This document shows, piece after piece, positions 1 through 64,000 of a stretch of DNA of 64,000 nucleotides (its first letter is position 1; every line of letters starts with the position of its first letter). The stretch comes from Intoshia linei (lineage: Eukaryota > Animalia > Orthonectida). The notes under the pieces are model-generated. The model was given only the letters and a program-made list of their open reading frames with translations. It had not been told where the DNA came from and ran no database searches. Location of the stretch: positions 6,013 through 70,012 of the forward strand of contig LWCA01000035.1 of the NCBI GenBank assembly GCA_001642005.1. The letters are read 5' to 3'. Made by a program: the position numbers and the translations under genes.

Positions 1-1188
1 TTATATAAAGTATTTCATAAGATTAACCTCACAAGGATAATAAAGACAAGAGAGATATAAAACAGATTAAAGGAATTGACATAATTACATTCAATTTTTA
101 AAAACTAGATTTTTAATTTTTATACTGAAACTCCAAAATCATCACACTTACAATTCAATTTTTTTACTGACAAATTATTATTTTATAAAATGTGTTATTT
201 CTATATACATTTTTGTTGAGTTACTTACAATTTTCGATGAATACTGATCTAGTTAATATATTTACTGAGAAAAATGCAATTATGTACTGACAAGAAAGCA
301 ATTAAAAACTGACAAATATGTAATTGAATATTGACAAAATACTTTTTATTTTAGTGTGTATACTGAAAATTTTATGTTGAAAATACACAATTTTTTTATT
401 AATAAATGTCAGTATTTTAATTAAATACTGACAAATTAATTAATCCCCTTCAAAATTTATCAACCCTAAAAAGAAAAATTAACTTTTACCAGCCCTTAGG
501 GAAAATTATACTTTTACCAACTATTACATGCGATTCTAAAACATTGATATCTTTTCATATTAGAATTAGGTATTGAATTAGAATAATTATTTTTAAGACA
601 AGTTTTTTGCATTAGATAAAATGTTATTACCTTTATTGAATTATTATATGAATTTCAATAATTAAATTTTAGGGGGTAAATACTAATCGATTGCATTTTT
701 TTGGTTGATAAATTCTTAAAATCAAAAAAGGCATCCACATGCAAAATGGGTTTTCTAATAAAAAAATCACATCAGAATTGGACACCCCATATTCATATTC
801 GCACTTAATTAAATTTGTCTAATGATTTTTGCAGTACAAGTATTGAAGGCCTTTTTATTATTATCAGAGTTGACTGAGGTTGGCAATTTATCCCAAAGCC
901 TAAACGATTGCTACATTATTATTTCAAAAATCCCACCATTAATTAAATTTAATAAAAAATACCATTTTAAACCCTCAGGGAAAAATCGACTTTTACCCAT
1001 ATTTTTTTGGAAAATCCGATTTTACCAAATTGTATGAGAAAAAACCTTTAATTTTTTCATAAATGTTTTATATTTCGTATTTTAGTTTTAGAATATTTAG
1101 AAATGGGGTTCGTACGTTATTTGAATCGGGAACCACTGATCTCATAACTAAGTCCTAATATTTATTACATAATTAATTATAAATATAG

Positions 1189-2787
1189 GAAATCTTTACC
1201 TACTTAATGTGGTGGATTCTGATTTTATATTCAACAATGAAGCTAAATTATACAAGAGAGGAGTATTTATTCCTGGTTTACAAAAAGAAATTTTTACTTG
1301 TTCTAGTATATTGATACAAAAGGGACAAACTGATAAGACAAAACCGACCATAATGTATTCTTCAAAAAACATTTATAATTTAGGGGACAACGCAAAGTTA
1401 TATTGTGTTTTTACAGGATAGTAATACATTTTTGATATATTTTTAATTTCATTTTAGTCCAAAAGTAGATACACATTGGCAAAGTTTACTTGTTAACAAT
1501 AAAATGCCAGCAAAATTTTCTTCTGAAAATGCTTACCTTTTAATTTATAATGTACAATTAAGCGACCAAGGGACGTACAGATGCACTGGACAAAACTCGG
1601 AAGGAGAAACAGAAATTGACGTTGAGCTTATTGTTACAGAAAGGCCATATTTTATGACCCCTCTAAAAATCGTATATGTAGCAGTTGGTGAAACCGCTCG
1701 TTTTAAATGTAATGTTTATCCATGGGAGAATTTGAAAATTGTGTGGTATGTTAATGGAACACCTGTAGAAAGTGATGATAGAAGAATCGAAAATTCCAAC
1801 ATATTTAATCAACAAACGCATCCACAATTGAAAGGACAAAATATTCAATGTAACGCATCAAATGAGTATGGCTACGTATACGGTTCAACTTTTTTGAAAG
1901 TTTTGGATCTAACAAAAATTTTAAATGGACCAATTAACAAAATAATCGGTGAACCAGGTGCATATAATTTAACTTGTAGTGCTACATCTGATGAATCGGA
2001 AACTTTAAATTACGAATGGAAGAAACAATTGCAAGAAGGTCACGCTTTTGAAATCAAATCTACGGGAATTTACAGCATTTTCACAAATAAAACATCCACG
2101 CTGACCATTAACTCTGATACTTTGGATGAGATTTTAGGCGTTTACACATGTCGTGCTTTCACAGACTACTCTGATGCTACCAGTCAAGCCACAATATCTA
2201 AAGGCCCAGAAGTGGATAAAAGTAAATTTATTAAAATTATATAAATATCTTATTTAGTCGTGAGCCAATTGGCAATATCTTGGATGTGGATAGTATTCCC
2301 GTTAATTTTGATATTGGTACTAGTTGTTTTGATGGTTATGGCTATTTTGTATTACCAACGTAGAGGAAGTACGTATAATGGTATGCTTATTTAAGTTTCT
2401 ATTTACTAATTAAATTTAGTCGACAAGAAGGAGAGAGCAACAGGAAATGACCCAGAAAAGGAAATTGCTGATAGTGGTTTTCATGATTACAGAAGGGTGT
2501 AATTTAAAATTAAAATGTATATTAAATTAAAAATGCAATTTAGAGAAAACCCTCCTGTTGGTGGAAGTATTATATCAATACGAAAAAATATTTCCATTTG
2601 TAGTTCTGATGGTAAAGATGACGATTTTGATAAAATGGGCGATGAATCGGGCCTAGATCCAAATAAATTTAACGAAGATGGCTCCTTTACAGACCAATAT
2701 AACGAAACATATTCTTCCAACCGGAAACTAAAAGTAGATGGAAATAGTTCCAAACATTCACTAGGCGATAAAAATACTCAAGTTTGA
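1189..2787 (+). CDS. L1CAM/neuroglian-family Ig cell-adhesion receptor, 5' partial, no FN3 repeats
   Basis: Exons 1189-1420, 1458-2221, 2258-2380, 2420-2498 and 2544-2787 are joined by 36-45 nt GT-AG introns. It has Ig motifs (GNLYLLNV, DQGTYRC, GVYTC), a TM segment WMWIVFPLILILVLVVLMVMAILYY, and an L1-type tail (RRGSTYNVDKKE...DPE...FHDY...FNEDGSFTDQY) ending in TQV. Confidence 0.85.
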
Positions 2788-2862
2788 ACCAACATCATAA
2801 AGCCATATATAAAATATGTAATATACTAATTGATTAGTAAATGTAACAAAACATTTTGGTAA

Positions 2863-5800
2863 TTACACCAACTTTACAATAAATTTAGATTGTATTTCTT
2901 TAATTAGTTGGTTTTGATTGGTTCGCAAAACAAAACTATATTTTTGTTTATCCAAGCTCATCAAAAATTCGACAGATTGACGGTCAGTATAAACGTTTCT
3001 TGAGAGATCAATTACTCCTTTTTTTTCTTTGTTTTTAAAATGAATAGTATTGTCTAAAATATCCACCGTCGCATTGTAAAGATAATTTGGAACATGGTAA
3101 ACAACACAATTATCGTTATCTTCCAATAGTGTACCAGAAAAAAGAGATTTTTGAAAAATAATAATCAAATTGTATAACAATCCCACCAATAGCCCCAGTT
3201 TTATATTGAGTGTTACTACGGACAAAAATATTACTATAATTTGTATATTATCAGAAAAATTTTTCCTACAAAAATTTTTAAAAATGCTGGTACACAAATT
3301 GTAGAGCAAAGGCAATACAGTAAATATCACAATGGCTGCAATTGAAGAGTAAGGAATATATTTTCCAATTCCAATGCAAGTAAATGTTATAATTGTCAAA
3401 GTCGTTCCAGCAATAAATGATGAAATGAAGAGAGATTTACCACCAATACTGAAATGCAATAAGGATCGTGGTGGTGCTATATAATTTATACATTAATATT
3501 TTTCATTTATTTTACCTGCAGTTCCAGCAAATGCACCAAAAAAACAACTGATCAAATTTGATATCCCTATTCCAATCATTTCCATATGAGTTTTGAACAA
3601 TTTGAGGTGTGATTCGTATTTTATAAAGAATTTGCAATTTATTGATTTGTTAGTTTTCCCATGTGGGTCTATTAAACTAATTTGGACTTGATCAGTGACT
3701 TCTGGTTTTTCTATAAAAATTTATTACAATATAAGCATACTCTAGCACAGGGTTTCCCAATAGGAGCCATATGGCACTAAGGGGCCACTTCAAAAATCAA
3801 GGGTATGTGGAAAAATTTTTCTATTTGGGCGCCACAAAAAATTTTATATACATATTTTTTATATTATTTAAGAAATGTATTTATTACTTACAAGTGAGTA
3901 TATAGAAGAATCGGAAAAATTTAAATGTGTTAAAATGCATAATTTTTTAATCATTATTAATTATTTCTAAAAAAATTATAATGAGGCATAGAAAAAAATT
4001 TATTAAAGAAGGGGCCATAGCTTCGAAATGGTAGACTCAAGCACTTGATTCAGAATCGCAAAAAAGACGAAGTTCCAGAGATAAAACGGGATATTTGTAT
4101 TATAATATGTAATTATTTCACATTTACAGGACCAACGATTGTTGAGAAATGAAAAATATTTGTTGTGGACGATAAAAAGTTTTGGAACCACTGTTATTGG
4201 CTTAGTTTATTAAACAATTTTTTTGGTGCATGAATTTATCTCTAAATTTAAGGAAAAATTAGTTGAATTCTTTTAAATTTTGGGGAAATCACCTAAATGC
4301 TACCATTAAAATAAAGTTAAAAATAAGAGTTTGAACATCAGCGTTGATTCATCTCCTGCATGCTTAAAGGTTGGTAAAGTGGATTTTCCACTGAATGTAT
4401 GTAATGAAAAATTTGACGACAATTCTTTTGGGTTAATTTTTTTAAGGTCATAGATTGGACAATATTTTCAGACATGGGCCAAAGCAAAATGTAATTTTTT
4501 AAGTTCGTCCATTGATGGATTTTTTTAATTGAAATGAATATTTTTAGACATTTGAATACTTATTTCCATAAAAAATTGATGATATCAACGTTTTTTATAA
4601 GGTTATAATTCATTCCATTTTAGAGGTAAAAATTACGCAAAAAAACACATTTTCTTTAGCACATTTTTGAAGTAAAATTGTGCGATTCTTCAATTGAGAA
4701 ATCATTTTTGATTTCTTGGTATGCGATAATTTACTATAATATACTAATATATTTTACACCATAAAAATATTTCCAGAGGGCCCACGAAAATTTTTTTTGG
4801 AACTGAGATTTGTTGCTAAGTTCGTGCCATTGCTGTAGAGCAGGGATCGACAACCTTTTGCCTCTCGTTGGCTACTTTTTTATATCAAAAAATTATACGG
4901 CCCCGTTTTTGAAAATTTACATAATATAAATTTCAATTTTAACTGAAGAGAAACGGTTCTAGTATATTCAACAAAACAATATCCAGATCCATCTCAAAAT
5001 TCAGAATTAAAATGATTATAATGTGCCAATTATACATTTATTATGTTTTTTACTATTTTTTTATATCTGCATGAAAAATTGGTACAGTGTGTAGTAGAAA
5101 ATGTTTAAAACTGTTTAAAAGTTGAAAAATAAATAATTTACATAAGTACTTAAATAGTCACCAAAAGAGTAACTGCTTCCCGATTCTGCTGTAGAGGACG
5201 ATATGTACAGTACTAAAACCACTCTTCGGGACTTGACGAAATTTTGGTAAAATGGAGCCCTTATTTTTCGAAATTGAGTATTAAAAAATATATTCTTAAA
5301 TATAACTATTTTGTGTATTTAATTAAAAATGTCAAGTTCAAAGCTTGGTATTCATTCTTGGATAATATTAAATAATTGGATCAGAATATTGGATAATAAT
5401 AGTGACTCGGGCTATATGACACTACACATTATATGAAAAAAAAATTTGGGGCCTATTTTTCATTTTCGATTGCCTCGAGCTTGGTGGATTCGGCTCTGTG
5501 ATTAGGTATAGTCGTTTGTATGTATCAAAAACGTTAATTTATATAAAAAATATAATTACCATCTTGAAAATCATCAATATAGTTTTCTTTCTCGCTATTA
5601 TATTTTTTTCTATAAGAATCTTCAAAAGATTTAATTAGCGTATGATTAACAATGTAAGATACTATTGCTATAAAAATGGCATCCACATAAATAAGTTTAA
5701 TAATGGAGCCTTGAGGTAAAACGGGTACATGTAAATTGTCGTACATATCATTTTGGTTGATTGTAATAGTGTAGAAAGGAATGATACTAGTATAGCACAC

Positions 5801-6754
5801 AATTAGTGATATAACAATAACAAAAATTTCGGCAGGTATAACTGTAAATTTATGATATTTGTGAGGAGAATATTTTCGAACAATATAGGTTATTATCCAA
5901 TATGTGACAATCAAAATAAAACAGGAACAAGCATTAATAAAATCATTTTGATTAATTTCTCTGTTGATAAACTAGATAAAAATAAATGTACTTTTTTAAA
6001 AATAATATAACCATCTGATTCCATAAATAAGCTGTCAATTTGTAAATTTTGAATAATCCACTGTGAGCCGTATTGAAATTGTCTTGTACCCTGATGGGAA
6101 TAATGATTCCAAAAAAATATGGCAATTGGCTCCAAATTATGTGAACAGCTGTTCCAGCGAGAAACCCAATCTAAGACAAATGTAATGAATTACATACAAT
6201 GTATATCTCACTGTAAATGAATCGGATAACAGCTTTTCCACGATTTTCGATAGATGTAAAAAACTGGCTGCTATTTGAAACAAGCCGACAAAAAATGTAA
6301 TCGATACTGAAATTAAGAGGTTTGCGTTTTCCACAGAAGTATCATCAATAATTTGTTGAATTACATTGCTTTTGTTGTAAATGGATATTGTTTCACCCAC
6401 CATAATTCCAAGCAGGGCACTGGTTCCAAAAGAAATGTGTTTACATGTGCCAAAAATAGCATACACGAAAACTTGTACAATAGTTCCAATTAAGGAATAT
6501 ATCGCGTGCTGTTTGACCAAAATTGAAAAAACTGAAAATTACATAATATATATTACCATAAACGTACTTAATGCATGCGATAAATGAATAAAAGAAATTG
6601 TGACGCCGCAAATCACATCCAATGCTATAAATCGCTTCCATTTGTAATTTTTTAATTCTTCAATATACCGCAGAATGGTGAGAACCACAAATGTAAACGG
6701 AGTAAAATAAACCGGTAGATTATATACACTTGGTTGAATTATATTTGACTTCAT
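2863..6754 (-). CDS. SLC26/SulP-family anion transporter with short STAS-like C-terminus
   Basis: Spliced translation gives YKWKRFIALDVICGVT, VYAIFGTCKHISFGT, LSDSF-IGFLAGTAVHIIWSQL, IPAEIFVIV, EMIGIGISNLISCFF and GLLVGL. The apparent frame shifts are resolved by short introns. One 1.8-kb intron (about 3711-5558) is filled with MITEs. Confidence 0.88.
4841..5010 (+). repeat. Dispersed MITE family copy (second copy about 63283-63450)
   Basis: Shared CAGG(G/A)ATCG.CAAC start and near-identical TTTCAATTTTAACTGAAGAGAAACGGTTCTAG core. Confidence 0.75.
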
Positions 6755-6911
6755 TGTAGAAAATAGAATATACTAGTAATCTAGCAATTTAAATAAATAC
6801 AATACATCTGTCTGCAGTTTAGCGAAATAATTAAATTTGAACAATATTAGTTAATTCGAGTTAACAACCTTTTATTACAATATCGTACAAATATTACACA
6901 AACAATCTTAA

Positions 6912-7734
6912 TTATGTATTGGATTGTTCAAATTTAGCGTTCAGTTTGGAAACATAAATTTGCAATTTTCTGGATTGAGAAATCAAGTTATTTGTTATAC
7001 TCTTGGTAAAATCTTCGGGTAGATTTTTTATTATTTCCTGTTTTTCCACTATTAACGCGTTAAATTCAGCTCGTTCATCTTTTGGTAGTTGTCTCATTTT
7101 TTCAGTTTCAGAACTTAACAGCATTGCTGCCTTAATTTTATTTTCTAATAAAGATTTTGCCACTAAATTTTAAAATATAATAAATTATAAATATAAATTT
7201 ACATGTGAAATCAATAAAATTGACAATAATTTCATTTTTGTACCGAACAGCTATATCTCGTGGTGTTTCGTTTCTGTCTCGTGTTTTGAATGTCTAATTG
7301 AATGATAAATTAATGAGAGCAAAATATACCAAATTGACATTATTCTGTGTCAGTAATTTTATACAATCCAATTGACCCCACACCACAGCCAAGTGGACAG
7401 CAGTATATCCCAATGAATTATAATAATTTATATCAATTTTTTCACATTTTAATAGTTCTTTTAAAATTTCACTTCTTCCTAATTGTCAATTTAAAATTTA
7501 TCATGTACAAAAAAATATTTTTATAAACAGCATTTTACCAAGCATGCATGACATCATTAAAGGAGTTTTAAAGTTATGTTCATCAACATTGATTAAATCA
7601 ATCTGTATTTTTTCGTATACGTCTTCCATTGTAGGATCGTAACTTAAAAGTTCAGCTAAACGATTCATGTCATTTTGCAAAACGCATTGCATGATTATAT
7701 TTGAAGTTAAAGCGTTTGCTTCGGAAGTAGACAT
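6912..7734 (-). CDS. ANKRD45: Ankyrin repeat domain-containing protein 45-like
   Basis: Spliced: KTPLMMSCMLGRSEILKELL...GYTAVHLAVVWGQLDCIKLL...NETPRDIAVRY, followed by a helical C-terminus as in ANKRD45. The start codon is uncertain. Confidence 0.75.
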
Positions 7735-7968
7735 TGATTTGTTTTCTGGTGAGTTTAACAATCCACAAAAATTGCTTAGTATCCACGAAACTCATAATAA
7801 AATATACCAAAAAAATATTATTGTAAATCAACAATTTCATTCTACATGTTTATATATTTACACAAAGAAAGGAGAAAAATAATACGTTATATTAATGAAC
7901 AACCAATTTAATTAGTTAATTAGAAATTTTAGTCAGAAGTCAGTCAAAACAAGATTTATTAAAATCGT

Positions 7969-10900
7969 TTACTTTGTAGTGTTTATACATAAATACAGAT
8001 TCATCAATTTCGTATCAGGGTCTATTTTATAATCAATTTTTTTGTATTGGAAAAAACAATTCTGTAATTCAGTGTTGCATGTAAATCTAAATAAGATATA
8101 TACATTTTATACTAAAACGAATAATTTACAGATAATGAATTAAAATGTATTTCATAATATTTAAACAAAGGTTAAATACAATACTTTGTATCAGCTGTTC
8201 CCAAATGTACAGAAAAGATTTGAAAAGTTAAATATACAAATATGTAAGTAAGATATAATACAAGCACAGGCTAATTCATCGTTAACGGAATAATCTATAA
8301 TAAATTGAAAAAAATCTCATTCCAGAATTTTTTTGGAAAAATATGCTCGTTAACAAAACCTTATGAAAAAAATTCACTTAATCAAGCCACAAAATAAAAA
8401 ATCCAATTTTACCAACCCTCAATAAAAAATCCTCTTTTTCCAATATTTTTTTAAAAAACACGATTTTACTAAATCCTATGATGAAAAAACTTTAATTTTT
8501 TCATCAATATTTTATATTTCATGTTTCCATTAGGGTTCATGAAAAAAAAAGAAATATTTTGAAATAATGATCCGTACATTATTTAAACTGGGAACCACTG
8601 CGTTAAAACAATGAAAGATGAAAATATTTTGGTATTCATTCCACTTAACTTATATTTGCAGGTAATTTCATTTCATATAATTAATAATCAACCATTCTTA
8701 TCATTATTAATTAAAAATAAAATAAAAATTTTTACGTATCTAAAACTTTTAATTTGAACCAAAAAAGCTTTAGTATAATTATGATACTATATAGTCATTT
8801 TAAGTTAAACTTTAACGGAATATGTGTACTTCAGAAAAATTCACAGTCGGTTAATCAAGAATTTTTTCCGTTAACGAGTAAGTAGCCTGTATATATAAGC
8901 ACTGTATGATATTTTGGTAATGTCTCTTAGAAATTACATTTTAACTGCGAAACATTTAATGTGAAATTTCCGGATTCGTTGTAAAAAAGTTGTCAATTTA
9001 AAAACAAGCTTTTTTACCGTAAATTAAAAAATAGACAGCAGAAAAATAGTGGTATCTCCAAAAGCCATCAAGTATAATTATCATAAATAATATAAAATAT
9101 TCATTTTTAATTCATAAATCAATCAGCATTATTAGAATATTAATCAAATTATTAAATTAAAAGAAATATTTACTTACTCTACATGATTACTTCGATAGGG
9201 AGTATATTTATTGCTCAATAATGCTTGAAACTAAAAGATACTGCATAAAATAAAATTAACAAATATCTTAAACACCCGATCCATACTACTATACAGATAT
9301 ATAAATTATACTAAGATTAAAGTGACATTATAAATCCAACACCTAGAAAATAAAATATAGAGTCCGATTTTACCAATAAGACGAATAATTTTGAACCTAT
9401 AAAACATTGTTTCAATATTATCCCTAATGTTAACATGGCTTAAAGTTTCATGCCGTTTCAAAAAATGATTCCATTTAAATTCATAAGACTGCCTAACTGG
9501 TTTATATGTAATCTAAGGCGACCATAAAAATAATTTTAGGACTACAGGCCACTTGGCCGGGTCTACCATCATGAGGGCATACTTTTTCAACTTATTAATA
9601 GGTATTGGTGGAAAATTTTATGATGACCAATGCTATTTTCAACTGTTATTTATAATTTTTAGACAATAAACTACCGATTAAACAATGTGTAGATGTCCCA
9701 TTTTTAAAAAATGTTCATAATTTTATAAATATAAATTGCCTACAATTTCCATCTGTGTCAGGACTACTAATGGATCTCCACGTCCCTGAGCCCGTTCCAC
9801 ATATCTCAGGGTCTTAACTAACTCTAATTATTAAGAATTAAATTATCTTATTATTAATTTAACATTTCAAATTAATTCACAAAATAGTTGATATTCAAGA
9901 ATATAATTTTTTAAATGATCAATTTAGAAAAATGAGACCACAATTTACAAAAATTTCGTCAAGCCCCCTCACACGAAGAGGAGATTCAGCTCTGAGAAAT
10001 CCGACTTAATTTGATTGAATCGTAAATTATACGTTATGGTTGTGTTTTAAAATATCATCGTTAGCCAAAATTTGAATAGCTCTGCATATTATGTTAAATT
10101 TGCGAGCTATCGATAACAGTCTAAAATAAATATAAAGAGACTAATATAATAAAAGTTTACTTTTTTACAATAATGACATCTGCCACATTATGAACCACGA
10201 CACTTTTTCCATTTTCGAGACTTTTAGAAATATTTTCTTCGACTTGAGAGATAAAGAAGGTATTCTAAACATAACTAAATAAAATATAAAATTTGAAAAG
10301 TAACCAAAATTGCATCATAATTGTTAAAATATTTTTGAATAATCGCAGTTTTTCCACCTAATAAGGCGTATATGTATATCCATAAAATAGAAAAATTGTT
10401 AATTTGCACAATAAAATAACAATTAATGTAAATACAATAAATGTAATTTAAAAAAATGTAAATTTGATAGAAAATAATTACATTGAGGTGGACCAATAAG
10501 CAAAACAAGCTAATTAACAATTATTTAAACTAAATATACAAAAACCTCTAATTCTGTAGATAATATATCATATCTTTCGATAATTATACTTTTTGGATCA
10601 AAGACATTTAAAATAAACTTATCAATTGGGCTTTTCAAAAAGTATTCCTCGGGGGTATAAAAATTTAAATTGAGATTCATAGCAAACTAAAATTTCAATA
10701 TATTTTGTCATAGTATATAAACGATGCGATCGGCACAGGAATGATCTTTCTTTTTAATCAATGGATTTAAAAATCTTCCAGCCGAATCTAAGAATCAATA
10801 TAACAAATATAAACTATTCAACCAATTATATTGTCATTAAATAAATCTATATGTAATATAAATACCTCCAACATAAAAGCTTTCTGATGCATCAACTTTT

Positions 10901-12279
10901 TTATTAGGATATAACTAAATCATACTAAATAATTTAACAGCAACATTATATGTACCTTTTCGATAATATACTCCCACATTCCTGGCAGTGGTTTTCGAAA
11001 AACTGAATCTCCAGTCGAACACACAATCTAAAATTATTTAATAATAATTTTCACCATAATTACAGTACAAGGTACATCCAATTCAGTCAATATCTTTGTT
11101 AATTTTGTTTTGTAATTGTTTGAAGTCCACATTCCCATTGATATACCTTTCTATATAAATTTATCAAGTTTCAATTGTTACAAATTAGGTTAATTTTTAA
11201 AAGTAAATTAAAACGTTTGCATTGAAAGGATTTTATTTACCTGATTATTAAATATGATGATTTTGAAATTTTCTTGGTGCAATTCATTTAATTTTTTTTG
11301 TACATTATATTCTGCCAACAGTCTAAAAATTTAATAAAAATTAATGATATACTATATAATAACCCCATATTAAATCTATTTTAAAATTGGAAAAATTTAA
11401 AGGGTCCATTACACTATTGTTTATAACTTTAGAATTCACCAATATACTTAATTCTATAATCAAATGTTAGTTATTCATAATAATAACTTATTATTATTAT
11501 TTTCTTTCATTTTTAATAAAAAGATACAAAATAGATTAATGTAGTGTTTCTCAACCTTTTTTACATTGGGTGCACTGGGAAGCAATTCAAAAATTTTGGT
11601 GCACAAGCAAGTAACAAAATAGAAAATGTTTATATTTTTTGCGTACTGGCAATATTCACTATAATATAAAATTATGCAGTAAAGTTGCAAATTTAAGAAA
11701 AAAAAGTTTTGGGTATAAAAATCAAAAAAAATATGATGTAACTGACCTATGAATCACATCACAGGCTGTGACTCTGTGAAATGGTACATGTATATTATAC
11801 AATGTATATATATAACTAGATTTCAATTTTTCGATGGTCACTGATGTTTTAGTTTGATTAGAAACACTGATTTACATTGTACAATGTATCAGCAGTTCAT
11901 TACCTCCAATCATTCGGTAAATTACTATAATTTCTTTTACTTTGTGTTGTTATTAATGTATTGTCCAAATCAAAAGAAGCAATCTAAAATTCAGTATAGT
12001 TATAGTAATAAATAATACCTTTATAACATCTTCCGAACATGAATCAATAATTTCTTTCGGGTATCTATAATGCAAACATTCTAATTCACCTCTAATATAA
12101 ACGTCTGTCCAACCATTCGGTCTTTCACAAGAATTTATATTAAATTGGGTAAAATCAACATATTTTTGCATTAACGAATTTTGTTTAATTTTCTTTACTG
12201 ATTTTGAACTGTAAAATAACAATTTTATAACTATAAATACAATATTAAATGTAATGTAACGAGGTAGAGTCTTTATCAA
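7969..12279 (-). CDS. PNKP: Bifunctional polynucleotide kinase/3'-phosphatase (5' end unresolved)
   Basis: Many short exons give [74 protein letters not shown], P-loop GPPQCGKT, and a last exon 8086-7969 (..KIDPDTKLMNLY..). Mostly missed by the ORF track. Confidence 0.88.
8267..8889. mobile_element. Tc1/mariner(Tigger)-like MITE in last PNKP intron
   Basis: Imperfect TIRs CAGGCTAATTCATCGTTAACGGAA / TTCCGTTAACGAGTAAGTAGCCTG, with TA on the right side. Confidence 0.6.
9540..9994 (-). mobile_element. Two adjacent MITE copies (GGACCGTGGAG family and CAGAGCCGAATC family) in a PNKP intron
   Basis: 9540-9790 aligns by eye to 25543-26260 and 57016-57170; 9790-9994 aligns to 5230-5496 and about 48930-48990. 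Confidence 0.65.
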
Positions 12280-13469
12280 TAAAATAAAAATTCTATTCTG
12301 TGGATGAATATCTTGACTTTATCGATTAGTATGACAAAAAAGATGACTGATACTTAACTGAACAGTTAGAATCTATTTAATCATGTATTTATTTAAAAAA
12401 TCCATTAGATTAATATAATTAAATAGAAAACATTATGCACTGTATATCTGGTGGTCAAAAAAAATTGTAATTGAGATGAGTATGTCGCCATAAAATTAAT
12501 ATCAAAAGTTAAGCAGGCAGCAAAAATACATTGTTAGTATTATGAAAATAATTTATAAATTTGTTATTTCAAAACCAGTACCAATATATTTACATTTTGG
12601 TAGTTACGTAATCCAAAAATTATATTATTTACTCACGTTCCAGTTTTCACTAATTTTTCTTAATTAATACAAAATTGTATATAAAACAAATACATACAGA
12701 CAGGTAACATTTAGAAAAAAATAAAAAAATATATACTCATATCATTACAAGATAAAATTATAAATACCCAGAAAATCTACTTCGCTTCAATCCACTTTTA
12801 ATTGTATTCATAAACTATATGCAATATACCAATGTTACGATATTTCTGTATAAATATATTGTAAGCCTTACAATGTAGGGTTTAATCATTAATTATAACA
12901 ATTATTGAACGAAAATTACAATTGAATTTGAATTCTAATTCGAAAGTTCTTATTTTCCGGTACGTTGTTATTGACAATATTCGAAAAGAGTTAGATGTAT
13001 CTTGTAATGTTAGTTGAAAGTTCCCAATGGGAACTAGAAATTTGAATTTAAGTTTACATTTCTATTTTATATTTCTTTTTGCGCTTTTCAGAATAGTTTT
13101 GCACTTTATTTATTCATATTCTATACAATTTTGTTCAAACATTATTGTAAATCGCAAAAACTTTTCTGTAAAGTGCAAAAACAAATATGAAAACACTGTA
13201 ATTGACAAACAAAATATTGGTTATTTACATTTGTTAATATTATATGCATACTTTAACGATTGTTATCACCCCGTTCGTCAAAATGTTGAATATTGATTAA
13301 GGGACCGGGAAAACAAAAAGGCTGTTATATTAATGGATATTATTAAATATGGAATTAGAGGATAAATGCTTCATTTAAGTTTTAAAAAAACGGAATATTT
13401 AGATTTTTATAATTTTCAGTTGAATTGATCAACTTTATTTATATTTTATTTTCAATAAAGTTACAAAAA

Positions 13470-13732
13470 ATGAGAGAGAAACCACAAGGTGCATCATGTT
13501 TTAGTCGAATAAAAATGGGATTTGCCATGGGATTTACAATTGGAATAACATCTGGGTTGTTGTTTGGTTCATTTTCATGTTTGCGGTAATTTCTATTATG
13601 AATTAAATTTTAATTAATAACAGTCATGGATTACGTGGTAGGGAGTTAATTAGAACTGTCGGAACGAGTATGTTACAAGGAGGCGGAACATTCGGAACTT
13701 TTATGGCTGTTGGGACAGGAATACGTTGTTGA
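13470..13732 (+). CDS. ROMO1: Reactive oxygen species modulator 1 (Mgr2 family)
   Basis: Two exons (13470-13585, 13624-13732; 38-nt intron) give [25 protein letters not shown]...[34 protein letters not shown]. Confidence 0.95.
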
Positions 13733-14177
13733 TAGTAAACAATATTTGATTGTAAATTTTCTATTATTCTTTGTACCATGTGTAATCTTTTAGATACAGA
13801 GGGCACAAAATAAATTTAAAATTTTCTGTCACGTACTAATTTTATTTATATGTCATGGCTCAGTTAAGTTAAACATTTGATGGACTGAAAGGCGATAAAT
13901 TATCAAGGGTTATAGAATGAAATTTATACAGTCAAAAGTCAAATATCATAATTCGGAGTGTGTCGTTTGTTAATTTTATTCGTGCAATCGTTAATTTTAT
14001 AAATAGATAGTAACTCACACAGACATTGAATTTTATATAAGTAAAGGAAAAATGATATTTCAAATATAGCGGCAGGACTGAAATTGTCATAAAAATTTCG
14101 ACGAAAGAAGTTTACTCTTGTTTTATAATTATATGCTATGTAAATTTAATAAATATGAACATAGTATATAATTCATA

Positions 14178-18099
<3,922 letters not shown>

Positions 18100-19456
18100 C
18101 TAAACTTAAATTATTTTTTGTAAATATTTGTATTTTAGACGTAATTATATGGTTTATTTACACATATCAATGAAATTTTAAGGCTACGACTAATATGAAA
18201 AGGATTAATTACAATTGCAACTAATTTATTAAAATAATTTACAGCTTTAATAAATATATATATATAATGAATAATAATGGAAATATCGATTCTGATAAAA
18301 ATGGATTACAACAATGACGTACAAAATCAAAAATCAATGTATTACACGAAAAATAGCTATATTTGTAAAATATAGTAATTAGCGTAATCTATCATATTTA
18401 AATTTTAATTCAAATGTACAATCAGTATAATAACAACAAAATATTTCGCTTTTATTGTACGTTTTTAATTTTTTCTGAAATTTGTCCAAACCTGTCACGT
18501 TTCTTTTCGTTGTACTGGTATAAGATACTAGTTTAACTGTTGTGTACTTGATGTAAACCTTATCTAGCTTATATACATATTTATCTATAGTAAATAACTG
18601 AATTTTAAAATGGCACGATCATATTTTTAGTTAAAGTAAATATTTTAATTTGACCAATATTACAAATAACTCTTTGTATGGAAAAAGCGCCGTGAGATTA
18701 AATGTTAAAATTTTCACTCCAAATTTGGTATATGTATTAGTGGATCCTATATTAATCATATCCAATTAAATAAATTAATTTTGATGTTAATTAAGAAATA
18801 TAGAAATTTGCTCACAAAAACGTTAAAAAAAAGCTAAATGTTTTAACGGTCATTTTTCCTAAAAATATATTTTCTAGTGGTTTTTAAGTACTCTCTTCAG
18901 CGTAGTATAAGGTATTTCCAATAAAAATAATTTTTAGTAAAAAACGAACAGCTCTAATAGGGATAAATTGAAAAATACTAAAATTTTAATACAAGAAATG
19001 AAGATTCTAAACAAAACCGATACAGGTTGTCGAAGATCATAGAAAAAAACATTCTAAAATCAGAATATGAAAAAAAATAAATTTTAGCCTGATCGGGACG
19101 AAAATTTTTTATAATTTTGAAATGTTTTTTGTGGTATGTTACTTATACAAAATAGGGATGGTATGCAAAATTAGTTTTTGAAATTCAAAAAAAAACTAAA
19201 ATATAAGTTTCCCGTTATTATGAACAAACTAAGGAAATTGAAAATGACTTGAAATATTCAGTAAAATTATAAATTTTTATCAAGGTTTCAAAAATGGTGT
19301 TAAGGTAAGGTAAATCAACTGTCATATTTTAATTTTGCAAATTCGATTTTATTCAATTATATAAATTGTTGTTTTCATATATAAATAATTTCCATTGCAA
19401 TGGTTTAAAAAATAAAAATCAATTTATTACATAAATAACTATACAATTAAACCAAT

Positions 19457-22400
19457 CTATACATTTGAATTTTCATTAAATGTAAAGTCAGTTAGAATTG
19501 GTACCATGATATCATCCATATTGGGCAATACTAAAACTTTCTAAAAAAAATTAGTTTTCAAATATTCAAGAATGTACCTGGAATTCTTCTAATAATTTTT
19601 TTTCAATCCAATCTGTTATTAATGAGGTGTTTACAACTCTTTGGCCAACCTTAGGCTTAGCTTTGAATAATATGTTAGGACATTGAAGAAATGAGTACCT
19701 AAAATCATATAAAAAATAAATTATATATTTTAAGATTTAAACGGATACAGAAAATATTATAAATGGAAAACTGTTTTAAGAGTTATAAATAGAAAAATAA
19801 AATAAATTATATCGCAGGGTTCCCATATCTTTTTAACCACTGAATTGTAATTTTTAATTAATTTTCTTTCGTGACACTACAAATATTCGAACAAACTAAT
19901 CAACATTGAAAAATGATGAAAGTGTATCATAAATATATTATTATATACCTGTAAATGTTTATGAATTTTAACACAGAAATTGCGTAAAAATTAAAAAAAT
20001 GATTCACTCGGATAAGGAAAATTATTATCATAAAAATATTAAAAAAATTATATTTGAAATAATGTTTAGTTTTCGATTCAATATAAATTATGAGATGAAA
20101 AGTTTCGTCAATACCATTACTTTTAAGGTTATTTTAAAGAAAGATTGTTTTTCTAAAATACCATATTCTGCAAGTAGGTGGAGGTGGTATATTTATCATA
20201 AGAACTCCATCAATACAATTGACTTCAACGTTGAGTCCTATACTTGTTTGAGATACACCCTCTATGGCCTTTTTAATAAACTTGTTATCGGTGGCAGTTT
20301 GAAAATATTTCGATTTAGCCACTTTGTCTACGATTCTCATAAACGTTTTTCTAAAAATATTATATCAAAAATATTTTATATTACTTTTCAAGTTGACTTT
20401 TCATCAACCCTGAATCTTCTTTACTTCCTCCCAAACTACTGCCAGGTCCAGACTCATCCTCAGAACTAGCATCTATTCCAAACTCTAAATCTTTTTGTAC
20501 ATTTTTAGATTCAAATTTTGTTTCTTCACACCTACATTTACTCTAATTTTAAAAGGAAATTTATTAATAAAATAACAAAATTAAAAGTATAATATAAAAC
20601 AGTTCAAATGTATTATTACTATCTGCAATTTATTGTTTGTAACACGGTTTATCACCCTAAAACGTGACCGTAAAGTGTCACTAAATAAAGTAAAGTCATA
20701 AACAAAAAATTATATTTGAGAAGACTTCATTATGATTTGAAATACTTGATGAATAGATATAGATTAATGGTTCTTCGCGACAGGCGAATTTAATTTTTCG
20801 GTAATCTTACCACAATAAAATTTTGTTATACAGTGGATCTTCTCAAAAGTGAGCAGTTTTATTTAAAAACATTAATGGATACAGCTTGGTAAAATGAATA
20901 AAAATAGTATTGATAATGATTTGATGATAAATCAAAATAAATGTTTACCTTGATAAAAATATTTTAAAATATTTTTTCATAGCTTTTTAGTTCCCGTCCT
21001 CTTAAATTATTAAAAAATATAATGCTAGGAATTTCTTTTTAACATTTCCTAAGTACTCTTTTTGTCGATTGCATTTATGTCTCCAAGATTTGAAATTATA
21101 TTATTCAATTGCGTGTCAATGTTGATATAGTTTTTACTATCAAAATCATAAAAACTAAATTTTCAGTTTTAGTTTCAATTTTTTTCATTTCCCAAAAATT
21201 TTCAAAACCCTTGAAAATGGCTGTGATAAATAATACATTACAAAAAAAATTACTAGACAAATTTCCAAATGTTATAATTATAAATAATGAATATTAACGG
21301 TTTCATATCCAATGATTCATATATAAATCATTCAAAAATTATACTAAAATTTCAAATACAAAAAAGTATTTAATTTCAAAAATCGAACCATATTTACTAA
21401 AAATCCAGTATTACCAACCCTAAAAAGAAAAAATCCAATTTTACCAACCCTTTAGGTAAAGTTCTATTTTTACCAACTATTGCATGCGATTCTAAAACAC
21501 GCTCTCTTATCATTTTGGGTATTGAATTAAATTGCTGGATGTAAACATGAAATTACATTTAGCTTCCAAAATTATAATTTTTAAGACAAGTTTTTTGCAT
21601 TATATAAAATGTTATTACCTTTACCCTTACTTAATTGAAAAAGTGTATATTTTATGTATTGTTTGGGTTACTCTGAATTTATATAAATGTATTTAATTAT
21701 TACTATTTATTTTTATTTAATTTATTTAACGCAAGGATTATAAAATTGCATCAAATATTTCATAAAAGATCAAAAATATTCCACTTTAAAAACTAATAAT
21801 TGTTCAAGTTTTAATAATAAATAAAAATGGAATTTTTCCTAAAGGGTTGATAAAACTGGATTTTTTCTTAAGGGTTGGTTTATGTATGGCTTTAAACTTA
21901 AGCTCTAGTACAAAATTTGATAATAAATAATTTTTTAAATGTTTTTGATATAAATTTCAAGTGGTTTTAAAAATAAAAAACAAGCAAAATCAATAAAATA
22001 AACAAATTTTTTTTAAAAAAATTAAAATAAAAAGGAAAAATGTGAAACCTTTAATAACTAGCAGGTTGGTAAATTTCCACATTACAAAAACTATCATTTC
22101 TAGATAAATATTTTTTACACTTACATTTATTTCACACTTCAAGCTAAATTTCAGCTGAAACAAGTTAAAAATGTAAAACAAGCCTCAAAATTTATACAAA
22201 TTTCGTTTTTTAATAATAATGCATGTTTTGTTTAATATTTTATATCTATAATTTAGATATTCAATAGACGATTAATAATATTATATTATTAAAAATAGAC
22301 ACTTTGTACTGATATATTATACCTTCAAAAAATTTGACATTTGATAGTCAGTAGAGAGTTCAGTGAAAAAATATCATTTTTAATGAGCATTATGTCGATT

Positions 22401-25012
22401 TTATCGATTCAAATACAATTAATCATCAAATAAAGTAATTTAGAACCACTCTTTTACCACTTTGAAATAATAATATAAGAAGACACAACAAATTAAATAA
22501 AAATAAGATTATCTGATGAAAAAATAATAACAATTTAATTAAGTAACCACAACCATAAATGTTTCTATCAGTACAAAAAGTAAAAACTCTACCAGGTTCG
22601 AGGCTCTTCAAATACAAAATTTTAAATATAATGTAAATAAATAAAGATATTACTAATATCATAGTTAACTTATGTCTTTTTATGGTATGAACAAAAAAAT
22701 AGTTTGTTTAAAAAATTTTTAAAATTTCAAAATATAATAAATTATATGGTTAAAATATTATAAAACCTTACATAAAGCAATATAAACATAAAAATACTTT
22801 TCTGATTCACTTTGTCCATATTTTTTTAGTTTTAACAAGTTTATTTTGGTTTCTAATTCCATATTAAATCCACCACTGTATTCAATTTCGACAGAAATCC
22901 AGAGCCCTTGATCGTTAATTTGAGGAAAGTGTAACTTTCTGACTATAGGAACATTATTTCCAAGGTTTATTTTGTTGACAGCCAAGTTATCAATAAAAAA
23001 TGGGACCTAAATAAAAATAAATAATTATTTTAAATTAAACATACACGTAAAACGGATAACTTGTTTTCGATTCTTTTCTTTATATCATTTGTCCAATAAG
23101 GATTTCGAAAGAGATCCCAAAAAATACGTGTTATTATGGAATTAATGGCAGGCAAATGTCGTTGTCCTCCAATACCTGAACGACTAAGTTTCATGGTTTT
23201 AAGCATATGGTTATTGTACATTTTTTTAAAATAATCTGTAAGGTGTGGTATTTTAGGATAAACTCTAAGTTCATACAAAAGATCATCTGATACATCAACC
23301 CAATCATCTAAATCCTCTTGGATAATTTCAGATTTGTATATGCCATAACTAATTCGTCTGAACCAATCTTCCTTTTGTCGATCAGTGCGGCCAAATAGAT
23401 ACACGTGTTCAGTAATATACTTAGAACCGGAGTTTAGAGATAGTTCATCAATTAAAATTTCTTGGTCAAAATCAGCTGCAAGTGATGAACATCTTTTTAT
23501 TTTATATTTTTTAAATTTTTTTTCAGAATTGACATTTATTAAATCTGGTTCAGTTTCAGTTGTAGCGGTAAAGGTGGGATTTAATTTAGTTAATGAATTT
23601 GACAGCTTAGAATTTTGATTTTCAGCGTCTTTTAAATAATTTTCATTTTCTATATAATAGGTTAATTTCAAAGGATATTTTCTATTCCAAAGATGACGTT
23701 TAGGAATATTTTTGGGGATAATTTCAATGGTTGAATTGTGCTCAAAATTGGTAAAATAAATTTTTTTTACATCGATAAATTCAATGTCTTCTGGAATAAC
23801 ATCATTCCAAAGACTTTTATGTAACACTGGTTTATTGGGATACTTTAGAAACATATAATCCAAATATAATTCAACATAAACAGTATTTGTGTCATTTAGG
23901 TGAAACGATGTATTATCAGCATAATCTTCAGAAATATTGACCCAACCTTGAAAAATATTTGAGTTTTTATAATGAGGAAAAGTTCCAGACGTATCAGATA
24001 ACATTTGGTTAGTAGTTTTGTAATCTCCATAAGAATTTTTCCAAATGTAATGTCGAAAAATTTTAAAAAAGAGGTACACGAGGCAGGAAAACAATTGACT
24101 AAAAATGAAACCATAAACAAATCCAGGAAGAATATTATAAAATCTGTAACAATACAAGGTAATAACAATAATCATAATAATTGAAGCGGACGCAGCTTCA
24201 TTCATGGAAACCCCAATTTTCTTATTGACTAAATTTATATTAAAGAATGATGGTAGGTTTGGTTGATTTCCATTATTAGCAGCTAATTCATGGTCAAGTA
24301 CATTTTTGATGTTAATCTTTTCCTTGGTCTTTTTTATAATTGGTGCATCTTTTTGACGTTGATAATTGTCAATAAGAGTTTGGTTGTGTATATGTGCTAA
24401 AGCATTTCCATCATATGCATTTTCCATAGTTCTTACATGATAATTATCATTGAAACTGGCATTGTAAAAATTTTTGGAAAGACTTATTTCATGTTCATTC
24501 AAAAGTTTGACTTTTTTTAGGTTCGGTACTTGGGAAGATTGTCCATGGTTCATATACTTATTTTTAACAATACGTTTGAATTTTTGAGCATGTGATTCTT
24601 TGGGAGTTGGTTTAATAACTTTGACAGCAACATCAGCATCATCGTTGACTTCTTGCTTGCCATAAATGTCATTGTCCACGTCAGTGTCCAACAAACCATG
24701 CGTGTCTTCAGCTATTAGTTTACCGGAATGTAATTTTTTATGGATTTTGGAGTATATCCCTGAAAAAACACTAGCTTTTTTAAGTCCCATGTTTTGCTTG
24801 AAATTGATTGAAGAATCATTAGTGTAATTTTTTATATATTCAGAAATATTGTCCAAATTTGAAGGCTTTTTAATTCTTGAAATTTTCTGATTTGATAAAA
24901 AATCTAAACGTTTATCAATATCGTTAGAACAATTCAATATATCTTGCTCTTCGGTTTCATCATTATTAAAATCATCTAATTCGATAGGTTTTTTCTTCAT
25001 AGCATCCGACAT
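19457..25012 (-). CDS. TEX2: TEX2 (two TM, PH-like and SMP lipid-transfer domains)
   Basis: 2-kb first exon with a TM hairpin and HLWNRKYPL, YLFGRTDRQKEDWFRR, RIFWDLFRNPYW..IENKLS. Downstream exons give LWISVEIEYSGGF..ETKINLLKLK, RIVDKVAKSKYFQTAT, NIPPPPT.RIW and LVLPNMDDI. Confidence 0.92.
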
Positions 25013-25646
25013 AAAATCAATACAGTCCGTCAATTTATATTAATAAACTTGAATACAATCCAATAATTATAATACTAAATATAATTTTAAATTTAGTTGG
25101 GTCAACATCAATGTCTAATAAATACATTTTCTGTTTTTATAGAAATCATTTTCAATAAATTGTCGTTTGAGCTATTTTTATAAACTAAACAGACCTGGAA
25201 ATTAAATTAATCTTACATTGTGTTATACAATAGTAAATGAGTTTGCTTACTACATATATAAATTATATATTTTTGTTTGTACGATAATTAGGTAAGTAGT
25301 TAGTAGAATAAAACCAAGTAACGAATATGTTGCAGAATTAATTTATATATTTTGACGATCAAAATTTAATTATAGATCCATTGTCAACGTAAATGTATTC
25401 AAATTTGTGTAGAATTTATACAGTAGAAATCATGATGTGTATCTAACTATTTATACAATGATTGCAATATTTTTTACATAATATTTGTTATTGTTTATAT
25501 ACACTGTATTATACTTATTGATTGACAAAATATCATATGTGCCGGACCGTGGAGGGCTGGCAGTAGGTTCAACCATATGGAAATTATAAGCCTATATAAA
25601 AAAATGGGACCTATATAGTATAGATACTATTATACATAGTCTATAC

Positions 25647-26143
25647 CAGTGTTTCTCAACCTTTTTTACTGCGCGAAACCCTTATGAAATTTCAAAAAAT
25701 CGCAGCACCTAAAAGTATGATCAAAATTTTTTTTCGCATGTCACATATATAAAAAAATTTGATTTTTAATTAAAAAATTAATAACACACGGAATTTAGCC
25801 GGTAAAACCATTTGCCTCACTAACACAACGAAGAAGCATCCAGACCCGTGAGAGATAACTTTTTAGTGAAATATCATTATAAAGAGGTAAGTAACTTATT
25901 TCAAGAGAGTTAGGCCAGTAAAAACCCACCTTCTTTACAATATTTCTCATAAAGATAATCTGAATTATTATTACTTTTTAACATCATTTTTCAGGTTCCT
26001 ATACTCACAACGTATAATACTTTTATTAAAACTTATTTGATTTAAATTTGAGAAATGATGTTGTTTCATTGCATACAACAGTAATTTAGAAAAACTTTAA
26101 ATTGAAAAATATCGCATTTATATTTACGGGTTGAGAACCACTG
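25647..26143. mobile_element. hAT Charlie/Buster-like MITE nested in an older MITE
   Basis: TIR CAGTGTTTCTCAACC / GGTTGAGAACCACTG with a perfect 8-bp TSD GTCTATAC. Confidence 0.88.
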
Positions 26144-26918
26144 GTCTATACATTGCTTAATCGATCGTTCATTATCTAAAAATTTAAAATAACCGTTGCA
26201 AATCGCAATGGTCATCGAAATTTTGGTATACTTAAGAAATTTCCCAACATTACCTCATTATTATTTGCATTAATAAATTAAATTGTACTAAAATTGGCTT
26301 ATTAATAATTATAATCATTTTAATATTGAATTTTGAGATGGCCCTGGATTTTACCTTGTTGAATATACTAGAACTGTTTCTGTTTAGCTAAAAATGAAAT
26401 GTATCATGTGTACATTTTCAAAAACGGGTCAGTAGAATTAATTGATATAAAAAAGTGGCCCACGGCATGCAAACTGTTTCCGATCCTGATGTATACCCAA
26501 ATCAATTGAAACAATAAATGAAAAATACAGCTGTTACCTCATTTTAATATATTTGTATCAGTTTTGATGTCAAACAAGTCTAATGTTTTACATGTGTGAC
26601 TTTCCAAAGAAAATCTTAAACAACAGTAAAACCAAACCAATATAAAAGGTTTCAAATTGTATACTTATTATAATACCATATTTGTACTTTCAATCGCGCC
26701 ATAGTGGAGAAAGATTGAGAAGCACTGATCTACGGTCCATAATTAGCTATATATTAGATGGTATTTATCCAATGGCGGTAAAATATAATACATAATAATA
26801 AAAGTACGAATATAAAAATGAATGAAATTTCAATGCATTCATAAAATGTACGCAATAATGCAGATGATGATTTTGTTAGACTTTATTGCATGTTACCATA
26901 CTTTAAATTAAAACTGAA

Positions 26919-29900
26919 ATGAGTTCATCGAATCGACGCGATAGATCTTTATCGTTAGACGAGGCAGTACATTGCGTAGATTTGCTAGACGAATACGTAT
27001 ATGAAGAAAATACAATGTTGGCAGACAACATGTCAAATTTACCGATTCACTATATATACGACGTAGATTGCAATTTTGAAGATAAAAACGCATATGTATC
27101 AACCATGTCCAAAATTTTGGAAGAATTATCTTTAAGTGAAAAATTAAATCAATGTCAACAAGAATATGACGAACTGGCTGCAATAATATACCAATGGCGT
27201 CCAATTTGTCGTTCTCTACCTTCCACAGTAGACATGACTCGAGAAATGGATGAATCACTGTGTAAAACAATCATAGAAATCTACACACCACATATTCAGC
27301 AATTATATAGATATAAAAAATTTACTATAATGGCCACCGAATTATTTGTTGTAGAAATTTCAACTTTTTTGAAAAGGGATAAAAAGGTATTTGTATCCAG
27401 CTATTTTGCAACAACCTTCATCAAATACATGGCCATGCTGATAACGTTAGATTACATCAAAATGTCGACTACGAGCATAAAAAACGACTTTTCAGCGTAT
27501 AAACGCGCTTATCAATCTATGAATATTGCCAACAGCAAGGTAGGATCGGAAGAATCATTCATAATGTCTCTGTATTTAGCAAAAAATAACAACATTAGAG
27601 AAGATTTGATTAAATCATTGAAAGACGTCGAGGGGCACCAGGATTTGTTTTCGACAATCATTGCAATTTGCACTAATCGCTTGGAAAAGGAAGAGTATTT
27701 ATTAATTTCTGAAAAGCACATGTACATGATGGTAATTGGCTGGTGTCTTTACATTATTGACAGCCCTACCTGGAACATTTATAAATTGGAATATAAAAAA
27801 GAATACAATTTGACTAAAATTGATAAACTATTCAAAAAAACTCAAGTAATTTCCATTTATGTAGATATCCCTTTGTCAACTTTCGACATTATTAAAGAAA
27901 CTCATAACTATGATTCGCTCAAATGGCCAAATTGTAATTCTTCCAACACTAGCGCCCAATCTGTCATACTTTTGGAAATTTGTAATTTAAGAAATATATA
28001 CTGTGACTACATAGAAAGAATAGCCATTTTTAATAATTCAATTATTACTAGCCAAAAAAATTTTTATTTCCATAAAACTGAAAGTGAAAAAATATATAAT
28101 TTTGCCATTAATGCTCTAAAAATTATGACTAAATTAAAAATTACCTACATTGAAGCATATCTGTGGAAAATGCTCAATCCTACAGATCACCATCAAAACG
28201 AAAATTGTCCTGCTGATGCACAACACTATGAAAGGGCTACACGTTTCAATTATACTTATCAAGAGAAATCCACCATTGTTGAAATTGTTGCAATGATTAA
28301 GGGTCTTCAAAATACACTTTCAAGGATAGAAAGTATTATTATGGATGGCATAAAACGGCATATTTATATCATTTCGCAATTATTTTTACAAAGAAACTTG
28401 ACGGACACGATAAAACGCGCGGTTAAATCAAAAAAAGATGTTTTAAAGTATTTTTTTATATCTGCCCACAATGCATGCACTGATCCAAAAAATAACAATG
28501 ACGAATCTGGTAGAGAGGATGATTTTCAAAGTAATTTATGTGACAGGGATTGTACTTTATCAAACACCCAGTTATACATACTGCGTACTTTAATGGAAGT
28601 AATAGTGGATGACCGAAACCCGAAAAAGAACATGAGAAAATATTTAGATTCTGCATCAATTGGTATAATTGAATCTTTCTTAAAACAATCCAAACACTGG
28701 GGTGATTTATTAAATTTTTCAAAACTTTTGAGGGTTTGTGGAGATTTATCTTTGCCTTGGTACAGAGAATTTTTTTTACAAGCCACGGCAACTAAAACTA
28801 AACAATTTCCCATTGAAATGTCGATTCCGTGGATTATGATTGATCACGTCCTTGAGTCCAAAGACAGTTCACTCTTGGAATACTGCTTGTATTCACTTGA
28901 AGTATACAACGACGTTGCCAATTTAGCTCTCAACCAACTCAGGTGCTCCTATTTATATGACGAAATAGAGGCAGAATTTAATATTTGCTTTACCCTTTTT
29001 ATTACCAAACTAAGCGAACAAATGTTTAGATACTATAAACATTGGGCATCCAGTATTATCTTGTGCAAAAAATTTAGATCCGAGTGTGCGAAACGGGGAA
29101 CAACAATTCCCTTTCCTCGTCATAGTAGATTTGATAAACTACTAAAATTAGACAACATGTGCTTACTTGGCAGACACGTCAGTTTGAAATATTTGATATC
29201 CCTACAAATTAATGCTGCATTTCTAAAATCGTTGGACACTGCAATCAGTCGGTATGAATCGTCCCCTTTAACTAGGATTATTGAACTGGAAAACCTAATT
29301 GAAGCAAACCTTCTTACACACAAAATAATTTCAAAATGCGTAAACTTGACAAGCTTTGAAAATCTTTTGAGTGAAGCTGATCAAAATGTAGTCTTGCCGT
29401 ATGGCAGAATTTTGTCTCATACTTTTATGGAAATATCCGAAGACCTCATCCCAAAATACTGTTATAATGAATCAACCAACCGTTTTGTAAAAGGAAAAAT
29501 AGATTTCTGCAAACCAACCGTACGCGAAAAATGTGCTAATGTTTCAAATCAGTATATATGGGGAACCAAAGCTCTCACAATTTCGTATAATGGAATATTT
29601 GGTTTATTTTCAGAATTTGTTGGTGTCGATGTTTTTCAGAGTATTGTTGTATTGTTAAAATACAGTGGCATTGCCGTACTTGTAGAACAACTGCTCTGTT
29701 TTTGTCAAGATATAATTCAGTTGAAATTGGCTGATATTTTAAAAGACATGTCAAAAGTAATGCCATTAACAGTTAAAATGCCTTATGACAATTATGGATC
29801 AAGTGGAATATTTACTCATTACTTATCTAGATTGAAAAACTTTTCTAGATTTCCCAATATGAAAACGGTCGTGTTGCAAATATTTAGAGAACTGGGAAAT

Positions 29901-30772
29901 GCCATTATAGTTTGTTCCATACTGGAACAATGTCTATCCCAAATCGAAATAAGCTCTCTTTATCAAGCTGGTCCATTTATCAACAACTTACCAAAATGTG
30001 TCATTAGAGCTGTACATGATATTCGCCAAGACGGTTATTATGAAAAAAGCAATAGTCGTGTCAAAGTAAAAAACCTCAAAAACATTGTTTCAACTTTCAA
30101 TTCCATGAATATCATGAACATTATAAAAAATTCCCAATATGAGGAATATGCAAAAATAGCAGATGAAATACAGACTTTTATGAATGTAAAATTGTACTGT
30201 GGCCTTTCACTCAATATTAGGTTTCTGTTAAAATTAAAAGGATGTGTAGAAGAATCGTTTGTATCGGGTAGTGGTATGTATTCGACAGGTATCTTGAGTG
30301 CAGCTGATTGCAACCAATTTCACAGGTACTGGAGTGCCATTCAATTTATATTTTGTATGCCACCACGAGATGATGAAACAAAAATTGAGTTTATTTTTTG
30401 ATTTCATAAATAATTTTACTTAGAGAATTATTTGGAGTTGGGTTTCAATGGGCAGCCTGTACTATTATTCACCTTTTGGATCAACAGAACCGATTTAATG
30501 CAACTGATTTTTCGTACCATTTACTCAGCATATACAGTTCTGATAAAGAAATTAATGCTAACGTCGTAATTTAATTAATTAATTTTAATATTTACCTTTT
30601 TTAGAATCTAGGGAAAATGTGCGCAAGAATAAAGAGGTTTAAAAAAATTAATGACATTATATTCAATCGCCTATCAACTTATAAAATCCAAAGTTATAAT
30701 GAAGAAACTGATTCAAAAAAGTTTAAAGTGAGAACTTTTCCTGCAAAAACCTGGCCATTAAACATTAATTAA
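26919..30772 (+). CDS. CYFIP: Cytoplasmic FMR1-interacting protein (Sra-1, WAVE complex)
   Basis: SIKNDFSAYKRA, CPADAQHYERATRFNY, WYREFFL, QFPIEMSIPWI and FHRYWSAIQF. Exons are 26919-30388, 30424-about 30565 and 30605-30772. Confidence 0.96.
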
Positions 30773-30787
30773 TCAATTTATTTTTAA

Positions 30788-33700
30788 TTATGCCAAAATA
30801 TTCAAATATCGATCTAGAGTTTCTCGATAGTTCACATCTCGCATTGTAAGCACAACTGTATTAAGTCGAAATTCATCCTAAATGTATAATTCAAAGGATA
30901 AACATAATCCTTGTGATTTAAATTGATGTAACAAACAATAAGTTAAGGGTACCCAAAAATACATGATATATGAATCTTTCAAAATTCTTTTTCATTTCAA
31001 TAATATATAAAATTGCAAAAGGTTGTAAATTATACCTGATAAGATTCCATTCTCAATCTAAGCTTAAAATTGTATTCCTTATTCAAAGCTCGTTGAAAAT
31101 ATCCATTAAATTCAGATTGTTCTTCCTATATATAAAATGATTAAAGTTGAATGCTTAATCAAGGAGACGTATAATACTTTATGCATTTTATTTAATTTTT
31201 TAAAGATGAAGAATGCTATACTATTTGAAAACCCTGTAAAAAAAACGTATTTCACCAATCATTTGGGTGAACACTGGGTTCTTTTAGAAATTTAAGTTTT
31301 CAAAAATCACTGAAACACTGTTCGTTGGAGGATTTTATATAAAAATGTGTTTTTAAAAAATTCTAAAAAGTATTCTACACCCACAAAAAAGTAAATAAAA
31401 TCACACGACCCAAAAATATAGAAAACCCTAAAGAATTGGTTCCCGATTTGGGGTCCCTGGGGTCGAAAACTATATACCTTGATGTCCGTGATATTCAAAT
31501 AAAATATAAAAAAATTTTATCAACTTTTGTTTAATTATAGAACTTTTAATATTTATTACAGAGTTCCCAGAAGTTATGAATTTACCCTAAACCTTAGACG
31601 ACCGCTACATTATTATTTAAAAAATCTCACCATTAATAAAAAATACCATTTAAAACCCTCAGGGAAAAATCGACTTTTACCGATATTTTTTTGAATAATC
31701 CAAATAATCTTATGAGCAATAACTTCTTAACCCAAAATAAAAAATCCAATTTTACCAAATATGAACAAAAAACCTTTAATTTTTTCATAAATGTTATATA
31801 TTTTATGTTTCCTTTGGGGTACAAAAAAATAAATATTTTAAAATGGGGGTCCGCATACTATTTGAATCGGTAACAGTGTCCTAGAGCCTGGTTTACAATG
31901 CATTAAATAGAAAATATAATTATCAAAACGAGGTGAGGTGGGTTATTTATCTAAACGGACACAAAAACTTGAATACCGCTAGTTTAGAAGAAAATTTAAT
32001 TTAATTAAATTTTGATTTGACGTGTAAAAGTAGTGACATACTAGGATTAAACGTTCAATTTCTAATTTTTAGCATTTAAAATATAGTTGAATCAATAATT
32101 TTTTAAATATACAGCATCGTCTATATTGAGTTTCCCTAATACGCTGGCCTTGCACTCCATTAGCATTTCAGCTGATTCTCGAAACATTCGTGCCCAAATA
32201 CTTCCAGTGTGATCCATCAAATTAACATTAAGCAAGTAACAATAATCGAAGCTATCATATTCCTTATCACATTTTTCGCATCGATACTGACCTTGATCTA
32301 ATTCTGTAACTTTCTTCATACAATCAGTAGCCGGGCAAGACTAATAATAAAAGTATAAACATTTTAATAAAAAAATAAACTTACTAACCTTATAAAATGC
32401 ATTTTCATCTCGAACAATCGAAACAGTACAAACCACATTAACATATTCAGTTTTTTGAGTGTTTGATAGAGTAAGAATTTTATCGATAGTATGATAATTG
32501 TCCGCAAATGATTCTATAAAAGTGAATATAAAAATTTACTTAAATTAAAATACGATTTTCTGATGAAAAATCAACAAAAGTTGTTGTAGAACCAACCTCA
32601 TCGTACCATTGCTTTAACGATTTTGCTTCAGGGATATCATCATCAAATGAAATAGTAGAATTAAAAGATCCTGATATTGATCTACCTGAAAATAAATAAA
32701 TTATAATGTATACATAAATATAGGGTTGCCAACTGCCAAAATGATTGAAGAAAGTGTTTTTTCTGTATCTACTATTAAACTAAATTCTCACCATTACTTT
32801 AAAATACAAGTTAAATTTAACAGTTACGCTTATGTAACATAATTGTAAATTTAAGTAGAATATAAAATATGTAGGTTTGGTTTTTTATAATTATTAAGTG
32901 TAATCTAATAAAGGCTAAGTAACCCGCGAGATATTCTTATCAGGTCCGCAATAAATATTATAATTTATTTTAAGTAATATTTTCGTCGTTATTCAATGGT
33001 TATAAATATTATTTGTATTTCTAAAACTTGAGACTTCATAACCACTCAGCTTTTTTAAAGAATTTAAAATAAAGGACAGTTCACAACCCTACATAAAAAC
33101 TTACCTCCAAAGTCAGATAATTTAGCTGCTCTAATAATTATAATGTCGCCGGTTTGTGATGAAAAGTTTTTAGCCTAATTGTGTGTAAAAATAAAAAAAT
33201 AATAAATGTACATCTTCTCCCCATATAGTGCATTTTAAATTATAATTTGTATCATCCACCAATATCAAATCTCTTTTAGTCAATTCCTTTCCATTTTTGC
33301 TAGTCAAAGATACACAGTCGTTAATATTGTGAATAATTCCAATTACATCTAATGAAATTAAAAAAACAATTAAATTAATTAAATATATGAACCATGATGA
33401 GTATTTGCTTCATTGTTGAGTAAATTTCCAAAGGAAATAAAATTATAGGTGATGAGAGGGCACTTGGATGATTCAGCATCATCGACAGCGAGTAATTCAG
33501 TTTTATCATTAAAAGTAATTTCGTAATCGTTGGCTAAATTTGAAAATTTTTTGTTGGCAGGTCTGACAGCGGCTTTAGTAATGGTAAATACCTATACATT
33601 TATATTTTAGAAAAAGGAACAAGTAAGCAATTACTTTATTGACTTGAACAGTGTCAAAATACTTATCTGTTGGTTTAGTGAAACAGGTACATCGAATTTC

Positions 33701-34546
33701 TCCAGATTGATCGGATAATACAAAACTAAACAATTTACCTGGACCAGAGTTATTACTAAATGTTTTAATATTAGACTTCATTGTAACTCGACCACATATA
33801 GTCCAACTAAATGTAAATTAATATCAACAAAAAAAGTATAACGTTTGCTGATATGGTGTCAAATTGTTAATTAACTCATATTTTTTCGAATTTAAATCTA
33901 AAATATAAAATATTGGTGAATTTTTGTAAATCAAACCATTCAGTTTAGTTTTTTTGGGATTGGGCTCAGATATTTCATCAACCCTGGTTGAGACAGAATT
34001 GAAATTGAAACCATTCGAACTGATATTTGTACCGTTTGTTGGTTTAGTTTCTTTATTTTTAGCTAAACTAGTTGGTATTCCAATTAAATCCATGTTTGGC
34101 GAGTTCAATACAGTCATTTCACTTATAGAAACTACCATTCTAAACAAGTGTTAAAAAGTATTTAAAAAATATTATACAAATTAGTCTTTTGGTTTTTATT
34201 CAATTTGTAAGATTCTATCCTCACTAATGAATTTTTTTCAACGTCTTCAATATTTATTCCGTCGTTTATACAGCCTTTTCTTAAACAAAAATCTAAATTT
34301 CAATTATAAAAATGAAATAACAAATAAGATTATGTTCAATAAATTAAGCGTACAGTCACATTTGTTAAGACTATCCGAAAGAGTAACTCGATGGGTAAAA
34401 TCCCGTTTCACAAAATCCTTGCAACTAATATACTGCAGAACCAAGTTATCAACCCGTTCTCCGTTATGTACAATTTTCTATGAAACATTATTTTAATTAT
34501 TTTATCACTGTACTTCAATAGATCCTGGTGCCAGTAATTCTCGCAT
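30788..34546 (-). CDS. RPA1: Replication protein A 70 kDa subunit
   Basis: [60 protein letters not shown] and the Zn ribbon [23 protein letters not shown]. Confidence 0.95.
32721..33091. mobile_element. hAT (Blackjack-like ends) MITE forming most of an RPA1 intron
   Basis: TIR TAGGGTTGCCAACTG / CAGTTCACAACCCTA; flanks CATAAATA / CATAAAAA (7/8 TSD). Confidence 0.75.
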
Positions 34547-34565
34547 GATCTGATTTACAATTGAT

Positions 34566-34573
34566 ATTGGCGC
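34566..34573 (+). promoter_or_regulatory. E2F-like site ATTGGCGC upstream of RPA1
   Basis: TTGGCGC core about 20 nt upstream of the ATG, in the RPA1/KYAT divergent region. Confidence 0.35.
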
Positions 34574-35065
34574 TAATAGACGATAATAGAATTTTTGAAG
34601 TTTTAGTTTGTTAATTATAAACAGAAATTTATTTAAATTTATGTTATGAAATGTTGTACATTACTTTACATACATGTGTTATCAAATTTATCTGCTTACC
34701 CAGAAAACAGTTAAATATATTACACTATATTGGACTAACTACACTCTACTCAGAATAAATAATATCAATGATTACAAAATTAAATAAATCACAGCATTAG
34801 AGATATAAATTAAAAAATCTCGAAAATCTACTAATTTTCAAATTATCGGTCTACTTACCTTACTAAGTAAGGTAATCCTTTTTTCAAAGTAAAGTAAAAG
34901 TAAAATCTTGTAGTCTGAAATGTTTAACATACAAAACATCGCCATGAACAATTACATGAAAATGTACAGCAATGTGATGACATGCAGCACTATCGTATAA
35001 TATGCAAATTTTTTTATATTTAAATAAACTTGAGATTTATATTTACACAGATTGAAAACTAAAAT

Positions 35066-38000
35066 ATGGCAAGTTTGATCAAAGCATCCGCAAAATACAA
35101 ATATTGCATGCCTAATATATGGTATTATTTATATATTTAAAAATATTAGCGAAAAAAGAGCTAAAAGTATCTAATATAAATATTTTGATTGGGACTTAAG
35201 TTTAAATTTCAATGATAATTTATATTATTTTAAAATTACAAAAAAAAATGGAATTTGTTTACCAAATCAGCCACATTCGATTATCCTGGCAAGATGGAAC
35301 AGCCTTTGGAATATATTCCATCATGTTTCAATTATTTGTTGATCCGATAGAGAATTTACTTGGTATGAATGCGTTTATACCAGTGGTTACAGACACAAAT
35401 AGTGTACGAATCCTATTTTAAAGTATTATTTTTGTTTTGACCCAAATGAAACATGAAATATAAAACTTTTATTAAAAAATTAAGATTAATAAAAAAGTTT
35501 TTTTCTCATAAGATTGGTATAATCGTGTTTTTCAAAAAAATATTGATAAAAGTGGAAATAATTATTAGGGGTCAAACGCATATAATGTATTTACATTGGC
35601 ATTTTTATTTATGTTTATTAACCCTTTGACATATTGCGATGTTTTTCTATTGTAAAACAACAAATGCAAAAATGATAAAAGAGAAATGTCATTTTTTTAT
35701 ATGAACAATTAAAATTATATAAACACGCCCATTAAATTGTATTACGCACCGCATCAAATGTTAAAATTTGGTTAAAAAAATTATTAAAAAACCCCCCTGT
35801 TAGAATCTGGTTAAAAAAATTACTCAAAAACCCCTTTTTAAAGAATTAAAGTTAAATTTTAGGAAATCGAAATTGGAAATAAATATGCTGAAATTTAAAA
35901 TAAAATCGGGGTGTTTTTAAATACTGTTCATATTACGACTCGACGCATATGTGGAGCTTTTAATATTTTTGATTTTAAAACTACACATATAGGTGGAGTT
36001 TTGTGTCCAAGGGTTAAATATTTCTATCTATAATAATTTATATTTTTTTCAAATTTTTCAACATTGAACATTCAACAGTTGAGTTGTTTAACTGGATCAA
36101 AATCGACATTTTCGGCAAGTTCGATTATGAACAACATTAAGTGCAATAATTTAACTTAAACTGATGTTACTAGCATAAAAAATAATACATAGATTAAATC
36201 ATGATTATATAAATAAAACGAAAATGATGGTCCTAGAAATTTTTTTTAATTTTTCACAATGTTAATACACAAATTAAAATATTTTAAGAACACATTTGTC
36301 ACGTCAGGGGCCGCCCTACACTCCATCTAGATAGGCTACTATCTACACGGCTCTGATGTACCTCCAATAATGTTTTTATAAATAATACATTTCCTAGTTT
36401 TTATGTAAGCCTTTCAACAAATGAATTGGCAGAGAGGGTATTTAGAATGGTCGATGAGTAAATGTACAAGTAGAAAATATATTACTGAATATCCATTACA
36501 ATTTGATACAAGTTTTTATTAGATACTTTAATCACCATGAAGTAAGAATTATTTAATTTAATACATATTTATAAATATTTTTTGTCAATGGCTTGTACCA
36601 TATTAGGGCATTTATTTCAATAGTTTGGTCATTTTTAAAATTTTATCTGATAGAGAATAATTCTCTTCACATTACAAGAGTAAGCTATACAAATTATCAA
36701 ATTATACAAATAATTTAGTATTAATTTTCAAAATATTTTTATTTTTCGGGGATATTTAGAGAAAAAGTTGGTGGTCTTTTTTGATTTCAAAAATTTTTAT
36801 ATGGATATTCATAACAGACACATATTTACTTATCTTTCCTGTGGTCTACTTTCTATTTACTCATAAAAGGTTTTTTTGACACAGGTTATGGTTTACAGTT
36901 CTAGAAATTCGAGACACTGTATTTATCATAAATTATTGTTTGGTTATATTTAGGGTAACCTATGGAAAATTGGCTACTGATACAAAATCACTCAATTTTG
37001 GCCAAGTACGATATTTAGTTGTTAATAACTGTATTGTTTTAGGGGTTTCCGAATTATATTTCAGAACCTAATATCACAGAATGCTTAAAAAAGGCATCAC
37101 AATTATCACCCATACATCATCAATATGCTCGAAGTTCAGTATGCATTATAATATTTAATATTCATCATTGATAACTTTATGATTTTTAAATCATCGAGTT
37201 TTTACAATGTATTAAGAATATTTTTATTGGTAACTAATATATGGTTATTGAATATTCACAGAGAAATTCTATTAATCGTTATACAAATATTGTAAACGTA
37301 GTCTTATTTTTGTATAGGGCCTCCCTAAATTGACTGAATCCTTGGCAAATCTCTATTCGCCTATATTGAAAAGACAATTAAAACCAATGGAACAAATTTT
37401 GATTAGCAATGGCGCATATGCTGGATTAAAATACGCTATTGAAGGTTACATTGAAGAAGGTGATGAAGTAATTTTTTTATATATTTTAAAATGTTTTTAT
37501 TTGTTTTGTTTTAAAAACCGTGAAAGTTGAATTTTATTCATCTATTAAAAAATGATTACATTTATTTATAGGTTGTTGTGATTGAACCATTTTTCGACTG
37601 TTATCAGCCAATGATTGATTTAGTTGGAGCGAAAGTTAGATATGTTCCATTATTGCCTTCAAAGGTGGATTTTTTATTAATTTAGATGATATGTATATGT
37701 TTAGAGAGGTAGGGTGAATAGTAATGATTGGTCGTTTAATGTAGATGTTCTGAAAAATAGTTTTTCTGCTAAAACGAAAGCAGTTATTTTGAATAATCCT
37801 AATAATCCTTTAGGAAAAGTAAATTTATGCTTCTATAAAATTAATATTAATTAGGTATTTTCACGTGAGGAGTTGAGTATAATTTCAGAATTGTGCATTA
37901 AAAATAATTGCGTGTGTATTTGTGACGAAGTTTACGAATGGTTGAAATATGATTGTGAAATGATAAAAATGGGTATTTTGTTTTATATAATGTCTTTAAT

Positions 38001-40072
38001 TTCCTTTTCTAGCTACTTTACCTGGTATGTGGGACAGAACCATAACTATTGGCAGTGCAGGCAAGACGTTTAGTGTCACAGGATGGAAATGCGGATGGGT
38101 TATCGCACCAGCTGAGATTATTAAAGTGTTGAATAATGTACATGCTAATTTTGTCTATACATGTCCGACTCCTATTCAGGTAATCAATTTTAATTCTATT
38201 TATTTGTATCTAAATATTATGATGTCTACACTATTTAAGACTACAGTTTGTCCACTATTTTCGTGGGTTTATTTCTTTTTAAAATATATCACCTTTGATT
38301 CCAAGGGTTAGAAAAGCTGGTCAAGGGTACGACGCGATTTTTTGAGACTTTAAAAATTATTACCCAAATACAAGTGTAACATTAAATTCCACTCATGAAG
38401 ATGCAACAGAATTATCAAGTTATCGTAATATTAATTAATATGACGACATGTACGTGTTGTGACTTAAACAGGTTGAGAACCACTGAATTAGATAAAGGTA
38501 TTACTTTGAACATAATAAAGATTATCCACTTATATTTTAATTAAAAGAAAAAATATAGTTTATTGTAGACTAATTTGTAGATGGCAGTGGCAAAGTGCAT
38601 AGACGATGAAATAAATAAAATAAGCGTTAGTGGTGAAAAGAGTAGTTACATTTACTTATTAGCCGACGAGTGTTTAGAAAAACGAGATCGGCTTTATAAA
38701 CTACTTTCAAAATCTAAATTTAAACCGATTATACCAGATGGAGGTTACTTCATGCTGGCGGATATATCTGATATAGGTTATTGAGATTTGTTAAATATTT
38801 TTATAATTAAGCAATAGATTTTCCATATACAAACAGTGCTTGCAAAGATGTTGAATTTGTGCATTGGATGGCTAAAACCCATGTTTTTCATTTTTTAAAC
38901 TATTTAATACTTACATTGCATTTAGAAATTAGCTTTAATCCCTACGACCGTATTTTGTTCAAACGAAAATATGAAAAATATGGAGAATTATGTTCGTTTT
39001 TGTTTCATCAAGGTTTATTTTTTTAAATTTCACTGCAGTATATTTCTTTTCATGGACCCGTCTTTGAAATGTATGTAAAATATAAGGTTATAGTAAAGAT
39101 GTAATTATTTAGTTAAATTTCTAAAATATTTTCATAAAGTAAACATTTTACACCTTAAAAAAGCAACCAGGTTGACATTTTTTACTTGTTGTACATTTTA
39201 GTATGATATATCTAATATTCACTACTGTCTTTTTTCGATTATAAGAAGTCTTCTTATATTCGAGAGTAGAACTTGTTAGATTTTTATTAAATTACATCTT
39301 GGGGTATTCTCAAAATCTATTTGATTTGAAAAAAATTTGATTGTGGAAGAGATTAAAGAAAAAATTAGTTTAAATCAACTTTTCTATTCTGACATACATT
39401 TTATGAATATTTCAGAGTGGGACTTAGAAGTTGAGTATCAGTTTTTTGAAATTTTTGGTAAACTAACAATAAAAAATGAGGTCTGTGAAGGACTTAAAAA
39501 TATTTGGTCCCGCTTGATATAATTGATTATGAGTACATTGAAAATATTAAAAACACGTCCGAATCACCTTATCTTAATGAATTTTTTATTCTAAAAAATT
39601 TGAAATTCAGATTACTTTCAACGAATTGCATAAACAACATATTGTATATGGTGAAAGCAAAACTTCTAAATTAGACATTTTATTGTATAAAGGAATTTAT
39701 TTTTTAAAATAAATTGATGTTGTCTATTTTTTGTTTAAAGTTCTTTCTTTCGAATACAATCAGAAACTGCTTATATTCAAATTTTATTTAGTTCAAAATT
39801 TGTATTTCAGGGTCCTGCTTATAATCGAGAAAAGACAGTAGTCGCACAAATAGACTTGACTAAATCCAGTTATATTATGTGAAAAACATTCAGGATTCAT
39901 TACTTTTTGTATGGGTTATTGAATTCAGTTAGTTTAATTAAAATTTAATATAATTATTAACCGTACCAATGTGAATTACTGTTGAATGTATTTGAAAATT
40001 AAATATTTATAAATTTAGTCTGAAGAATCTTTTCAAGATTTAGAGAATTTAATAGATAATATAAAATTGTAA
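35066..40072 (+). CDS. KYAT: Kynurenine--oxoglutarate transaminase 1/3-like class I aminotransferase
   Basis: [48 protein letters not shown]-Lys [25 protein letters not shown] and YVRFCFIK across short-intron exons. Confidence 0.92.
35622..36013. mobile_element. piggyBac-like MITE in KYAT intron 1
   Basis: TTAA|CCCTTTGACA...TGTCCAAGGG|TTAA. Confidence 0.8.
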
Positions 40073-40093
40073 TTCAATAAATGTTTCAATCAT

Positions 40094-41541
40094 TCATTGT
40101 AACTTCGTGAAAGAGATGAGACATTGTTTCTTTGAAATAGATTCGTCTAATACTTTCAGCCAAAAGGTCTCTTATATCAACAATCTTAATTTTGGAGCTA
40201 TTTACATGAATTGGAATAGTATTGGTAACTATAAACTAAAAAATAATAAACAGAAAAAAATTAATTTACTTCATCAATTTTGGAATTTGTAATAGATTCG
40301 TGATATTTTGCACTAAACATAGCATGTGTGCCTAAAATATAAACAGCTTTGGCGCCATTGTTTTTTAGGAATGTAGCAGATTCGATAAAATCCATTAAAG
40401 TTGAATCATCAATACAAATTTCCTAAAAAATATTTCAAAATTTATCTTGATCGTTAAATAATAAAAATTTACGACTAAAAATGTAATTTTATCTTTGACG
40501 TTACCAATCAATACAGGAGCTCCACTTGATTTTGTAGCAATCACTATATAATGTAGTATTACAAATAAAAAAAATTACTCGGAAGACTTCCTACGTGGTG
40601 AGCTATGAATCTTTTCTGAACATCTACGGGTGGCGGACTGTTTCTTCCGTCATCATCAATTTCTTCAGAGTTGTTGGGGAATTTTCCATGTATAACTGCT
40701 ATACCCACACCAAGCCTTTCTGACATGGACGTGGATCGAGCGATCCCGGTTGGACTACGCGAAACGACAACTGCATTTTTAAAATCTGGAATCTAGACAT
40801 TTTCTCGTTGAAAATTGAAAATATAAAAAATACATTTTTTCGAACGTAATGTAGTAAAAACGGCAAACTTCTAAGATTGTCCACAGGACATTCAAAAAAA
40901 CCTTGAATTTCCTTGACTTGTAAATCAATAGTAATCACATGATTAATCCCTGTAAAGATTAAAATGTAATATAAAATAAACGTAATAACTTACCAGCTTG
41001 CACAAACAATTTAGAAATTAGTTTTACGACAATGGACCCTCTTTTACGCATTTTGCTTTGACGGCTAAATTACAATTATAATTAATTTTTGGAACAGTTC
41101 ATTTTACCTATAAGGTAAATGAGGCAAAACAGCAATGATTTCTTGAGCACTGGAAGTTCGGCATGCATAGGCTACCAAAAGCAAATTCATCAAGTCATTG
41201 TTTACATTTCTACCCAAAAGGGCAATTATTATATTTTTACTTAATTATACTGTGTTGAAGTCTGAATAATAAATACACGCTTTTGACGGACTGATTGGCT
41301 AATTTTTATGATGCTTTCTACAAAGAATTTTAAATAATTACATAAAGAAAAATTCAATAAATATTAAATTATAAGGTTAACAACACTGCGTACATTACCC
41401 CTGGATGTTGACAATTCAATATCTGTTTTGCAAATTTTAATGCCAAGTAATCTGAAATGTATTTATATATTAAAAGTATTCATATTACCGAGCTATTGAC
41501 GAGGCAAACGTCTTATCACAATTTCCAGATACAATAAGCAT
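40094..41541 (-). CDS. PRPSAP: Phosphoribosyl pyrophosphate synthase-associated protein (non-catalytic PRPS paralogue)
   Basis: [36 protein letters not shown]...DGRNSPPP (PRPSAP-type insertion), VTNTIP and [16 protein letters not shown]. Confidence 0.9.
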
Positions 41542-42456
41542 TATATAATATTCACTTTGCCTAATTTTATGCTAAACATGGTTACATCAATTTTACTTTA
41601 TTTTATATAAAAAAATAGTAATGATCGATTAAATTTTAAATTTTGATGCGTGTGGTGCTTATCATTTTTTGTCACAGAAAAAGTTTTTTATCAATTTATT
41701 TTTATAATTTATGTATGAGAAAGGAGTTATGTAAATCAATTTTGGATTAATTCGACATTTTATATTTTGAAATAGGATAATTTTAATTATCAACAAACTT
41801 TCAGTTGTTATATAATGAAGTAACGAGGTTAAAGATAAATTTTTTGTTGTCGTTAGCAACCATTCATTGCCTAATAATTTAATCAGTCAAAAATTGCTTA
41901 AGATTAAGTTAAGATATAGTTGTTGGATAAACGAAAAAAAATTTTTGGAAATGCTTTTTTCACATCTTTCTATTTTTCTCTTGTCACATCATAATATTGA
42001 ATTTTTAATTCAGAAAATGATATTTTTTGGGGGTTACATACATTAAATTTATTTATATATCATTACATGTAATTGAACCTCTTTTATCGAGAAATTGGTC
42101 TCTTCAGGAACTAATCATAATATTTTTTTGATTCCTTTTCACTTAATTTTGAATTATTTTTTTATGTTATGTAATGTTTTATAAATGATTGGAAACGAAT
42201 ATTCAGTACATTGGAACTGTGTGCTCGTTTAATTCCTATTTGGTTATTTGATCCACTTTCCTTTGTTTAGTTATATTTCGATACCCAGTGACAGAACGGG
42301 GAAATTGAATTATAATTCAATAATTATTGAGCTAATTATAAAACTTATGTACACTGTATTGTACATATATTTGTGAAATAATAAATATCATTTCAAAAAT
42401 ACCTTCGTTTATCTGTATCCTAGCAAAAATTCAATAAGTTTTCATTTTAGTGGTTA

Positions 42457-43107
42457 ATGACTAAAAGCGACATTGTGGCAACATGGACTTTAGAATTAGT
42501 GGAAGGAAAATATATAATTGAATTTATTCATAACACTCTTACGGGAAGGAGAGGAATATTTGTAAATGACAAGGTAACTGATATTCATTGAGCCTTAAAA
42601 TTATTGTTTTATAGCAATATTTGAGAACAGACTGGATGTTTCATTTATTAGGAACCGAAATATTTGAAATTGGTACAAATCGTTGCGAAATATGTATTGA
42701 TGCTGATGATTTCGAATACAGTTATACGTTATCAGTAAACCAAAAAAAATACGAAACGTTTATAGAAAAGCAATCCAAGTTTCTTCATACTTGGATTTAC
42801 AACGATGAGACCTTGGATTCGGAATTTAGAATTGTTATGGGTAAATTTAAACATTTTGTTTTTAAACCTTGTTTAGACAAAGAAACAATGGACGTGTACG
42901 TTAATGGCAAAATGGTGAAAACTGAAGTATTTAGTTATATATTTTGGTTATAAATTTGGTGTTTAGTCAGAATTTGGTGATGATTGCACAATGATGTTAT
43001 TTAATATCGACGAAAAAATAAATGGAGTAATTAAAACCTTCCATAGTGGAACCATGAAAAAGGGTATCGTTCAAAAATTAGTAATAAATGATAAAATTAT
43101 TGAATAA
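42457..43107 (+). CDS. FAIM: Fas apoptotic inhibitory molecule
   Basis: DIVATWTLELVEGKYIIEFIHNTLTGRRGIFVNDK, DWMFHLLGTEIF, FEYSYTLSVN, FRIVMDKETMDVYVNG; four exons. Confidence 0.92.
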
Positions 43108-43156
43108 CCAATATATTTTTTAATGTAAATAAAAATAACGAAATAATTTATTTACA

Positions 43157-46100
43157 TTAAATACCATTATCATCATATATGTGTACAATATTTTTTTTTG
43201 ATTCAAAGTGGACACGTTTCTCATTTTTATCCTTATCAAATGATTGCGAAATTCTATTTTTAAATATAGACTTTGGTAAACTTTGACTACATGCATTTTG
43301 ATCCTTTGATTTTTTTAATTCCGATATATATTTAGTAACAAGTGTACTGTCGTAATTGAATTTATCGCAAATTTTTTCATATTTGTGTTGATGGTTGCAA
43401 TTTAACTTTTTCTTGTGATTTGTAAGTTGGGTTAAATCGCTCATTGAATTGTAACACCGTGATGCTGATTCATATCCTAGCTTATTTTGATAGTATGTAG
43501 AAATTTTTTTTAAATTGTTCAATTGGCTTTCCTTGTTGCAATTATAACTTAGAATACTATTTCGTATGTTTGTATTTTTATATGTTTTACCAAATGTATC
43601 ATAATACTGTTTCAAAGCGTCCGGAGATATTGGTGATTTTTTTAATTGTAATTTTTCTTTTAAATCTTCCTGTGAGCGCTAAGAATGTAAATATAGTACA
43701 CATTTGTATAGTTTTTTTAAGAGAATATTCTTAAACCTAACCATTTTTACTAAAAATCCACTTTTACAAACTCCTAAGGAAAAATCAAATTTTACCAACC
43801 CTTATGGGAAAACCCACTTTTACCAACCTTTTATGTGAAAAAGAAAATGCAAACAGCGTGCTTGAAGGGCTGAATTTTCTGAAACAGACATGCAAAAAGA
43901 GAGGTAAACAGTGTATAATTCAAACAATTACGACTGACGAAGGCAAGGTGTATATAAAAACTATGGAAACCCTTGGTAGTTCAACCATATGGGTTAACTG
44001 TTGGTTTTATGTGAAAACTTTGATTAAATCTGATGCTTCCGGGATAACTTGTTTATCACTAATATTTTATTTGAGAACTTCATTTTGTTTTGTTTGTGAT
44101 ATTGAGTTTTTATGGGATACTCCGCAATTCTGTGAAACTGGATTATTCCCTTAAAGGTTGGTAAATTTTGATTTTTAGTAAAAATGGTTGGATTTAAATA
44201 GACACCCGTTTTTTAATCAAAGTTTTAACATTTATTTAAATCAGGCGTTCTTAATCGGATATATGACCTTTTTGGGAGCTACAATAAAGATGTATAACTT
44301 TTTTTTAACATCAATAATTTTTAAAAAGGGGGAAAGGTTATATAACCATATCATATTGTTCATAATATACTTATTGCATTTAAGATCATTTATATTATTG
44401 AATTTGTTGAGAAAATAAAAAACATAGTCAATAAAGTTTTGATTTATGAGAGGTGGAGAGAACAAGGTTCAAAACGCCTGATTTAAGACCACTTTAAGTC
44501 ACTTCACAACCGTTTTTTATCAATAATATTTATTTTATTTTGAAATGTTTTATTGATAAATGTGTCAGGTTCAATAGTAATTAATTTTAATGAATATTAT
44601 AATTTCTATCTAATAAAAAGAACGAATAATACTAAATAATAATGTAACTGATTGAACTGTATATTCAATACTAATTAATAAAAATTTGCATCTATTTTAT
44701 CGACATAATCATCAATATCTTGTCTTTATTATTTATTCTGTTCCCATTATTTTGTCTTAAAAAATGAAAATACATGTATTGAGAGGAAACTAATTTATTA
44801 TGCAGAATATATAATTAGAAATAATGTAATGTATGGGATGTGAGACAAACAATATTGATAAACTAAAAATTGAAATTGATAATGAATTATTTTTGTTTAA
44901 AACTTTATTCTAAAATTGACTAAAAATTCAAATGGATCTAAGATGGATGAGAAATTCCCAGTCATGGTAGAACTCATTCGTTCTCCATTGCATTCGTTGG
45001 AATACATCAATTTTTATTTTTCGTAGTTTTTAATGCTTTTTTGACCCAACCAATGTTTCCTATCATTTTACGATATATTCACAATTTGGTATACTATCAG
45101 AACTTGAAAAAAGTAAAATTAAATTAAATACTACCTTTAAATGTAAATCTATTATCTTTTTGCTAGAGAAAAAATAACTAATAGTTCGCATTATCGAATT
45201 CCTAATTTTTTTTATGTATTCTTTTCGATATATTTTAGATATTTTAATGACCAGTATTTAAATCCAACCATTTTTACTAACCCTAAAATAAAAAATCCAA
45301 TTTTACCCTTATTGAATTGAAAAAGTGTATATTTCATGTATTGTATGGTATACTCTGAGTTATATAAATATATATTTATGATTATTATTAGATTTATGAA
45401 ATAACGAACTATTTCATCAAAGATCAAAAATATTCCACTTTAAAAAATAATATTTTGTCAAGTTTGTAAAGAAAATGCAAAGCACAATTTAATTATTACT
45501 TTTGTACACTTTTATAAATGTTTATAATATACAGTTATGGATTTTTTCCTATAAGAGTTGGTAAATTTTGATTTTTAATAAAAATGGTTGGATCTAAGAA
45601 TATTGTCTATTTTAATTATAGTAAATAAATATTTTTCTGATTTGTTTAAAAAGTTACACTAAAAATGAAAAAATATATATAATTGTGATTATGATGATAA
45701 TATACATAACTAAAAAGTAAACCAATAAGTCGCGTATATCACGTCATACTTCCAATAAAAATTGGGATCATGTCACTCAAATATTTTTTATCAACATAAT
45801 TCATATCGTATTTAAAAAATTACGTCTTTAGGAGGAAATGTTGTGGTATGAACAGGGGATTTTACATTATTATTCATCTTTAATAAACCTTCGTACATTT
45901 TTTTGAATTTGATGACCTTTACTTCCAAATAATCAATTTGATAATTATTTTTTCTTATTTGACAATTAAGATTTCTCCGATCCAAATTACTTTCATTTAA
46001 TTTTTTGTTTAATATTTCAATTTTATGTACAAGACGTTCGTTTTCGTTTTTACATAGAGCGAGATTGACGCTTTGAATTTTTTCGATATTAAACAGAGTA

Positions 46101-46288
46101 GAATTGTGAGGAAACCGTTCATTATCATTTCTATAAGAAGTACAGTCAAAACTATTTTGTTTTTCATTTTTAATTTTCTTCATATTCTGGTGATCAAATG
46201 TATTTTCATTTCTGATATCAACATTATTTGAGTTATTCATATCTACACTAAAATTAATATTAACACACTTTTCTGGAATGCCTTTCAT
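43157..46288 (-). CDS. Orphan Asn/Lys-rich coiled-coil protein with C-terminal RVxF motif
   Basis: ORFs 45812-46288 and 43157-43615 join in phase 0 (donor after FPPKD at about 45823, acceptor near 43679) across a MITE-filled intron. There is a heptad-like segment and a C-terminal KRVHF. No family recognised. Confidence 0.55.
43731..44198. mobile_element. TTAA-flanked long-TIR MITE with TTTTACCAACC subterminal repeats
   Basis: About 50-bp imperfect TIR (AACCATTTTTACTAAAAATC). Related copies or fragments lie at about 450-660, 950-1140, 8390-8600, 21380-21900, 31640-31880, 45258-45600 and 49850-49950. Confidence 0.7.
44242..44480. mobile_element. hAT-like MITE
   Basis: TIR CAGGCGTT / AACGCCTG; flanks ATTTAAAT / ATTTAAGA. 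Confidence 0.6.
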
Positions 46289-48162
46289 GTGATTATTGAT
46301 ATTTTGAAAGATCAGGATTGATTATTCGGATTTGATGGTAAAACAAAATAAATTAAAAGGTAAATCATTAATGTATAATATACATCCTTATTGATAAATA
46401 AACTAATATGTGGGTGTTTTGAACATTAATGAATTAAATGGGTTCACATAAATCATAATGTCATAGTATGTATAAAAGATAAGTTGATACGTATTATGTT
46501 GAAGTGTATTGATTGAAACTTATACTATCCTTAATAGAATAATTAACATTAAAACATACCCCAAATTGTTGATCTCATGTTTTCATTGATTAACGTAACT
46601 ACAATAATACCGATACTAAGCAATTCATTCCCAATAATATTAATTTTGTATATATAAGTCTTTAAAATTTTTTTTTTTATCAAAGAAAATTTGCATTTAA
46701 TTGGGTCACAATAAATGTAAAATTAGCTTGTATTTACAAACAAATACATAGAGTATTTAGTTGTTGTATAAGTCTTATACAAAAAATCATCCAAATTTTG
46801 TCAATGTTGGTGTAAAAAATAATTTGAAAAGATTAATTAACTGTTTATAATAATAATGCATTCGAATTATTAATAATGATAAGTAAAAATAAAAATGTAG
46901 TTTGTATTACAAATTTTATTTCAAAAATAATAAATTTATAATACTAAATTTGATTATTTTTTCTCAAAATTCATTGATTTTATTACAAAAACATACATTT
47001 TACACCTTATAAATGGTTAGTTTTAAGTTTATGATTTTTTAAAGATATAAAATATTTTTTCCATTGCAGTATTTGTGTTTATTACTATTAAGTATGCTTT
47101 GTAGATAATACTATATAAATAAAGAAGTTAATACTATTTGTACATTTAATCTATAATTATTTTTCTGTCACATAGAACAAGTAAAGCATACATGTATTGT
47201 AGCATTTCCTGATTTATAAAAATCTCACTTCAATTATAATGTATAATTATTTTAAAAAAATAACATCGATATTGGTTTTGCAATAAGTTACTAGCAATTG
47301 ATTATAGTTGAAGTTCACGCATAACTTATTATTTAGTAAATAAATATCACTATTATTTCTATGTTACTAAAATATATTGGTAAAGTATATATCATACATA
47401 TGTATTCTACTACATACAATGTATGTCATACATACAAAAATTACTGTATATGTAAATTAGAATAAAAGATAGAAATATATAATTGGGATTCTCAACATTT
47501 TTTGAACCATCGCTCACAGATTTAAAAATTTTAATAGCTTGACTTTAGTTTAATTTAATTCTAATTTTACATAACTTATCATTAAGGCTGGTACTAGCTA
47601 ATTTTTTAAAATACTTAAATGTGATATAAATGACTAATTTGAATACAATGATACTTTAATTATTATTTTAATATTTAGAACTAAATATTCGGAAAAAGGG
47701 AATTTTTAAATAAAGGGTTTGAAATGGTATTTTTTATTAAATTTTATTAATGGTTGAATTTTTAAAATAATAATTTAGCGGTCGTCTAGGCTTTGAGATA
47801 ATCCCAACATTTGTTAACTCTATAATAAACTATTTTACAAAAATAAACTAATTTTGTAATTTTTCTGATAATAAAACCAGAAATGATGGTACTAATACCA
47901 GCACGTTCTGGCAACACCTTGCTTATCATGTATTTCATGAATGTAATAAATATGTTCAGAGCCGTACCTACCCAACTCGAGGCCATCCGAAAATCAAAAA
48001 TAGACACCTAAAAAAAATTTATAAAAGGATGATTAGTGTCATATAGCTCTAACCACCTATCTAAGAGTCTTGCTTTGACATTTTAAAATATAAATCAACG
48101 GTTCCCAACAAACTTCACAGTTCGTACCCATAAATTGAAAAAAAATTATTTCGTTGTTATTA

Positions 48163-48345
48163 CCGCATTTTTCGGAGTATAAGGCGCACCCTTTTACATG
48201 AAAAATTAGGAATGTGCCTTATATGAGGATTTTGCAAAGGGAATTATTTTCTAACTATATATTGTACCATTTGATTCTTAATTTTTAATAGAAACTCTTC
48301 TGTTAAAAATAAAATAAAATTCGCCTTATACTCCAAAAAATACAG
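48163..48345. mobile_element. pogo/Tc2-like MITE
   Basis: TA|CCGCATTTTTCGGAGTATAAGGCG...CGCCTTATACTCCAAAAAATACAG|TA; the same left end recurs at 58134. Confidence 0.75.
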
Positions 48346-49367
48346 TATTTACATGTTAATATAATTTAATATATAATTATTATTTGATAAATTTTTTTTA
48401 TATTTTATTTAAATCTCACGGGCCCAATCGGGAACCACTGGTATTTAATGCAATTTAATACAACTTTAATGTAAAGTATAAGAAAATAATATCAATTTGT
48501 AAATAACTTCATTTTTAACATAATTTCGAATCATATTCTTAATTTGAGAACCTTGCGATATATGTTAAATGATATTTTGTACATTTTCTTACAAAAAAAA
48601 TAAGTTGATTGAAATTTTATTCTTGAAATACAACCGTGATGGTCACCTATCATATAATTTTATTTTGACAAATTGTCAATAAATTCATGAAAATGAATGA
48701 CAGGAAAAAAATGTCTTAGAATTTATGGCCTTTTAAAATTTGAAATTATAATTTTTTAAAATGCTTATAGACAGAAAAATGAAACTTTTTACATCCAGTA
48801 CAATGCAAATTTAGTTTATTTTAGCAAAAGGGGAGGGCTCTTTCGATCATGGTAATTTCGATTCTGTCTCATATAAAACGGATACAGTTTAGCAGATCCG
48901 AACCGACCATACTCCGACAGTCTTCTTATCCGTTGTCGAAATTATCGTAAAATGGAGGCATCATTTTACCAAATTGAGCATTTAAAAAAATTACATGCTT
49001 AAATATCATAACTATTGTGTACTAAATTTAAAATGCTAAATCCTTTAAAATTAAAATTCAATTTAAAATACTTTGAGAAGTGACTAGGGTGTATGACACT
49101 ACACATCGTTTGTGAAAAATTTTTTATTGGCCAATTTTTAAATTTGTAATTTTCGAATAGCCTCGAGCTTGACGGGACACCTTTGCACTGAATATACTTT
49201 GTTGTATATTTTACAATGTACAATTATATCTTGTAATAAAATTATATTGAAGTTGTCAGTTAGTAGGATAAGTATAGTTTAAGAAACGTAAACTTTTTCA
49301 TGATTAAATAAAGTTAATAAATGTAAAAAGTATATATAAAGTCACATAATCGCAATACAGTACATCT

Positions 49368-52300
49368 ATGGACGAAAAACGTGTACCCATTCACATTCAT
49401 TGCAATAAATTGATGGGTAAATACAATAAAATAATTGTTCTGCATAATTCCATATTATTTAGTGTTAAACTTGTAAAATAGTTGTCAGTATATCAGATTC
49501 GTGTCACTTACCGTACCACAAACTCCGTTTTATTGATGACTTCAAAATTTTTTATATGAAATTTAAATATATAAAGGTGAGGACCTCATTTTTATCCCGA
49601 AAATTATTAAAAGATCTTAATAATACAGCATAATAATAATAACACTATGCGTGTTATATACTTCATATGCAGTAGTTGTAAAATATAAAAATGTAAGCAC
49701 ACGCATAGTGATAATATAACAATAATAATTTTAAACCTCCACTATTCACCAAAATCGGTAATTCGAAAGTTTTAGCGAATAGTAGAACCAAGTTTCTAGG
49801 ATTCTGCAACCAAATTAGTATATACCATTAAATCTTTTATTAAAACTTTTTTGTCATAAGAGTTGGTAAAATCGTGGTTTTCAAAAAAATATTGGAAAAA
49901 GATGATATTTGCCTTAAGGGTTGGTAAAAATGGATTTTTTATTTAGGGGTTTGATTTTTTTCATAATTGTCAAATCCTAATTTTTATCAATTTTTTTTGA
50001 ATTTAATTTTTGGAACAAGGCATGGAAAAATTTGATTGATTTATTATGAAAAATTTTTGGCGAATAGTGAATCTGTATGTGTTTTTTGAATGATTGTCAA
50101 TTTACTTTTTAATAGTTGTTTTTCGATAATTTCAATAAAAAAATTTTATCGACTCATAAATATAATATAATGAAAAAAAATATTTTTGGAAATATTTTTT
50201 ACGACATCGTTTTTTTTGACTAAAAATAATTACATCGATCCGAAATCATGAAGTTTTATATTATAAATTATGCATTTTTCGAATTCTTAATTATTTGTTT
50301 GATTTGTTAACATTTTACATAATAAATATATTAAAGATTGGTTGATACAACGAAACCATTGTCAATGCGATTGGTACAAAAAAATAAAACAACTCGAAAA
50401 TGAAAAAAATATTATATTCGAAGAAATAAAAAAGGATAAAACACTTCAAGAAGCTTTATCTAAATGTCAAAATTCTGTTATAAAATATACAAGTAAATTC
50501 AAATGTTTTGTGTAATCTTAAATATGAACATTTTAGATGTTAACTACAATGATTTCATGGAATTGTATAAAAATTTACTTGAGACTCATTACAAAGAAAA
50601 AAATGTATTTGGTCAATATACTAAAAAACCTATGAAAGTATTCATTTTTTTATCATGTATATTTGACATTTTAGAACTTTTATTGGTGTATCAACGAGTA
50701 TGTCAAAAATAACGTATATTTAGGTAAAAATCGTAAAATATATTAAACTTTAAGTCAACAATTAAAATAAAATATGCATAATTAACACGTTATGAAATGT
50801 TAATTGTCCATTAAATTGACAATTATGTTAAATTTTTATATACTATTTCGATTGTATGTCTTTAATCCCTTCTGAATATCTTATATTTGAATGTTTATAT
50901 TGCAGCCGAATATTCTTATCATTTAACGACTAATTTAAATTACAAGATTCCAGAGTTGAAACTTATTATTTCTACATTGCAACAAGATAAAACTGTAATT
51001 TTTTTTCGAGAATATAAATACATTTACTGAATTTATTAGAGTACTATTCATAAAATTAATAAGCTGTCATTACGAGATGCGAGTATATCTGAAAAAATAG
51101 AGAAATTATCAATCGACTATAACTTTTCAAATAATGAATCTGTAAATGTTATTATTTTAAAATTGGTTACATGAATCAATTTGGACCCAACATATATAAG
51201 TCAAAATATTTGTAATTTGACCACGCCAGTTGTATTACTATCAAACTTAATTTATTTATTTCTACAACTTTTACATACAATTTTAGAAAAAAGATATTAT
51301 TAATCAAATTGAAAATAATGTCAGTTTGGATAATTTTAAATATTTTAACTTGATTATGGATTTAATTGAACAATTAAAAGTTTTTGTTAATACTTTTAAC
51401 AATTACATGAATATTGTGTAATATTCAATTAAAATTATAATATAGTAATATTTTTAGTGAAAATTATGATAAAATATTTAATATTGTTGATTTACTTTAC
51501 AATGTAAAACTACTCAATTATTTGACAAAAAACAAAAATACAACTAATCTAGCATATCAGAATGATAAAACGAATCAAGATTTTGAGGATATAAACAATA
51601 CAAATGATCAAGATGAAAATATTGAAGTATATATTATGTAATATTTATAACATAAATATAGATAATAACGTTGGAATTGGAGGTAGAAATTTTAAAATTA
51701 TATAAAATTAAATTTTTATATTATAGGATTTGGAAATGACACAAGGTTATTTTGAAAAATTATAAAGATATTAACTTTAGGAAAAAATATGACAGTACTG
51801 GACATGTTAGATAATCGAAATAAATTGAAAATTGAACTGAAATTTGTATTTTTTAACATTTAAACATTATTAGAAATGGTATTTAGATTCAAAATTTTAT
51901 TGAATCATTTTTGTACCTTAAAATTAAAAATCCATCTTTTACGATAAACGATTGTGATCAAATATTGAAAATAAAGAAAGAGTTATTAGAAAGCAGTCAA
52001 AATTTAAATATTTCAGTATTGGTAAAAAATGTTTTTGATATTTTACAGGATGATGTGTTTTTAAGAATGATTGAAATTCGATCAAATTTAAAGTAATTTT
52101 ATACTTTTCAAAATTGAATATAATGATAAACTTTTAACTTTTAAAACTTAGGTGTAGTCAAGATGTTTACAATTCATTATTAAGCAAAAAGGAAGAAATT
52201 TCTTCTATACGTAAAAAAATTGAATTATTACGAAACCAAGAATCCAAATTTAATCAAGAAATTATTACAACTAAACAAGAAATGACTCTAGTCATCGCGG

Positions 52301-52439
52301 AAACTATAAATATCAAAAAATTGGTTCTCTTATAAATTATAATTTTCATTTTATTTTTTAGATTGAAAGAGACGTATCCAAAAAATACAACGATCGGAAT
52401 GTTTCATTAATTGGAGAAATTAATAATTTTGTTAAATAA
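49368..52439 (+). CDS. CDK5RAP3: CDK5 regulatory subunit-associated protein 3 (C53/LZAP)
   Basis: N-terminus VPIHIHCNKLMDWLIQRNHC, KNVFGQYT, NVYL..NLNYKIPELK and C-terminus IERDVSKKYNDRNVSLIG; many short exons including 19-21 nt microexons. Confidence 0.88.
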
Positions 52440-52575
52440 ATAGTTATTATTATATACAGTTTTATATCAGTCAATAACATTTAAAACAGTTTAACATTGA
52501 TCATTTTTTCGAGGTTTATATAAGATTTTTTACGGTTGTAAATAATTTAATAAACTAAAGCAAATAATTTTAACA

Positions 52576-55188
52576 CTAAAAATTTCCGTATCCATAATGA
52601 TCGTGGTGATCAAGGTTGACATGAGGGACATGTGGATCAAATATTGCGTCGTTGTAGTAGTTTCCCAAATTATCTACGTGGTGTACTCCAGGATGATACT
52701 CTACAAAATGTTCTTCGTCGTAGAAATGTCGTGGGGCATGATTAATGTTCTCATAATCAGATTCATAATAATTTTTCTTATGATAAATGGGTGTATGTAT
52801 ATATTTATGCATCTCGTGTAAGTCTTTTTGGCTGTGATCAATATAATTGTGCTTTGTATATACTTCTGGATATAAATTATTAATGAAATGGTCCTGTCGT
52901 AAAAAATGGTCGTAATTGTGATGGTCAACGTGATGATTATGTAATAGATCATTGTGCAAATTATGATGGTGGTGGAAATCTTTATTGTCGTAAAGTCTAT
53001 CCACGTGAGAATGTACATGATCATGGTGATGCTTACCATAATTGTTTCTATCAGTATTATATTGAGAATGTGTATCATGAAACGTGCTGTCTTTTGAATA
53101 ATCATCAAAGCGATCTGAAATGTGGTCCATCTCTTGAGATTGAGAATCACTGTGCGTAGATGAAGGAGGGTACGAAACTCCCTCGAGTTCACCGAGATAA
53201 ACATTATCGTGATGGCCATGGTGTCCATGGTGACCATGATGGGCAACAAGTCCGTGATGACCATTGTGTCCGTGGTGGCCATTATGTCCGTGATGACCAT
53301 TATGTCCGTGGTGGCCATTGTGTCCGTGGTGGCCAATATGTCCGTGATGACCATTATGTCCGTGGTGGCCAATATGTCCGTGATGACCATTATGTCCGTG
53401 ATGACCATTATGTCCGTGGTGGCCAATATGTCTGTGATGACCATTATGTCCGTGGTGGACATTGTGTCCGTGATGCCCAAGATGTCCGTGATGACCATTG
53501 TGTCCGTGATGCCCATTATGTTCAAAATCATGGTGGTCCGTATGTCTTCTGTAACTATGTGGAAGTACATGAGTGTCAGGAATAAATTCATCAGCCACAA
53601 TTTCATGAGTGTCAACGGAATATGCATGACGAGCCAACACATCATCATGATCGTTTTCCTCTTTGGGAATATTTTCGTTAGTAGCATTGCCTAAAAATCA
53701 ATTAATTTAAATTTATATTTTATCGGTCAACATATATGTCTGTTCCAGTTTATTTTAATAATTAATTAAAGTCGAGTTTTAAAAATTTCATATTTCTATT
53801 ACAGTTTTTCGAGAGTGAAGTTTTATTGAAAATTTCATTTTCCGAAATTAAGTACTTAAAGATCAAAAACCCCAAATATCCTTTTTTTAAAAATCAAACG
53901 AGTCCTATAATTATAAAAAATACACAATTTGATAAAGATTTTAAAATTCATCAAAATTATAATAAATTTCAATTTCAAATTCGTATACCTTCACGGTCCA
54001 AACAATTGATTTTAAAAATATTAGTTATATACTGACAAATCAGTGGCCACCAAAATTTTTGACACACTACCGGATAAGATAAAACATCAGTGAATTAGAT
54101 GAAATTTTTTTTGTTTCCTCAATTATAATTAGTAACTTAACTAATTAATTGATTAACAAAACGGCAGATAATCTTTTTTAGTGTTACTCTGTTATAGTAA
54201 AAAAAAATCGCCCTATTTTACAAAAAATTTTTCTAAAATCACGTTAATTTAGTAAAATAGTCAATAGGTTGTAAAAGTTAAAAATTACCTCTAAATTCTT
54301 TTAATCTCTTACCCTCTAAAATAGTAGATTAAAAATAAGGAATGATTAAATACGTACCACAGCTTCCTCTAGATATTTTCAATCTGGAAATTGCAATTGA
54401 AACATCACTACCTACTGGAGCATAACCAGCAAATTGAATCTATAATTAAATTAAGTTAAAATAAATATTTAGTAAATCAAGTGCAATAAATTTTACTCAA
54501 AATTTAAATATTGAGATTGGATATTGAAAACAAACTGGGCTCTGTATCACAACTGATGCATTTTAAATATTTTTTTATACTAAAATTTTACACCTTACTA
54601 GACGAATGAAACTTTCAGTATAATAAACAATAAAAATTAATATAAATGAGTGATGGGCAAATGTTTACTATTGATTTATTTAAATTTTGATATATGTATG
54701 TTGTTTAGTAAATTGTTACCCAATCTTCCTTTTGTCTAAAAGAAATTGTAACTTGCGCTGGTTTCCATTTATTGGGGGTATCGTTGGTTGAAGACCATCT
54801 TTGTACTAATCTTTCACCCTTGACATAGTTTGAAAGGATCAAAGTGTTTCTTTCATCGCCTGTAAAATAATCAAAACTAACACAAATTTCAGAATCTACA
54901 TATCCGTAGATGAATTCCATTCTAAATAAATATGAAAATTTTTTATGACTATTTACATCGAGTCCGTTAATACAGTAAATGCATAGTCGGTCCTGCCATC
55001 GATTTCTTTTCCTTCTGAGGGGTGATAATATTCGGTTTTAGCGCGACATGAAAACAAATCGCTAAAGTCACAATTCAAAATATCTAATTTTAAAATGTGA
55101 ATTATAAATCTAATCAAATACCCTCCTCTGCATATAGTGACACAATAAATATAGAGAATATGAAACAGAAATAATTCATAATGTTCAT
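52576..55188 (-). CDS. Secreted MAM-domain protein with (Gly-His-X)n repeat and His-rich tail, 530 aa
   Basis: Exons 55188-55122, 55083-54957, 54921-54720, 54439-54358 and 53690-52576 splice in phase via GT-AG (1593 nt). Features: signal-like MNIMNYFCFIFSIFIVSLYA, MAM-like CDF..C, CVSFDY, W..W..A.V, IAIS..ISRGSC, then a His-rich region. Confidence 0.8.
53209..53514 (-). repeat. Coding tandem repeat, 9/18-nt unit encoding GHH-GHN/GHI
   Basis: 34 triplets built from GGACATAATGGTCATCAC / GGACACAATGGCCACCAC-like units. Confidence 0.95.
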
Positions 55189-56011
55189 TTTTATTAATTG
55201 TAAAAAAATTATAAATCTTGCGAATGAATGAAATGTAACAAATTAACTTAAATGATTCCAGTAAATGATTCTCTGTCATATTACAAACGAAGCAAGACTA
55301 TTAAGAGTAAATAGGTATTATCACTAAATGTGTGAGGTTACGAATGACTAAAACGTGAAATAGATACATAAGCTTTAACTGAAACAGCCGTATTAATGCT
55401 TTCTACGTGCCAATTATCAGGATTATACTAATAACACACATCTTAAAATAATATGTACAGATTAAGGTTTACAAAAAGGAATGCAGTTATTTGATATTTT
55501 GAAACAAATAATTAGTGTACACTTTTAAATTATTCATATTAATCCTTACGTGTGCCTAATATAATATAAGGAAAAAATTTTTCAAAATCAAACCAATTAT
55601 GACGCGTGTATGACGTAAAAGTTTTTATAACAATTCTGTCAATACACTACAGGGCATAAAATAACAGTATACCACACAAATTGTTTCCGCTAGAACAGTA
55701 AATTAAACAATAGTTTTAATCTGACATTTAAAATTAGCAAAAAATAACAAATACATCTAATTTTATTATTAAATTTCATGTTCCAAAATTTATATAATTG
55801 CTCATATAAAGTCATTGGTCATGGAACTAATTTGAGTAAAATAATTGTTATTGGCATTTAAACAAAAAATTTTCAGATTAGAGTAATGCAATGACAGAAT
55901 AAACAATATAAAAAATAAAATGTATTCAAACATAAAATTGACACATATTTTTGTCTAACAGTTAAATTTAAAAATTGAAATGACTTTTTAATTTTCAGCC
56001 AAAAAATACAT

Positions 56012-56297
56012 TTATTCATCATTTATATCATATTTATCGTATAAACTTTTTATGGTACATTTTTTTAAGTTTGCCAAGTGGCTCACAATCGAATCAGCCG
56101 TATCTTTCATTTCATTGTATGTATGCAATTTTGCTTTATAAATTTCAACGTCTTTTTCTTCGTAACCTTCTTTTCTTAGTTTTTCAATTTCCATATCCAA
56201 TCTTAAATTTTTTTCATCTAATTTTTTTTAATGTTTAATTTAGTTTGATTATTAAACCTTTGCAGTTTTCATTGATATTATTTACCTTTTCTGCCAT
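56012..56297 (-). CDS. SWI5: DNA repair protein SWI5 homolog
   Basis: Two exons; LHTYNEMKDTADSIVSHLANLKKCTIKSLY matches the Swi5/Sae3 pattern LHxYNxxKD...LA......LY. Confidence 0.85.
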
Positions 56298-56383
56298 AAA
56301 TTTTGTATAAGTTAATTTGTTAAATTTTAACTATCAATATATACGTTAAACTTTTGTTTATTTAAAATAAATTGCATGGATAA

Positions 56384-56391
56384 TTTGGCGC
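56384..56391 (+). promoter_or_regulatory. E2F-like site TTTGGCGC upstream of SWI5
   Basis: Exact match to TTTSSCGC about 90 nt upstream of the ATG. Confidence 0.4.
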
Positions 56392-57005
56392 TATAAATAT
56401 GCAACAGGTAATATTATTACAGTTTTTATCTTTATTTTATTAATATTAAATTAAATGTCTATTCTTTTTCTGGATCACAAGTTATTTTTTTATTCAAATT
56501 TATATTAAAATAATAATGGTATATTATTAACAAATATAAATATTAATTTATAATTATTTTTGATACACAGTATGCTATAAAAATTAGGTACATTCATCTA
56601 CTGATACAGAGAACATTCAAATAGAATTTTGGCTAATTTTTATTTCATTGACTAGTTTACAAGGCTTTTATGTTAATCGGGTATTTTTTAAAAAATTCTA
56701 ATGTAATGTTTATTCATTTGGTTAAATTTTATATAAAATTATACAAAATTACACAAAATTAGGTATACAAATATAGACTTATTATACGTATTGAAAAATA
56801 CATCACAATAAAACTGGGAATACGCAATTTCTTAATGTTGCGTGTATAATTTATAATATTGCGTGTTGAAATTAAATAAAAATTTTTTTAAAATCATCAA
56901 AAAAGCAAAAATTGGTATTTTATGCTAAAATTTAGTTGATTAAATTTTCATTAGATTTGGGATATTTTACTTTTTTCATCATCAACAACCATTTAACATA
57001 ATGAC

Positions 57006-57236
57006 TAGTTATACACAGGACCGTGGAGAGTCAGCAGTAGGCCGGGAAAGATGGAAATTGTAGGGTCTCTATAAAATTATTCCAACATTACCTATTAATA
57101 AATTAAAATACGAGGCTCCTCATGATTGTAGGACCGGATCATATAGACCTAGCCCTCACTCCACGGTATGGTGATGCGACGATTCCTAAATTTTCAACGA
57201 TACCTATTCCGATTCGGTGGAATCGTCGCATCACTA
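57006..57236. mobile_element. Tiny hAT-like element with a GGACCGTGGAG-family MITE (57016-57170) inserted in its left TIR
   Basis: Perfect 16-bp IR GTGATGCGACGATTCC (57171-57186 / 57219-57234). Outer flanks are ATAATGAC / ATAATAAC. The inner TIR is CAGGACCGTGGAG / CTCCACGGTATG. Confidence 0.6.
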
Positions 57237-58133
57237 ATAATAACCCATTTTCGAATTTTTTTAAAATGACGCGTTAAACGGCAGCCATGTTATCATTCAA
57301 TATTTGAAAACACTCTCAAATTAAAAAAAATATATTTCTACACATGTACATTTTAATATTATCTATTATATTGGCTTCCTGACAACGGAATTAGGCTCTA
57401 ATCTGATTTTATCATATTTTAGCAACAATTATACTTATCATTGATAACTTTCTCAAGATAATTTAATAATTACATATTATAATTATATATCGAATAATTA
57501 CTGTTTTGTCGAAAAGTAAGCTATAAAGCTTCTCAATCCATTATTTTATCGAAATTTGGATTAGTAACATTATGAAATATAATCAATTCATCAAATCCAG
57601 TTAAACTTTATCTTTCTAATGGTGTATATTTCTATTTTTAATTTAATATTTATCTATAACACTATACACTTTACTCTATTTCAACTGTGGAATCGGTATA
57701 TGCATCAGTACTAAATTTTCAGCACATGATGAAAATATCGGTAAACTTATTTCGCGGGTATTTTAATGTTTCAATCATTTCTCGAAAAAAATTATATAAA
57801 TATTGTACTAATATGTTTTTTTCAATTTTAATTTTGATTGTGTCAGTAGAATCAATAAAATCATCTACAGGTGTCGTATATTGCCGACTTCTACGCTGTA
57901 AAGTTTGCAAAAGTAATAATAATTGTATTTGTTATATGACGTCATATCTATATCGAAAATTACAACGATACAATATAAACATGTTTTAAATATATAAAAA
58001 CAAAAATTATTATTATTACAAGTACATTACTAGTTGTAAATTACAACTTGTAATAATAATAATTTTAATCAATGAATAAATAAATACAAATTTATACTAT
58101 GAGCCATTCTCTGTTATAAATTATATGCTACCA

Positions 58134-58358
58134 CCGTATTTTTCGTAATATAAGGCGCATTCTTTTACATGAAAAAATAGGAATGCGCCTTATATGAGGA
58201 TTTTGCAAGTAGTTGCTGTTAGCAATAAAGAAGACGAAACATTGAATAATTTTGAGAATATTTCACCCGCTCTAGATCCTGCTTTAGCTCAATGTTTTGA
58301 TTCAGATGTAGAAGATGACAATTTTGATGGATTTACAAATAAATCTGATGATGTATAA
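58134..58358 (+). mobile_element. pogo/Tc2-family deletion derivative retaining the transposase C-terminal peptide
   Basis: The left TIR matches 48163, and 58209-58358 reads ...LAQCFDSDVEDDNFDGFTNKSDDV*. Confidence 0.6.
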
Positions 58359-60589
58359 TAAATGGATTAAATTTTTTTATTCACTAAACTATAAATTATT
58401 TTTATTTTTTGAAAATATCCTGTTTCAATTTTCTATTATTTTCAATTTGCCTAAAGACAAAAAAGTTTCATGAATACTGAATTATACAACATAATGTACT
58501 GATATATACTCTACTCAAAATTTAAAATTAGCCTACTTGGTTAATCAGATGTAGTACGTATAAGACATTTTATATACCCTTAGGTTATATTTTAATTTTT
58601 ATCTATTAATCTCAATTATATTTCATATTTTCATTAGAATGAAACCGCTATTATCATATATAAATGAAATATGTCAGATTTAAAAGATACACTAATATAG
58701 TATTCGTCAAAGTGTGTGGCGCGAGTACTTTTACATTATTTTCAAACAGATTTTTCAAATAGTATAGTATTCTGCATCTTTAATGAACCATAAAATTATT
58801 TTGAAGGTTCGAGCTAAAAAAAGAAAAAATTTTTTTTTTAGTATTAACAATTGTAAAAAAACTTGATAAAATGAAATGGTATAACTACTTGCTAACTGTA
58901 ATGAATTTTCTATATTAGTGTTTTGAGTAATATGAAAAGCAAAAATGAAAAAATTATAATAAAGAGTAAAGTTTTACTAAAGTAAATATAAAATCACAAT
59001 TTAAAAATTTTAAAATGTTACTGAATATTTATTTATACTAAATGTTGACAAAGGCACAATATGTATTAAATTATTTGACAATGGGAAATTTTATTAAATG
59101 ATTTAAATGAAATGACTTAAATATCAATTAAACATGGGCGTTACCAAATTATGTAGAATATTGAATAAATGACTAAAATTCCAATGTATGATTAATGAAA
59201 TATATGAAATCAAAATTTCTGACATTGCATTGGCTAATTTAGGATTTATGAAACTTTTTCTTTTATTTTATATACAAATTTGATTCTTATCAATAATTGC
59301 ACTATGATTATTATATTGATGGATATGATTGTCATCTTAATTAATTTTAAAAAATCATTTATATTTATTGGAATTTGAAGCATTTAATTTTACTGTCAAT
59401 TTATTCAAAAATAAAAATATTTCTACTCATCAATACTCAATTAATAACAATTTACAAGTTTAATCAAATCAAAATAAAAAATCAGGTAATTAAAATATTC
59501 TATTTAAAATTTAATATTAGTTGAATTATAACATTTTTTATATTTTACTAATTTACGTAATACATTTATATGAATCTCATTTATAAATATAATTTATAAA
59601 AGTCATATCATGGAAGCATTATAAATGTTCAAGTCTGCACTGATTGCTTGCAAGCTTAGACAAGAGTCATACCACCTTAATGTAGAGTTAATACATTAAT
59701 GGGTTCTCAACCTGTGTCAACCGGGTCATATCACCCATTTTGGGTTATTTATTTTCAAAATTAGATTATTTTCTAATTGATATTATAATTTCTTTATATA
59801 TTACATACGTATTACATTCATGTAACTATAATGAATATTAAATCATTAAAGATAAGTGATTAAAATATCTATTTAAAAAAAGATAACAAAAAAAAATTTT
59901 TTTAGGATAAAAGCTTAATAGAGCTTGAGCTTGAGCTTGAGCTTGAAAGCTTGAGAAATTTTAAAAATCGAATAATTTTTATTATAAGATCTACAACATG
60001 TAACTGTGATTACAATTCATTCCAAAAGAATTATATTTAAATACTCTTATCATATATCAGTGATTCCTATTTTTGGGGGTTTGTTTAATTTTTCGTATTT
60101 TTTCTTCAATAAAACATTTTTTGCAAATAATTTTAACCAATAAAATGGCCTTTGTTAAAAAATTAAAATTTTTGATTTTTTTAATTCAGCTGATTTTTTT
60201 TATTTTTAGGTTTTTCCTTTAAATCTTTAATTCAAAGACCTACGGTTTTTAGCAGAAATTTAAAATTATTTTAAATTTTGTAAAAAAATTTAATGAGAGA
60301 TATAACCTTTCTGGTATTTGATAATTTATCTTTCCTAATTCCTTTAAAGTTATCCATTTATTTAAAATTTTTTTCAAATCGAGAAAAAAAATTGACCAAA
60401 ATTTAGAGAGTGATAAAAAATTTCCTTTACAGTCGAATATTTTTCAGTATTGCCTTTAAATATCATGGAGGTATCTTAGTTGGAATTTATAAACTCACAT
60501 TTCTTAATTTTTTATAGTGTACCTGAAAACCTTAGAAGGAACATTGGTCCAATCATTTCAATTTTGTCATGACCCTATTGTACATAACA

Positions 60590-60790
60590 CCCAGACGATT
60601 TTTTAGCTACAAAATCACAACCTAAACTTAAAATTTATACACGGTTGATGGTGATATTCAACGATTCTCTACCACCGGTTGGTACAATTTTCTACCCGCC
60701 CGAAGAATGTGTACAACATATTTAAAATGGAATTTTATGAAACATTTCCGAAAAATTGCACCCAAGGTAGCAATTCATTCATCCTCGAGA
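60590..60790 (-). pseudogene. Degraded hAT (Tip100/ZMYM-like) transposase fragment
   Basis: The minus frame reads VQFFGNVS*NSILNMLYTFFGRVENCTNRW*, resembling the FFGxVQxLYxFFSxSTxRW block; it has in-frame stops. Confidence 0.45.
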
Positions 60791-62589
60791 ACCACTTTTT
60801 GAAAGCTTTAATGTAAGCTACCACATTATATTTCCATATACCATATTTCCTGATTTTTATGATTCTTCGTTTTGTAATATTGAATTTTAAGCAATTTAAT
60901 CTCAAGTTAAAAAATATAACAGCGATTATGAAAAATACTAATAATTACAAATTTTTACTGACCCATTGATTCGCGATCCGTGGTTTATAATATAAATTAA
61001 CATTCATAAACTCCCATGTGCGTAAAATTTAATAAACCAATTTAAACTTTTTTTACACCAATGCAAAAGTAGAATTTGAAAATTTCCACATCACATTTAT
61101 CAATTTTTAAAGATAATTATATTATAATACATTTTCAAATATATAAATTTAACATTTTATTGTTTATCTGTATTTTTTCAAGATTTACATTGATTTGATT
61201 TATCTTGCTTTTTATTTCAGTATCAAGTCACATAAAGTAACTCGTAAATTTTAAGTTAAAAATGAAATTTTTATGTACATAAAATATTAATTTGCTTTGT
61301 GTCATATTTTTAATATTATAAACGGACTTTTATTGAATTAACCTTTTCAGTAATAAATTTGAAAAATAGCATAAATTTATATAAAACGTAATAAAATTAA
61401 TTTTAAAGAACGATTGAATGTCAGACATAAATAAACTGTTACAAAAGTTTACTAAAATAAAATTGGTCATGTATTAGATATAGACGTTTATATTGTGTTT
61501 TAAACGGAGATGAAAGTAGTTGTTTGTAAAATTTTACTTGATTTATGGTTTTTCCAATCTAAATAAAAATATTAATTTGACTGTGAAATTTGAAAAATGT
61601 AACACATAATTTTTAAAATTTTTTATAAAGTTAATCTACTATTGAAATGATTATTGAATTGGGTAATTTTAATAACTATAATTATAAAATTCATTAATTA
61701 AGTTAAATGCAAATTCCAATATATCTAATTTTTATGTTTGACAGTGATTTAAATTTTAAATATTCATAAATGTACTTAAGGAGCAATATATTTCTCTAAA
61801 AAATATATTCTAATCGAATACCATAATGGAATTTACTAATTTTAAAATTTTTTCACGTCAAGTCATTTTTTGAAAAAAATTATTAAAATGTAACAGTATA
61901 TTAGCGGAAATTCTATTATTAAAAGGCATATTTAAACAAGGTGCAAGTTTTTGTATGAATTTACGCTGTAATGAACAATTTATCGTCACGGTTTGTCATT
62001 TCAAAGTGAAATTGTTTGCTTAATCATAATTTGTTAAAATAAACTCGTGCAATTTTACGTTAGTTTAATCATGTTAAATCAGATTAAGAATCAAATTTCA
62101 ACTTATTTTTTGACAAATTGGTTATCATTCAATTCTAGTTAATCAAAATCTTTATTTTTATAAATTAATTGTTACTTGAGATTATCTGTGTAAAACATCT
62201 GGAATATCTAATGCATAGTCTCAAATTATAAATCCAAACATAATGAACAATAATGTACGTTTTATATAAGATAATTTTTATTTTTTCAATGTTGGATACC
62301 ATTTGAAACAATTAATCAAAGAATCGCTCTTCTTTTTATCTAGTGTCCTATAGAGTCTATCAATTGCTTTTCTAAGTCGCGTGATTAATGCGTCGTTAAT
62401 ATATTAATTGTTAATATTGATGTAATGTTTATTTCTTTTTGCTCATATGAAGGATTACTCTTCCCAATTGACTCGTTAAGTACATTATCATTTTCTCCAG
62501 AGTTTTATATTATTAAACATGAAAGGTCAAATTTCCATTAAATTAATATTAAATAAATAATATAAACAGTAAATAAAATATATTTAGAA

Positions 62590-62777
62590 ATGGAAAAGAA
62601 AATGCATCCACTGTACGTTACAAATACTACTAGAAATTATAATATTCCTTCCGTACCGGATGAAATAATCACAAATAAAACAAGTTATAATATTAACAAT
62701 ATAAGTGATAAAACTATAATGGAAAATAATTACAAACATATCAATAACAATAATACCAATATTAATTTTGTTAATTG
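62590..62777 (+). CDS. Possible Asn-rich exon of a gene continuing beyond the window
   Basis: Open frame preceded by TTTAG and followed by a strong GTAAGT donor; no recognisable domain. Confidence 0.3.
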
Positions 62778-64000
62778 TAAGTTTAATTTTACTTAAAAAT
62801 ACAAGGCTTCAACATTAATTAATCACCATCTATTTATAAATCAATTTGTCAAATGAGACCCTTTAATATTTTTAGAAATTTATTAACCTTACGTTCGCGG
62901 ACAGGTCCAGTTCGCCGAAAAATTGCATTTACCCGTGAATTTTAGTTTATTCATTTAATTAAAACCGTTAAAATATTGAAAACAAATTAAATGACAAAAT
63001 GAATAAAATTCTAGATTTTAACGATTTCATATTCACTTTCAGTAATTTTGACATCCACTTTTAGTAAATTTTGATCAAATTTGATTTGTATTAATAAAAT
63101 ATGCTAACAATGTTTCTAAACTCTTTTTGTAAAATTTCATCACATCATGATTTCATAATGCCAATTTTTTTTTTAAATTTGAATTTTATATGTGATCGGC
63201 TCGCCGAATATCACACAATTTCCTTTATGAATTTTATCAAAAAATGTCATCCTTTCATTTTTTGCTACCCTTTAGTTTACAACAGGAATCGGCAACATTT
63301 TGCGTCTCATGGAACACTCGTTTTATCAAAAAAATTATACCATCCCGTTTTTGAAAATTTACACATGAGACATTTCAATTTTAACTGAAGAGAAACGGTT
63401 CTAGCATATTCAACAAAATAATATCCAGGGCGATCTGAAAATTCAGAGTTAATATCAGAGCCGTCTTAACTTACCCCACTTCATGGCTCTGGGCTAAGCA
63501 AAGGGCTGGAAACCCTTTAAAGTTTTGAGCGAAGAAAAAAACTATGTGCAGCTAAATGATAAAAAAATTAGGGCCTCTTTCTAGAAGATAGGGCATACGG
63601 TTGATTGGAGACTTAGACTGGTTAAAGTCTTATTTCACTGAGTATTAATAAAAGCATTAAAAGATATTATGTAGGTTTTTAGTAACTTTTATTTTTTTTA
63701 CAAAAACTTACTTAATTAATGAACAAAGTTTACTTTTTCATTTGAAAATATGCACCATGCAGTCACAAAAAATTCTTGACAATTCTTCACGAATGCTGTT
63801 TTCTCACTTTTTTCTAAGAGAAATCAGATGATATTATCAAAACTGATATCATTCAAAATATCATTCTCAATTGATATTAAAGTAAAGCTGCCAGAAGTAC
63901 GTTTTTTTGTAAAAATACGTTTTAAGCAGCACTGATAAAAACGTACTAAAAACGTACTAAAAATTTAAGTTTATTATAATAAACTTTAATAATTTTTAAA

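What the first reader, a model, noticed from the sequence alone, without database searches (positions are those of the whole stretch)
52576..55188. Secreted MAM domain fused to a (Gly-His-X)34 repeat and His/Tyr/Asp tail: candidate metal-crosslinked extracellular material protein
Seen: the His-rich ORF is not standalone. Four upstream exons splice in phase to give signal peptide, compact MAM-like domain, acidic linker, 34 triplets (31 starting with Gly, no Pro; GHH-GHN-GHH-GHI), then a long His/Tyr/Asp-rich tail ending GYGNF. Established: Gly/His-rich proteins form Zn/Cu-crosslinked annelid jaws (Nereis Nvjp-1, Glycera), mussel byssal preCol ends and squid beak, and MAM domains mediate extracellular adhesion or oligomerisation. 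Inference: a self-assembling, pH- or metal-switchable cuticle, adhesive or metal-sequestering protein. I do not recognise this architecture from any described family. Strict Gly-X-X periodicity could form a PPII bundle or triple helix lined with imidazoles.
Basis: partly seen in the sequence, partly recalled or inferred. Interest (0 to 1): 0.8.

Follow-up and report, generated by a model that had tools for sequence, protein, structure and literature searches.

The report
Secreted MAM-like, histidine-rich orthonectid protein
This is a real but unannotated gene of the parasite Intoshia linei, one of four lineage-specific paralogs that join a signal peptide and a compact MAM-like domain to a very histidine-rich region that probably binds metals and switches charge near pH 6.3; its function is untested.

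Summary
On the minus strand at 55188-52576, GT-AG exons splice in phase. They give a signal peptide, a 133-residue four-cysteine MAM-like domain, an acidic linker, 17 GHHGH[N/I] hexapeptides (34 triplets, 31 Gly-first, no Pro) and a 210-residue His/Tyr/Asp tail. Exon 2 starts at 55083. A conserved 27-nt mini-exon (54315-54289) probably adds a basic KR linker, giving 6 exons and 539 aa.

The genome is Intoshia linei. Three paralogs (C1721, C2183+C952, C1518) have the same exon order and intron phases. Each joins a MAM-like domain to a His-rich exon, which strongly supports the fusion. C1721 is public as OAF69331.1, a hypothetical protein that UniRef names "MAM domain-containing protein". The window gene's tail matches no public protein.

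A profile of the tail found no relative outside I. linei among 1.84 billion proteins. The tail is under purifying selection. Gly-X-X periodicity occurs only in this copy, so the collagen or triple-helix idea is weak.

MAM assignment is probable, not proven: Pfam is sub-threshold and the fold is a generic jelly-roll. Metal- or pH-switched extracellular material is inference from composition. No expression or binding data exist. The joined protein was not searched.

The parts
55122..55188 (-). Exon 1: ATG plus a 22-codon hydrophobic leader (MNIMNYFCFIFSIFIVSLYAEE). It ends in phase 1 with donor GTATTT.
   Evidence: Maximum Kyte-Doolittle value over 10 residues is 3.06. All three paralogs have a matching leader exon followed by a phase-1 intron (37 and 40 nt in C1721 and C2183, longer in C1518). 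SignalP was not available.
54957..55083 (-). Exon 2: N-terminal part of the MAM-like domain (C-D-F...C motif, G-x-x-I-x-G-x-x-x-Y-A). It follows a 38-nt intron.
   Evidence: Only the acceptor at 55083 keeps the frame open. tblastn to the C1721 paralog gives E 3e-8. Both Cys are invariant in the 4-paralog alignment A6.
54720..54921 (-). Exon 3 (202 nt): core of the MAM-like domain (C-V-S-F-D-Y, two invariant Trp). It follows a 35-nt intron.
   Evidence: Pfam PF00629 MAM: E 0.0037, 17.6 bits, profile positions 71-126 of 158. Alignment A5 of 4 paralogs. The C1721 exon 3 is the same length, 202 nt.
54358..54439 (-). Exon 4: last strands of the MAM-like domain, ending G-S-C-G (the fourth conserved Cys). 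Phase 1.
   Evidence: Alignment A7.
54289..54315 (-). Probable 27-nt mini-exon that keeps the frame and encodes EGKRLKEFR. This is a basic linker with a dibasic KR, lying 42 nt after exon 4, with donor GTAATT.
   Evidence: It is the first open AG..GT candidate after exon 4. The C1721 paralog has a 27-nt counterpart 41 nt after exon 4, used in the public model OAF69331.1 (ESQSLRNKR). C2183 has a 24-nt counterpart at 52 nt. 185 of 5000 shuffled introns give such a candidate. It is not proven without RNA data.
53515..53690 (-). Exon 5, first part: acidic linker with one N-glycosylation sequon (NAT).
53209..53514 (-). Exon 5, repeat: 17 hexapeptide units GHHGH[N/I] (18-bp tandem repeat), 51% His, no Pro.
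   Evidence: TRF. Units listed. Triplet counts. Pfam Collagen PF01391 E 5.6e-14 comes from Gly periodicity only.
52576..53208 (-). Exon 5, tail: a 210-residue His/Tyr/Asp/Asn-rich domain conserved in three paralogs (53% and 36% identity), plus the stop codon at 52576-52578.
   Evidence: Alignments A1 and A2. pN 0.27-0.43 against saturated pS of about 0.8. Exactly 3 loci in the genome. The only hit among 1.84 billion representative proteins is the I. linei paralog.

Best explanation
The locus is an intact, unannotated protein-coding gene of the orthonectid Intoshia linei. It has 5 exons, or more likely 6, and encodes about 530-539 aa. It belongs to a species- or lineage-specific family of four paralogs.

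Shown:
- A hydrophobic leader exon.
- A compact (about 133 aa) four-cysteine beta-sandwich domain of MAM type.
- A short basic linker, then a long region with 18-27% His and about 10% Asp.
- In three of the four paralogs, a conserved tail of about 200 residues rich in His, Tyr, Asp and Asn. The tail is under purifying selection and has no detectable relative outside this species.

Inferred:
- The protein is secreted.
- The MAM-like domain anchors or oligomerises it at the cell surface or in the matrix.
- The His-rich part binds divalent metals (Zn, Cu, Ni) through imidazoles and reverses its net charge around pH 6.3.
- The protein could therefore be stored soluble at acidic pH and condense or crosslink at seawater pH. 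That is the logic of Nereis jaw Nvjp-1, mussel byssal His-rich domains and mefp-12. Candidate sites of action are the microvillar cuticle or an adhesive secretion.
- The dibasic site in the linker may allow the His-rich part to be cleaved from the MAM-like domain.

The Gly-X-X periodicity of this copy is a by-product of the recently amplified GHHGHX unit, not a collagen-like helix.
For: Gene model:
- Canonical splice sites and an open frame.
- The same exon order and intron phases in C1721, C2183 and C1518.
- The public model of C1721 joins the MAM exons to the His exon.
- Introns of 35-42 nt fit the I. linei median of 57 bp (PMC6543705).

Organism: P0001 is OAF69331.1 from Intoshia linei. The genome is 41.6 Mb.

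MAM-like domain:
- Pfam gives E 0.0037 on exon 3.
- Four Cys are invariant in the four paralogs.
- For the paralog, 22 of 30 top ESM Atlas feature hits are PF00629 clusters (score 0.94, 177-181 shared features), and the Atlas structure search gives TM 0.81 to an MAMDC2 cluster.
- Foldseek ranks 1-4, 7 and 8 are MAM-containing chains: enteropeptidase, the neuropilin-1 MAM domain, LAST-MAM and meprin (E 0.0055-0.07).
- VIA gives Z 6.3-6.4 to meprin MAM at 16-18% identity.

His-rich part:
- Composition and charge curve.
- The GHHGH core is kept through 24 synonymous against 11 non-synonymous differences.
- The tail is constrained.

Analogues:
- Zn-binding His/Gly jaw proteins with signal peptides in Nereis (PMC13120676, PMC9465683).
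- Zn- and pH-dependent assembly of His-rich mefp-12 (PMC13022425).
- A fifth secreted Gly/His-rich gene exists on C326.
Against: - There are no expression data, so no splice junction is confirmed by RNA.
- SignalP was not available. The window leader has no basic residue in its n-region.
- MAM is below Pfam's cut-off, and the paralog P0001 has no Pfam hit at all.
- hhalign against the genome's own MAM domains gave nothing.
- The fold match does not separate MAM from carbohydrate-binding jelly-rolls; all are tied at Z 6-7.
- Metal binding, pH switching, localisation and any material role are inferred from composition and analogy alone.
- Orthonectids have no jaws, byssus or other known hard parts.
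Confidence: 0.45

Rival explanations
1. The protein is a soluble secreted metal buffer or scavenger. The His-rich region sequesters or delivers Zn, Cu, Ni or haem in the parasite-host interface (the plasmodium inside the nemertean host) and does not build a material. This would resemble histidine-rich glycoprotein or Plasmodium HRP2.
For: It has the same composition as in the best explanation. There is no C-terminal anchor and no hydrophobic segment after the leader. Five His-rich secreted genes in a 41.6-Mb, strongly reduced genome suggest an important physiological role.
Against: It does not explain why three paralogs conserve a Tyr-rich tail under purifying selection, or why all four copies keep a MAM-type adhesion or oligomerisation domain. 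No data exist on stage of expression.
Confidence: 0.2
2. The protein is a precursor. It is cut at the dibasic site of the mini-exon linker (GKR|L here, RNKR|S in C1721, HKR|S in C2183). Cleavage releases a free His-rich polypeptide that acts as a pH-dependent antimicrobial or host-modulating factor.
For: Basic KR motifs recur at the same linker position in three paralogs. C1721 matches the furin consensus R-X-K-R (consensus recalled from established knowledge). His-rich peptides with pH-dependent antimicrobial action are known (review PMC5198042, listed).
Against: The mini-exon is unproven without RNA. The window motif is not a full furin consensus. The released part would be about 370 aa, far larger than known His-rich antimicrobial peptides. 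This reading is compatible with, rather than opposed to, the material hypothesis.
Confidence: 0.15
3. The 34 Gly-X-X triplets form a collagen-like triple helix or PPII bundle lined with imidazoles.
For: Pfam Collagen PF01391 gives E 5.6e-14 on exon 5. Genuine I. linei collagens have only about 4-5% Pro, so the absence of Pro is less damning in this genome.
Against: Three of the 34 Gly positions are V, R or A. The real unit is a hexapeptide DNA repeat. None of the three paralogs has Gly periodicity (0.10-0.19 against 0.71), so it is not a conserved property of the family. No trimerisation domain was recognised. A 102-residue Pro-free helix would be marginally stable (established collagen biophysics).
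Confidence: 0.07
4. The joined model is an artefact. On this reading the MAM-like exons and the His-rich exon belong to two adjacent genes, or the locus is a decaying pseudogene.
For: No RNA evidence was available. The window gene is absent from the public protein set. An unspliced ORF from an upstream ATG (55279) also reads into exon 2.
Against: The same adjacency, order, strand and compatible phases recur in four divergent paralogs. The annotators independently joined them in C1721. All exons are open in a 26% GC genome. The tail is under purifying selection. No alternative leader exon was seen in the 667-nt intron.
Confidence: 0.05

Closest known systems
Intoshia linei A3Q56_02944 (OAF69331.1; UniProt A0A177B6W9, 'MAM domain-containing protein', uncharacterised)
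   Same: It is a paralog in the same genome (contig C1721). It has the same exon structure and intron phases, the same four-Cys MAM-like domain, a mini-exon linker, a His-rich region and a conserved tail. Tail identity is 36%, and the tail profile scores E 8.8e-79.
   Different: It has no GHHGHX array and no Gly periodicity. It is 721 aa. The public model misses the leader exon and starts inside intron 1. The window gene's tail matches nothing else in the public protein set.
MAM domain (Pfam PF00629; meprin, RPTPmu, neuropilin, enteropeptidase)
   Same: It is extracellular and has four conserved Cys in the canonical positions. It shares the C-x-F...C, C-x-x-F-x-Y, W...W and A-I-x...C motifs. 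The fold is a jelly-roll beta-sandwich, and MAM-containing chains top the Foldseek list.
   Different: It is about 133 aa against about 160. The Pfam score is below the cut-off, and the paralog has no Pfam hit. It has no close relative among the seven other MAM loci of this genome.
Nereis jaw proteins Nvjp-1 / Nai11527 (Gly/His-rich, Zn-binding)
   Same: These are secreted, very His- and Gly-rich proteins from annelids, the group where orthonectids are now placed, and they occur as paralogous families (PMC13120676, PMC9465683, PMC12249979).
   Different: No sequence homology was shown, and the tail profile hit nothing outside I. linei. Jaw proteins have no MAM domain and are 29-36% Gly. Here Gly is 9% overall, and orthonectids have no jaws.
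Mussel His-rich byssal proteins (preCol flanks; mefp-12 His-rich coiled coils)
   Same: The proposed logic is the same: acidic storage, then His-metal coordination and condensation at seawater pH. The low-confidence AF2 model puts long helices in the conserved His-rich tail of the paralog.
   Different: There is no homology, and helix confidence is only about 50 pLDDT. No DOPA or Zn data exist for Intoshia.
Collagen triple-helix repeat (PF01391)
   Same: Gly falls at every third residue over about 100 residues, and Pfam gives E 5.6e-14.
   Different: The Gly register is interrupted three times. There is no Pro. The periodicity is not conserved in the paralogs. It arises from an 18-bp tandem repeat.

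Membership tests
MAM domain (PF00629) | Significant match to the family profile above the curated cut-off | tested here: inconclusive
   Exon 3 alone scores 17.6 bits, E 0.0037, covering positions 71-126 of 158; the cut-off is 26.4 bits. Exons 2 and 4 are too short to score. Paralog exons and the whole of P0001 give no hit. The joined window protein was not scanned because it has no reference. UniRef names the paralog a MAM domain-containing protein.
MAM domain (PF00629) | Four conserved cysteines in the canonical positions: two near the N-terminus, one in the C-x-x-F-x-Y motif and one at the C-terminal end (pattern recalled from established knowledge) | tested here: met
   All four Cys are invariant in the four paralogs (alignments A5-A7).
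MAM domain (PF00629) | Jelly-roll beta-sandwich fold closest to solved MAM domains | tested here: inconclusive
   Tested on the paralog model only; residues 61-160 have pLDDT 54-86. Foldseek top hits are enteropeptidase, neuropilin-1 MAM, LAST-MAM and meprins, at E 0.0055-0.1 with none at or below 0.001. VIA gives Z 6.3-6.4 to meprin, tied with CBM29 and Cry domains at Z about 7.
MAM domain (PF00629) | Domain length of about 160-170 residues | tested here: not met
   133 residues from the first to the last Cys. The stretch between Cys2 and Cys3 is about 42 residues, which makes this a compact variant.
Collagen triple helix (PF01391) | Uninterrupted Gly at every third position | tested here: not met
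   31 of 34 triplets start with Gly; the other three start with V, R and A.
Collagen triple helix (PF01391) | Imino-acid content in the X and Y positions | tested here: not met
   No Pro in the repeat. The genome's genuine collagens still have 4-5% Pro.
Collagen triple helix (PF01391) | Periodicity conserved among homologs | tested here: not met
   The fraction of Gly with Gly at i+3 is 0.71 in the window copy and 0.10-0.19 in the paralogs.
Nvjp-1-like Gly/His-rich jaw proteins | Sequence homology to Nvjp-1 / Nai11527 | not tested
   No Nvjp-1 sequence was available by reference. The tail profile found no annelid protein, but the repeat region itself was not searched.
Nvjp-1-like Gly/His-rich jaw proteins | Zn binding and metal-dependent hardening | not testable with these tools
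   This needs recombinant protein and metal analysis.
Intoshia MAM-like/His-rich family (defined here) | Leader exon, three MAM-like exons with intron phases 1, 2, 0, 1, and then a His-rich exon | tested here: met
   Found in the window gene and in C1721, C2183(+C952) and C1518.

The most novel reading that the evidence does not exclude
Orthonectids carry a lineage-specific family of secreted proteins in which a miniaturised MAM domain tethers a histidine-loaded module that switches with pH and metal. On this reading the module builds or cures an extracellular material, either cuticle or a mating or infection adhesive. That would be jaw- or byssus-type His-metal chemistry in a microscopic, drastically reduced parasite, either inherited from annelid ancestors or evolved independently. 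It would also come with a new conserved His/Tyr tail domain of unknown fold.
Probability: 0.25. Interest if true: 0.7.

Novelty: new variant of a known kind. Interest (0 to 1): 0.45.

Why it matters
If the inferred role is right, a 41.6-Mb genome that has lost much of the bilaterian toolkit still keeps at least five secreted His-rich genes. Four of them are fused to a MAM-like domain.

That would make Intoshia a minimal system for studying His-metal and pH-switch assembly of extracellular materials. It would also provide a new, compact building block: the GHHGHX array plus a conserved His/Tyr tail.

It bears on orthonectid-annelid affinity too, because annelid jaws use Gly/His proteins.

More modestly, it adds an unannotated gene. 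It joins two contigs (C2183 and C952) into one gene. It also corrects the public model of A3Q56_02944, which misses the leader exon.

Tried and rejected
- The exon 2 acceptor at 55061 breaks the frame and was rejected for 55083.
- Word-indexed homology search with the tail found nothing at E <= 0.01.
- ESM Atlas on the window tail gave no usable hit.
- PDB sequence searches gave no MAM and no meaningful hit. Queries were exon 3, P0001, and profiles of exons 2 and 3 and of the tail.
- Pfam on the paralog exons and on the whole of P0001 gave nothing.
- hhalign of the exon-3 pair and of P0001 against an alignment of the genome's seven other MAM loci had probability around 1% or below. That alignment is itself only 15-22% identical, so the test was weak.
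- Single-sequence AF2 of P0001 had pLDDT 33 and was unusable. A 12-row piecewise alignment raised only residues 61-160.
- The look-up of encoding contigs for P0001 had nothing on record.
- Literature searches for the accession, and for Intoshia plus histidine-rich, found no papers.
- The weak own-genome hits of the repeat on C1771, C2865 and C315 are ordinary collagens, not relatives.
- I first took C952 for a MAM-less copy. That was rejected once C2183 proved to hold its MAM exons and to end in the 18 nt that follow the N in C952.
- dN/dS could not be computed because dS is saturated, so only pN against pS is given.
- The joined (spliced) protein was used only inside local scripts, for frame, composition and charge. 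It was not sent to Pfam, homology, Atlas or structure tools. Those searches were done exon by exon, by reference.
Full report
**What is there**

The window has 26% GC. It carries metazoan genes: a single-exon CYFIP at 26919-30401 and Ig-domain exons at 1504-2244. It is contig C2317 of a 41.6-Mb, 3520-contig assembly.

On the minus strand at 55188-52576 the sequence gives five GT..AG exons that join in one open frame of 530 codons:
- 55188-55122
- 55083-54957
- 54921-54720
- 54439-54358
- 53690-52576

The nearer AG at 55061 does not work for exon 2; only 55083 keeps the frame. The introns are 38, 35, 280 and 667 nt. Short introns are normal here: the median for I. linei is 57 bp (PMC6543705).

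The product has these parts:
- a hydrophobic leader
- a 133-residue domain bounded by Cys
- an acidic linker
- 17 tandem hexapeptides GHHGH[N/I]. TRF gives an 18-bp unit and 15.1 copies. As triplets this is 34, of which 31 start with Gly, with no Pro and 52 His.
- a 210-residue His/Tyr/Asp/Asn-rich tail ending in GYGNF

His makes up 101 of 530 residues.

**Is the joined gene real?**

No RNA data were within reach, so I used paralogs.

A six-frame search of the same genome with exon 5 found two relatives of the His-rich exon: C952 (48% identity, E 4e-63) and C1721 (34%).

Upstream of the C1721 exon, on the same strand and in the same order, lie homologs of window exons 2, 3 and 4 (E 3e-8, 1e-5 and 0.005), plus a leader exon. 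The five-exon model I built there has the same intron phases (1, 2, 0, 1) and an exon 3 of exactly 202 nt.

A profile of exon 3 then found two more loci, C2183 and C1518. Both have a leader exon and exons 2-4 in the same phases.
- C2183 runs into a His-rich exon at the contig end. Its last 18 nt equal the 18 nt that follow the single N in C952. So C2183 and C952 are one gene, broken by the assembler inside the His repeats.
- C1518 has His-rich ORFs downstream (24% His) but lacks the conserved tail.

Four divergent paralogs thus share one architecture: leader, MAM-like domain, His-rich exon.

A profile of the three tails, scored against 1.84 billion representative proteins, hit exactly one protein (E 8.8e-79). 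That protein is OAF69331.1, A3Q56_02944 of Intoshia linei, which UniRef names 'MAM domain-containing protein'. This hit does three things:
- It fixes the organism.
- It shows that independent annotators also joined the MAM exons to the His exon in the C1721 paralog.
- It shows that no protein holding the window gene's tail or the C952 tail is in the public set. This agrees with the blank.

**A probable sixth exon**

The public C1721 model contains a 27-nt mini-exon (ESQSLRNKR) that lies 41 nt after exon 4.
- In the window, the first open AG..GT candidate after exon 4 is also 27 nt long and 42 nt downstream. It encodes EGKRLKEFR and has donor GTAATT (54315-54289).
- C2183 has a 24-nt counterpart at 52 nt.
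- Only 185 of 5000 shuffled introns offer such a candidate.

I therefore think the window gene has six exons and encodes 539 aa. The linker is basic and carries a dibasic KR. In C1721 it reads RNKR|S, which is a furin-type motif. Processing at this site is possible but is pure inference.

**Is the N-terminal domain a MAM domain?**

In favour:
- Window exon 3 alone matches PF00629 at E 0.0037 (17.6 bits, profile positions 71-126). It is the only Pfam family reported for that exon at E up to 10, but it is below the 26.4-bit cut-off.
- All four canonical Cys and both Trp are invariant in the four paralogs.
- For residues 8-140 of the paralog P0001, 22 of the 30 nearest ESM Atlas clusters are PF00629 clusters (score 0.94). 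The best Atlas structural match is an MAMDC2 cluster (TM 0.81).
- An AF2 model of P0001 built on a shallow piecewise alignment reached pLDDT 54-86 over residues 61-160. Foldseek then ranked enteropeptidase, the neuropilin-1 MAM domain, LAST-MAM and the meprins first (E 0.0055-0.07).

Against, or neutral:
- Pfam finds nothing in P0001 or in the other paralog exons.
- hhalign against the genome's other MAM loci is blank.
- PDB sequence profiles are blank.
- VIA Z-scores for meprin (6.3-6.4) are tied with carbohydrate-binding modules and Cry-toxin domains at about 7.

My reading is that this is a compact, fast-evolving MAM-type jelly-roll. That is probable, at about 0.8, but not proven. The joined window protein was not scanned, because it has no reference. 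All searches were done exon by exon.

**The His-rich part**

All four paralogs have 18-27% His, about 10% Asp, 9-14% Asn and 6-10% Tyr.

Only the window copy has Gly periodicity: the fraction of Gly with Gly at i+3 is 0.71 here and 0.10-0.19 in the others. The periodicity comes from an amplified 18-bp unit.

Within that array, 24 codons differ from the consensus synonymously and 11 non-synonymously. Seven of the 11 fall at the variable sixth position. So the GHHGH core is selected at the protein level.

The Pfam Collagen hit (E 5.6e-14) reflects periodicity only. Three Gly positions are V, R or A, there is no Pro, and the paralogs lack the feature. One caution: genuine I. linei collagens also have only 4-5% Pro.

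The tail is a real domain:
- It is 53% and 36% identical between paralogs.
- pN is 0.27-0.43 against a saturated pS of about 0.8.
- There are exactly three copies in the genome.
- It has no relative elsewhere, no PDB hit and no Atlas hit.
- The low-confidence model suggests long helices in it.

The calculated net charge of the mature protein goes from about +43 at pH 5.5 to about -36 at pH 8.1, with a pI near 6.3.

**Mechanism**

Shown: the gene structure, the family, the composition and the sequence constraint.

Inferred:
- secretion (leader exons in all four paralogs; no SignalP)
- MAM-mediated tethering or oligomerisation (general knowledge of MAM domains)
- imidazole-metal binding and a charge switch near pH 6.3

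By analogy with Nereis jaw proteins (PMC13120676, PMC9465683) and with mussel mefp-12 and byssal His domains (PMC13022425), this could drive condensation or crosslinking when the protein leaves acidic granules for seawater. Orthonectids do have a microvillar cuticle (PMC6543705), but no hard parts are known.

The rivals are a soluble metal buffer, a processed precursor, a collagen-like helix and an artefactual joining. They are scored in their own section.

**Novelty and verdict**

No paper mentions these proteins. One paralog exists only as an uncharacterised database entry.

The architecture (mini-MAM, His-rich region, orphan tail) is a new variant among secreted His-rich proteins, and the window gene is unannotated. 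It is a sound and moderately interesting finding. Its functional claims remain untested.

**Left out**

I ran no search of the joined spliced protein in any database or structure tool. SignalP and RNA-seq were not available.

Noticed in passing
G000 contig C326, locus L034 about 4271-3629 (minus strand): This is a fifth His-rich gene. It has a leader exon (MNLSIVFATFFLLFVTSQ), a phase-1 intron of about 29 nt, and then a Gly/His-rich exon of about 190 aa (29% His, 22% Gly, GHHG-type units with Gly-X-X spacing) ending in ...YHGHF. It has no MAM exons, because a TRM1-like gene ends about 500 nt upstream. It is probably the subject of the other first-reader note on this genome.
   Followed up: partly
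G000 C2183:16969 (contig end, L023/L026) and C952:5773 (single N, L018): This is an assembly break inside His-coding repeats. The last 18 nt of C2183 equal the 18 nt right after the N in C952. The two contigs therefore carry the two halves of one MAM-like/His-rich gene. The 3.9 kb placed upstream of the N in C952 is probably mis-scaffolded.
   Followed up: partly
L017 7330-7238 (C1721, public gene A3Q56_02944): The public protein model starts at an ATG inside intron 1 (MLILILDLF...). It misses a canonical leader exon (MKLIIFSIVIFIITTKAN) that splices in phase 1 across a 37-nt intron, as in the window gene.
   Followed up: yes
L018 5963-5811 and 4149-3949 (C952, minus strand): Two copies of the same ORF-bearing repeat (...RVSHFFK.L.IF.TNGAHPVYFGAKINNLEYYI...) flank the His-rich exon in direct orientation. 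This may be a dispersed repeat or mobile element.
   Followed up: no
G000 C1771:88766-96654, C2865:33641-33853, C315:14149-14325 (L005-L009, L027): These are genuine Gly-X-Y collagen exons of I. linei, and they contain only about 4-5% Pro. That is presumably a consequence of the 26% GC genome. The C315 collagen lies next to a VWA-like ORF.
   Followed up: partly
window 26919-30401 (+) and 1504-2244 (+): A CYFIP/Sra-1 homolog is encoded in a single 1160-codon exon (PF05994, E 3.8e-213). An exon with two Ig (I-set) domains lies at the start of the window. Neither is linked to the finding.
   Followed up: no
window 53160-53694 (+): Long antisense ORFs (141 and 161 aa) overlap the His repeat. They are by-products of the repeat's composition, not genes.
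   Followed up: yes
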